Below are positions 1 through 64,000 of a stretch of 64,000 bases of DNA, piece by piece. A model generated the notes under the pieces. It did no database searches and was not told the origin of the DNA. It was given only the letters and a program-made list of their open reading frames with translations. Positions within the stretch are counted from its first letter, which is position 1. Every line of letters begins with the position of its first letter. The DNA is taken from assembly GCF_003790525.1 (NCBI RefSeq), contig NZ_CP033635.1, one strand, 5' to 3'. Made by a program: the position numbers and the translations under genes. The stretch is from Escherichia coli. GTDB taxonomy: Bacteria > Pseudomonadota > Gammaproteobacteria > Enterobacterales > Enterobacteriaceae.

Positions 1-542
1 TTGTTGATGACGCGACTGTCCTGCCGAACTTTCAGGACGATACAGTCAAGATAAACAATGGGGTAAACAGCATCCAGTGGTCTGTTTTGCCATTCTACAA
101 CCTGCTCCATCACGGCATCGGTGACCTTTGATATCAGTGCCGGTGAAACATCTGCGTCATACAGTTCTTTGAACGCAGTAGCTATCTCACGGGTGGTCAT
201 CCCTTTGGCATACAACGAGAGGATCTGGTTATCCATCCCGGTAATACGGGTCTGATTTTTCTTTACCAGTTGTGGTTCGAAGGTACCGTCACGATCGCGC
301 GGAGTACGCAGTTCCAGTGGACCGTCGCCTGTGATAACGGTCTTTGTGTAATAACCGTTGCGGGAGTTAGCTCCTGGTCTGGACTGATTTTTCTCATACC
401 CAAGATGGTGTGTCATCTCTGCATTGAGAGCGGCTTCAACGCTGAGCTTTTTCAGCAGCCGATCAAACTGACTGAGGTCTTCAGGGGTTTTGAGGTTTTT
501 GGCCAGTTCGTTAGCCAGAGCCTGTAACTGTTTTTCGTCCAT
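1..542 (-). CDS. tnpA: IS256-family transposase, N-terminal ~180 codons (3' part beyond window start)
   Basis: Same sequence as the N-terminal part of the 401-aa transposase at 47230..48435 (MDEKQLQALANELAKNL...). Confidence 0.85.
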   Translation of the reverse strand, partial: MDEKQLQALANELAKNLKTPEDLSQFDRLLKKLSVEAALNAEMTHHLGYEKNQSRPGANSRNGYYTKTVITGDGPLELRTPRDRDGTFEPQLVKKNQTRITGMDNQILSLYAKGMTTREIATAFKELYDADVSPALISKVTDAVMEQVVEWQNRPLDAVYPIVYLDCIVLKVRQDSRVIN

Positions 543-614
543 AAATTAACCTTCATTTGATGCTGGATTGAACATATCAAAATCAGGCAATTACACAAAT
601 CTATGTACAGGCTC
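1..614 (-). mobile_element. IS256-family insertion sequence (IS1414-like), partial copy running off the window start
   Basis: 1..614 matches 47894..48507 (right end of the complete copy) with about one mismatch; identity stops exactly at 614. Confidence 0.85.
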
Positions 615-3600
615 GTCGGGTGACAGGAGTCCATTGTGGACGGCTGGCATTCGTCTTCAGCAAACGCACCTCCAGTTCCCCTTCGCCAAATACCGACTGA
701 ACCAAATCAGCTGTCAAGGCGTCCCGATTGGGCGCTCGGGGTATCTGTCCCCTGGCTATCCACTGCTGCAAGCGGCTGCTGGCAAAACCCCTGAGATCAG
801 CGGCAACATCATTCAACCGGTCGGTCATTTTAATAATGGGCCGACCAGGCAGTACGGGGCAATCCTCAGGAATTTTGACCGACATCGCGCGCCTGAGAAG
901 CTTAATCGCCCCTTCCAGATGAGCAGTCAGATGGGTGACAGTCAGATCAATCGAACGTTGGAATTGCTCGAGGCTGTCCTGCACAGCTTCGAATACCTGC
1001 GAGATCCCTGTACCGACCCTCTCCAAATCGCCCAGCACTTCATGATAAGTTGCGATTGAGTCCAACTGCCGTAAGTATTCCTGACTGGCTCGGGCGTCTG
1101 GATCCTTGGCCAACTCTTCTTCGATGCGTTTGCGGAATTTTCCCCAGACCGTAGAGACGCGCATATTTTGCTGTTTTAGCGTTTCATTTAAACCGGCATA
1201 CACTTGGCATTGTGCAGCCAGATCGTCAGCATATTCTGTGATGCTCAGGATCCTACCAGGTAGACCTGCGGCAGAGCTCGGCGTAATGGGCTGGATCATC
1301 GCTTGAGCTGTTTTGGCGTTCTGTAGCCGCTCTTTCACATTTTCAATCTTTCTCAACAGCAGTGTCTTTTGTTCCAGTAGGAACTTGATCTGGTGTTCAA
1401 TCGCATAAAGGTTATTGACGATTTCAGCCAGAGACGTTTGGATTGCCTCTATCTCAATGGGCTTCTCTTCCCAGACAAAATCCTCGTCAAGTGCTTTACT
1501 AGCCTCCTCACAGCTTTGGGAAAATTTTTGCAGAGTTACCTGAGAGCTAATTAGATTTTGCGTGAATTGCTTTTGCTGTTCTTTGAGGCGTACGATGCTG
1601 TTATTAATTACCGTTAGCTCATTGATGGCCGCAGCTTTTACCTCATCCGGATATGTATTGTAGGTGGGTTGAGCGGTCAAACGATCAGAGGCGTAACGTT
1701 GTACCTGTTCAGCATCTTTCAGTTGTTGCTTGAGAACGGTCACTTGATCACCGTTGGCTGCTTCGAGCAATTTTTTGTGCGCCTGAGCAGCCATCTCATG
1801 GGCATATTCAGGGCTTCGTCCTTCCATACCTTCAGTCGCCGTAATCTCTGAATAGAACGGTTCGTTACACAGATTACTCCAGCTACCTATCTGGATAATT
1901 AAAAGGGTTTTCTCGGAGCGTTTGTTCTTCTCGAGCTCGCTCAGCCGTTCCAGCCTCTCTCTCTGGGTGTAAAGAGTGTTCTTGCTTCGCTGAATCTGTG
2001 CAGCTAACTGCTCCAGTTTCATTATCGCCGTTTCACGCTTCGCCCATTCTTTTTCTACAAAAAGACTCACTTTATCATGTGCTTTTTCTGCCTGAATTTT
2101 CTGCTGTTGGGCGTTGTTTAAACGCACCTGGACATCTCTCTTCTCGTCACGCAGTGTTTGCTCATCATGCTCAGCTTGCTTAAGTGCTGCATCAGCATTT
2201 TCCAGTATTAATAGAGCCAGCTCCCGTTGGTCAAGCAGTCCCGCCCAATGCTTACCATACTGTTCGTAATGCCGACTCCAGTCATTCCTGAAAGATTCCA
2301 GTACTTTAAGGGCGCTCTCCGTAGCCTTCACACTGACTTCCTGCGACGCTACAGTATTCTCCAGGTCTTGCAGCCGGGTTTCGTAAGCGGCCTGGCTATA
2401 TCCGTGCTTATCGGGGTTTGAGAGGACAACCTGTACTAATTCAGACGTTTCTCGGCGGAGATCTTGTGCTTCATCCAGCAAGTAAATAGCAATAGGTGCC
2501 TTCTTCCAGGGTAGGATCTCACTAATTTTATGGACCTGTTCAAACGTTACATTGTCGAGTGCGACCAGACTCAGGTAGCGGCCAGGGTTCTGATCGATCA
2601 CCGCTGCAATCTTTTGTGCATCATCGTTGTAAGCAGAGGCCAAATAGTGTGGAAATGTCCATAGCTTATCCCGTGCAATGCCCGCAGCATAAAACGCTTC
2701 AAGTGCCTCATTGACCTGCTTAGCAACCAGTTCATGTCCCGTCACCCTCAACTCGTCCAGTTCGTGCCGGGCTTGCAGTAAACGCTCTTTCATTCCATTC
2801 AGCGTTTGAGCGTTCGCATTCAATACTTTGTCGAGCTGCAATCCACACAGCTCGCTGTGCCAACTCGTGTCTTCAATATCCAGATCATGTCGCGTTGACG
2901 TTGGCAGTTTTTGATAGTTTTTTGCTAAAACTAAAGCACTATCCACAGCCGACTGGTGTTTTTGTTCAGCCAGAATGAGTTTTTGCTGGGCCTCACTTTT
3001 CTCAATTGATGCCTCCCGCACAACATTCAGCTGTGCTTCCAGCGCCTGCTCTTTCTGATGAAGAATTGTATTAGCCAGTTCTTCACTCTGCTTTGCATCG
3101 CGTAAGGTTAATTCCAGTCGGTATTGGGCTGCTACTGGTGTTTCATCCTTCTGGATCAACCCAGCTTCACATAATTCATTCCGTTGCGATTCGCCCTGAA
3201 ATTTGTCTCTTTTATATCCGTCACGCTCCGTTTCCAGACCACCCAACGTCTTTTGTATTTTATCGTATGACTGTCTGAGGACATGGCTTTCCCTGTCCAT
3301 CTGCCCTAATTCTTCCTCAAGCGTAGCCTCCTGCTGGCGATGTCTGTCGATTGCCCACTCTAATGTGCCCAAGGCTTCGCCAGCAGTACGCTCGAAAATC
3401 ACCTGTAGCGGCCTTTCCGTTTCACTTTGGAATACCTTCAGATCTTCATCTGCCTGGCGGTACTCATTCAGGGCCTTAGCATAGGCTTTGTAGTCTATAG
3501 CAGCGTGAGTAATCTCAATCTGGCGCTGATTGGTATCGGCCTCGTCTTGAAGCGCATCGACTATCGCTTTTTGTTTGTTGAACCGATGCTGCACGAGATC

Positions 3601-4686
3601 ATATTCAAGCAGTGCTCTGCGCTTACCTAACTGCTCACGCAGAGACATCGCCTGGCCAATATGCGTTTGCAAACTATCCATGTTATCTTCAAGCTGTGTC
3701 TGTTCAACCTGAGCATCCCCGACAAAGGCTGCGAGATCGCGCATTGCTTCTCGGAAGCCATCATCCAGCAGTTGCTGCTGTGCCTGGATGCTTTCCAGCT
3801 GTTTAGCCGGATCAAGAAACGCCAGCCAGTTAGCCAGCACATCCTTCAGGAAGGACTCGTTACGACGAATCCCCTCTAACTCTCCCTGACGTTCAACTTC
3901 ATGCGCTACCAGTTCCCGCAGCCGCTCAGCCGCATCTTTAGACATGGTGCAGGCGAAGAACGCGCCAAGGAAATCATGTTCAGTTTTGTATTCGATAAAA
4001 CGGGTCAGGCCACCTTCTTCGGAGTTGAAGGTCACCATTGTTTTGATAAGATCAACGTTAATTTGTTGTTCCAGTAAAAATGCGCGCCACTCGTTCTGTC
4101 TGGTGGTTTTACGCCAATGCATACCGCCTTCACTACCGGCCTTGAGATTAAGCCAGCTATCAAAACTGCGCAGGCTATTGGCATAGGGGCGCAGCTCAGA
4201 ATTGCGTTCCGCGCGGGAATAAGAAGGGACTTCATCAAACGGCGCGCCCATCAGGGAGTCGGGCGCATCACAAATAAACAGTGTGCGGTCAACATCATCT
4301 CCATTACGCTGATGAGCATGTCCTAGTAATAACGTTTGTCCTGATTCATTGACCATCTCAACCAAAACAACAGAGAGTTCTTTATAGAAGTAATTGCGGT
4401 AGTGGTATTCACTCTGGCGATGATTTGCCAGATATTGGGTGAAGTCACTAACGGACGGCTCAAAAATCGATAACAGCAGCGCGATGTAGGTCGACTTACC
4501 ACCCCCATTCACAAGCTGCTGATAAGTACTGGTCACCACCTTCGCATTCCTGACGGGCGAGCGCAGGCCTTCAACAACAGGGCTACTGACCGCTTGAGAC
4601 AGGCCAATATAGTCCAGTGTGAGGTCCTTGTAGAAAGCTTCTTCATGGCCTGCACCATCCATATAAACCCGTTTAATCAGCCACAT
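601..4686 (-). CDS. SMC-like P-loop ATPase with long coiled-coil arms (JetC/MksB/MukB-like); 3' end runs into the IS, probably C-terminally truncated
   Basis: 1361-aa ORF; N-terminal P-loop LVNGGGKSTY; >1000 aa of E/Q/K/L/R-rich heptad-like sequence; no C-terminal signature/Walker B head visible; last 4 codons and the stop (601..614) are IS-derived. Confidence 0.5.
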   Translation of the reverse strand: MWLIKRVYMDGAGHEEAFYKDLTLDYIGLSQAVSSPVVEGLRSPVRNAKVVTSTYQQLVNGGGKSTYIALLLSIFEPSVSDFTQYLANHRQSEYHYRNYFYKELSVVLVEMVNESGQTLLLGHAHQRNGDDVDRTLFICDAPDSLMGAPFDEVPSYSRAERNSELRPYANSLRSFDSWLNLKAGSEGGMHWRKTTRQNEWRAFLLEQQINVDLIKTMVTFNSEEGGLTRFIEYKTEHDFLGAFFACTMSKDAAERLRELVAHEVERQGELEGIRRNESFLKDVLANWLAFLDPAKQLESIQAQQQLLDDGFREAMRDLAAFVGDAQVEQTQLEDNMDSLQTHIGQAMSLREQLGKRRALLEYDLVQHRFNKQKAIVDALQDEADTNQRQIEITHAAIDYKAYAKALNEYRQADEDLKVFQSETERPLQVIFERTAGEALGTLEWAIDRHRQQEATLEEELGQMDRESHVLRQSYDKIQKTLGGLETERDGYKRDKFQGESQRNELCEAGLIQKDETPVAAQYRLELTLRDAKQSEELANTILHQKEQALEAQLNVVREASIEKSEAQQKLILAEQKHQSAVDSALVLAKNYQKLPTSTRHDLDIEDTSWHSELCGLQLDKVLNANAQTLNGMKERLLQARHELDELRVTGHELVAKQVNEALEAFYAAGIARDKLWTFPHYLASAYNDDAQKIAAVIDQNPGRYLSLVALDNVTFEQVHKISEILPWKKAPIAIYLLDEAQDLRRETSELVQVVLSNPDKHGYSQAAYETRLQDLENTVASQEVSVKATESALKVLESFRNDWSRHYEQYGKHWAGLLDQRELALLILENADAALKQAEHDEQTLRDEKRDVQVRLNNAQQQKIQAEKAHDKVSLFVEKEWAKRETAIMKLEQLAAQIQRSKNTLYTQRERLERLSELEKNKRSEKTLLIIQIGSWSNLCNEPFYSEITATEGMEGRSPEYAHEMAAQAHKKLLEAANGDQVTVLKQQLKDAEQVQRYASDRLTAQPTYNTYPDEVKAAAINELTVINNSIVRLKEQQKQFTQNLISSQVTLQKFSQSCEEASKALDEDFVWEEKPIEIEAIQTSLAEIVNNLYAIEHQIKFLLEQKTLLLRKIENVKERLQNAKTAQAMIQPITPSSAAGLPGRILSITEYADDLAAQCQVYAGLNETLKQQNMRVSTVWGKFRKRIEEELAKDPDARASQEYLRQLDSIATYHEVLGDLERVGTGISQVFEAVQDSLEQFQRSIDLTVTHLTAHLEGAIKLLRRAMSVKIPEDCPVLPGRPIIKMTDRLNDVAADLRGFASSRLQQWIARGQIPRAPNRDALTADLVQSVFGEGELEVRLLKTNASRPQWTPVTRRACT

Positions 4687-4688
4687 AC

Positions 4689-5585
4689 TTAAATCTCCGT
4701 CAAGCGTTGCGTTTCTGTGGTTCCAGTTGTAACTGGACGTTCATTGAGCGAAGGAAACTCCAGGGTATCTGCTAATGCTGCAAGATCGCTTTCAGCTAAA
4801 TCGGGCGACCGTTCTTCTACGGCTGGACTGATGCTCATGACAAAGCGCACCGTCTCTTCGATGCCAGTATGGCGCAGATAATGTTTGAGTTTTTGGGTCG
4901 GATACCAGTCGGACTCTCCCGACAGACTGCTGTCTTCGGCCAGAAAGCCTTCCTCCTGCAGCAGTTGTATCCAGCGCGTTGCCATTTCTGTTTGCGAGCG
5001 AATACTTGAGACACGCCCTACCTTTTCGTCGTGTATACGGGGAATACGTTCTTCCTGCACAAACCTGGCCGCCATAAGTAGGCCATCTACGGTATCGTCA
5101 CCCTCGGCCTTGCGCTGGGCAATCACCTGGTCGGCAACATTATTGAGCCTGGCTACCACCGAGGCGGCATTAATGGCGTTACTCTGACCGAACTCGACAC
5201 GAACGGTGTCTGGAGTTGGAAACAAATCAGCCAGCAACGCAATCAGAGTTAAGCCTGCAAACAGGCGCTGTTCTTTCCGTTCCTTACCCTGTTGCTCAGC
5301 CATTGTTTCAGGTAGCAAGCGTTTGTTCAGCCAACCCAAAGATGGGGAAAACGGACCTCGGCCATCTGCAGCCAGTAATACCCCGTAGGTCTCATGAATC
5401 CCAAGATACCGCAATTTCATACCTGTCGCGACGCCACGGATAATCTCTGTGAACAGGGCATCACCTTGCAGATCAAGAGCACGTTGAATCAGCTCATCCC
5501 CCATTTTATATCCCAGTGAATTCATAATTGCCTGCGTGGCAATCTCGGCGTAGCGTTTAGTTTGTTGATGCGCGTTGTCGTACAT
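4689..5585 (-). CDS. Middle subunit of the SMC-like operon (KITE/JetB/MksE-like by position and size)
   Basis: 298-aa ORF tightly packed (2-3 bp spacing) between the kleisin-like and SMC-like genes; no motif confirmed. Confidence 0.4.
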   Translation of the reverse strand: MYDNAHQQTKRYAEIATQAIMNSLGYKMGDELIQRALDLQGDALFTEIIRGVATGMKLRYLGIHETYGVLLAADGRGPFSPSLGWLNKRLLPETMAEQQGKERKEQRLFAGLTLIALLADLFPTPDTVRVEFGQSNAINAASVVARLNNVADQVIAQRKAEGDDTVDGLLMAARFVQEERIPRIHDEKVGRVSSIRSQTEMATRWIQLLQEEGFLAEDSSLSGESDWYPTQKLKHYLRHTGIEETVRFVMSISPAVEERSPDLAESDLAALADTLEFPSLNERPVTTGTTETQRLTEI

Positions 5586-5587
5586 AA

Positions 5588-7054
5588 CTACTCCTCAAAG
5601 GGGTATAAGGGAGCAACCGTTAACAGTTTGATATTGTTAGCCCGCCAGAGCGTTGTTTCGATAGCGCCGTCTATCTCCACTTCTATTGCGGGATCGCTGT
5701 TAGCTGCCAGGCTGCCAATATGGAGTAAACAAACCTGTTGCTCTTGTTCGGATAATTCTTCGCCCTCATAGGCGTCAAAAACATCTCTAAAGCTCACATG
5801 CCCCCAATTCTTCAATCGGTCACTAACCCAATCGCTGCATTTTTTAATGACAGATTCAGGGATACCTCGCAGGTTGGTTTCAATAGCTACAGGCTGATCG
5901 GTGAGGTCCTGTATCTCATGTGGAAGCGCCTGTTCAAATCTATCGAGATAAAGGTTCAGCAGCGCCTCAAGGTCAAACAGAATGTGCCGATCATCATCCT
6001 GTCTTCGGGGAGCCAACAGGCGTGCGGTGAGATCATCGATTTCCTTTTCGACAGTGTCGGGGGAATGAGACAGCAAGGGCTTGAGTGCACCTTTTTCCAG
6101 TGTTTCCCGAAAGAGGGTATTATCTCTGGGAATAATGAGTTTCAGACGAGCTCGCTCAAAATCTTTGTTAACATCAAGTAAGCAGTCTTGATAGCGCTGC
6201 GTAAAAGCGCAGACCTCAGCAAAAATCTCCTGTGCCCTACGTAGCTTATTTAATTTGTCGGGATTTATTTTCGAACTTCCTTCAACCAGCATTTCGGTAA
6301 TGGCCGACATTGAGTTCTGGATATGTTCCAAAACCTCTCGGGTTTTATCAAAGGAATCATTGAGTACGGGACGGATATCGTGTGCATAAGATGCACTCAA
6401 ATCACCAGACTGGGCGGCACGCACTTTCATCCGCATTCCAATCAGATATTGCTCCAGTTGCCGCTGTGTTGATTGGATCTGGTGTACTGCCTTGTCGATC
6501 TCTCCGCGACGGATGGTTTTAAGCGTGCGCCAGGCCAGAATCGCAGCGCGTTCTATCGGCGTTTCATCCAAGCGCAGGGTATAGAACAACATTCCTTCAT
6601 CAGTCAGCGACCAGAGAATATCATCTGAGCCGGATAGCTGGTCATAGCGTACCAGACGGACTATCTGCTCTTCGGAATGCGTTCGTTGCGAGAAATCATA
6701 ATAACGGAGGCGGAAAGGATCTTTGATCGCCGCAAAAATCTTGCTGGCCACTTGTGCGTAGTCGGGTTCTTCTTGTCCCGGATAGGCTTCATTGAGGTGC
6801 CCAACCAGACATAACTCCGCTTCCTTACGCGTCATTCCAGGCTGGCGCTCGCGGTCAGCATAATAAAGCATGGCGTCAAAGAGATACATGATTGCCGCCA
6901 GCGCATCAAGCTCAACACCATCGAACGGATTTCGCTGAAGGGCGCTATATATTGAATCCAGCGTCCGCACGACCAGTAAGGCGTGAGACTGAATAGACAG
7001 CTCACGACGTGCCATTGATTCATTACGAGCCTGCTCCAAAAACCCTAGCGACAT
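5588..7054 (-). CDS. First gene of the SMC-like operon (kleisin/JetA/MksF-like by position and size)
   Basis: 488-aa ORF; RBS GGGAG upstream of the ATG; operon order kleisin-KITE-SMC as in mukFEB/jetABC. Confidence 0.4.
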   Translation of the reverse strand: MSLGFLEQARNESMARRELSIQSHALLVVRTLDSIYSALQRNPFDGVELDALAAIMYLFDAMLYYADRERQPGMTRKEAELCLVGHLNEAYPGQEEPDYAQVASKIFAAIKDPFRLRYYDFSQRTHSEEQIVRLVRYDQLSGSDDILWSLTDEGMLFYTLRLDETPIERAAILAWRTLKTIRRGEIDKAVHQIQSTQRQLEQYLIGMRMKVRAAQSGDLSASYAHDIRPVLNDSFDKTREVLEHIQNSMSAITEMLVEGSSKINPDKLNKLRRAQEIFAEVCAFTQRYQDCLLDVNKDFERARLKLIIPRDNTLFRETLEKGALKPLLSHSPDTVEKEIDDLTARLLAPRRQDDDRHILFDLEALLNLYLDRFEQALPHEIQDLTDQPVAIETNLRGIPESVIKKCSDWVSDRLKNWGHVSFRDVFDAYEGEELSEQEQQVCLLHIGSLAANSDPAIEVEIDGAIETTLWRANNIKLLTVAPLYPFEE

Positions 7055-7099
7055 AACATTCTCCCTCTGAGACGGAAGCCACTATAGTACTCGCCCGCC

Positions 7100-7126
7100 A
7101 ATTAAGCAAAGAAACTTTGCTTAATT
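7100..7126. promoter_or_regulatory. Perfect 12-3-12 palindrome (AATTAAGCAAAG aaa CTTTGCTTAATT) in the divergent promoter region; candidate operator
   Basis: Read directly in the 175-bp AT-rich intergenic region between the divergently transcribed genes at 7054 and 7230. Confidence 0.5.
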
Positions 7127-7229
7127 TTTATTTATAGCAATGTTATTTGTTTTGATGTCATTCGCCTTCTATACTCAGTCGGTATATCAAACCGCAATTG
7201 ATTAACCTGCAAATAAGAATAAAACTGAT

Positions 7230-8123
7230 ATGTACTACTCAAAGTTTCTTGAGAAACACAAATCCCCCCTCAGCCACGCACAATGGTTGCGCTTGCGCTA
7301 TATTGAGCGCCAGCTACTGTGGGAACGAAAGGTCACTTCGCGCATGATTGCTGAAGAGTTTGGCGTCTCGGCGCAACAAGCTCGTACTGATGTAAGAACC
7401 TATATGGAGGTCGCTCCAGGCAATGCTATTGAGAAGGGGGCCGGCCGAAAAGGGTATTTCCCCAGTACGACGTTTACGCCTGTTTTGCTGGGAGACAACG
7501 ATCTGGTCTGGCGTACGACGGTAGAATTTCAACCGCCGCAAGCGGCCCACGCGCAGGAAATCCCGCTCATCCATCGCGCAGTGCATAGCCGCACGCTGGC
7601 AATTTTTTTGTCAGCAATCGAACAGAAAGGACAAGTAAAAGTGACTTATGCGTCAATGGAAAACCCGGAAGGCATATCTCGTACACTAAGCCCTACGGTA
7701 ATTATCACCGTTAACGGGCGTCAGCATGTGCGAGCCTATGACTGGGGAAGTTCGGCGTTTAAGGACTTTGTTTTGGCGCGATTTCTGGACTTGCCGGAAC
7801 TGATTGTTCCTGCACCCGCCCCGCCACGCAAAGATACCGCGTGGGAGGTCATAATCCCCGTGCGTTTTATAGCCAATCCAACACTAAACAAAGCGCAACA
7901 AGAGGTAATTAAGCGGGACTATTTACTTGAACCCTCTGAATTCAACATTCGTGCACCAATGATTTTTTATTTATGCCCTGAAAACAATCTGCCTAAAACA
8001 GATGATGAATATGCACAAGCTACTGACGCCAGCAGCCACGGCCCCTTTATCTACCCTGTTCTAGCTGTGCACGCCCAAACAGGGGAGCCTATTCATAAGT
8101 ACCGCCATGCAGGTGAGAGATAG
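7230..8123 (+). CDS. Putative HTH-WYL-type transcriptional regulator (BrxR/CapW-like architecture)
   Basis: 297 aa; N-terminal HTH-like segment (SRMIAEEFGVSAQQARTDVRTYME); central region resembling a WYL domain; divergent from the SMC-like operon. Confidence 0.45.
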   Translation: MYYSKFLEKHKSPLSHAQWLRLRYIERQLLWERKVTSRMIAEEFGVSAQQARTDVRTYMEVAPGNAIEKGAGRKGYFPSTTFTPVLLGDNDLVWRTTVEFQPPQAAHAQEIPLIHRAVHSRTLAIFLSAIEQKGQVKVTYASMENPEGISRTLSPTVIITVNGRQHVRAYDWGSSAFKDFVLARFLDLPELIVPAPAPPRKDTAWEVIIPVRFIANPTLNKAQQEVIKRDYLLEPSEFNIRAPMIFYLCPENNLPKTDDEYAQATDASSHGPFIYPVLAVHAQTGEPIHKYRHAGER

Positions 8124-8319
8124 ACATTCTGTTTACTAATAATTTATAGCCATTCACTGTTCCTGCATCATAGATATGGTGCAGCAACATTAAACACCAG
8201 CCATCTAAAAATTATGATTTATTAATTTCTGATTCAGTTAAATTCCTCTGAAAATAGATCCGTTATAGTTCCATGCATCTTTTGAAATCCCGACCAAATA
8301 ATGGGGTCGGCAAACATCT

Positions 8320-8520
8320 ATTTGAGACGTTGGTTCTCATCCTCAAGATCTTTGATTATTTTAATATCAGAAGATTCCATACCACCGTATCTGGACTTCC
8401 AGTTGTAGTAAGTGGCTCAGAGAAGCCTGCCTCCCGGCAGACATCTTTAACAGTTCGCCCGTATTCAAGCGATTTAATCACGGCGATAATCTGATGCTCA
8501 GTAAAAGGGGCTTTACGCAT
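8320..8520 (-). pseudogene. IS3-family orfA remnant (HTH transposase N-terminus), frameshifted
   Basis: Minus-strand translation MRKAPFTEHQIIAVIKSLEYGRTVKDVCREAGFSEP then, after a 1-nt frameshift, TYYNWKSRYGGMESSDIKIIKDLEDENQRLK; no orfB follows. Confidence 0.6.
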
Positions 8521-8594
8521 AGCGATCTCCTTCATTGGCAGATTGATTATGCCGGAGGATCTCTAAATGTTAATGGCACGATTATGCGGGATAT

Positions 8595-9500
8595 TTACAA
8601 TACCAGTCCAACCCTCAGCTTACTGCAATGCCCATCAAGAGGGATGGTCCACATTGACGTATCAAAATCGCTCTCTGACCAGCGAGCAAAACGCAGCTCA
8701 CTGGATCGAATAAAGATAAGCAGAGTGAGTTCTGTCGCCCAGCGGGTTAGCGGCCTGCCGGTATAGCTGTCTATTTTCTCAAGTAACTCAGGGATGCGCT
8801 TTAACTCCAGCGCCGGACGATGCTGTCGATTACTGGAAGCAACCGCCCCCGCCATCTCCTGCGCCGGATTGTAATGAATTAACCCGCTTTGCACTGCATA
8901 ACGCATGATGGCCGTGGTGCGCTGTTGAAGGCGGGAAGCCACTTCAAAACGTCCAGATTTCTCCACGGCTTTAATGGGAATTAACAGATCGCGGGTGCCC
9001 AGTTCAGCAATATTGCGAGCACCAATTGTTGGGAAGATATTGTCCTCCAGGCTCTTTTTTCCACGATTAGCATGATCTTCCGACCATTTTTGGTTTGTCA
9101 CGAGCCACTCTCTGGCAACCTTCTCGAAAGTAATAATCTCTTTCGCCTGCTCTTCTTTCACAGCACGTTTATGCTCACGAGGATCGATACCAGCAGCGAC
9201 CAGCTTTCTGGCCTCTTCCCTTTTCTTCCGCGCATCCGCCAGCGAAACATCCGGGTAAACGCCGAACGCCATCAAATGTTGTTTACCACCAAAACGGAAA
9301 CGAAATCACCAATACTTTGAACCGCCAGGTTTTACAAGTAAAGACATGCCGTCGCCGTCAACAAGTGAATACTCTTTCTCCTCTGACTTCACAGAACGAA
9401 CTTTAGTATCCGTTAGGGCAATAATGGTCTTCCTTCCATTGGTATCTCGTGAGTATACAAGCAATATCGAATCGGCAAATATACTCATAAGTATACTCAC
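8595..9500 (-). pseudogene. P4-type tyrosine integrase, frameshifted and lacking the catalytic C-terminal domain
   Basis: ORFs 9306..9500 and 8595..9275 together align with the N-terminal ~260 aa of the intact integrase at 19562..20827 (LTDTKVRSVK, FGVYPDVSLADAR, IMRYAVQ, SSELRFARW); ends just after WTIP. Confidence 0.85.
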
Positions 9501-9592
9501 AAGCCTGTTGATGTGGGTTGAGTCAGGTTGACTTCAGTTGAGAAGAAAAGCTGGAAAAGCCTTGCGTGGCGCGGATTTCAGGCATAAAAAAA

Positions 9593-9608
9593 GACCTCAG
9601 TTGAGGTC
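9593..9608 (-). terminator. Rho-independent terminator-like hairpin
   Basis: GACCTCAGTTGAGGTC palindrome preceded by an A-run on the plus strand (T-run on the minus strand). Confidence 0.45.
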
Positions 9609-9622
9609 TATTTACATACTTT

Positions 9623-9641
9623 TGGTGCGAAGGCCGGACTC
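9623..9641 (-). other. tRNA 3'-end-like remnant; probable att direct repeat at the junction of the two islands
   Basis: TGGTGCGAAGGCCGGACTC resembles the leuX 3' end TGGTGCCGAAGGCCGGACTCGAACC (one indel, one mismatch). Confidence 0.5.
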
Positions 9642-9819
9642 AAACATCAAAATAAGTTAATGATAAAAAACAAATAATAAAACACAACAATGAAATATGC
9701 CCCCTTTTGTGCCCCCACTGTTTTTCTGACCAATCTATTTTCAGCCCATCAATAAATCGGAAAGTTAAATCATTTTTAATCAGTAAGTTTGGATCCGTAG
9801 CTCGGCTCCAAACCAGTGC

Positions 9820-10140
9820 ATCTTTTATCCACATAAAAAATTTTTTTTCGAAAGAACTGTTCACACTGTTCACCTTTCTGTTTTCTCCTTTTATTTCATA
9901 GTGATAGGTGGTGAATAATGGGTGAAGGGTGAACATTCGATTCTTCACCTCCGGCATTCTGCCGGTGTGACTTGTGCAGGGGATTAATTTCCCGTGCTGA
10001 AATCACACCGGAAGAAAAAAGTTTTTTTTGATTTGATTGTTCACACTGTTCACCTTTCGTTTTTCTCTTTTAATTTCAGTGTGATAACGGGTGAATATAC
10101 GGTGAAGGGTGAACAGTGGATTGTTCACCTTCGGGGAATT
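9820..10140. repeat. P4 crr-like region: two tandem ~120-bp direct repeats carrying TGTTCACC/GGTGAACA octamers
   Basis: TGTTCACACTGTTCACC at 9858..9874 and 10037..10054; GGTGAAGGGTGAACA in both units; lies just past the 3' end of the alpha gene. Confidence 0.7.
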
Positions 10141-10179
10141 CAGGGATAAAAAAAGACCGGCAGATGCCGGTCAGGTGGG

Positions 10180-12513
10180 TCAGGCTGTTGCAGGGTCGTC
10201 ACATTTTGGCAGCCAGTCGCCGTAGCTTTCCTCTTTCAGCGTCAGGTTGGTCTGTATCCCCTGTTTGGTATGGCGCTTCTCGTAATTCAGTCCGTATTCC
10301 TTCAGCATCACCGGCAGCCCCAGCCCGAACATTTTCAGACTGAGTACATTCCGGTAGCCGTTTGCCTCCATGTAGGCCAGATAGGCGTGATAGAGGTATT
10401 TACGGTAATTGCGCGGGATGATACTGGCGTTCCCCATATACATGCCGCTGGTCTGCGGCAGGGTTTCCAGATAGCCGATAAAATCAAACGTCGGGTCGGC
10501 ATCCCGTTTGATGTTCAGTGCCTCGTCTGAGTTCTGCTGGGACTGAAGCAGTGACCGGGCGAGCATCGGGTCGCTGAACTTCTGCATCAGGTGACGCACG
10601 ATGACCGCCAGCTCGCGGGTGATTTTGTCCTTAAGCTGCGGGTCGCGCTCCTGCGGGGCTATCTGTTCCGGGAAGTGAATAATCACCCGCCGGCGTGACA
10701 CGCCGCCGCTGCGGTCGGTGAAGCGCATCGGGTTATTGTTCACGGCCAGAATTACCGCCGGGATATGCGTGGAGTATGCATCCCGGTATTTCGGGTCAAC
10801 GGACACCGCATCGCCGCCGGTGATGGCCTTGAGTCCGGCACCGTCGCCGCTCCATTTTTCCTGGTCCGGCAGGCGTATCAGTGAGAAGCCAGTTAACGCG
10901 GCACGTTCACGCGGGGATTCCAGCGTCTCGATGGTGGCCGACGTGGCGTTATCCTCCCCGGCCAGCAGGGTGGCTATTTCGGCCATGATACTTTTGCCGC
11001 TGCCGCCGGGACCGGTCACCTCCAGAAAGAGCTGCCAGTCGTAGCGGTTTGCCAGCACCATAAACAGTGCGGCCAGAATCACGTCGCGTTTTTCCGCACG
11101 GCCACCGGCGGCACGGTCAAGCCAGCACCAGAACGCGGGGGCGTGGGTCTCCAGCGTTTCACCGTCCACCGGCGGGGTGAAATCCACATCGCACAGGGTG
11201 CGCATCCAGTGTGACGGACTGTGCGGGTGGAACGTGCCGTTCTGCGTGTCGAGCACGCCGTTACGAAAGCCAATCAGGCGGCGGGAGGGGGCTTCCTGCT
11301 GCGGAATAATCAGCTTCAGGGTGTCCACCACGGAGGCCACCTTCCCGGAGGAGAACGGCGCGCGCAGACGCTGAAACAGCCCGGCCACATCCCGGGCAAA
11401 GTCCTGTGGTGGCAGCACCTTCCAGACACCATTTTCATAACGGGACAGAAGCTGGCCGTTGGCATCGACCGCGAGCGCCTCGCCGTAATGCTCATAGATA
11501 CGCATGGCCTTTTCGCTGGTACTCATGGCGGAAAACTCCGCTTCACTCATGGTGTCGAACGGGCTTTCAGCCGGTGGCCGGATGGCATCGTAAATGGCCT
11601 TACGGGTGGCCTCCCCGCCGTACTGCGTGAAGGCATCATTCCAGTCACCGAAGACCGGTGGCAGGGCAACAACACCTTCACACGCATCTGCGGCTGCGGC
11701 GGCTTTTTTCTGGCCATCACCGCTGAGGTCACGGTCAGCGGCAAGGACAATCTGACAGGCGGGGTGCTTCTGCCGGGCAAGGCTGGCCAGAGAAAGGAGG
11801 TTCACGGAAGAAAGCGCCACCATCACCGTTTCACCGGTCAGGTGATGCACGGTAAGTGCGGTCGCGTATCCCTCCGCTATCCACAGACGTTTTCCGGCCT
11901 GATTCTGTCCTTCAAGGATGTGACAGGTGCCCCTGACCTGTCCGCCTTTCAGGGTGCGCTTACGGCCGTCAGCACTGATTAACTGAAGGTTAACCAGTTC
12001 GCCGCTGTCGTCATACAGTGGCACCACAAGGTCACCGGCGCGCCAGCTCACGCCACCGGCTCTGTGTGTGCCGGTCAGCATCCGGCATTCCCGGCCGGGA
12101 AAGCCCTTGCGGGTCAGGTAGGCGTTACCGGTTCCGGGACGGGTTTTCGCCATCAGGGTTTGTGCCAGTGCGGCGGCGTTCTTCCGGGCAGCGTCTGTTT
12201 CAGCACCGGCGGCAGCCGTCACTGCCGGGTCAGCCGGGGGCAGGCTGCCGGTCACGGCAGCCACCTTTGTGGCCGCGTCGGACGGGGAGACACCAAACAC
12301 CTTTTCAACCAGTTTCAGGCCGTCACCGGCACCACACTGATTGCAGTACCAGGTGCCGCGCCCCTCCCTGTCATCAAAACGGAAGCGGTCACTCCCGCCA
12401 CAGACCGGACAGGGCTGATGACGGTTCTTCAGCACCTGAATCCCCAGCGCCGGGAGAATACGCGGCCAGTGGCCGAGCGCATGGCTGACGGTGGCGGTTA
12501 CGTTCATTTTCAT
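10180..12513 (-). CDS. P4 alpha-type primase-helicase
   Basis: 777 aa (the length I recall for P4 alpha); N-terminal zinc-binding CPVCGG...CNQCG; P-loop GPGGSGKS. Confidence 0.9.
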   Translation of the reverse strand: MKMNVTATVSHALGHWPRILPALGIQVLKNRHQPCPVCGGSDRFRFDDREGRGTWYCNQCGAGDGLKLVEKVFGVSPSDAATKVAAVTGSLPPADPAVTAAAGAETDAARKNAAALAQTLMAKTRPGTGNAYLTRKGFPGRECRMLTGTHRAGGVSWRAGDLVVPLYDDSGELVNLQLISADGRKRTLKGGQVRGTCHILEGQNQAGKRLWIAEGYATALTVHHLTGETVMVALSSVNLLSLASLARQKHPACQIVLAADRDLSGDGQKKAAAAADACEGVVALPPVFGDWNDAFTQYGGEATRKAIYDAIRPPAESPFDTMSEAEFSAMSTSEKAMRIYEHYGEALAVDANGQLLSRYENGVWKVLPPQDFARDVAGLFQRLRAPFSSGKVASVVDTLKLIIPQQEAPSRRLIGFRNGVLDTQNGTFHPHSPSHWMRTLCDVDFTPPVDGETLETHAPAFWCWLDRAAGGRAEKRDVILAALFMVLANRYDWQLFLEVTGPGGSGKSIMAEIATLLAGEDNATSATIETLESPRERAALTGFSLIRLPDQEKWSGDGAGLKAITGGDAVSVDPKYRDAYSTHIPAVILAVNNNPMRFTDRSGGVSRRRVIIHFPEQIAPQERDPQLKDKITRELAVIVRHLMQKFSDPMLARSLLQSQQNSDEALNIKRDADPTFDFIGYLETLPQTSGMYMGNASIIPRNYRKYLYHAYLAYMEANGYRNVLSLKMFGLGLPVMLKEYGLNYEKRHTKQGIQTNLTLKEESYGDWLPKCDDPATA

Positions 12514-12527
12514 GGTGTTGTTCTCCT

Positions 12528-12848
12528 TCAGTGCAGTACCGGCGCTTTTATGTGACGGGCACAGAGTTCATCCATCACAACCAGCCCGAGAAAGGACAGC
12601 GACGGCGCGGCCTTCAGGGGGCCGGATTCCATTAAATCTTCCAGCAGGGCACAGGCTATCTGACGCCCTTTTTCCTCACCGTGCTGGCGCAGATAAAAGC
12701 CTTCCAGCTCAGCGGCGATGGCCGCCTCCAGTGACTCAAGGGTGAGATGCGGGTAGCGGTGCTGACGTTCGCACACGGTCAGCCAGGCACAGGCGACAGC
12801 GCGACGGTAAAGGGCAGCGCGTAAGACGGGCGGTAAGGGTGTTTTCAT
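12528..12848 (-). CDS. Hypothetical protein, P4-like accessory ORF
   Basis: 106-aa ORF immediately upstream of alpha on the same strand. Confidence 0.55.
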
Positions 12849-12983
12849 TTGTTTTCCTCCCTGTGACAGATGACTGCATTCCGTGCCGGTTGCATTAACT
12901 GATAAGGCATATCTGCGTCTCCTGAAGACGTGCGTATCCCTGCGCGAATACGCACATTTAATTTTTCGGGTGTCGTTTTTTAA

Positions 12984-13439
12984 TTACAGATAATTGCGGT
13001 AACTGTTATCCGGGGTGATTTCCGGGTCAGGCTCCGTGCGGGGAATTTCCCGCCATTCCCGCGCCACCGGTGCCGCCCGGCTGACCGGAACAGTGTCCTG
13101 CGGGTAAATATCCAGATATTTCTCCCGCCATTTCTGTAATTCCGGGTCTCCGGCCATTTCTTTCAGTACCGCATGCCGGTTTACGGGGCTGCGTTTGAAC
13201 AGGTCAGGACGGTCACAGGTAAATTCCCGCAGAAAACGCCCCAGCGGGATGTCTGTGGTGCGCCCGTCGGCGAGGATACGCACAAGGATACTGAATTTAC
13301 GGCGGTACGGGTTCCAGACAATGTCCGGGCAGCGGTACGGCATTTCCCACGGAATACCGTCTTCCAGAATGCCGACCACGGCCACATCGGGAAAACCGGC
13401 AGAACGGTAAATCTCACCGGGCTGGGGAAAATCAAACAT
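12984..13439 (-). CDS. Hypothetical protein, P4-like accessory ORF
   Basis: 151-aa ORF in the same operon orientation. Confidence 0.55.
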   Translation of the reverse strand: MFDFPQPGEIYRSAGFPDVAVVGILEDGIPWEMPYRCPDIVWNPYRRKFSILVRILADGRTTDIPLGRFLREFTCDRPDLFKRSPVNRHAVLKEMAGDPELQKWREKYLDIYPQDTVPVSRAAPVAREWREIPRTEPDPEITPDNSYRNYL

Positions 13440-13800
13440 GCGTCCTGTCTCCCCGGTCTTTCTGCTGGGCGAGAAAATCGCGGCACAGGCCTTTGGCTTT
13501 CAGCTCATTCAGCACAAAATCAATATCTTCATTCAGGTAGCTGAAAATATGCGGAATGTAGAGCTGATGCAGGCCGGAGAGTTCACGGTGAATCAAATCA
13601 CCCCCAACAAACTGGGATACGGCGCTGGCGCGGTTGAGCTTATGGTAAGCCTCAATGCTGAGGTGTTCACGGGCGTCATGACGCGCTGAGACGGTCTGAG
13701 GGGCTTTTTTATTACGCACGGGACACCTCCACCACCGGCAGACGGGCAGCAAGGGAGAGCACATAGTCACGGACAAGGGAACGGCGGGCGCTGCGTTCAT
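13432..13800 (-). CDS. Hypothetical small protein in the position of P4 epsilon; start uncertain
   Basis: ORF 13432..13959 with internal ATG candidates at 13800 and 13764; overlaps another frame (13712..14302). Confidence 0.3.
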
Positions 13801-14298
13801 CACCGGCGACGGTGCGAAGCATGCAGATACGGGGATGACGGTCTGCGCGACGGACAGCCGCAAACACAAAGACAAATTCAGGGTGTGAGGGGGTAAGGGT
13901 TGTAGCCATAAGGCAGCCTCCTTCGAGTAGCAAATAACTGCTATCGCCGGAGTTCTCACGCTCGATGGCGATAGCCCAGACGGGGGTGAGAATACCGGCC
14001 TCGAAGAATACCGGCCAGCCCGGAGGCTGCCCCGCCTGAGCTACCATTGACTCAGTGGCATAACATGCGATTGCGAACAGGATAATACCTGCACGGCAAA
14101 CCACACGCCACACCATAATCTGGCGCTCTGTGGCGTTGATTGCGACACAAAAAAAGACGCATGGCGCGTCATATGTCGCCTTCGAGTTACACGGGTTCTC
14201 ACGCCCGGCTGCCGATTTTGCGGCAACGGAAAGACTATATCCGCAAATGCCGGAAAAAGGCAAGCCAGAAAAAGGGAGTTTTTGCAGAGCGGGCATCA

Positions 14299-14565
14299 TC
14301 ATGCGTCATACCCCCGTTTGCGTCCGGCAATGCGGCCGGCCATCCATGCGGTGACTTCAGAGTGCAGCCAGGCCACATTTTTACCGCCAAGACTCACCTG
14401 CGGCGGAAATTCCCCCTTACGGATGAGTTCGTAGATGGTCGAGCGTGACAGGCCGCACAGGTGCATCACTTCCGGAAGACGCAAAAAACGCTCCTGTGTG
14501 ATGTCCGGCTGCGGCATCAGTGGCGTCACAGGGGCGGGAGACGGGGAAGAAAAAACAGCTTGCAT
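14299..14565 (-). CDS. AlpA-family phage transcriptional regulator / excisionase-like protein
   Basis: 88 aa; HTH segment [27 protein letters not shown] typical of the AlpA family. Confidence 0.75.
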
Positions 14566-14844
14566 CGGGCTACCTCGTTAATGTCCATACAGCACCGGAT
14601 AAGTCTGTCCGGCTTCGGGTAGCGCTTTATTTTGTGAATATTTTCAGCAGACGCAACAGGGGGGATTTGTTCCGGCAGCCTTACAATGCTTGTGTGTTTT
14701 TTGTTCATCTCCACTTAAAGTCATTTAAAGCCACTTAAAGCAATTCGTAATTTTTATAGTGAAATACAAATCGTTTTTTCTTATTCATTCCCGGCGAATT
14801 AATAAAAACAAACAGTAGTAAACAGCACAAAAAGCCCATCAACG

Positions 14845-14950
14845 GGTGAACAGTGGTGAACAGACGGTGAACAGTCATTACTGCGATTGTTCACCCTTTA
14901 ACTTACTGTATTACTTATCTTTTTTCTTATGGCGAACAGAGGTGAACAGT
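14845..14950. repeat. P4 ori-like iteron cluster (at least 5 GGTGAACA/TGTTCACC octamers)
   Basis: GGTGAACAGTGGTGAACAGACGGTGAACAG, then TGTTCACCC, then GCGAACAGAGGTGAACAG; about 4.7 kb from the crr-like repeats. Confidence 0.65.
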
Positions 14951-15117
14951 AAAATATAAAAAAACAAACAGTAAGACGGTTTTTCCTGCGACCTTTTCCT
15001 GGCTTGCCGGTGTGAGGATGAGTCTCCTGTGTCAGGGCTGGCACATCTGCAATGCGTCGTGTTGTTGTCCGGTGTACGTCACAATTTTCTTAACCTGAAG
15101 TGACGAGGAGCCGGAAA

Positions 15118-15852
15118 ATGTCTGACAACACCATCCCTGAATATCTGCAACCCGCGCTGGCACAACTGGAAAAGGCCAGAGCCGCCCATCTTGAGAACGC
15201 CCGCCTGATGGATGAGACCGTCACGGCCATTGAACGGGCAGAGCAGGAAAAAAATGCGCTGGCGCAGGCCGACGGAAACGACGCTGACGACTGGCGCACG
15301 GCCTTTCGTGCAGCCGGTGGTGTCCTGAGCGACGAGCTGAAACAGCGCCACATTGAGCGCGTGGCACGCCGGGAGCTGGTACAGGAATATGACAATCTGG
15401 CCGTGGTGCTGAATTTTGAACGCGAACGCCTGAAAGGGGCGTGTGACAGCACGGCCACCGCCTACCGGAAGGCACATCATCACCTGCTGAGTCTGTATGC
15501 AGAGCATGAGCTGGAACACGCCCTGAATGAAACCTGTGAGGCGCTTGTCCGGGCAATGCATCTGAGCATTCTGGTACAGGAAAATCCGCTCGCCAACACC
15601 ACCGGGCATCAGGGCTACGTCGCACCCGATAAAGCTGTCATGCAGCAGGTGAAATCATCGCTGGAACAGAAAATAAAACAGATGCAAATCAGCCTCACCG
15701 GCGAGCCGGTTCTCCGGCTGACCGGACTGTCAGCGGCAACACTCCCGCACATGGATTATGAGGTGGCAGGCACACCGGCACAGCGCAAGGTGTGGCAGGA
15801 CAAAATAGACCAGCAGGGAGCAGTGCTTAAGGCCAGAGGACTGCTGTCATGA
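15118..15852 (+). CDS. sid: P4 Sid-like capsid size-determination protein
   Basis: 244 aa from the ATG at 15118 (RBS GAGGAG); followed by delta and psu in P4 order. Confidence 0.7.
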   Translation: MSDNTIPEYLQPALAQLEKARAAHLENARLMDETVTAIERAEQEKNALAQADGNDADDWRTAFRAAGGVLSDELKQRHIERVARRELVQEYDNLAVVLNFERERLKGACDSTATAYRKAHHHLLSLYAEHELEHALNETCEALVRAMHLSILVQENPLANTTGHQGYVAPDKAVMQQVKSSLEQKIKQMQISLTGEPVLRLTGLSAATLPHMDYEVAGTPAQRKVWQDKIDQQGAVLKARGLLS

Positions 15853-16349
15853 TTTACTGCCCGTCGTGTGGACATGTTGCTCACACCCGTCGCGCACATT
15901 TCATGGACGATGGCACCAAGATAATGATTGCACAGTGCCGGAATATTTATTGCTCTGCGACATTTGAAGCGAGTGAAAGCTTTTTCTCTGACAGTAAAGA
16001 TTCAGGAATGGAATACATTTCAGGCAAACAGAGATACCGCGATTCACTGACGTCAGCCTCCGGCAGTATGAAACGCCCGAAAAGAATGCTTGTTACCGGA
16101 TATTGTTGTCGGAGATGTAAAGGCCTTGCACTGTCAAGAACATCGCGGCGTCTGTCTCAGGAAGTCACCGAGCGTTTTTATGTGTGCACGGATCCGGGCT
16201 GTGGTCTGGTGTTTAAAACGCTTCAGACCATCAACCGCTTCATTGTCCGCCCGGTCACACCGGACGAACTGGCAGAAAGCCTGCATGAAAAACAGGAACT
16301 GCCGCCAGTACGGTTAAAAACACAATCATATTCGCTGCGTCTGGAATGA
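15849..16349 (+). CDS. Ogr/Delta-family zinc-finger late-gene activator (tandem Ogr-like repeats)
   Basis: 166 aa; two CxxC...C..C units (YCPSCGH...CRNIYC and CCRRCKG...CTDPGC); ATGA overlap with the sid stop. Confidence 0.8.
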   Translation: MIYCPSCGHVAHTRRAHFMDDGTKIMIAQCRNIYCSATFEASESFFSDSKDSGMEYISGKQRYRDSLTSASGSMKRPKRMLVTGYCCRRCKGLALSRTSRRLSQEVTERFYVCTDPGCGLVFKTLQTINRFIVRPVTPDELAESLHEKQELPPVRLKTQSYSLRLE

Positions 16350-16422
16350 GGGCTGCCGGTTAACACCGGCCGTCGCCGCACACCGTATTTTTATTCTTCA
16401 GCATGATGAGAAAGAGATAACG

Positions 16423-16995
16423 ATGGAAAGCACAGCCTTACAGCAGGCCTTTGACACCTGCCAGAATAACAAAGCAGCATGGCTGCAACGCAAAAATGAG
16501 CTGGCTGCGGCCGAACAGGAATATCTGCGGCTTCAGTCCGGGGAAGGCAGAAACGTCAGTCGCCTTGACGAATTACGCAATATTATCGAAGTCAGAAAAT
16601 GGCAGGTGAATCAGGCCGCCGGTCGTTATATTCGTTCGCATGAAGCCGTTCAGCACATCAGCATCCGCGACCGGCTGAATGATTTTATGCAGCAGCACGG
16701 CACAGCACTGGCGGCGGCACTGGCACCGGAGCTGATGGGCTACAGTGAGCTGACGGCCATTGCCCGAAACTGTGCCATACAGCGTGCCACAGATGCCCTG
16801 CGTGAAGCCCTTCTGTCCTGGCTTGCGAAGGGTGAAAAAATTAATTATTCCGCACAGGATAGCGACATTTTAACGACCATCGGATTCAGGCCTGACGTGG
16901 CTTCGGTGGATGACAGCCGTGAAAAATTCACCCCTGCGCAGAACATGATTTTTTCGCGTAAAAGTGCGCAACTGGCATCACGTCAGTCTGTGTAA
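16423..16995 (+). CDS. psu: P4 Psu-like polarity suppression protein
   Basis: 190 aa, position after delta; length matches P4 Psu as I recall. Confidence 0.7.
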   Translation: MESTALQQAFDTCQNNKAAWLQRKNELAAAEQEYLRLQSGEGRNVSRLDELRNIIEVRKWQVNQAAGRYIRSHEAVQHISIRDRLNDFMQQHGTALAAALAPELMGYSELTAIARNCAIQRATDALREALLSWLAKGEKINYSAQDSDILTTIGFRPDVASVDDSREKFTPAQNMIFSRKSAQLASRQSV

Positions 16996-17159
16996 AATTC
17001 CCCGAAAATCCGCCCGTTTTTACTGAAAAAAGCCATGCATCGATAAGGTGCATGGCTTTGCATGCGTTTCCCTGCCTCATTTTCTGCAAACCGCGCCATT
17101 CCCGGCGCGGTCTGAGCGTGTCAGTGAAACTGCATTAAAACCGCCCCGCAAAGCGGGCG

Positions 17160-17178
17160 GGCGAGGCGGGGAAAGCAC
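17160..17178. other. P2/P4-type cos cohesive-end site
   Basis: GGCGAGGCGGGGAAAGCAC read directly; matches the P2/P4 cos sequence as I recall; sits after psu as in P4. Confidence 0.6.
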
Positions 17179-17368
17179 TGCGCGCATGATATAAAAGAGT
17201 ATTAAGAATTTTACAGAAACAGCTAATACAGACGCTGAAGTAAAATCATTGAGACCATTCGTGATTTGATGCAAAAAATTGCACAACATAAGCTCCTATG
17301 GTTCATAGTAATACTATTAAACCTATCTTTTCGTTGGTATATTACCCATTTTGTAATGGAGAATTGAA

Positions 17369-19501
17369 ATGCTTTCTACTCAGGATATAAACGGTTTTTT
17401 TAATGCTGTTGACTCTCTCAAAAGGTTTAAACGAGCAGAAATAAGGGACAACAAAGATAAACCACTTATTGATTCACTTTACACAGATCTATTGCCAAAC
17501 AATCACGTCTTCAAAATGTGCTACGGGGAAAACACTACATTTTTAATTGGAAGAAAAGGCACAGGAAAATCCACAATAATTCTTAAACTTGAAAGTGAGT
17601 ACAGAAAAGAATCTTCATACCTCCCATGCTATATAGATACAAAAACAGTATTCGAAAGTGTTAGAGGTGAGTATCAAAAAATAGACTACCTAAAAGGGAA
17701 GATACCTGAAGAGCATCTAGAAAAATATTTAGTCGAGCGTGCATTCATTAAAAACATCTTGAAATCAATCGGTGACGAATTGAATATTCGAGCAGAAAGC
17801 ATATTCTCAAAACTAGCAGGGATTGTTAATGCAAGCAAAAAACAAGCGGTAAAAGCAAAAATAACAAAACTACTTTTAATGGTGGACAATAACCAAATAA
17901 TAAAAGAAATTGAAATACCCGTAATAACAGAAGTAAATACTAAACTTACTAAGGCGAACGAATCAGAAAATGGAACTACCCAAAACTATAACTCTGAGCT
18001 AACTGTAAAAATCGGAACATCACAACATGAAGGTGGTGGAAAAATAGGAGCGGTAAAAGGAATCACCTCAAGACAGAAAAACAATGACGCTTGGGAAAAG
18101 AGTTTCTCTACAGCCCTTCTAAAGGTTTTTCAAATCACATCAGTAATTGAAGAAATTAAAATCATATTAAGAGAGCTAGGAGTAAAAAAGCTTGTAATAT
18201 TTTTAGACGATTTCTCTGAAGTTGAAGAGAAGACGCTAAAAAACTTCGTCGATGTTGTACTTGCTCCGCTAAATAACTGGGCTAATGATTTCATTTGTTT
18301 TAAAGTCGCTGCCTACCCAAGTCGCATATATTATGGCGACATTGATGTTGGCAAAATAGATGTGGTAAATTTAGATTTTTATAATTTATATTCTAATTAT
18401 GATAAATCTACGATGGAATCCTTATCAGCTGACTTCACCAAGAGACTTTTAAATCAAAGGCTTAATCAGTTTTGCACATTGAAGTTTGAAGATTATTTTG
18501 ATACATCTTCAGCTACTCCAGAAGAGTACTATGATCTTATATTTAAAGTATCCATGAATGTCCCTAGAATTATAGGATACATTCTTTATTACTGCCATCA
18601 AACCAATGTATCTCTTGGCAGAAAAATAAATAAAGGCTCAATCGAGAAAGCAGCTCAGACTTATTATGAGCAAGTTGTATCTAAGTTTTTCGATATTGCC
18701 ACGCATAGTCTGATGTCTTTCAGTGAAAAAGTTTCTGAACTTCAGCAAAAAGAGATTCTAAATCTCTTCGTTCAGAAATTAAAAACGATTAAGCGACAAA
18801 TAATAACAAATGAACTAACTGGCACAATTTACAATAGAGACAGAACAAATCCTTATTGTAGTCATTTTTATTTTCAACCTAATCTTGAACATTTTCTGCG
18901 TACATTGGAGCTTAATTTCTTCATTACCAAATATAATGAATTAGTAAATAAAGACGGAAACAAGGTCTCGATATATGGAATAAATTATGGATTAGCTCGA
19001 AGTGAAAACCTCAAATGGGGAAAACCTGAAGGTAATCAGTTCCGTAGTTATTTCGTAGAAAGACCATTTGATTTCAACAAAGATATCGAAGATTTCTTAA
19101 GAGAATCGAAAAAAATCGTATGTCTTAATAGCTCTTGTGATAAAACCTATCCATATGAAGAACTTGCATTTCTTGAATATAATAAAATGAGATGTATTGA
19201 ATGCCAGTCGCCTGTTGAAGTAAGATCGTTTTCTGAAAGTATCAGTTCTGAAATATCTAAAATTGACAACGCTAAACTTTTACCAAAATTAGAATTAATG
19301 ATATTACATGAACTGAATAAGGCAGACGATCATCTCCTAGCTCGAGACATTGCTGAGGAACTAGACGCTTCATCACAATTAATTGCCAAACGGGCTGAAA
19401 AATTAGACAGAAAAGGTCTTGTTTTTAGAGATAAAAGTGATGCATTAATTAAGTATTCAATAACAAATAAAGCAGTAGAAGGTTATTTCTATGATGACTA
19501 A
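17369..19501 (+). CDS. Uncharacterised P-loop NTPase with C-terminal zinc ribbon and wHTH-like tail; sole cargo gene of the P4 cos-int slot; candidate anti-phage protein
   Basis: 710-aa ORF; RBS GGAGA 7 nt upstream; Walker A GRKGTGKST (res 61-69); Walker B-like LVIFLDDFSE (res 275-284); C-x4-C-x18-C-x2-C near res 585-610; terminal wHTH-like segment; visibly AT-rich versus flanking genes. Confidence 0.85.
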   Translation: MLSTQDINGFFNAVDSLKRFKRAEIRDNKDKPLIDSLYTDLLPNNHVFKMCYGENTTFLIGRKGTGKSTIILKLESEYRKESSYLPCYIDTKTVFESVRGEYQKIDYLKGKIPEEHLEKYLVERAFIKNILKSIGDELNIRAESIFSKLAGIVNASKKQAVKAKITKLLLMVDNNQIIKEIEIPVITEVNTKLTKANESENGTTQNYNSELTVKIGTSQHEGGGKIGAVKGITSRQKNNDAWEKSFSTALLKVFQITSVIEEIKIILRELGVKKLVIFLDDFSEVEEKTLKNFVDVVLAPLNNWANDFICFKVAAYPSRIYYGDIDVGKIDVVNLDFYNLYSNYDKSTMESLSADFTKRLLNQRLNQFCTLKFEDYFDTSSATPEEYYDLIFKVSMNVPRIIGYILYYCHQTNVSLGRKINKGSIEKAAQTYYEQVVSKFFDIATHSLMSFSEKVSELQQKEILNLFVQKLKTIKRQIITNELTGTIYNRDRTNPYCSHFYFQPNLEHFLRTLELNFFITKYNELVNKDGNKVSIYGINYGLARSENLKWGKPEGNQFRSYFVERPFDFNKDIEDFLRESKKIVCLNSSCDKTYPYEELAFLEYNKMRCIECQSPVEVRSFSESISSEISKIDNAKLLPKLELMILHELNKADDHLLARDIAEELDASSQLIAKRAEKLDRKGLVFRDKSDALIKYSITNKAVEGYFYDD

Positions 19502-19523
19502 ATAGAAACTAACAATGAAAAGC

Positions 19524-19553
19524 TCAACGCTGATTCTAGGGCGTTGAGCTACT
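19524..19553. terminator. Bidirectional terminator hairpin between convergent genes
   Basis: AGCTCAACGC ... GCGTTGAGCT perfect 10-bp inverted repeat between the NTPase stop (19501) and the integrase stop (19562). Confidence 0.6.
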
Positions 19554-19561
19554 TAATAATT

Positions 19562-20827
19562 TTAGATCCTAGCAAAATCATAGGCCGTAATATTTTGATA
19601 TCGATTAATATCTAGATAGTCAGCCCACCATTGCATCATCAAACGACGCTCTTCTAAATGCTCTGAAGTATGAATATAAGCTGCGCGTACATTGTTACGT
19701 TCTGAATGGCTCAATTGACGTTCTATCGCATCATCACTCCATAGTCCCGATTCCCCCAACGCCCCGCGTGCCATAGTCCTAAAACCATGGCCACATACTT
19801 CTGTTTTTGTGTCATATCCCATTACACGCAATGCATTGTTTACCGTATTTTCACTCATAACCTTAGTTGCGTCATGATCGCCCGGGAAAAGAAAGTCTCT
19901 ATCACCACTAATCTGCTTAAGCTGTTCTAACAATATAATCGCCTGTCGGCTAAGCGGAACTATATGCTCCTCTTTCATTTTCATGCCACGATACGAGTAA
20001 CGTACGCCTTTAATTTCTTCTCGTTTAGCAGGAATACGCCAAGTAGCGTTATCAAAATCAAATTCTTTCCAACGAGCAAAACGTAATTCACTTGAACGAA
20101 CAAAAGTTAGTAAAGAAAGCTCAACCGCAATTTTCGTCATCATACGCCCACGATATACATCAAGACGTGCCAAGAACTCATGGAAACGATGTGATGGTAG
20201 CGCCGGGTAGTGCCGCGTTTTCGCCGTAGATAACGCACCGGCCATATCAATTGCAGGATTTGAGTCTACATAATCGTTCTGAACAGCATAGCGCATAATA
20301 GCAGTGACACGTTGCTGAAGACGCTGCGCTACATCATGCTTACCACTGGCATCAACTTTTTTTATCGGTGCCAAAAGGTGACTAGTTTTAAGCTGTCGAA
20401 TATCAGACGAGCCAATATAGGGAAAGATATAAAGCTCTAGATAGCGAAGAACCCGTGCCCGATGTTCCTCACTCCAACGCTTATTGCTGGCATGCCATTC
20501 ACGAGCAATAGTTTCAAAATTATAAGCACCAGCATTAACTGCTTGGGCCTCTTTCTGTACTGCTTTTGGATCTATACCTTGCACCAGCAACTTTTTGGCT
20601 TCATCCCTTCTAGCTCTAGCTTCAGCAAGCGTCACAGTCGGCCAAACACCAAAAGCAAGACGATCCTCTTTTTTGTCGGAAGGTCGTCTATATTTCATAC
20701 GCCAATATTTAGAGCCTTTGACAGAAACCTCGAGGTACAAACCGCCACCATCGGCCATTTTATAGGTTTTATCTTTTGGCTTTGCGGTCTCGACCTGTCT
20801 GGCGTTGAGCTTCATTTGGGGGCACAT
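19562..20827 (-). CDS. int: P4-type tyrosine integrase, intact
   Basis: 421 aa; adjacent to the tRNA-Leu 3' end; conserved HGFRT motif and C-terminal catalytic region. Confidence 0.9.
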   Translation of the reverse strand: MCPQMKLNARQVETAKPKDKTYKMADGGGLYLEVSVKGSKYWRMKYRRPSDKKEDRLAFGVWPTVTLAEARARRDEAKKLLVQGIDPKAVQKEAQAVNAGAYNFETIAREWHASNKRWSEEHRARVLRYLELYIFPYIGSSDIRQLKTSHLLAPIKKVDASGKHDVAQRLQQRVTAIMRYAVQNDYVDSNPAIDMAGALSTAKTRHYPALPSHRFHEFLARLDVYRGRMMTKIAVELSLLTFVRSSELRFARWKEFDFDNATWRIPAKREEIKGVRYSYRGMKMKEEHIVPLSRQAIILLEQLKQISGDRDFLFPGDHDATKVMSENTVNNALRVMGYDTKTEVCGHGFRTMARGALGESGLWSDDAIERQLSHSERNNVRAAYIHTSEHLEERRLMMQWWADYLDINRYQNITAYDFARI

Positions 20828-20978
20828 CCCTAATCGAAGTTAAGATGCCCCCAATTATGCCCCCAATGACATCCGGATTTCAACGTACAACCTCGGACGA
20901 CTCGGGACGTTAAAATCACTGCAAGCATTGATTTTTAAGGAATTATTGGACTTTCTCGGATGGTCTAGGAAGTGCTTA

Positions 20979-21063
20979 TGGTGCCGAAGGCCGGACTCGA
21001 ACCGGCACGTATTTCTACGGTTGATTTTGAATCAACTGCGTCTACCGATTTCGCCACTTCGGC
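20979..21063 (-). tRNA. leuX: tRNA-Leu (anticodon CAA)
   Basis: 85-nt cloverleaf on the minus strand (GCCGAAGTGGCGAAATCGGTAGACGCAGTTGATTCAAAATCAACCGTAGAAATACGTGCCGGTTCGAGTCCGGCCTTCGGCACCA). Confidence 0.95.
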
Positions 21064-21258
21064 ACTGAAGAGGTATGCGGAAAACGTTGTGGATTATACC
21101 TGTCGCACGCCACCATGCAAGCGCCAGCTTGCTCGCATCTCGCTAAGTGCTGAAATTTTCAGCATTACACTCAGCGATGTGTAACCTTTGTCACACTCCA
21201 GGCACCCCGCCCTGCCATGCTCTACACTTCCCAGACAACACCAGAGAAGGACCAAAAA

Positions 21259-22278
21259 ATGTCGATGATAAAAAGCTATGCCGCAAAAGAAGCGGGCGGC
21301 GAACTGGAACTTTATGAGTACGATCCCGGTGAATTGAAGCCACAAGATGTTGAAGTGCAGGTGGATTACTGCGGGATCTGCCATTCCGATCTGTCGATGA
21401 TCGACAACGAATGGGGATTTTCACAGTATCCGCTGGTTGCCGGGCATGAGGTGATTGGTCGCGTGGTGGCGCTCGGGAGTGCCGCACAGGATAAAGGTTT
21501 GCAGGTCGGTCAGCGTGTCGGGATTGGCTGGACGGCACGCAGCTGCGGGCATTGCGATGCCTGTATTAGCGGTAATCAGATCAACTGCGAGCAAGGTGCG
21601 GTGCCAACAATTATGAATCGCGGCGGTTTTGCCGAGAAGTTGCGTGCGGACTGGCAATGGGTGATTCCGCTGCCAGAAAATATCGATATCGAGTCCGCCG
21701 GGCCGCTGCTGTGTGGTGGTATCACGGTCTTTAAACCACTGTTGATGCACCATATCACTGCTACCAGCCGCGTTGGGGTAATTGGTATTGGCGGGCTGGG
21801 GCATATCGCTATAAAACTTCTGCACGCAATGGGATGCGAGGTGACAGCCTTTAGTTCTAATCCGGCGAAAGAGCAGGAAGTACTGGCGATGGGTGCCGAT
21901 AAAGTGGTGAATAGCCGCGATCCGCAGGCACTGAAAACTCTGGCGGGGCAGTTTGATCTCATTATCAATACTGTGAACGTCAGCCTCGACTGGCAGCCTT
22001 ATTTTGAGGCGCTGACGTATGGCGGTAATTTCCATACGGTCGGTGCGGTTCTCACGCCGCTGTCTGTTCCGGCCTTTACGTTAATTGCGGGCGACCGCAG
22101 CGTCTCTGGCTCTGCTACCGGCACGCCTTATGAGCTGCGTAAGCTGATGCGCTTTGCCGCCCGCAGCAAGGTTGCGCCAACTACCGAACTGTTCCCGATG
22201 TCGAAAATTAACGACGCCATCCAGCATGTGCGCGACGGTAAGGCGCGTTACCGCGTGGTTCTGAAAGCCGATTTTTGA
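21259..22278 (+). CDS. ahr: NADPH-dependent aldehyde reductase, Zn-dependent ADH family
   Basis: 339 aa from [18 protein letters not shown] and GHEVIG zinc-ADH motifs; matches my recollection of E. coli Ahr/YjgB. Confidence 0.85.
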
Positions 22279-22281
22279 AAA

Positions 22282-22845
22282 TCATTCGCAGCGCTGATCT
22301 GAGGCGCTGCCCCCTTTCGCACATATTCTGTCTTGTCGTATCGCCAGCACGGCCTGCCGACATTGTTCGGTGACATTGGCAATATCATGGTTGATATCAA
22401 TGCGCACAATATCCTGTTCATCTGCTTGTGGACGCTCCAGCGCCTCAAACTGACTTTTTAGTAACGCTACCGGCATAAAATGCCCAGCCCGCCGCTGCAT
22501 TCGCGCGAGAATAGTTTCATAGTCGCCATCTAACCAGAGGAAATGAACATGGGGGCTACCCTTGCGTAAAATATCACGATACTGTTTTTTTAATGATGAA
22601 CAGACAATAAATCCTGTTTCATTCTTTTTATAAAGACTGTATGAAGCATCATTTAAGCGTTCCAGCCAGGGAAGTCGATCTTCATCAGATAATGGAATAC
22701 CCTGCGACATTTTATCTATATTTTTGGCTGGATGAAGATCGTCACCATCAATAAATTTAGCAGATAATAACGTGGCAACCTTGCTACCAATTAATGTTTT
22801 ACCACTCCCTGAAACGCCCATCAAAATAAAGCTTTCACCCGCCAT
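22282..22845 (-). CDS. idnK: Gluconokinase (thermosensitive, Gnt-II system)
   Basis: 187 aa; P-loop GVSGSGKT; context with idnDOTR. Confidence 0.85.
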   Translation of the reverse strand: MAGESFILMGVSGSGKTLIGSKVATLLSAKFIDGDDLHPAKNIDKMSQGIPLSDEDRLPWLERLNDASYSLYKKNETGFIVCSSLKKQYRDILRKGSPHVHFLWLDGDYETILARMQRRAGHFMPVALLKSQFEALERPQADEQDIVRIDINHDIANVTEQCRQAVLAIRQDRICAKGGSASDQRCE

Positions 22846-23061
22846 TTAAAATCTCCTGAGTCATCTTACCTGCTGCGATACTACGCCTGGTGGCATAATA
22901 ATTTCACGTTTTTTTATTTCTGCTGATAAGAATTACAAGGCACATCACGTTATGCGTAACATAGTAATGTAACAATTTTCTGACGTGATCTTCATCACAA
23001 ATAATGACAATTAAAACCGCTTAAATGCTTCCGAGGTGTCTACCTGACCAGTGAGGAATTT

Positions 23062-24093
23062 ATGCAAGTGAAAACACAGTCCTGCGTTGTTGCGGGCAAG
23101 AAAACTGTTGCCGTTACCGAGCAGACGATAGATTGGAATAATAATGGAACATTAGTACAAATAACCCGAGGTGGAATTTGCGGTTCCGATTTACATTATT
23201 ATCAGGAAGGAAAAGTAGGTAATTTCATGATAAAGGCACCGATGGTGTTAGGTCATGAAGTTATCGGTAAAGTTATTCATAGCGACTCATCAGAATTACA
23301 TGAAGGGCAAACGGTAGCCATTAATCCGTCTAAACCGTGCGGTCACTGCAAATACTGCATTGAACATAACGAGAATCAGTGTACAGATATGCGTTTTTTT
23401 GGCAGTGCCATGTATTTCCCTCATGTTGATGGTGGTTTTACCCGTTATAAAATGGTCGAAACGTCGCAATGTGTCCCTTATCCGGCCAAAGCTGACGAAA
23501 AGGTTATGGCTTTTGCCGAACCTTTAGCCGTCGCGATTCATGCCGCACATCAGGCCGGCGAGTTACAGGGCAAGCGAGTATTTATTTCTGGTGTTGGGCC
23601 CATTGGCTGCCTGATTGTCAGTGCTGTGAAAACACTGGGGGCCGCGGAAATTGTCTGTGCCGATGTGAGTCCCCGTTCCCTTTCGCTGGGCAAAGAGATG
23701 GGGGCGGAGGTGCTCGTAAACCCACAAAACGACGACATGGATCACTGGAAAGCGGAAAAAGGCTATTTCGATGTCAGCTTTGAAGTGTCCGGTCATCCTT
23801 CATCAGTGAATACCTGCCTGGAGGTCACTCGTGCACGCGGCGTAATGGTGCAGGTAGGGATGGGAGGCGCGATGGCAGAATTCCCAATGATGACGTTGAT
23901 TGGTAAGGAGATTTCACTCAAAGGCTCTTTCCGTTTTACCAGCGAATTTAATACCGCAGTGTCATGGCTGGCGAATGGCGTTATCAATCCACTGCCTTTA
24001 CTGAGTGCTGAATATCCCTTCACTGACCTGGAAGAGGCGCTACGTTTCGCCGGTGATAAAACCCAGGCAGCAAAAGTCCAGCTTGTTTTCTAA
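23062..24093 (+). CDS. idnD: L-idonate 5-dehydrogenase (Zn-ADH family)
   Basis: 343 aa; GICGSDLHYY and GHEVIG motifs. Confidence 0.8.
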   Translation: MQVKTQSCVVAGKKTVAVTEQTIDWNNNGTLVQITRGGICGSDLHYYQEGKVGNFMIKAPMVLGHEVIGKVIHSDSSELHEGQTVAINPSKPCGHCKYCIEHNENQCTDMRFFGSAMYFPHVDGGFTRYKMVETSQCVPYPAKADEKVMAFAEPLAVAIHAAHQAGELQGKRVFISGVGPIGCLIVSAVKTLGAAEIVCADVSPRSLSLGKEMGAEVLVNPQNDDMDHWKAEKGYFDVSFEVSGHPSSVNTCLEVTRARGVMVQVGMGGAMAEFPMMTLIGKEISLKGSFRFTSEFNTAVSWLANGVINPLPLLSAEYPFTDLEEALRFAGDKTQAAKVQLVF

Positions 24094-24116
24094 GAGATAA
24101 ATAAAGGAATAATACA

Positions 24117-24881
24117 ATGAACGATCTATTTTCACTGGCAGGAAAAAATATCTTGATTACCGGTTCAGCACAGGGCATTGGCTATTTACTGGCAACCGGC
24201 CTGGGTAAATATGGCGCACAAATAATTATTAATGATATTACTGCCGAACGCGCAGAACTTGCTGTAGAAAAACTCCACCAGGAGGGTATTCAGGCCGTTG
24301 CCGCACCTTTTAATGTTACTCATAAACATGAAATTGATGCCGCCGTTGAACATATCGAAAAGGACATCGGCCCCATTGATGTGCTGGTGAATAACGCCGG
24401 TATCCAGCGCCGTCATCCTTTTACTGAGTTCCCTGAACAAGAGTGGAATGATGTGATCGCAGTAAACCAGACCGCCGTGTTCCTGGTATCGCAAGCGGTA
24501 ACTCGTCACATGGTTGAACGCAAGGCAGGTAAAGTTATTAATATTTGCTCGATGCAAAGCGAACTGGGACGTGACACCATCACCCCTTATGCCGCATCGA
24601 AAGGGGCGGTAAAAATGCTCACCCGCGGCATGTGCGTCGAGCTGGCGCGCCACAATATTCAGGTCAACGGTATTGCGCCGGGCTATTTCAAAACAGAAAT
24701 GACTAAAGCACTGGTTGAGGACGAAGCCTTCACCGCCTGGTTGTGCAAACGGACCCCCGCCGCACGCTGGGGAGATCCGCAGGAACTGATTGGTGCTGCG
24801 GTGTTCCTTTCTTCAAAAGCCTCTGATTTCGTAAACGGCCACCTGTTGTTTGTTGATGGCGGCATGTTAGTGGCTGTTTAA
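24117..24881 (+). CDS. idnO: 5-keto-D-gluconate 5-reductase (SDR family)
   Basis: 254 aa; TGSAQGIG Rossmann motif; SDR fold. Confidence 0.8.
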   Translation: MNDLFSLAGKNILITGSAQGIGYLLATGLGKYGAQIIINDITAERAELAVEKLHQEGIQAVAAPFNVTHKHEIDAAVEHIEKDIGPIDVLVNNAGIQRRHPFTEFPEQEWNDVIAVNQTAVFLVSQAVTRHMVERKAGKVINICSMQSELGRDTITPYAASKGAVKMLTRGMCVELARHNIQVNGIAPGYFKTEMTKALVEDEAFTAWLCKRTPAARWGDPQELIGAAVFLSSKASDFVNGHLLFVDGGMLVAV

Positions 24882-24945
24882 CACCTACTACCCTACGTGC
24901 AGCGCGAAAGCGCTGCTTTTCTGGCACTAATAAGAGATAAAGACT

Positions 24946-26265
24946 ATGCCATTAATCATTATTGCGGCAGGCGTCGCGCTGCTTCTTATCCTGATGATCG
25001 GCTTTAAAGTTAACGGCTTTATTGCCCTCGTTCTGGTCGCTGCCGTCGTCGGATTTGCCGAAGGGATGGATGCACAGGCCGTCCTGCACTCTATACAAAA
25101 TGGTATCGGCAGCACGCTCGGCGGGCTGGCAATGATCCTCGGTTTCGGGGCCATGTTAGGCAAGCTGATTTCTGATACGGGCGCGGCACAACGTATCGCC
25201 ACTACGCTGATTGCTACTTTTGGTAAAAAACGCGTGCAATGGGCGCTAGTGATCACCGGTCTGGTTGTCGGCCTCGCCATGTTTTTTGAAGTGGGTTTTG
25301 TCCTGCTGCTGCCGTTGGTATTTACCATCGTGGCATCATCTGGATTACCCCTGTTGTATGTTGGCGTACCGATGGTAGCAGCGCTCTCTGTAACCCACTG
25401 TTTTCTGCCGCCACATCCAGGGCCTACTGCCATCGCGACTATCTTTGAGGCTAATCTCGGAACGACTCTACTGTATGGATTTATCATTGCCATTCCGACA
25501 GTTATTGTCGCAGGACCGCTGTTTTCTAAACTGCTAACTCGCTTTGAGAAAGCACCACCGGAAGGCTTATTTAATCCTCATCTGTTTAGCGAAGAGGAGA
25601 TGCCCTCCTTCTGGAACAGTATTTTCGCTGCAGTGATCCCGGTCATCCTGATGGCTATCGCCGCCGTTTGTGAAATTACGTTACCGAAAACTAACACCGT
25701 GCGCCTCTTCTTTGAATTTGTCGGTAACCCTGCCGTTGCGCTGTTTATTGCCATTGTTATTGCGATTTTCACACTGGGCCGACGTAATGGACGCACCATC
25801 GAGCAAATCATGGATATCATTGGGGATTCTATAGGCGCTATCGCGATGATTGTGTTTATTATCGCTGGCGGCGGCGCGTTTAAGCAGGTATTAGTAGATA
25901 GCGGTGTCGGGCAGTATATTTCACACTTAATGACCGGAACTACACTTTCGCCGTTATTGATGTGCTGGACTGTTGCGGCGCTGTTGCGTATCGCTCTGGG
26001 CTCTGCCACCGTCGCGGCCATTACCACCGCGGGTGTGGTGTTGCCGATTATCAACGTTACCCATGCCGATCCCGCTTTAATGGTACTGGCAACTGGTGCG
26101 GGCAGCGTGATCGCGTCACACGTAAACGACCCTGGCTTCTGGCTATTTAAAGGGTATTTTAATCTGACGGTTGGTGAAACGTTGCGTACCTGGACGGTGA
26201 TGGAAACCCTTATTTCTATTATGGGTTTGCTGGGCGTGTTAGCCATTAACGCCGTATTGCACTGA
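24946..26265 (+). CDS. idnT: GntP-family L-idonate/gluconate transporter
   Basis: 439 aa, highly hydrophobic; operon position. Confidence 0.8.
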   Translation: MPLIIIAAGVALLLILMIGFKVNGFIALVLVAAVVGFAEGMDAQAVLHSIQNGIGSTLGGLAMILGFGAMLGKLISDTGAAQRIATTLIATFGKKRVQWALVITGLVVGLAMFFEVGFVLLLPLVFTIVASSGLPLLYVGVPMVAALSVTHCFLPPHPGPTAIATIFEANLGTTLLYGFIIAIPTVIVAGPLFSKLLTRFEKAPPEGLFNPHLFSEEEMPSFWNSIFAAVIPVILMAIAAVCEITLPKTNTVRLFFEFVGNPAVALFIAIVIAIFTLGRRNGRTIEQIMDIIGDSIGAIAMIVFIIAGGGAFKQVLVDSGVGQYISHLMTGTTLSPLLMCWTVAALLRIALGSATVAAITTAGVVLPIINVTHADPALMVLATGAGSVIASHVNDPGFWLFKGYFNLTVGETLRTWTVMETLISIMGLLGVLAINAVLH

Positions 26266-26331
26266 AAGAATAAAATATTGTGATGTAGTTTCGGGGGAAG
26301 ATTGAAGATTCCCCCGACGTTGGGAGAAGTT

Positions 26332-27330
26332 ATGCGCAATCACAGAATTTCTTTACAGGATATCGCTACGCTGGCTGGCGTAACAAAAATGACCGTGAGT
26401 CGTTATATCCGCTCGCCGAAAAAGGTGGCAAAGGAAACAGGCGAGCGCATCGCCAAAATTATGGAAGAGATCAATTATATCCCTAATCGCGCTCCCGGCA
26501 TGTTGTTGAATGCACAAAGTTATACCCTCGGTATCTTGATTCCGTCATTTCAAAATCAACTCTTCGCTGACATTCTCGCGGGAATAGAATCCGTCACCTC
26601 TGTGCATAATTATCAGACCCTTATTGCTAATTACAATTACGATCGCGATTCCGAAGAAGAGTCGGTGATTAACCTGCTCTCTTATAACATTGACGGGATT
26701 ATTCTTTCGGAAAAATATCACACCATCAGGACGGTGAAATTTCTGCGTTCAGCCACCATTCCGGTCGTGGAATTGATGGATGTACAGGGAGAACGGCTGG
26801 ATATGGAGGTCGGTTTTGATAATCGGCAGGCTGCTTTTGACATGGTGTGTACCATGCTGGATAAGCGAGTCAGGCGCAAAATTCTGTATCTCGGTTCCAA
26901 AGATGACACCCGCGATGAACAGCGTTATCAGGGGTATTGCGATGCGATGATGCTGCATAATCTTTCCCCATTACGCATGAATCCACGCGCCATCTCATCC
27001 ATTCATTTAGGAATGCAGTTAATGCGTGATGCCCTTAGCGCAAACCCGGATTTAGACGGTGTATTTTGCACCAATGACGATATTGCGATGGGTGCGCTTC
27101 TGCTGTGCCGCGAGCGAAACCTCGCCGTGCCAGAACAAATTTCCATTGCGGGTTTTCATGGGCTGGAGATTGGCAGGCAAATGATCCCAAGCCTCGCCAG
27201 CGTAATTACTCCCCGTTTTGATATTGGTCGGATGGCCGCCCAAATGTTGCTGAGCAAAATTAAGAATAACGATCACAACCACAACACTGTTGACCTCGGG
27301 TATCAGATTTATCACGGTAACACGCTTTAG
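26332..27330 (+). CDS. idnR: LacI-family transcriptional regulator of the idn operon
   Basis: 332 aa from [17 protein letters not shown] (HTH) with periplasmic-binding-like C-terminus. Confidence 0.8.
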
Positions 27331-27407
27331 GTTATTTTCTCTTCATTACACATATTCTCTTTGCCGGACGTTGCCTATACTCCAGGCAGGAAACTGGAGG
27401 AAATCTC

Positions 27408-28910
27408 ATGAGCGAACCCCTGTTAATTGCCCGCACGCCGGACACAGAACTGTTTTTACTGCCGGGAATGGCTAACCGTCACGGGCTGATTACTGGCGCA
27501 ACGGGGACGGGTAAAACTGTCACGTTGCAAAAACTGGCAGAGTCATTGTCGGAAATCGGTGTTCCGGTGTTTATGGCCGATGTGAAAGGCGATCTGACCG
27601 GCGTCGAGCAGGCAGGAACGGCGTCGGAAAAACTGCTCGCAAGGCTTAAAAATATCGGCGTCAATGACTGGCAACCGCATGCCAATCCGGTGGTGGTGTG
27701 GGATATCTTTGGCGAGAAAGGCCATCCGGTGCGGGCGACGGTTTCGGATCTGGGGCCGCTGTTGCTGGCACGACTGTTGAATCTCAACGATGTGCAATCT
27801 GGCGTGCTGAATATCATTTTCCGCATTGCTGACGATCAGGGATTGTTGCTGCTCGACTTTAAAGATCTGCGGGCAATTACCCAGTACATCGGCGATAACG
27901 CCAAATCCTTCCAGAATCAGTACGGAAATATCAGTAGCGCATCGGTTGGTGCCATCCAGCGCGGATTACTGTCGCTGGAACAGCAAGGCGCAGCACACTT
28001 CTTTGGTGAGCCGATGCTGGATATCAAAGACTGGATGCGCACCGATGCCAACGGTAAAGGCGTTATCAATATCCTCAGCGCCGAGAAACTTTATCAGATG
28101 CCGAAACTGTACGCCGCCAGCCTGCTGTGGATGCTTTCAGAATTGTATGAACAATTGCCTGAAGCGGGCGATCTGGAGAAACCAAAACTGGTGTTTTTCT
28201 TCGACGAGGCACATCTGCTGTTTAACGATGCACCGCAGGTACTGCTGGATAAGATTGAGCAGGTGATAAGGCTTATTCGCTCAAAAGGCGTGGGCGTCTG
28301 GTTCGTTTCGCAAAACCCGTCTGATATTCCGGATAATGTGCTCGGGCAGCTAGGTAATCGCGTTCAGCACGCTTTGCGGGCTTTTACGCCAAAAGATCAG
28401 AAAGCAGTGAAGGCAGCGGCGCAAACCATGCGGGCCAATCCGGCATTTGATACCGAAAAGGCAATCCAGGAACTGGGGACCGGCGAGGCGTTAATCTCGT
28501 TTCTCGATGCAAAAGGAAGTCCTTCTGTGGTGGAACGGGCGATGGTGATCGCACCTTGTTCGCGAATGGGGCCGGTGACGGAAGATGAGCGTAATGGCCT
28601 GATTAATCACTCTCCGGTGTATGGCAAATATGAAGATGAGGTGGACCGCGAGTCCGCCTATGAGATGCTGCAAAAAGGCTTTCAGGCCAGTACCGAGCAG
28701 CAAAATAATCCCCCCGTGAAAGGTAAAGAGGTGGCGGTGGATGACGGTATTCTTGGTGGATTGAAGGATATTTTGTTTGGCACTACCGGACCACGCGGCG
28801 GGAAGAAAGATGGTGTGGTGCAAACAATGGCGAAAAGCGCCGCTCGCCAGGTGACGAATCAGATTGTACGCGGGATGTTGGGGAGTTTGCTGGGGGGGAG
28901 AAAAAGGTAA
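27408..28910 (+). CDS. yjgR: DUF853-type P-loop NTPase
   Basis: 500 aa; Walker A GATGTGKT; follows idnR as in E. coli. Confidence 0.8.
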
Positions 28911-29164
28911 GTCAGACGTGATCTGTGCCCCTCACCCTAACCCTCTCCCCAGAGGGGAATAGTGAGATTTTTTCATTTGGTTGATTTGATTGATCTATAT
29001 CCGTTTTCTTTGAAAATATAGCCCCCAATGTAGCCCCCATCGTATTGTTGCTGTACATGGAGGTAGATTGAACTCAGTTGAGGCATTATCTGTAATGACT
29101 CAGCGAATGCAGTATACCTGTCGGCCTTGTTCAGGACGAGACACAATACCCGTGATGTGTAAGT

Positions 29165-30013
29165 TTATACAGAAGAGCGAAATTTTACCGAATAATGTTT
29201 CGCCAGAACAGCATTCAGCTTCTCCACCAGTTCCGGGTGTTTAAACGTGATATGCGCAGAGCCCTTCCTGAAGTATCTGATGCTGAACATCTCATCTTCA
29301 TAGTACGCTTCACACTGAACGGACCGGATGTGCTCATCCAGACGAATGAGGATATTGTCCCTGTAATCGGGTATGGGTTTACCGCTGAACAGATACAGTA
29401 TCCTTTCCAGGTCGGCAAGCCGCCCTGCCTGCGGACCATGGTTCAGACCAAATCCCCACCAGTCCCATTTCACCAGGTTGTTGAGGATAATCTTGCTGCC
29501 GAATTTACAGGGTGACCTGTTGTTGTGCATCCGGCTCAGTCCTCTGAAGAGGTTGATGACGCCCCGTTCAGCCATTTCACCCCGGTTACGGTGCAGTTGT
29601 TCAGACGTGCTCAGGATATTGGCCTCGCTGATTTCCGGGAAATTATCCTCCTCCAGTGACCGGCACCATTCATCACGCGCCTGTGCATCCATCAGACTCA
29701 GCATTCCGGAGCGTTGCATCAGGTCACGCCAGATTTCGCGGTCGAGGTTGCGGGTGATGGCTTTCATTGCGGTTTCCGGTTTTTCCATCAGCCAGCAGCC
29801 ACAGCGAAAATCCTGTTTCACGGCCCAGTCCCGGGCCGTTTTACCTCCGATGCTTTCTGTCATTACTGAGATTTCTGCCAGTTGCCGGATAAGCCTTTCG
29901 GTTTGTTGCAGTGCTTCATTCCGTACCGTCACAACGTGCCGGATACTGGTTGAGCAGATAACGTCCGTATGTCCGTTAAGCGTTTCCGGACGGGAGACTG
30001 TGATATCAGACAT
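29165..30013 (-). CDS. Hypothetical protein, terminal gene of the CP4-type module
   Basis: 282-aa ORF downstream of the yeeW-like region; family not recognised. Confidence 0.5.
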   Translation of the reverse strand: MSDITVSRPETLNGHTDVICSTSIRHVVTVRNEALQQTERLIRQLAEISVMTESIGGKTARDWAVKQDFRCGCWLMEKPETAMKAITRNLDREIWRDLMQRSGMLSLMDAQARDEWCRSLEEDNFPEISEANILSTSEQLHRNRGEMAERGVINLFRGLSRMHNNRSPCKFGSKIILNNLVKWDWWGFGLNHGPQAGRLADLERILYLFSGKPIPDYRDNILIRLDEHIRSVQCEAYYEDEMFSIRYFRKGSAHITFKHPELVEKLNAVLAKHYSVKFRSSV

Positions 30014-30109
30014 AACCGATATTCCTTTTTGCAGATAAATGAAAACGCCAGCCGTATTCGGACTGGCGTCAGTGGAATGAATCGTGGTGAGTGAGATGAT
30101 GAGTGAGAC

Positions 30110-30814
30110 TCACAGGTTCTGGTGCTGAAGCTGCAGCTGGCGCAGGGTGCGGATATCCTCCCTGGCCTGTTCGATACAGGGCAACAGTGCTGCCGAATCC
30201 GTTTTATCCTCATCGTTGTCGAAGATAATGCAGGAGCCGCAGTCGATATTGTCCTGCAGCCACGCAATCAGAATATCCGGTGCTGTTTCTGTGGTTAATG
30301 ATTTCATACGGTGTCTTTTGTCCCGGTTACCAGTCGAAAGTGGGTAAACCCGGCAGACATTCAGCGCCGGCATCCAGATGAATGAGACTGACGCCATAAC
30401 GCCGGATGAGAGTGACAACCAGACGACGAAACGTTTTTGACAGACCCAGGCGTTTAAGCCGCAGAGCCGGGTACGACCACGCATCAGTACGTAACAGATA
30501 TCCGCTGCCTGTAAAATGAATCCATTCTGATTCGCGTTGTCATTCGTCTGATGCGACAGCGAGTACAGCCAGGCATTGTCCTGCTCCGTGATATGTGCGG
30601 TACTGCAGCGTATGCCGGTAAGGGCCGCAAATGGTGGCATGCAGTCTGCTGAGGTCCGGTCAGATTCATCAGCAACACGAAGGGAACAGCCATTATCGCA
30701 GACCACGTTAATCAGTTCAGCGAGATTAACACCATCGACGTCAGCGACAATGCGCCCCATGTTCAGTGCCTGTACGTTAACGCTGTCGGCTTCCAGTGTC
30801 AGGGACAGTTTCAT
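30110..30814 (-). CDS. Hypothetical protein (yeeW-like position downstream of toxin)
   Basis: 234-aa ORF, 4-bp overlap with the cbtA-like stop. Confidence 0.4.
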   Translation of the reverse strand: MKLSLTLEADSVNVQALNMGRIVADVDGVNLAELINVVCDNGCSLRVADESDRTSADCMPPFAALTGIRCSTAHITEQDNAWLYSLSHQTNDNANQNGFILQAADICYVLMRGRTRLCGLNAWVCQKRFVVWLSLSSGVMASVSFIWMPALNVCRVYPLSTGNRDKRHRMKSLTTETAPDILIAWLQDNIDCGSCIIFDNDEDKTDSAALLPCIEQAREDIRTLRQLQLQHQNL

Positions 30815-31188
30815 GGTTTCACCTCACAGTGTTTACCCAGGGTGATGTTGTTCACCATTCTGTAGTGGCTGCGGGTCATCAGGCCGGTCGCCCGGCGGGC
30901 CCGGAGAATATCAATGCTGCTGATTAACTGCGATGAAGCTCCTGCGCTGAATCCCGGCTGGTCGGTACGCACCAGCGCGTATTTTTCCACAAGAAAGTTC
31001 ACCGCATCACACAGTGAAATTCCTGCCTCAATATGCTGCTCAATCACACGTTCATCGGCAAACGGCGTGTCATTCAGCGTGAGGCCGTAATGCTGGTCCA
31101 GCAGTCTGGTAAGCAGTGTCTGCCAGATTTCAACCGGAGACGGGCGTGAACCGGCCGCCTGCCCGGGTAATACAGGTAATGTTTTCAT
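30811..31188 (-). CDS. cbtA: CbtA/YeeV-family toxin (type IV TA, cytoskeleton-binding)
   Basis: 125 aa from MKTLPVLPGQAAGSRPSPVEIWQ; immediately downstream of the CbeA-like gene. Confidence 0.75.
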   Translation of the reverse strand: MKTLPVLPGQAAGSRPSPVEIWQTLLTRLLDQHYGLTLNDTPFADERVIEQHIEAGISLCDAVNFLVEKYALVRTDQPGFSAGASSQLISSIDILRARRATGLMTRSHYRMVNNITLGKHCEVKP

Positions 31189-31277
31189 ACTGAAGATTTT
31201 CCTGATATGCAGAGATGAGAAATGGGAAAGTGGCGTGGTGAAAACACCAGGCCGTAGCAGAAGGCTATTCTGGAGAG

Positions 31278-31646
31278 TTAATTTTTCATTTTGGGCGTCG
31301 GATAAACAGCCAGATAAACGTAACCACAACTGCTGAGGGTATCGGCTTTGCAGGTCAGCCCTTTTGCATACAGTGTCACGGTATGCTGATGGCGGGGATT
31401 CAGTTCACCGCTGGTGAGCATGAGCTCCAGTTGTTTCATCAGCAGCGGAAAGGCCTGGTCCAGATGGTACGCATCCGCGTCGCTGAACCGGCCTCTGATA
31501 CCGGCGCGGTCGGCAAGGTAATGCAACCGGTTACCCTCCTGCACCAGACGTGCCCCAAAACAGGGCGTCACGGTGCAGGGTAGCCCCCACCAGGGGCGGT
31601 CGTTGTTATCGTCGGGATGCGTTGTCCCGGGGAGTGTGTCTGACAC
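31278..31646 (-). CDS. cbeA: CbeA/YeeU-family antitoxin
   Basis: 122 aa, MSDTLPGTTHPDDNNDRPWWGLP...; paired with the toxin. Confidence 0.75.
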   Translation of the reverse strand: MSDTLPGTTHPDDNNDRPWWGLPCTVTPCFGARLVQEGNRLHYLADRAGIRGRFSDADAYHLDQAFPLLMKQLELMLTSGELNPRHQHTVTLYAKGLTCKADTLSSCGYVYLAVYPTPKMKN

Positions 31647-31725
31647 GATAAAATCCTCACAGAAAATTGGTTAAGAATGGTCCGGTGGTGGCGATAATTC
31701 TGCTCTTCTGAATGCCCTTCCAGAC

Positions 31726-31947
31726 TCAGTTCAGGGTGACGCTCATCAGCCGGACATACGGACCAAAACTGTCCTTACGGCGTTCTGCAAATACAGCCAG
31801 CACACCGGGAATATCCTGTACTTCACGGCCGGTATATGTATCCGTGCTACCGTGCCAGCGGTATTTACCGGTACAGAACGGAAAAAGACGGGATGCAGGA
31901 TGCTGACGGTGAATATGCATGGCTTCACCACGGGTGATGATTTTCAT
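31726..31947 (-). CDS. YeeT-like DUF987 protein
   Basis: 73 aa, MKIITRGEAMHIHRQHPASRLFPFCTGKYRWHG; canonical position between the RadC-like and CbeA genes. Confidence 0.7.
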   Translation of the reverse strand: MKIITRGEAMHIHRQHPASRLFPFCTGKYRWHGSTDTYTGREVQDIPGVLAVFAERRKDSFGPYVRLMSVTLN

Positions 31948-32033
31948 GAGAATAGTCCTCCTGAATGTGAAAGTAAGAAACAGCTGAGAAAGAGAAACTG
32001 AAGTGATATGAAGGTGATTGTGACGGTGACGGG

Positions 32034-32525
32034 TTAAAGCAGACCGTGTTCCGCAAAGGAGAAAACCTGGCTGCCACCGATTATCAGATGGTCCGGTACC
32101 CGGATATCCACCAGGGCCAGTGCCTGTACCAGACGTTCCGTAATAAGGCGGTCAGCCTTACTGGGTGTGACTTCACCTGACGGGTGATTGTGTGCCAGTA
32201 CCACGGCGGCGGCATTGTGGTACAGGGCGCGTTTAATCACCTCCCGGGGATGGACTTCCGTGCGGTTGATGGTGCCTGTGAAGAGGGTTTCACCGGCAAT
32301 CAGCTGATTCTGGTTGTTCAGGTACAGCACCCGGAATTCTTCACGCTCCAGTCCCGCCATGTTCAGAATCAGCCATTCCCGTGCCGCACGGGTGGAGGTG
32401 AAGGCCACGCCGGGTTCATGAAGATGGCGGTCCAGGGTTTTCAGGGCCCGCTGAATGAGGCTGCGCTCACCGGGCGTCATCGCTCCGGGCAGAAAGGAAA
32501 GCTGTTGCATTGTGCTTCTCTCCAT
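32034..32525 (-). CDS. RadC-like JAB-domain protein (YeeS/YfjY/YkfG family)
   Basis: 163 aa; JAMM motif HNHPSGEVTPSKAD. Confidence 0.85.
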   Translation of the reverse strand: MERSTMQQLSFLPGAMTPGERSLIQRALKTLDRHLHEPGVAFTSTRAAREWLILNMAGLEREEFRVLYLNNQNQLIAGETLFTGTINRTEVHPREVIKRALYHNAAAVVLAHNHPSGEVTPSKADRLITERLVQALALVDIRVPDHLIIGGSQVFSFAEHGLL

Positions 32526-33005
32526 TCAGTCGATGATGCGCATAATGGCGCTGCATTCCGGATGCTGCAGGGCGTAATCCCGCAGACGGTAATAATGAAC
32601 CGTCATGGCATAACACTCCGTACGACAGGCATGATGACTGTACGTCATCAGACAGGCAGCAATGCCGGCGGCTTCCGGGCTCATTTCAGCGCGGTTACCG
32701 TTCATGGCATTGAACAGTACCCATGTTTCGTCATCATCATCATCCGGTTCGGGTGCCATAAATGCCCCGCCGTTGTTCAGGGTGTACAGATTCCAGATAC
32801 CACCGCAGTAGTCTTCACACAGACGGTCCATCCAGCCGAAGACACGGGGCTCCAGGGTCACCCACTGTGGAATGAGGCCAAAGTGCTGCGGCCAGAAGCT
32901 GATACGTTGTTCATCAGGGACGAGGCTGGCAACCAACTGAGGCGGATTATTCTCTGGTGTTGTAGCTGAATAAATTGTGGGGGTATTCTGAGAAACGGTT
33001 TTCAT
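32526..33005 (-). CDS. Antirestriction protein, KlcA/ArdB family (YfjX-like)
   Basis: 159 aa; acidic DDDDDE patch; position upstream of the RadC-like gene. Confidence 0.65.
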   Translation of the reverse strand: MKTVSQNTPTIYSATTPENNPPQLVASLVPDEQRISFWPQHFGLIPQWVTLEPRVFGWMDRLCEDYCGGIWNLYTLNNGGAFMAPEPDDDDDETWVLFNAMNGNRAEMSPEAAGIAACLMTYSHHACRTECYAMTVHYYRLRDYALQHPECSAIMRIID

Positions 33006-33086
33006 GAGATAACGCCTTAAATAACAAATAAATGTGTGTTTTTCAGGAACGAAAGCTGAATGATTCCCTCACTCAGGGAAACGGCA

Positions 33087-33908
33087 TCAGCGCAGGCTCT
33101 CCAGCATCGTTTCTGCTATCACCCACAATGCGCGATTGAGCTTAATGTCGGTATCAATGCTGTGAATGGCCCGGGTGTGGATACGTTTTCCTTTTGCACT
33201 GCGTCCCTGAAGACCGCCCTTGAGCATATTCTCCTGGATGGTCTGATAAGCACTCCACAGGTCCTTACCGTAATCCTCCCGGCGTCGTGGTGTCAGAATG
33301 TCGGCGGTGGTGACGGGCTGATGTTCATCACCATAACGGTAAGTCAGTGCCGCCTGTGCCAGCGCCTGGCGTGCCGGTGGCGGCAGGACCAGCGACTGCA
33401 TGGCATCACGCTTCTCCTCTATCCGGTCAAACACGCCCACCACCTCGTAAGCCCCTTCAATGACTCTGTCCACCACATTTCCCCTGTGCGGAACACGCAC
33501 CTCTCCCAGAGACTGACCACAGACGCACCCGTTCTGGCAGACGAATCTGAAGTAACCCGGCAGCATCTGGTAGCTGGAGGTACCGTCATGGGAGTTGAGC
33601 AGGATGATCTCCGGGACATGCTGTCCGTTTATTTCCCCGTCACGACGTAGACGCAGCATGTGTTTTGTGTATCCCCGGTGGCCCGGGTCCCGTACGCGGG
33701 TCTGGCAGGCGAAAAAGGGCTGGAAGCCTTCCCGCTGCAGGCTTTCCAGCACGGTGATGGTGGGGATATACGTATAGTTCTGGCTTCGGGACGTGTGTTT
33801 CTCTTCCCCGAAAATACTCGGTACATGGTGCATCAGCTCTTCATGTGTCAGTGGGCGGTCACGGCGTATCTGGTTTGCAGCATAACCAAAACGACTGGCT
33901 AATCGCAT
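33087..33908 (-). CDS. YfjQ/YafZ-family (DUF932) protein
   Basis: 273 aa; position after the YeeP-like GTPase as in CP4-type islands. Confidence 0.6.
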   Translation of the reverse strand: MRLASRFGYAANQIRRDRPLTHEELMHHVPSIFGEEKHTSRSQNYTYIPTITVLESLQREGFQPFFACQTRVRDPGHRGYTKHMLRLRRDGEINGQHVPEIILLNSHDGTSSYQMLPGYFRFVCQNGCVCGQSLGEVRVPHRGNVVDRVIEGAYEVVGVFDRIEEKRDAMQSLVLPPPARQALAQAALTYRYGDEHQPVTTADILTPRRREDYGKDLWSAYQTIQENMLKGGLQGRSAKGKRIHTRAIHSIDTDIKLNRALWVIAETMLESLR

Positions 33909-34008
33909 ACTTTGCTCCTTATCGGTGGTTAAGATTTACTGGTGTAATAAATGAAAAAAACCACGTCTCCCGGAGAAGACGCGGCCTGACAGATGAAATG
34001 AATGACGT

Positions 34009-34242
34009 TTATTGTCTGAGAAGCCCTTCACTGGCGAGATACGGATTTAGCTGTTTTCCGGCATCAGGTTCAAAATTCCAGCACCGCCAGCGTAGCTGCC
34101 CTTCAGCATTGCGAATAACCAACCGGAAATGCGTTCCCTGGTCATCTTCAGTAAACACATTGCGGTAAGCTGTTGTGACAGCCATCGCCTGTTCGCGTGA
34201 GAAAGGGCCTTCGGGCAATAAAACAGGGTGACAGTCCGACAT
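34009..34242 (-). CDS. Small hypothetical protein (DUF905-like)
   Basis: 77-aa ORF in operon orientation. Confidence 0.45.
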
Positions 34243-34247
34243 ACCGG

Positions 34248-34925
34248 CTATTTTCCGATAAATTCAACGCTGGCACCGGTGGCATTACCGTCAGCACCAA
34301 CCGTGACGGTCACTTTGTCGTACGCACGGTCTTCAGGATTGAACACTTCAAACTCAACCTTATTGCCTTTTACTTCGTAAGAGCCAAAATCAGCGGTTTC
34401 TGTTGTTTCCTCGTCATATTCCCGGGCGTATGCCTGCCGGGCAGCCTGCAGGACGGAATCTTTATTAATAGTGGTCGTCTGTTTCGGGGAAAAACCGGCA
34501 AGTGATGTGACAAATTTCGGACAGACCTTCAGCATATCACCGCGGGTGAATTCCATTCGTACACCAAATGCCTGTAAAACGGACACATCACGCTCTGCTA
34601 TGGAGTGAACGGCTTTTTTGACCATTTCCGGCGCCTGTCCGACTTCCACCTCAACAGCCCTGAATCCCGTCTGCTGATTACACATTTGTGATGTGGGGAT
34701 CAGGTTACCGTTAATACTGATACGGCTGCCCAGGAGCGTCTGTACGCCATTCGGGCATTCCTGCATCAGGCCGGTAATACCAATCGTGCCATTTTTCAGC
34801 ATTACCAGTGCCTGACCATCTTCCGTCATGGTCTGACACCAGCCGTTTTTGACAGCCCAGTTGCCGGCGGAGGCGGAGAAGGATGCCACAGTGAACAGCA
34901 GGGGAAAAAGAATTCTGGTATTCAT
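34248..34925 (-). CDS. Secreted hypothetical protein
   Basis: 225 aa; N-terminal signal peptide [20 protein letters not shown]. Confidence 0.55.
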
Positions 34926-35043
34926 GACTGACCTCTGAAATTAAAGAGCGTGTTATTGATAATGACAGACGGTATACGGCAGTGGTTACCGTAATCCGTT
35001 GTCGTGTAAAGGTATACGGTTGCCACGGGGGACTCCGGGGCGC

Positions 35044-35928
35044 TCAGAACAGGTGATCCCACAGTGTGACCAGCAGGTGGATAATGCGGGCCCGGGCTTT
35101 ACGCAGAAGCTGTAACATCCAGGCCGGAAAACTGAACCGGGCAGCGGCGTCGTCAAAACTTTTCCCGATGGCGTCACCAAAAGTCTGTTGTGCGTGTTTC
35201 TGGGCCTGTTCAGAGCGGTTTTCTCCCCGGATATGTGAATAAACCGCGCTGGTTGCCTGTGGTGGCAGTGCGTGGATCATCAGTGACACCAGTGCCTGAA
35301 GATTCCAGCCGACAGGCGCTGCAACGGAGAGTACCGGAAATGATGACGGGAACAGGGTGGCCACCCGGGCTGTTACTGTCGCCAGTGAGAGTTCCTGCTG
35401 ACGGGACGGGCATTTTTCTGTGTCGTTCCATTCTTCAGCAGGAAACACGCGATCGGCATGGCTGAGAACAAACAGAAAACGCGAGGGATCGGCATCTTCA
35501 TTCAGTAAAAACTGATGCATGGCGATGTCGGCAGCATACGCACGTTCATCAGCCCGCAGGATCCAGATAATCAGATCCAGTTCCGGTAGCAACTGATGAT
35601 AAAGTGCCCGGTATTCCTGATCATGCTGCGGTGTCTCACCAATGCCGGGCAGATCGACCAGCGTCATTCTGCGTTCACCGATCTGCAGGGTGAGGTGATG
35701 AGCCTGGCGGGTGCAGCCGTTCAGGGGATGCGTGGCGCAGATATGGGACTGAAAAATGGCATTACACAGGCTGCTTTTGCCTGTGCCGGATTTACCCATA
35801 ATGCCAATCACGGGCTCGTAATGAATAACACCGTGGAGATGTTCAAGGATTTTCTGGCGAATTTCTTCAGGAAGAAACGTCAGATATGATTTCACTTGTG
35901 CAGAGAGGGAAGAATGGCTGAATGACAT
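35044..35928 (-). CDS. YeeP/YkfA/YfjP-family 50S ribosome-binding GTPase
   Basis: 294 aa; G1 GKSGTGKSS; G3 DLPG. Confidence 0.8.
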   Translation of the reverse strand: MSFSHSSLSAQVKSYLTFLPEEIRQKILEHLHGVIHYEPVIGIMGKSGTGKSSLCNAIFQSHICATHPLNGCTRQAHHLTLQIGERRMTLVDLPGIGETPQHDQEYRALYHQLLPELDLIIWILRADERAYAADIAMHQFLLNEDADPSRFLFVLSHADRVFPAEEWNDTEKCPSRQQELSLATVTARVATLFPSSFPVLSVAAPVGWNLQALVSLMIHALPPQATSAVYSHIRGENRSEQAQKHAQQTFGDAIGKSFDDAAARFSFPAWMLQLLRKARARIIHLLVTLWDHLF

Positions 35929-36019
35929 ACCGGTATCCTGTTGATTTCGCTGAACCGGATCACACTAATCCGGTTTATCATTCAGGTAATATGGACGTGA
36001 AAAAATCTGGAGTGACAAA

Positions 36020-37009
36020 GTGTGGAGGGAAGAGATGACGGCACAACAAAGTGATGCGCTGCGTGAGATTGCTAATAAAGCCAGAGTTACCACCATTCTT
36101 CAGAGTAAGGCCTGGAAAGATACCCAGCGAATACTGAAGCGCAGCGGACTTGTGTGCAGAGAACGATCAGAGCCGTTTGATCCGGAGAAACATTTTGACT
36201 GTTATACGGTGCGTTATCTGTACCTGCTTAACATAATAGCACTTGAGCTAAGGCCAGATACAAGGCCAGATACACGGATTAAGGTTGAGGTGGGCCACTG
36301 GTATCGTATGACGGGTAAACGTTTATCACTTAATGTCCCGCCTTTTATGCTGATTCCGCGTAATATCCGGAGAAAAGTGGATGGATTCAGGCAATCAGAA
36401 GGTAAAACAACAAAAAAACCGACTCAACCGTTCACGGGCAGTTTGTATGAGGTTTTGAGCGGGGATATTGATTCGGCTAAGCTGGACGCATGGATTGCTG
36501 GACTACCTCTGAGTGCGCTGGAGGGAGCGAAGGAAATCCCAATCATGGGATTTAGTCCATGGGTTGTAGCCAAATCTGTTCGTCAGTCTGCATCCCCGAC
36601 GTTTGAACTTTTTTATCAGGAGTATCAGTCCCTGGTATTAAAATCTGTTTTTAAACTGGAACCGGGATTTGAACAACTTTTAACAAGACTAAGCTTTATA
36701 AAACAATCAATCCTCAGCAAACAACAATACAGGGTTAAATCGCAGTTACTGGAGAGACTGGGGAATGTGTTGTTTTTCACGTTGCTTTATAACCAGGGAT
36801 GTCCGGGAGAGTTTATAAATACACTTGTGGAAAAGGAGGACATTTATCTGAAAGCGTCCCCCGGGGAAGAAAAGGTGAAAGCACACCAGAAGCTGATTAA
36901 CTACATTGAAGAGTTCTGCAACGAAATGACGGAAAAGTACCTGATGCCTGCAGCCGGGAGACACTACAAAAAGAGGAAAACTGCCAGGAGTGGAAGTAGT
37001 GAAAGTTAA
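36020..37009 (+). CDS. Hypothetical protein, unrecognised family
   Basis: 329-aa ORF; convergent with and overlapping (4 bp) the next ORF. Confidence 0.5.
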   Translation: MWREEMTAQQSDALREIANKARVTTILQSKAWKDTQRILKRSGLVCRERSEPFDPEKHFDCYTVRYLYLLNIIALELRPDTRPDTRIKVEVGHWYRMTGKRLSLNVPPFMLIPRNIRRKVDGFRQSEGKTTKKPTQPFTGSLYEVLSGDIDSAKLDAWIAGLPLSALEGAKEIPIMGFSPWVVAKSVRQSASPTFELFYQEYQSLVLKSVFKLEPGFEQLLTRLSFIKQSILSKQQYRVKSQLLERLGNVLFFTLLYNQGCPGEFINTLVEKEDIYLKASPGEEKVKAHQKLINYIEEFCNEMTEKYLMPAAGRHYKKRKTARSGSSES

Positions 37010-37845
37010 TCCAGTCTACCGTTCAGAATCAGTTGTTCCAGAATAGCCTGCTGTGTTGTTTTCCTCGCTCTGGTCAGTCTGTCCAGAGCGCTTTTTGCGG
37101 ACGGTGATATCTTTACGTTAATTTGTACCCGTTTATCTTTTTTCCCGTCGATAAACTGTTTTCTGAAAGCGTCGTGCATTCTTCTGTAAAAATGTTCTTC
37201 AGCGCAGATCCCGACATGAAACTCTTTGTCGTTGTACTGGCATGGTATATCTCCGGGATACAGTATTTTAAGCAATGCTAAGATGGCAATGCGTTTCTCT
37301 TCGTTATTGACGGGGCAAAACCAGGTTAAATGTGACTCGGGAATACGAATGTTAATATATTTCCATGCCCACTCGAGTTGTTCCGGATTTTTTTTAAGCC
37401 ATGTAGCCTGGTTTTTGTTCCCGATTTCCTTCCAGTTTTTATAGATGGCATCAACGAGATTTTTAGTAAAAGCTTCCGTTTCTATCTGTGCTACACTATC
37501 AATCCATCGCCTGATGATCTCCAGCCGAATCTCATGGGTTGAGGATGACAGCTTACTGATGCAAACAGATTCTTCAGAAGTGGGAAGTTGCATGGTAAGT
37601 TCATAGTAACTGCTCCCTGACACTTTCATATCCTTTATCACCAGACAAAACCAGAATGCTGCAACTTTATCCTTAAGCCATTCAGGTAAATGCCTATCCT
37701 GCACATGACGCGATTTTAACGAATTCAGATTTTCTCCATTTTTCGATAAAAATTGATTCTGTTTATCTCGCCCCTGATCGTTAATCCGTAATGTCATCTG
37801 TTTTCTCCTTCTTTCCGGGTTATCTGTTATTAAACCCCATATCAA
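37006..37845 (-). CDS. Hypothetical protein, unrecognised family
   Basis: 279-aa AT-rich ORF; likely start at the internal MTLRINDQ. Confidence 0.5.
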   Translation of the reverse strand: MIWGLITDNPERRRKQMTLRINDQGRDKQNQFLSKNGENLNSLKSRHVQDRHLPEWLKDKVAAFWFCLVIKDMKVSGSSYYELTMQLPTSEESVCISKLSSSTHEIRLEIIRRWIDSVAQIETEAFTKNLVDAIYKNWKEIGNKNQATWLKKNPEQLEWAWKYINIRIPESHLTWFCPVNNEEKRIAILALLKILYPGDIPCQYNDKEFHVGICAEEHFYRRMHDAFRKQFIDGKKDKRVQINVKISPSAKSALDRLTRARKTTQQAILEQLILNGRLD

Positions 37846-38439
37846 TAAAACGAGTGCAATGCAATAAAATTTACAAATAAAAGCATTTTGTGTTCACAGA
37901 ACGATTATTCACCAGTTATTAATGCAATAAAATATTCCTGAACTATTCCTTGATTAGGAAAAACATGCTATCAACTATGGTTCATGTGCCCCTTGTGGAG
38001 GGCGTTTTGCCGTTCGGCTGTTCTTGTGGTCAGATTAACAATCTGAAGAGTAAAGACGACAGTAATCTGTCTGTTATAGTGGCGATAAAAACACTGAATG
38101 TGCATCCTGTATGTGAAATCCGGTCATGTGGAGCAGTAAGCAATGACAGACATGCATGTTATATGTGAAGGGGGCCGGGAGACGACATAATCAGTATGGC
38201 TGTCATTCTGGTTGTAAAACGCGATCACTTTCCGGGGGTAAAAGATGATATGGAGGCTGACAAACGGTTTGCTTCGGATTGTCTTTTCTGGGGCCTGAAA
38301 TACGGGGGCAGAAAAATAATTCCAGAGTAAATCTGCTCTGTTTTTAGGACAGAAAACTCCATGCTGGCTGTAAAAGTGAGAAATCAACACCCAGTATGTA
38401 TGGAAGTCTGAAGATGTTGAGAATGTCGGTATGATACTA

Positions 38440-38640
38440 TATACACATGTTTTTATTAAGTGTTATATACATATCTTTTTAAATAGATAATTCTACACAT
38501 ATTTTACTAAGTATTTTTACTAAGCATTTCAGTAAGTGTTATACACGTATTTTCTACTAAGTGTTTTACCAGACATACACGTGTTTTCATAAACAGCCCT
38601 ATAAGTGTTTTCATTAAGCATTGCTGTACACATTGCTTTG
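38440..38640. repeat. Iteron-like cluster of short direct repeats (TAAGTGTT and TACACRTRTTTT)
   Basis: At least 4 copies of TAAGTGTT and 5 of TACAC(A/G)T(A/G)TTTT within 200 bp of noncoding DNA. Confidence 0.6.
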
Positions 38641-39522
38641 TCTGAAACTCATCCAGTTTAGTAAATCTTTACGTTAGCTAAAATCAGTTTAAAGCTGCTG
38701 TAAAACCTTTCTGTTTAAGCAATCAATCTGCTATTCGATTTTACTGATGTTGCGTTTAACCTTTTCTGAGATTTCGAGTTTCGACGTTAGCATGAGAAAA
38801 GTATCTTTACGCTAAATCAACCCGAACTTTCCTGAAGTAATCTGACGTTTTTTTCGATGTGCTTTCGACGATTCTGTTAAACGACTTTCTGGATGTTTTG
38901 ATAACAATCAGATTGAGGCATTAACGATTCCTGACGTTTTGCTTTTTCATGTAAGGTCATTGTTTTCGTCATGATGTGATTTTTCTTCTTGCATTGCGAA
39001 AGTGTGATGATTGGTTTTGGTTTTTTGATTCAGATGAGATTTACGTTATCGATGGTTAATCGTTTTTATGGTGCGTAGTGAAATGTAACATTTTCGGGAT
39101 GAGAAAATCGATTCTGATGGTGATGGGGATGATCGTGTTACGGCGTTATCTGTAAACAGGTTTTAAACGTGTCATTCGCATTCGTGATTGAGTAATGTGG
39201 TTAAGCTGTAGGTTTTGGTGTTGTTGTTGATTCACAGCGCCAGAAAGTGCTCTGATTGCGTTTCTGGTGTTTTGTTCGAATGTTCTGTGGATCCTTTTCC
39301 CTTCTGACTTTTCTCGTTGTCCATGTCGTTTTTAAATCCATTCGCTGTTCTTGAGTGTTTTTACCCTGCGTGTAGAATTATCTTTTCGTTCCGGGATGGT
39401 TTGTTCCGTTTCAATCACTCTTAATCAGAGAGTTGTAGCATTGCTCAATGCCGGATGCCGTAAAGTTTTACCGCAGTGATTAATGATGTGAAGTCAATCC
39501 AAATCAACGGAGATCTCTCATC

Positions 39523-40254
39523 ATGAATCAACCAATACACAATGCTTACTGGTTATCCCGTTTTGACAGCCTTCTCAACAGTGCCCTGGCGCAACACCGT
39601 GCCGTTTCGTTAATCCGGGTGGATTTACGTTTTCCTGAGTATATGCCTGCCACCATTATGGATACCGATTTAGATTCAGCGGTGATTTCTCGTTTTTTCG
39701 AATCCCTGAAAGCCAAAATCCAGGCTTACCAGCGGAAAAAACGACGTGCCAACAAGCGTGTGCGTGCAACCACCCTGCATTATTTCTGGTGTCGGGAGTT
39801 TGGCAAGGAAAAAGGCAGGAAACATTATCACGTGATATTACTGCTCAACAAAGATACCTGGTGCTCGCCAGGGGATTTCACCGTTCCTTCTTCGCTGGCG
39901 ACACTGATCAAGCTGGCATGGTGTAGTGCTCTGCATCTTGAGCCCTGGCAGGGTAATGGACTGGTTCATTTTTCCAGGCGGACGCCTTTCCGTAAACCGA
40001 CATCATCTGATGCTCGCCCTTCTTCCGATGATACGCCTTTGTCGGGTGGATGTTCTGATACCAGGAAGGCTTCAGACAAAAAGCCGGGTGAAGCCGCTGT
40101 TCTCTGGATCAAGCGTGGTGATGTGGAAGCGCTGCAGAAAGCCCGGAACAGAGCCAGTTATCTCGTGAAATATGAGACGAAGCAGCATGACGGTTCCGGG
40201 CAACGTAATTATGGTTGCAGTCGTGGGCCGGGGCGTCTGCTGGATGGCAGGTGA
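39523..40254 (+). CDS. Inovirus Gp2-like / YfjJ-YagK family protein
   Basis: 243 aa; motif VSLIRVDLRFPEY shared with two downstream paralogues. Confidence 0.65.
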   Translation: MNQPIHNAYWLSRFDSLLNSALAQHRAVSLIRVDLRFPEYMPATIMDTDLDSAVISRFFESLKAKIQAYQRKKRRANKRVRATTLHYFWCREFGKEKGRKHYHVILLLNKDTWCSPGDFTVPSSLATLIKLAWCSALHLEPWQGNGLVHFSRRTPFRKPTSSDARPSSDDTPLSGGCSDTRKASDKKPGEAAVLWIKRGDVEALQKARNRASYLVKYETKQHDGSGQRNYGCSRGPGRLLDGR

Positions 40255-40610
40255 GCCCTGTAAAACGACATCCGGTGCCTGAGCTTATGCTACAGGACGT
40301 TGGCTGACGCCCTTAGCTCGTTTTCTGAAAAAGTCGTCCTGAAGTCATGCAACGGTATTTTTCTCTGCTTTCGCTCCTGGAAACACTCCGTCGGTAAAAC
40401 CTTACTGTCCTGCTTAATGATGTGAACCGAAGTCAACGGAGAGCATTCATTCTGAACCTGCATCCGGTGTTCTGTCCCTTGTCGGTTACCTGATCTTCCC
40501 GTTCTGCCGCGGTTTTTCACTTATTCCATCAACCCCATACGCAAGCCATAACACGTCAGCGCATCCACGGGCAGGACGCGTTGTGGGCTGCGTATAACGG
40601 AACATATCTT

Positions 40611-41183
40611 ATGAATGCTATCCCTTATTTCGACTATAGCCTTGCCCCCTTCTGGCCATCTTATCAGAACAAAATCATCGGCGTTCTCAACCGTGTGTTG
40701 CGCGAGCAGTCCTGCTCCCGAATACGGCGGATCCTGCTTCGTCTGCCGGGGGAACATGGCAACATCTTCAGCGACAGAAAAACCTGGTTCGGTATGGCCT
40801 TTATCGAAACCGTCAGTGCGCTGATGAATGCAACCCCCGGACGCGACCTCTGCTGGCTCCTGACACGTCATCCTGAAAAACCGGAATACCACGTGGTGCT
40901 GTGCGTCAGACAGGAATATTTCGACGGCCCTGAGCTGGACCGGTTGATTCTGGATGCCTGGAGCAACGTACTGGGCTTCGCGTCACCGGGTGAAGCAGCA
41001 CCGTACCAGAAACAGATAACCCGGGATGTGGTGCTGGACAGTTGTTCACCGGACTGCGAAGAGAGACTCAAAGAGCTGATATGGGCGTTCAGTGATTTCG
41101 CCCGCGATCGTCGTGGTGTGCGCGATCCGGAAGCCCGTTACCTCGCCGGTAATCCCTGGTATCCCGTAGCAGGCCAGCTCTGA
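40611..41183 (+). CDS. Inovirus Gp2-like / YfjJ family paralogue
   Basis: From the ATG at 40611 (MNAIPYFDY...); motif RIRRILLRLPGEHG. Confidence 0.6.
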   Translation: MNAIPYFDYSLAPFWPSYQNKIIGVLNRVLREQSCSRIRRILLRLPGEHGNIFSDRKTWFGMAFIETVSALMNATPGRDLCWLLTRHPEKPEYHVVLCVRQEYFDGPELDRLILDAWSNVLGFASPGEAAPYQKQITRDVVLDSCSPDCEERLKELIWAFSDFARDRRGVRDPEARYLAGNPWYPVAGQL

Positions 41184-41251
41184 AAGCTCAGCTCAGCAGA
41201 TTCACCCGCATTTGCCCAACATTCATAAATCTCACAGAGGACATTCTGACC

Positions 41252-41488
41252 ATGTTGACCTCAATGACAGGTCACGACAGCGTATTGCTGCGTGCCGACG
41301 ATCCCCTGATCGACATGAACTACATCACCAGCTTCACTGGTATGACCGACAAATGGTTTTACAAGCTGATCAGTGAAGGCCATTTCCCTAAACCCATCAA
41401 ACTGGGGCGCAGCAGCCGCTGGTACAAAAGTGAAGTGGAGCAGTGGATGCAGCAACGAATCGAGGCATCACGAGGGGCAGCAGCATGA
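41252..41488 (+). CDS. AlpA-family regulator
   Basis: 78 aa; HTH FTGMTDKWFYKLISEGHFPKPIKLG; RBS AGAGG. Confidence 0.7.
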   Translation: MLTSMTGHDSVLLRADDPLIDMNYITSFTGMTDKWFYKLISEGHFPKPIKLGRSSRWYKSEVEQWMQQRIEASRGAAA

Positions 41489-51804: not shown

Positions 51805-52629
51805 ATGTCAGAAAATGAAAACCTGCTGCTGAGATTGCGCCAGAGCGTTGATGGATATAGCCGAACACAACAGAAGCTGGGAGAGTTTGTACTTAGCGAT
51901 CCGGCAAAAGTTGTCTACCTGACGATTACCGAACTTGCGCGTGAAAGCGGCACCAGCGAGGCTAGCGTCACACGTCTGTGCCGAACGCTTGGGTGTAAGG
52001 GCTATAACGAATTCAAAATGGCGCTGGCACTCGATCTCCGACAAGTACAGTTTGTAGAGCACGGCGGTGATGAGATTGACAATGTGGTCAATGAATCCGT
52101 GCAAGCAATACAGGACACAGCAAAATTACTCGACAGAACCTTGCTGGAAGCAGCCGCGCTTGCACTGCATCAGGCTCAGTCAGTGCAGATTTATGGCGTA
52201 GCAGCCAGTGCCATTCTGGGGGAGTATTTACATTATAAACTCCTGCGTCTGGGGAAACCCGCACAATTGTTCAGCGATATGCATCGTGCTGCCATGAACG
52301 CCACAACACTTAGTAAAAACACGTTCGTGGTGGCGATTTCCAGTTCTGGATCCACGCGCGATCTGCTGCATGTCGTAAAACTAGCGCGTAAGCAAGGTGT
52401 GCGTGTACTGGCGCTGAGTAATACACCGCGCAGTCCGTTAGCTTCGCTGAGTGATATTCAACTGGTCGCGGCCAAACCGGAAGGACCCTTGAGTGCCGGC
52501 GCGCTGACTGCCAAAGTGGGAGTGATGCTGTTGGTAGAGCTACTCACCACATCGCTGATTGCGCTGGATGACCAGTACAGCGAGGTGAGCCAGAAAACAG
52601 CCAGCGCGACCCTACCGCTACTGCTTTAA
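51805..52629 (+). CDS. MurR/RpiR-family transcriptional regulator (HTH + SIS)
   Basis: 274 aa; N-terminal HTH, C-terminal SIS-like domain; divergent from the PTS-nanE operon. Confidence 0.75.
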   Translation: MSENENLLLRLRQSVDGYSRTQQKLGEFVLSDPAKVVYLTITELARESGTSEASVTRLCRTLGCKGYNEFKMALALDLRQVQFVEHGGDEIDNVVNESVQAIQDTAKLLDRTLLEAAALALHQAQSVQIYGVAASAILGEYLHYKLLRLGKPAQLFSDMHRAAMNATTLSKNTFVVAISSSGSTRDLLHVVKLARKQGVRVLALSNTPRSPLASLSDIQLVAAKPEGPLSAGALTAKVGVMLLVELLTTSLIALDDQYSEVSQKTASATLPLLL

Positions 52630-52785
52630 AGACATAAAAAACCGCCGAAGCGCTGGGTGCTCCCCATGAATCAGTGATAATAAACCAACATCATATTCTG
52701 GTAGGTTCTGGCGAGGTGATTAAAAACGGTGCTCAGCACCGTTCGTTTTAAAATTAGCGAGGAGTATCGTAAGATGCTCTTCCCC

Positions 52786-54129
52786 CTACTTCAGAAAATC
52801 CTTCACATCCAGTAGAATAAACTCGTTGTCATCCGCCATATTAGGCCAGCGGCTGGAGGAAAACGGGAAGTTATTATCGTTGCCTACGATGATGTGGTTA
52901 GTGTCAACCACATCCACGTTCTCGATGGTGAAGAACGGGAAGGTCAGCACACCGTCGTTCAGCGGCTTGCGTGCCAGCTTGTTCGGATCCTGAATCTTCA
53001 TCAGGTCAATATAGCCCAGTTTTTCGACAGGTTTTCCGACGTTAGTGTCCGAGAAAGCAATTTTATACACCCGTTTGAACCTGGCTACTTGACTGAAGCA
53101 GTTGTTGGTCGGCGCGCCGGCGACGCAGGCTTTATCCGCCGTGCCTTCGCCGTTATCACGCTCGATCACCAGTCCGTGGGTATCATCTATCATATTGAAG
53201 TCGCCGATGGCGTTCTGGTTGTCTTCCAGCACGTACTGCCAGCTGCGACCAGTCCAGGCCTGCTGTTTGGCATCGAACTCCAGCACACGCAGGTAGCGTT
53301 TTCCGCCAACGTTCTCGAACTGCTCACCGTCCCACAATGCCCCTTCCAGCAGCGGATACAGCTTACTGCCGTCCGGCGAGATGGCCATGCCTTCAAAGCC
53401 TTTGGAACGCGCCACCTGGAAGTTCAGCTTACCGTCCGGAGCGCTAGGTAGAGTCAGCGTCGGGTTGTCCGGCGATTTAACCACCTTACCGTCCACTTCT
53501 GTGTCGAACACCGCCAGCACCTTGCCGTTCAGGTCGGTCTTGATCAGGTAAGGACCGAACTCATCACCGATCCATAAGGCATCGTCGGAAAACTGGAAGC
53601 TTTCCGGATCAAAATCGCTGCCGGTCAGATAGCGTAGTTCGGTGCTCTCGTTGATGATGTGGAACGGCACCTTTTTATCCGGATCATGCAGGAACAGCGT
53701 CTTCAGCGGTACTACCGAGCCGTCTTTGAAATCTATCTTGTATTGGTTGAGGTACAGCATGGCGTCCGGGGAGTTGGCTTTGCTGCCGAAGCCATTGTCA
53801 GTCAGCACCCAATAGGTACCGTCGGGCATGTGTTTGATACCTGAGTGGCCCTGCAACGGCTGACCATTGATCGGCAGGCTGAGTCCTGTCAGGCGTTCTG
53901 CGGATTTGCCCGCTACGCTGCCCAGCTCGGTGACGCGTTTGCCGCTGGTGTATTTGCCGCTCTGTTGCAAATCGCCCGGCGCATCCTTCGGTGTTGAAAC
54001 AGCGGATTTTGCCGGCAGAATTGCATGCCCGGCCAGCGTTGCCTGCACCGGCTGCGCTTTGGCCCACAGGTTGGCGCTCAGAGCCATGCAGCCAACCAGT
54101 ATAGCCAGCCGGATTTTGGAGGTGTGCAT
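52786..54129 (-). CDS. Secreted hypothetical protein (possibly phytase-like esterase family)
   Basis: 447 aa; signal peptide MHTSKIRLAILVGCMALSANLWA. Confidence 0.4.
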   Translation of the reverse strand: MHTSKIRLAILVGCMALSANLWAKAQPVQATLAGHAILPAKSAVSTPKDAPGDLQQSGKYTSGKRVTELGSVAGKSAERLTGLSLPINGQPLQGHSGIKHMPDGTYWVLTDNGFGSKANSPDAMLYLNQYKIDFKDGSVVPLKTLFLHDPDKKVPFHIINESTELRYLTGSDFDPESFQFSDDALWIGDEFGPYLIKTDLNGKVLAVFDTEVDGKVVKSPDNPTLTLPSAPDGKLNFQVARSKGFEGMAISPDGSKLYPLLEGALWDGEQFENVGGKRYLRVLEFDAKQQAWTGRSWQYVLEDNQNAIGDFNMIDDTHGLVIERDNGEGTADKACVAGAPTNNCFSQVARFKRVYKIAFSDTNVGKPVEKLGYIDLMKIQDPNKLARKPLNDGVLTFPFFTIENVDVVDTNHIIVGNDNNFPFSSSRWPNMADDNEFILLDVKDFLK

Positions 54130-54549
54130 GTCATACTCTCCTTTCGTTGTTATCGCCCAGAAGTAAAACTAACGTCATTGTAGGGAGCAGAAATGACAGA
54201 AATATTATGATTACGGTAGGGATAGCCGTTGCCGGCTTCCCCGCCATGTCAACGCCGGTATTTATGGTTTCTGTTTGCTTTTCTGTAAAAATAAAGGGGA
54301 GAGACGACGGTACTATAAACAACCATGATGAATCTCATCTATTCGGCCCAGATGAAAGACGCGAGTGAGGCTCTTGTTCGTTAAGCGGATACGTATATCC
54401 TGTACAATAATCAGATATACCTCACGGGGTCTAACACTTTATCATCAACGAGTTGCAGATCAGATAGTCATACGGTTGCTGCGTGCTTTAGCTGGCTGAA
54501 TACAGCCTGAAATCATCACCGTAATGACATGATGCCCAGCACAGCCTTA

Positions 54550-55200
54550 CCTTTCTGGCGGCGATGGCCACAACAGCGCGTCAGTATTCTCTGCGTTCAA
54601 CCAGTGAACAGACCCAACGACTGAATGAGTCAGTCCTTTTCTCAGCACCAATCAGTACTGAACGAGCCCCCTGAACCAGAAGCATTCGCAGATACGAATC
54701 ACCGGCTTTTGTTATCCTGCCCAGCTTCGACATTCAGCCGCTGCTGTATTGTGATAGCGTCAGCCCAGCCAGGCTGCCAGTTGCCGTCCCTTTTTAAAAT
54801 CATGTGCATTACCGATACAGGCAACCAGCGCACAGGCTGTTGTGGGACCAACTCCTTTTAGCTCCATCAGCTGTTTAATACGGATATCATCCCTTGCAGC
54901 CTCATGAAGACGGTGGTCATGAGACGATATGAGTTCATTTTACTCTGACAGTTCGCACAACAAACGGATGAAGGGTCATTCCACTGCCCCTGGACAGTAT
55001 TCCCTGCTGGATTTTACGCACGTGCCTTATCCCCACAGGCAGCAGCAGACCAAATTCACTCAACAGCCCCCGGATTTCATTACGCAACGCCGTTCGCTCG
55101 CGGATGATTCTGGCCCGGACCCGGTATTCTTCCTGTAACGTCTGCTGGGATTCCGATATGAAAACAACAAATCGCATGCCGGGCCTGCTGACGGCCTCAC
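54550..55200. mobile_element. IS110-family transposase remnant
   Basis: Fragmentary frames (e.g. RNEIRGLLSEFGLLLPVG) typical of IS110-family C-termini; no intact ORF. Confidence 0.4.
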
Positions 55201-55623
55201 AGATGGCAGCTGCATTATTAGCGTCGTTTTTGTTACCTTTGAGATAAGATTTGACAAGTTTCTACGGAATAATGCGCACGGTAGGCCCCATACGGAATGA
55301 GTTCCCGTGCCCAGAATGGGAAGAGCCACAGACTTCGATGCTGATGAGGCAGGGAGAAAGCCCGGAGAAAAACGTCATCATGTGGGGAGGGCTCAGCGTT
55401 TTTCTCCGTACCACTATTCATTGTGATCAACGCCGTGGATTTGAAAAACATTTTTCGGCAAGATCGAAACCAATACGATTAATATTCATGACTGACTTCT
55501 CCACCAGGGAACTGGGTACATCTCAGTCTGGAACGTTGATGCCGTAAGGAGGAAGATGTCAATCACATCGGCCTACACGCGATGTTAGCTCAGATAGGCG
55601 AAACGTATCCGACATTACACTGG

Positions 55624-56940
55624 TTAAGACTTCGTCGATTTCTCAAAGCGGCGTAGTAACTGATTCCCACGCTCAACGGCGGTATCCAGCGCCTGCTGTG
55701 GCGTCTTCTTACCGGTCCACACGCTCTCAAGCTCTTCATCCACAATCGCTCTGATCTGCGGCATGTTGCCCAGACGTAGTCCTTTGGTGAACGGTAACGA
55801 CGGTTTGTTCAGCATCTGACGTGTCGCGATATCCGCCCCTGGGTTTTTCTCATAAAAGCCCTGCTCACGGGTCAGGTCATACGCCGCTTTGGTGATTGGC
55901 AGATAACCGGTTTTCTGATGCCACTCGGCAGCATTTTCTGGCTTCGCGAGGAAGTCGAGGAACTTCGCCACGCCGGTATACGTTTCTTTATCTTTGCCCT
56001 GCATCACCCACAGGCTGGCTCCGCCGATAATGGCGTTTTGTGGTGCATCTTTCGCGTCAGCGTCGTAAGGCATCATGCCTACGCCGTAGTTGAATTTGGC
56101 GTACTCGCGAATGCTGGCAAGAGAACCAGAAGAGGCAGTCGTCATTGCGCAATCACCGTTATAGAACTTCTCGGTGGATTCATCCTTACGCCCGACGTAG
56201 CTGAAATCGCCTTTCTTGTTCATCTCTTCGAGCATGGCGATGTGTTTCACCTGCTCCGGCTTGTTGAACTCCAGCACCGCATCTGTGCCGTCAAAGCCGT
56301 TGTTTTTGCTGGCAAACGGCAGACCGTTCCAGGCGCTAAAGTTTTCCAGTTGGATCCAGCCCTGCCAGCCGCTGGAGTAGCCGCACTTCATACCGGAGGC
56401 TTTCAGTTTCGCGGCATAGTCCGCCAGATCCTGCCAGGTTTTCGGCGGCTGTTCCGGGTCTAATCCTGCTTTCTTGAAAGCATCTTTGTTGTAATAGAGA
56501 ACAGGAGTCGAGCTGTTGAACGGCTGGGAGAGTAAGTGTCCCGTTTTGCTGTCGGAGTAGTAGCCTGAAACCGTCGGCACAAACTGCGACTCATCAAAGT
56601 TAATCCCCGCCTCTTTAAACACGTCATACACCGGTTTAATGGCTTTCGACGCCATCATGGTGGCGGTGCCAACTTCATAAACCTGCAAAATAGCCGGAGC
56701 GTTACCGGTACGAAATGCTGCGATCCCCGCACTTAAACTCTCTTCGTAGTTGCCTTTATAAGTCGGTATAATTTTGTAATCCGGGTTTTCGGCGTTAAAA
56801 CGTTGGACCAGAGAATTCACCTCTTTACCCAGTTCCCCTTCCATAGAGTGCCAGAACGGAATGGTCGTCACTGCCTGTGCATTCCCCATTAACGTCAGTC
56901 CGAGCACCAGTGCTGAAGCTGTATAATGTAACGGTTTCAT
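55624..56940 (-). CDS. ugpB: sn-glycerol-3-phosphate ABC transporter periplasmic binding protein
   Basis: 438 aa, [23 protein letters not shown]...; near-identical to E. coli UgpB as I recall; no ugpAEC downstream. Confidence 0.85.
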
Positions 56941-57073
56941 CGTTTATCTCTCTTGCTTGTTGTACCTGATGAGCGAATTCACACGTTTCATGCTCGTGGG
57001 ATTAAATATCATGCCCGAATTGCAGAAAAATAACTTTTTTATTACATGTGTTAGACAGTAAAGTGTTAGAAAG

Positions 57074-57412
57074 ATGACAGAGCAGTGACGGCACAGGTGA
57101 GACGTGGTGGATTGAATTTGATCCTGCTGTTGACAGTGAAATCCGCAAGACATGTCCGGCAGTGATCGTGAGCAATGACGCAGCAAACAGGAACCTCGCT
57201 CGAGTAGTCGTCGTTCCTCTGACCAGTAACACAGAGCGAGTGTATCCAAGTGAGGCTGTTGTGACCGTAGGTGTCAGAGCAGCAAAGCGATTGTAGAGCA
57301 GATTATGGCGGCGGATAAGTCCTGTCTCAAAACACATATTGGCTCGTTGTCCAAAGCAGATATGTTGTCTGTTGAGGACGCAATCAAGATCCATCTTGGT
57401 TTACTGCGGTAA
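57074..57412 (+). pseudogene. MazF/PemK-family toxin, frameshifted
   Basis: Frames WWIEFDPAVDSEIRKTCPAVIVSNDAANRNLARVVVVPLTSN and SKAIVEQIMAADKSCLKTHIGSLSKADMLSVEDAIKIHLGLLR are offset by 1 nt; no in-frame start. Confidence 0.65.
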
Positions 57413-58129
57413 CGCCATGTGAATCTGTCGGCTACCGCCATTAGTGACGGAATTTTCTGTGGGGCAGCGTACCAATGGCATTCGGTTAAGTTCTTGCTGG
57501 AGCATCAAAAGAGTTCCAGCGCGTTCTGGGCCGTACATATTTTCGTGGGTAACACCTCCCTGGCCTTACTCGCTGAGTCATACAACTGCGATCGATTCAG
57601 ATGCCATTTTGCAATCAGCCTCTCAGAAAGAGCGCAACAGAATGATTTTAAATGTTTTCCTGTTACCCGAATCAGTAAAGACAAGTACCTCACTACGAGA
57701 AACAAGCAGTTTTTGAAATTAAAATTTTGTTTATTTCTACTACTACCGATGAAAACGTTATTATCTTAATAATTAATGTCATTTCAGGATATCCATGTAA
57801 GGTTAAGTAATAATATATGAGCCTGTATTTTTATTTTACATCTTTCTCACTCTGTGAATGAAAATATTCAATAGAAAATTTGATTTGAATAATTTATATA
57901 ACTCTTCTATATTACATCAATGCCGATAGAAATCGTAAAAAGCTTCGTTTTCATAAAAATTTCTTTCAATAATATTTGTAGCTGGACCAGCCCCTTGAAA
58001 CGCCAGATAGTGGATGTATCTTAAAATAAGAGACAGGCTTGGATATATGTCTGACACTGGTTCTAATTTTGAGATGACTGGAACTTTGCCGGGGCTGTAG
58101 CTTCGTAAACGTAAAACTCCTCAGGAAAA

Positions 58130-58580
58130 AATTGGCATTATTCAGCAGACAATGGAGCCTGGCATGGCGGTGTCACATGTGGCGCGTTTGCGTTGTATTC
58201 AGCCCTGCCTGTTGTTTAAGTGGAAAAACAATCTCTGGAAGGAAGTCTCACTGCTGTTGCTTCAGGAGAGGGTGTCGTTCCTGCCTCAGAACTGCCTGCC
58301 GCTATAAAACAAATAAAAGAGTTACAGCTCTTGCTGGGTAAAAAACCATGGAAGTTTAGATCCTCAAAGAAGTGGTGGAGTATGCGCAATCGCGAAAATG
58401 GATAGCGCATGTGCCCTTGTTACCTTCGGACAAGGAATAGCCCCGGTAAGCCGTGTTCTGGGCGATACTCAGGCGGCAGTCCCTAAATGAAGGACTACCG
58501 TTAGTGAATGCAAAGCGCGTTTACCGTAAGCGTAAACTGACCGCCGTATGTAGCCATCAGACGAGAATTGGTAACTTAGA
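58130..58580 (+). mobile_element. IS2-like (IS3 family) orfA remnant with start of orfB, degraded
   Basis: Frames [34 protein letters not shown] and [12 protein letters not shown] resemble IS2 InsC; multiple frameshifts. Confidence 0.55.
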
Positions 58581-58695
58581 CGCCCATCTGATATAGACGG
58601 ACATCTAAGTATGGAATTACAGGACTGGCGAAAAGAACCTCGTAAAAACTATTTGAACCGCCCCGGGTTTCCTGGAGAGTGTTTTATCTGTGAAC

Positions 58696-59586
58696 TCAGG
58701 CTGCCAGATCATCGTTTCCGATGGAAGCATAATAAGCTTTTTCTGCTTCTGCCGGTGGGATATGGCCCAGCCTTTCCAGCAATCGTCGATTGTTATACCA
58801 GTCCACCCACGTGAGTGTGGCCAGCTCCACTTCTGTCCGGTTTTTCCAGCTCTTACGGTGTATTACCTCCGCTTTGTAAAGGCCATTGATGCTCTCCGCC
58901 ATCGCGTTGTCATACGAGTCACCAGTACTTCCTGTTGATGCCAGTAATCCGGCTTCCTTAAGCCGCTGTGTGTAGGCCAGCGATACATACTGAGAACCTT
59001 TATCACTGTGATGGACTGTGCCGGACGGTCGACGGGCCCATAACGCCTGCTCCAGAGCATCCAGCACGAATGTCGTTTCCATAGACGATGAGACCCGCCA
59101 CCCCACGATGTATCCGGCAAACACATCAATGATGAACGCCACATAGACGACCCCCTCCCATGTGCTGACGTAAGTAAAATCAGCCACCCACAACTGGTCA
59201 GGACGTTCTGCCACAAACTGACGGTTTACGCGGTCGCCTGCGGCAACGGCTTTCCGGCTGACGGTAGTGCGGACCTTTTTACCCCGGAGAACACCGGCAA
59301 GTCCCATAACCGCCATGAGGCGCGCCACTGTACATCTGGCTACCCTGATTCCTTCCCGTAACAACTGACGCCAGACTTTACGCACACCGTATACCTGATG
59401 ATTCCCATCGTATACGCGCAGTATCTCTTTCTTCAGCCAGTCATCGCGCTGCGCACGGGCACTGCGTTTATAAGGATGATGTCGCTGTTGCTGACAGTGG
59501 TAATACGTTGACGGGGCAATATGTAGTTCACTGCATACCGGTCCGACCCCGTACAGCTTACGCAGCTTATCCAGCAGTGGCATCAC
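58696..59586 (-). CDS. IS3-family transposase OrfB (DDE integrase domain)
   Basis: 296 aa; DDE catalytic core (WVADFTY...HHSDKGSQY...). Confidence 0.85.
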
Positions 59587-59909
59587 TTTTTCCAGAGGCG
59601 GTCGAACTCCGCCTTCGCAAAATAAGCGGAAGCCTGGCGAAGGATATCGTTACTGCGGCGCAGTTCACGATTTTCACGTTCCAGCTCTTTCAGACGCTGA
59701 CGTTCAGCGGTGGTGAGCCCGCCATCACCGCCTCCGGTATCCCGCTCATGCTGGCGTACCCAGACACGCAGAGTCTCCGGTGTACAGCCAATCTTTGGGG
59801 CAATGGAACAAATTGCCGCCCACTGTGAGTCATATTCGCCCTGACTTTCCAGAACCATACGAATCGCCCTCTGACGGACTTCGGGGGAAAAACGAGTATT
59901 TTTAGTCAT
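59583..59909 (-). CDS. IS3-family transposase OrfA
   Basis: 108 aa; HTH and leucine zipper ([16 protein letters not shown]). Confidence 0.85.
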
Positions 59910-59914
59910 TCTGT

Positions 59915-61003
59915 TTACCTCTTTCTCAGGGAGTTTAGTCTCCAGGATTCCCGGGGCGGTTCAACTTGTGATTTTTTCCCTTTTGCTGTCAGAGTTCGGT
60001 AACGAGAACACAATCGTTGTTGAGCTTTCCATGCAATATCTTTGGAATATTGTGTTACAGAGTCCGGTCGGTAATATATAAGCCATGCACCAACTTTTGC
60101 AGGTGTACGATAAGACCAGGCGGCTTCGTAAAGCAGACGTCTCAGTTCGCTGTTTCCAACTTTTGTTATTCCTCTGGGACGAATACTGTTTCCACTGGAA
60201 TATTCACCTGGCACCAGTCCCAGAAAAGCCATGAGCTGTTTGGGATTGGAAAATCGCGAAAAATCACCCAGTTCAGCAACCAGGGTTATTGCAATTAGCT
60301 GACCAACACCTTTTAGAGCCTGCAACTGGCAGACCAGATTGCACAGAGACCACTCAGGTAACAGGCGAGATATTTCCTGGTCGAGTTGAAGTATGCGATC
60401 TTCAATCTGCTCCAGACTTTGACAATAGTGTTGAAAAGCAATCTGCTGAGATGGCTGACTAAATGATTGATTAGCTAACCAGGTTCGATGTTTGCCGGTC
60501 CAGTGCTTCCCTGCATAACGTTTGTCTGTTCGCAATAGCATGCTCAGAATTCGCTGTCGGGCAACTCTGCTGTCTCGTTTAGCTGCTGCACGGGCTCTGA
60601 TTAGATCCCGCATAGCTTCATGAGTCAGGTCAGGGATCCAGACAGGGGTAAGTTCACCAGCCCGCAGTAACCTGGCAAGAGAAATTGCGTCCCGATGATC
60701 ATTTTTGATTCTGTCTGTCGGTGATTTTGGTATCCGGGAAGGGGCAATAACCTGGCATTTTATATTCATCGCTGTGAGTTGATGATATAGCCCAAAACCA
60801 CAGGGGCCAGCCTCATAGCAGGAAAGAATGTTTCCGTAAAGTCCCTGCAATTTTTGAAATAATCGACGTACAGCCTGGGCTTCGTTGTTAATCGTACCAT
60901 AATAACGAACTTCGCCAAGCCGTTCAGGTGCAGCAATAGCAACCGCCAACGTTTCTTTATGTACATCCAGCCCGATGTAAGCTGCAATATTTTCCGAATG
61001 CAT
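59915..61003 (-). CDS. IS110-family transposase, 3' end replaced by IS629 sequence
   Basis: 362-aa ORF; last ~16 codons lie inside the IS629 terminal repeat (<=59963). Confidence 0.7.
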
Positions 61004-61039
61004 AATGACCTCCTCTGGAATATCCCACCAATGCTATAG

Positions 61040-61252
61040 TGAGTATATAAAGGTCATACCATCTTTATGTTCTTTGGCAGCGATCACGGCGGCGAGCGTG
61101 GAGCACTGTTGTACGGGCTGATCGGCACCTGCCGTCTGAACGGTATCGATCCGGAAGCGTATCTGCGCCATATCCTGAGCGTACTGCCGGAATGGCCTTC
61201 CAACCGAGTTGATGAACTCCTGCCATGGAACGTAGTACTCACCAATAAATAA
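61040..61252 (+). pseudogene. IS66-family transposase C-terminal fragment
   Basis: ALLYGLIGTCRLNGIDPEAYLRHILSVLPEWPSNRVDELLPWN resembles the conserved IS66 TnpC C-terminus. Confidence 0.5.
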
Positions 61253-61269
61253 GCGTCAATACGGTGCTC

Positions 61270-61900
61270 CGTTGACGCTTACCGTTTACCGGATAATGAG
61301 CGAAAATATCCTGTTGTTACATGACAAACCATCACGACCGCAGCGGGAACATAAAGGCCGAATATCGGTAAGGAAAGCGACCAGCGTTGATGTTCTGATG
61401 GCTTTGAGTTCGGTTGCGATGATGGCGAAAAAGTCCGGGTTACGTTCGCTCTGGACTGTTGCGATCGTGAAGCTATCGACTGGGCATCCAATACGGGAGG
61501 TTACAATAAAGCGACAGTGCAGGATGTGATGTTAGGAGCGATAGAAAAACTCTTTGGCGATAAAGTACCGGAACAGTCCATCCGGTGGTTGACAGATAAC
61601 GGTTCAGCGTATAGAGCGCATGAAACACGGCAGTTCGCCAGAGAGTTGGATCTGGAGCCCTGCACAACGGCAATCAGCAGCTCTCAGAGTAATGGAATGG
61701 CAGAAAGGTTAGTGAAAACGATGAAGGAAGACTACATTGCGTTCATACCGAAACCGAATGTAATAACGGCATTGCATAACCTTGCATAGGCGTTCGAGAA
61801 TTACAATGAGAACCACCCGCATAGTGCGAGAATTCATCGTTCGTGTCCATCAATAGATGGACGCGATTGTTGCCAGACAGGACAACCACCACAAGACGGC
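61270..61900 (+). pseudogene. IS2-like orfB remnant (DDE transposase), frameshifted
   Basis: Frames [52 protein letters not shown] and AFENYNENHPHS match IS2 InsD segments across different frames. Confidence 0.6.
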
Positions 61901-61961
61901 ACAGAAGGAGCGCTTACGATGAATTTTACCGGACAATAAAAATTGTCCGGCTATTAATTAT

Positions 61962-63263
61962 TTACATCAGCCCTAGAAATTGTGGGATAAATAAAGAGAT
62001 TTGTGGAATGTAAGTGATCATCATCAATGCGACTAGCAATGCTGTATAAAAGGGTAGCAATGGTCTAAGCAAATGTTGAATCTTCACACCTGAAATAGAA
62101 CAACCAACAAATAGCGCACTACCCACCGGCGGTGTTAACAGCCCAATACAAAGGTTGGCCACCATCATAATACCGAAATGTACCGGATCCATTCCCAGCT
62201 CTTGTGCAATCGGCAAGAAGATTGGTGTGAAGATTAGTACAGCCGGTGTCATGTCCATAAAGATGCCGACAATTAATAAGACGATATTAATCAGCAGCAA
62301 TATGACCAGTGGGTTATCAGAAATCCCCATCAACGCGTCGCTGATCATATAAGGAATATCAGCATTGGTCATTGCCCAGGACATGCCCACGGAAAAACCG
62401 ATCAACAGTAATACAATCGAAGTGGTAACAACCGACTCCAGAATCAGTTTGGGTAAATCGCGCCATTTTACTTCCCGGTAAATCAGCACCGAGAGAATAA
62501 ATGTGTAGACCACGGCAATTGCTGACGCTTCAGTTGCGGTAAAAATGCCGCCCAGAATGCCGCCCATTACAATGAACACCAGAAGCAAACTTGGTAAGGC
62601 ATCCAGAAACGCTTTACATGCCTGAGCAAAGGTTGCTCTTTCTGAAAGTGGGTAGCCACGGCGTTTAGCAATAATGCCGCAGACTATCATTACCGCGAGA
62701 CCCATTAAGATCCCTGGCAAATATCCCGCCATAAATAGCGATGCTACAGAAACGCCGCCAGCTGTCAGGGAAAATACAATTAACACGTTTGAGGGCGGTA
62801 TCAGTAATCCAGTAATACAAGATGAGACGTTTACAGCGGTAGAAAATGCCGGATCATAACCTTCTTTGGTCTGAATGGGATTCAGTGTGCCACCAACGGC
62901 AGCAGCTGCCGCAACGGCTGAACCAGAAATGGAACCAAACATCATATTCGCCAGGACGTTCACATGACCAAGCGAACCAGGAACGCGGCCAACCATTACC
63001 TGGGCGAGGTTAATCAAACGTATCGCAATACCGCCGCTGTTCATCAGTGTTCCGGCAAAGATGAAAAAGGGGATTGCCAACAGGGCAAAGTTATCCAGTC
63101 CATTAGCCAATCGTTGCGAAACAGTGATTGCCGCGATATCCCAGGGAAACATCAACAGCATTGAAGCTACAGTCGCAATACCGATTGAGAACGAAATGGG
63201 CACACCAATAAAGACCAGCACAAAAAAACAGCCAAATAGTGTAAGCGCGATATAACTATCCAT
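61962..63263 (-). CDS. TRAP transporter large permease (DctM family)
   Basis: 433 aa, polytopic membrane protein. Confidence 0.85.
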   Translation of the reverse strand: MDSYIALTLFGCFFVLVFIGVPISFSIGIATVASMLLMFPWDIAAITVSQRLANGLDNFALLAIPFFIFAGTLMNSGGIAIRLINLAQVMVGRVPGSLGHVNVLANMMFGSISGSAVAAAAAVGGTLNPIQTKEGYDPAFSTAVNVSSCITGLLIPPSNVLIVFSLTAGGVSVASLFMAGYLPGILMGLAVMIVCGIIAKRRGYPLSERATFAQACKAFLDALPSLLLVFIVMGGILGGIFTATEASAIAVVYTFILSVLIYREVKWRDLPKLILESVVTTSIVLLLIGFSVGMSWAMTNADIPYMISDALMGISDNPLVILLLINIVLLIVGIFMDMTPAVLIFTPIFLPIAQELGMDPVHFGIMMVANLCIGLLTPPVGSALFVGCSISGVKIQHLLRPLLPFYTALLVALMMITYIPQISLFIPQFLGLM

Positions 63264-63775
63264 TAACTGGCCTCCTGCGCAGGTTGTTTCAGTTGTTGAA
63301 TGCTTTGATTAATAAAACACAAGGCATAAAACATCATCACCAATCCACTTAATGGCAGAATGATATATACGTATCCCATCGGTATTTGCATCGCGGCAGA
63401 TACCTGTGATGTTGCCAGTGTTTTATCAATTAATTTCAGGCCACCAGTCACAATGACCGAACCGGCAAAACCTAAAATGAGAATGTTAATGACTATACTA
63501 AGAAGTAATTGCTTGCGCTTATTCAGGGCGAGAGCAAATAAATCGATAGAGAGATGTCTCTGCGCGCCGACGGTATATGCAGCACCTAATAATCCTACCC
63601 AGATCATCAAAAAGCGTGCCAGCTCATCGGTTAATGTACTTGGCTGGTTAAGTACGTAGCGGCTAAATACTTGCCAGACTACGCATACAACCAGAGCAAG
63701 CATGACGGCGACAGAAAACGCGGCAATGACGCGGTCTACCGCAAGTTTCAGGCGGTTAAATATCATTGTAAGCAT
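63263..63775 (-). CDS. TRAP transporter small permease (DctQ family)
   Basis: 170 aa with 4 hydrophobic segments; stop overlaps the dctM start. Confidence 0.75.
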   Translation of the reverse strand: MLTMIFNRLKLAVDRVIAAFSVAVMLALVVCVVWQVFSRYVLNQPSTLTDELARFLMIWVGLLGAAYTVGAQRHLSIDLFALALNKRKQLLLSIVINILILGFAGSVIVTGGLKLIDKTLATSQVSAAMQIPMGYVYIILPLSGLVMMFYALCFINQSIQQLKQPAQEAS

Positions 63776-63810
63776 CCTGGAAAATCAGGGCCAGAGACTG
63801 GCCCGAAATA

Positions 63811-64000: not shown

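Follow-up and report, generated by a model that had tools for sequence, protein, structure and literature searches.

Elements of the insertion sequence cluster

The window analysed here, a 64-kb stretch of Escherichia coli DNA, contains five insertion sequence (IS) remnants that together occupy positions 57983-61918. An earlier note on this DNA had described a nested IS cluster at 58100-61900; the cluster itself stands, its limits are refined here, and all elements named in that note (an IS629-like element, an IS110-family open reading frame or ORF, an IS66 C-terminal piece and IS2-like pieces) are present and belong to several distinct ISs, as claimed, rather than to a single one. Overlooked at that time were a 128-bp left end of ISEc23 (58526-58653), an 8-bp target-site duplication and a second IS66-family end (61828-61918). 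Throughout, IS names are the labels that NCBI PGAP gives to near-identical copies and not formal ISfinder assignments.

The outermost layer is a decayed ISEc48-like element of the IS3 family, IS2 group, that lies on the plus strand in two halves. The left half (57983-58525) comprises an IS2-type left end beginning TGGACCAGCCCC, a degenerate orfA at about 58075-58440, interrupted by stops and frameshifts, and the beginning of orfB; the right half (61291-61827) carries the orfB catalytic region, also with stops, and ends ~95 bp short of the element's own right end. The IS2-like orfA and orfB pieces reported earlier on both sides of the cluster are thus readily recognized: the left half matches the IS2 TnpA model NF006928 (E = 2.3e-15) and the right half the IS2 TnpB model NF006918 (E = 2e-33), each under the full-length cut-off, as fragments. 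These similarities and the IS2-type end place the relic in the IS2 group, where it shows ~89% nucleotide identity to an ISEc48-labelled copy vs 70-75% to IS2 (75% for the left half). Unlike ISEc48 and IS2, it is pseudogenised, with a ~160-bp internal deletion, multiple stops and frameshifts and no intact ORFs, and here it also lacks a right end beyond 61827. An uninterrupted relic in E. coli strain 104, annotated there as a pseudogene, is 99.7% identical to the left half and 99.6% identical to the right half as far as 61828, where similarity ends. Its origin is an old insertion of an IS2-group element, with ISEc48 as the closest known relative, that later decayed; hundreds of genomes carry this relic, conserved and fixed at a single island position.

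Joined directly to the cut relic is the right edge of the cluster, the terminal 91 bp of a second, different IS66-family element (61828-61918; left end, reading GTAAGCG... on the minus strand). In strain 104 the left end of an IS66-family element matches this stub at 98.9% identity; in DETEC-S792 another such left end, with tnpA, tnpB and tnpC next to it, matches at 93.5%. A TRAP-transporter module comes after the stub, and the sequence from 61828 to 64000 is 100% identical to that of E. coli LH50-c. In a separate event, the relic lost its right end and became joined to the stub beside the TRAP-transporter module. Homologous recombination between the relic and the IS2 that LH50-c carries next to this stub was considered as the source of the junction and rejected; the window holds no IS2 right end, and the two elements are only ~70% identical.

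The sole intact member of the cluster is an IS629-like element of the IS3 family (58654-59963, minus strand), and the earlier description of a complete 1310-bp IS3-family element with intact terminal repeats proved accurate. Its imperfect terminal inverted repeats start with TGAACCGCCCC, and at 31 nt and 87% complementarity they form the longest inverted repeat in the region. Also intact are orfA (59583-59909, minus strand, 108 aa) and the overlapping orfB (58696-59586, minus strand, 296 aa), with HTH_Tnp_1, rve and HTH_21 domains and a transpos_IS3 score of 308 bits (cut-off 160). A full-length ALIL frameshift pseudoknot (59512-59628; 116 bits vs a threshold of 50) is the only significant Rfam match in the region. 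The element therefore has the orfA/orfB arrangement, programmed -1 frameshift and DDE (rve) domain of the IS3 family, and in length, terminal repeats, ORF sizes and ALIL it agrees with the IS629/IS1203/IS3411 group. It is 99.9% identical to a plasmid copy. The sole O157:H7 genome listed, ATCC 43888, has a best match at 95.0% nucleotide identity, and copies labelled IS1203 lie at 94.7-94.9%; at ~95% to both, the element is an isoform and not the canonical sequence. E. coli genomes carrying this same element have a median of 4 copies.

ISEc23 in the relic and ISEc45 in ISEc23

Between the two relic halves lie the ends of a single ISEc23, an element of the IS66 family. Its left end (positions 1-128, starting GTAAGCG) is found at 58526-58653 and shares 99.3% identity with the ISEc23 of E. 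coli O104:H4; its right portion (positions about 2313-2532) is found at 61063-61282, where 220 bp are 100% identical to the same reference, both on the plus strand. The right portion consists of the last 61 tnpC codons (61067-61252), which encode a DDE_Tnp_IS66_C domain (E = 1.3e-17), and the right inverted repeat ending GCTTAC. The inverted-repeat pair spans 27 nt with 81% complementarity, the left end pairing with 61259-61285. As is typical of the IS66 family, the GTAAGCG inverted repeats are bounded by a perfect 8-bp target-site duplication, CGTTTACC, at 58518-58525 and 61283-61290. Unlike a complete ISEc23, the remnant keeps only these 128 bp on the left and about 220 bp on the right; of the tnpA-tnpB-tnpC set, tnpA, tnpB and most of tnpC are lost. 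A 13-nt direct repeat, TTTACCGGA(T/C)AAT, also occurs after both IS66-type ends; by our own estimate, such a repeat is expected by chance in a region this large.

When the insert and one copy of CGTTTACC are removed, the reconstructed empty site gives a single unbroken match at 99.6% identity in 422 records from 402 E. coli genomes. Because the 8-mers are identical and the uninterrupted site exists in more than 400 genomes, the relic halves are one element split by ISEc23, which transposed into the relic orfB with its characteristic 8-bp duplication. The nesting proposed earlier is accordingly present, with ISEc45 inside ISEc23 inside the ISEc48-like relic, but the IS2-like and IS66 pieces are not the loose flankers they had been taken for. 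The former are halves of one relic; the short IS66 C-terminal fragment exists (61067-61252) but is not independent, being the right part of the relic-splitting ISEc23, cut off by a site-specific insertion of ISEc45.

ISEc45 belongs to the IS110 family and has an IS1111-type layout. A reference copy is 1447 bp long and has sub-terminal repeats; its CDS at 62-1195 is followed by 252 nt of 3' non-coding sequence. The window copy (59964-61064, minus strand) covers positions 1-1101 of 1447 at 98.6-99.6% identity to PGAP-labelled ISEc45 loci. Still present are the left end, where the sub-terminal repeat ATGACCTTT lies, and 346 of 377 codons. Compared with complete ISEc45, this truncated member has lost the final 31 codons, all 252 nt of 3' non-coding sequence (a putative seekRNA region) and the right end with its sub-terminal repeat; a C-terminal helix, the putative guide-RNA region and one end have gone. 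The IS110-family ORF (59915-61003, minus strand, 362 aa) joins the 346 native codons to 16 codons from the IS629 end. It retains the domain pair of the family, an N-terminal DEDD_Tnp_IS110 (PF01548, E = 1.6e-15) and a C-terminal Transposase_20 (PF02371, E = 6.9e-24), and scores 254 bits against NF033542 (cut-off 140).

The boundary between ISEc45 and ISEc23 falls within a shared CT at 61063-61064, a dinucleotide present at both junctions, and comparison with uninterrupted ISEc23 fixes the insertion site in tnpC as AAAAA-CT-TTATG (between AAAAACT and TTATG). The same left end at the same tnpC site is found widely: 857 E. coli genomes contain the ISEc45::ISEc23 junction, vs 864 that contain ISEc45 at all. 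ISEc45 therefore inserts site-specifically and without a conventional target duplication. Its arrival at this site may have preceded or followed the transposition of ISEc23 into the relic.

Such placement resembles the IS-in-IS targeting seen in RNA-guided IS110/IS1111 elements such as ISEc21, which goes into IS3-family transposase genes (Siddiquee et al. 2024, PMC11187229): virtually every ISEc45 occupies one short sequence within a transposase gene that belongs to another IS family. Circle formation and transposition of IS1111-type elements require a seekRNA encoded by their downstream non-coding region (PMC11187229), and the long 3' non-coding region of ISEc45 would specify a putative guide (seek/bridge) RNA. 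Folding of this 252-nt region in the reference copy is more stable than that of shuffled sequence (z = -2.7). An Rfam scan of it returned no matching IS110/IS1111 guide-RNA family, and a k-mer search for guide-target pairing between the region and its target gave matches of 6-7 nt at most, not above chance. On balance, we lean towards ISEc45 being an RNA-guided IS1111-type element whose target is a ~20-30-bp site in ISEc23-type IS66 transposase genes, and so a dedicated parasite of other ISs, although, in comparison with ISEc21-type systems, its guide RNA and the pairing with ISEc23 are putative and the relevant region is deleted in the window. If this is true, the window copy is a decapitated fossil, and intact copies elsewhere offer a ready-made guide-and-target pair.

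The ~2.5-kb deletion at the IS629-like element

The flanks of the IS629-like element, ...AAAAACTATT (...CTATT) on one side and ACTTGTGATT... (ACTTGTG...) on the other, show no 3-4-bp target duplication, a feature that distinguishes this copy from the insertions expected of its group. This absence leaves its family membership unaffected and indicates instead that the copy marks a rearrangement. The copy is bordered on the left by ISEc23 position 128 and on the right by ISEc45 position 1101; in the intact composite of strain MB19, ~2.5 kb separates these two positions. Because the target duplication is missing and the other flank is the ISEc23 left end, not the remaining ISEc45, the element marks a deletion of ~2.5 kb. 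From ISEc23 this removed tnpA and tnpB together with most of tnpC; from ISEc45 it took the final 31 codons, all of the 3' non-coding region and the right end. Both flanks are co-linear and keep their original relative orientation. Neither the missing ISEc23/ISEc45 DNA nor a second IS629 copy occurs elsewhere in the 64-kb window; the sole other match in the search for the missing DNA was an IS66-like stretch of ~130 bp at 76% (44335-44466). The earlier suggestion of a link between the IS cluster and rearrangement is thus upheld by the deletion adjoining this element.

Deletions of adjacent genomic DNA are a known effect of IS629 (PMC9943667). The IS629-like element would have entered the composite, with loss of the ~2.5 kb beside it, either through intramolecular transposition or aberrant IS excision that produced an adjacent deletion, or through recombination between two direct IS629 copies, of which one would have lain at ISEc23 position 128 and the other at ISEc45 position 1101. 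Since the product is identical either way, these routes are indistinguishable here. Among 5,426 complete E. coli genomes, none carries a single duplication-flanked IS629 at either junction and none carries both copies; because no such intermediate was found, how the deletion arose and in what order the elements arrived, ISEc23 and ISEc45 included, are inferred.

The rival model drawn from the earlier note has a simple transposition of the IS629-like element into the ISEc45 transposase gene near its 3' end, with no further event, by which the native C-terminus was replaced. The replacement is real, insofar as 31 codons were lost and 16 codons from the IS629 end were fused in their place, but simple insertion as its cause is very improbable. 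The right junction does fall inside the ISEc45 CDS, and simple insertions of IS629-like elements with 3-4-bp duplications are found at other ISEc45 positions in other strains, one of them 16 bp away on plasmid NZ_CP182372.1 with a 4-bp duplication and another in AH19K002 with a 3-bp duplication. A check for a 3-4-bp duplication at the window copy was nevertheless negative; the flank at 58526-58653 belongs to ISEc23 and not to the remaining 346 bp of ISEc45, contrary to what a simple insertion would leave, and the missing part of ISEc45 and the ISEc23 genes are absent from the window. The plasmid junction is the nearest IS629/ISEc45 junction in other genomes and represents a separate simple insertion. 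Equally improbable is an IS629-mediated inversion that placed the missing 2.5 kb elsewhere in the genome, beside another IS629 copy in inverted orientation. A target duplication would also be absent after an inversion between two IS copies, but the order and orientation of the flanks are those of the intact composite, inside one pair of ISEc23 ends and one target duplication, which is the geometry of a deletion; with no displaced segment or second IS629 in the 64-kb window, inversion is rejected.

Somewhat less remote, yet still unlikely, is an assembly artefact in which two direct IS629 copies ~2.5 kb apart in ISEc23::ISEc45 were collapsed into an apparent deletion. The junctions match the ends of a multicopy 1310-bp repeat exactly, a collapse would yield the same product as recombination between two copies, and the arrangement is unique in comparison with the 5,426 complete genomes. 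The window itself bears no sign of an artefact, since the sequence is continuous and free of ambiguity; finished or long-read assemblies seldom suffer such a repeat collapse, and genuine IS629-associated deletions are well documented (PMC9943667). A true deletion beside the IS629-like element is accordingly the reading adopted here.

Origin and annotation of the locus

Taken together, the locus is very probably an IS graveyard at the IS-rich edge of a leuX-associated E. coli genomic island, built by serial transposition and then reduced by deletion. The IS629-like element is the only member of the cluster that is plausibly still mobile. The biology is known and the locus is an ordinary IS pile-up, an illustration of remodelling at the IS-rich edges of E. 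coli genomic islands and of the way insertions accumulate in dead IS DNA. The whole arrangement had no match among the 5,426 complete E. coli genomes, nor did any of its three novel junctions (ISEc23/IS629, IS629/ISEc45 and relic/91-bp stub), and these strain-specific junctions are possible lineage markers. Beyond annotation the locus has little importance; within it, the "IS2-like" fragments are best annotated as a single split relic and the 362-aa "IS110 transposase" ORF as a truncated fusion pseudogene.

Nesting of ISEc23 within an ISEc48-like relic

The cluster at 57983-61918 is a textbook nested-IS locus whose elements and processes are all known; what is new here is confined to junctions peculiar to this strain and to how clearly the locus illustrates the specificity of ISEc45 for its site in ISEc23. 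All components listed in an earlier note (IS629-like, IS110-family, IS66 and IS2-like) were recovered by domains, models and identities, but the architecture proposed there, a simple insertion flanked by fragments, was only partly right. Fragments on both sides of the cluster matched the IS2 TnpA and TnpB models, and the IS2-like pieces at 57983-58525 and 61291-61827, formerly read as separate flanking fragments, are the halves of one element, a decayed ISEc48-like relic (IS3 family, IS2 group). When 58526-61290, comprising the insert and one of the two 8-bp repeat copies, is taken out, the reconstructed relic is one uninterrupted 99.6% match to 422 records in 402 genomes, for example strain 104, where the annotation gives a DDE pseudogene with a frameshift. 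Among named intact elements ISEc48 is closest to the relic (~89% identity), which lacks an internal stretch of ~160 bp by comparison; identity to IS2 is 70-75%.

The insert starts with GTAAGCGTAAAC at 58526 and finishes with GACGCTTAC at 61282, ends that pair as the region's second-longest inverted repeat (pair I2), and is bordered on both sides by a perfect 8-bp duplication, CGTTTACC (58518-58525 and 61283-61290). These ends match ISEc23 (IS66 family) of E. coli O104:H4, a 2532-bp element with its own 8-bp duplication, at 99% over positions 1-128, and the right portion of the insert is 100% identical to positions about 2313-2532; the ORF at 61067-61252 contains an IS66 C-terminal domain. A weak Rfam match to the AfaR sRNA (58484-58605, minus strand; 25 bits against a threshold of 100, E = 0.36) spans the junction of the relic with the ISEc23 left end, and is probably either fortuitous or explained by IS-derived sequence within the Rfam seed.

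ISEc45 and its target site

Both IS110-family domains lie in a 362-aa ORF (59915-61003) whose DNA is 98.6-99.6% identical to ISEc45-annotated loci. In strain MB19, which carries an intact copy of the composite formed by ISEc45 within ISEc23 tnpC, ISEc45 is 1447 bp long, with a CDS at 62-1195 (377 aa), a 3' non-coding region of 252 nt and sub-terminal repeats ATGACCTTT/AAAGGTCAT, and its layout is IS1111-type. Comparison with uninterrupted ISEc23 defines the site in tnpC as ...GGAAAGAAAAA-CT-TTATGTTC..., with CT at both junctions. Of 5,426 complete E. coli genomes, 864 carry ISEc45 and 857 have the identical tnpC junction; the site specificity of ISEc45 for ISEc23 is strong, and IS66-family transposase genes appear to be its almost exclusive home.

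Work on IS1111-type elements has shown that a seekRNA encoded in their downstream non-coding region is indispensable both for circles to form and for targeted transposition (Siddiquee et al., PMC11187229). The 252-nt region of ISEc45 (7613-7864 of the reference locus L001; absent from the window) is a candidate seekRNA: its predicted fold, a long-range stem, scores better than those of shuffled controls (z = -2.7). No Rfam family covers this region, and its comparison with the target yielded no convincing guide-target pairing. GTTCTTT and GAAAGA occur both within it and flanking the ISEc23 insertion site, matches too short to serve as evidence.

The deletion at the IS629-like element

The element at 58654-59963 (minus strand, 1310 bp) has termini forming the region's longest inverted repeat (pair I1). 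Both of its reading frames, orfA (108 aa) and orfB (296 aa), are intact, and it has IS3-family, rve and HTH domains and a full-length ALIL frameshift pseudoknot (116 bits). Full-length copies occur in ~3,000 of the 5,426 complete E. coli genomes, the best at 99.9% identity; among the matches listed, the best in the single O157:H7 genome is 95.0% identical, and NCBI-labelled IS1203 copies are 94.7-94.9% identical. "IS629-like" is a fair name, and of all elements in the cluster this copy is likely the only active one.

The simple insertion of IS629 into an IS110-family gene envisaged earlier does not account for its surroundings: the flanks (...CTATT and ACTTGTG...) show no 3-4-bp duplication, and the neighbours are ISEc23 position 128 on the left and ISEc45 position 1101 on the right. 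Relative to the intact MB19 composite, ~2.5 kb is missing: ISEc23 has lost tnpA, tnpB and the greater part of tnpC, and ISEc45 its final 31 codons, the whole non-coding region and the right end. The IS629-like element sits at the point of this deletion. An inversion was rejected because the flanks retain their original order and orientation within one pair of ISEc23 ends and none of the missing DNA lies elsewhere in the window. Insertion might have occurred at the ISEc23 site or at the ISEc45 site, either followed by an adjacent deletion of the kind well documented for IS629 (PMC9943667), or two direct IS629-like copies might have recombined; the three routes yield one product and are indistinguishable here. 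Other strains carry simple IS629-like insertions in ISEc45, at different positions and with 3-4-bp duplications, so repeated hits on the composite are common.

The right boundary and island setting

The relic ends at 61827, ~95 bp before its own terminus, and is fused to a 91-bp stub (61828-61918; compare positions 3960-4100 of locus L007) that represents the outermost left end of a different IS66-family element, lying in inverted orientation. In strain 104 the genes after the relic encode a TonB-dependent receptor and a DUF4198 protein; here the stub is followed by a TRAP-transporter operon (from 61962). A search of 5,426 complete genomes did not recover the relic/stub junction. E. coli LH50-c is 100% identical over 61828-64000 and carries an intact IS2-type element only 4 bp from the same stub, which suggests a loss of the IS together with neighbouring DNA, as in excision-associated deletions (PMC9943667); conjecturally, an LH50-c-type IS2 would have been lost along with adjacent DNA.

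The left part of the window holds the core idn genes, and a tRNA-Leu(CAA) gene (20979-21063), probably leuX, marks the boundary of a mosaic genomic island encoding integrases, a YadA-like adhesin, a PTS system, a phytase-like esterase and ugpB. The IS cluster lies 37-41 kb into this island, with ugpB (55624-56940) and a PemK/MazF fragment to its left. The latter, an ORF at 57162-57296 (44 aa as listed) annotated in strain 104 as a small toxin gene, has no obvious antitoxin partner and is probably a remnant. Just downstream of ugpB is a second, unrelated IS110-family transposase pseudogene (~54488-55489, minus strand), annotated with a frameshift and an internal stop in strains 104 and 135, where it is 99.7% identical. 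Similar island modules adjoin cadC in strain 135; such modules therefore move between tRNA-associated islands. Deeper in the island, ~130 bp at 44335-44466 shares 76% identity with the region just inside an ISEc23-type left end and may be another IS66-family scrap.
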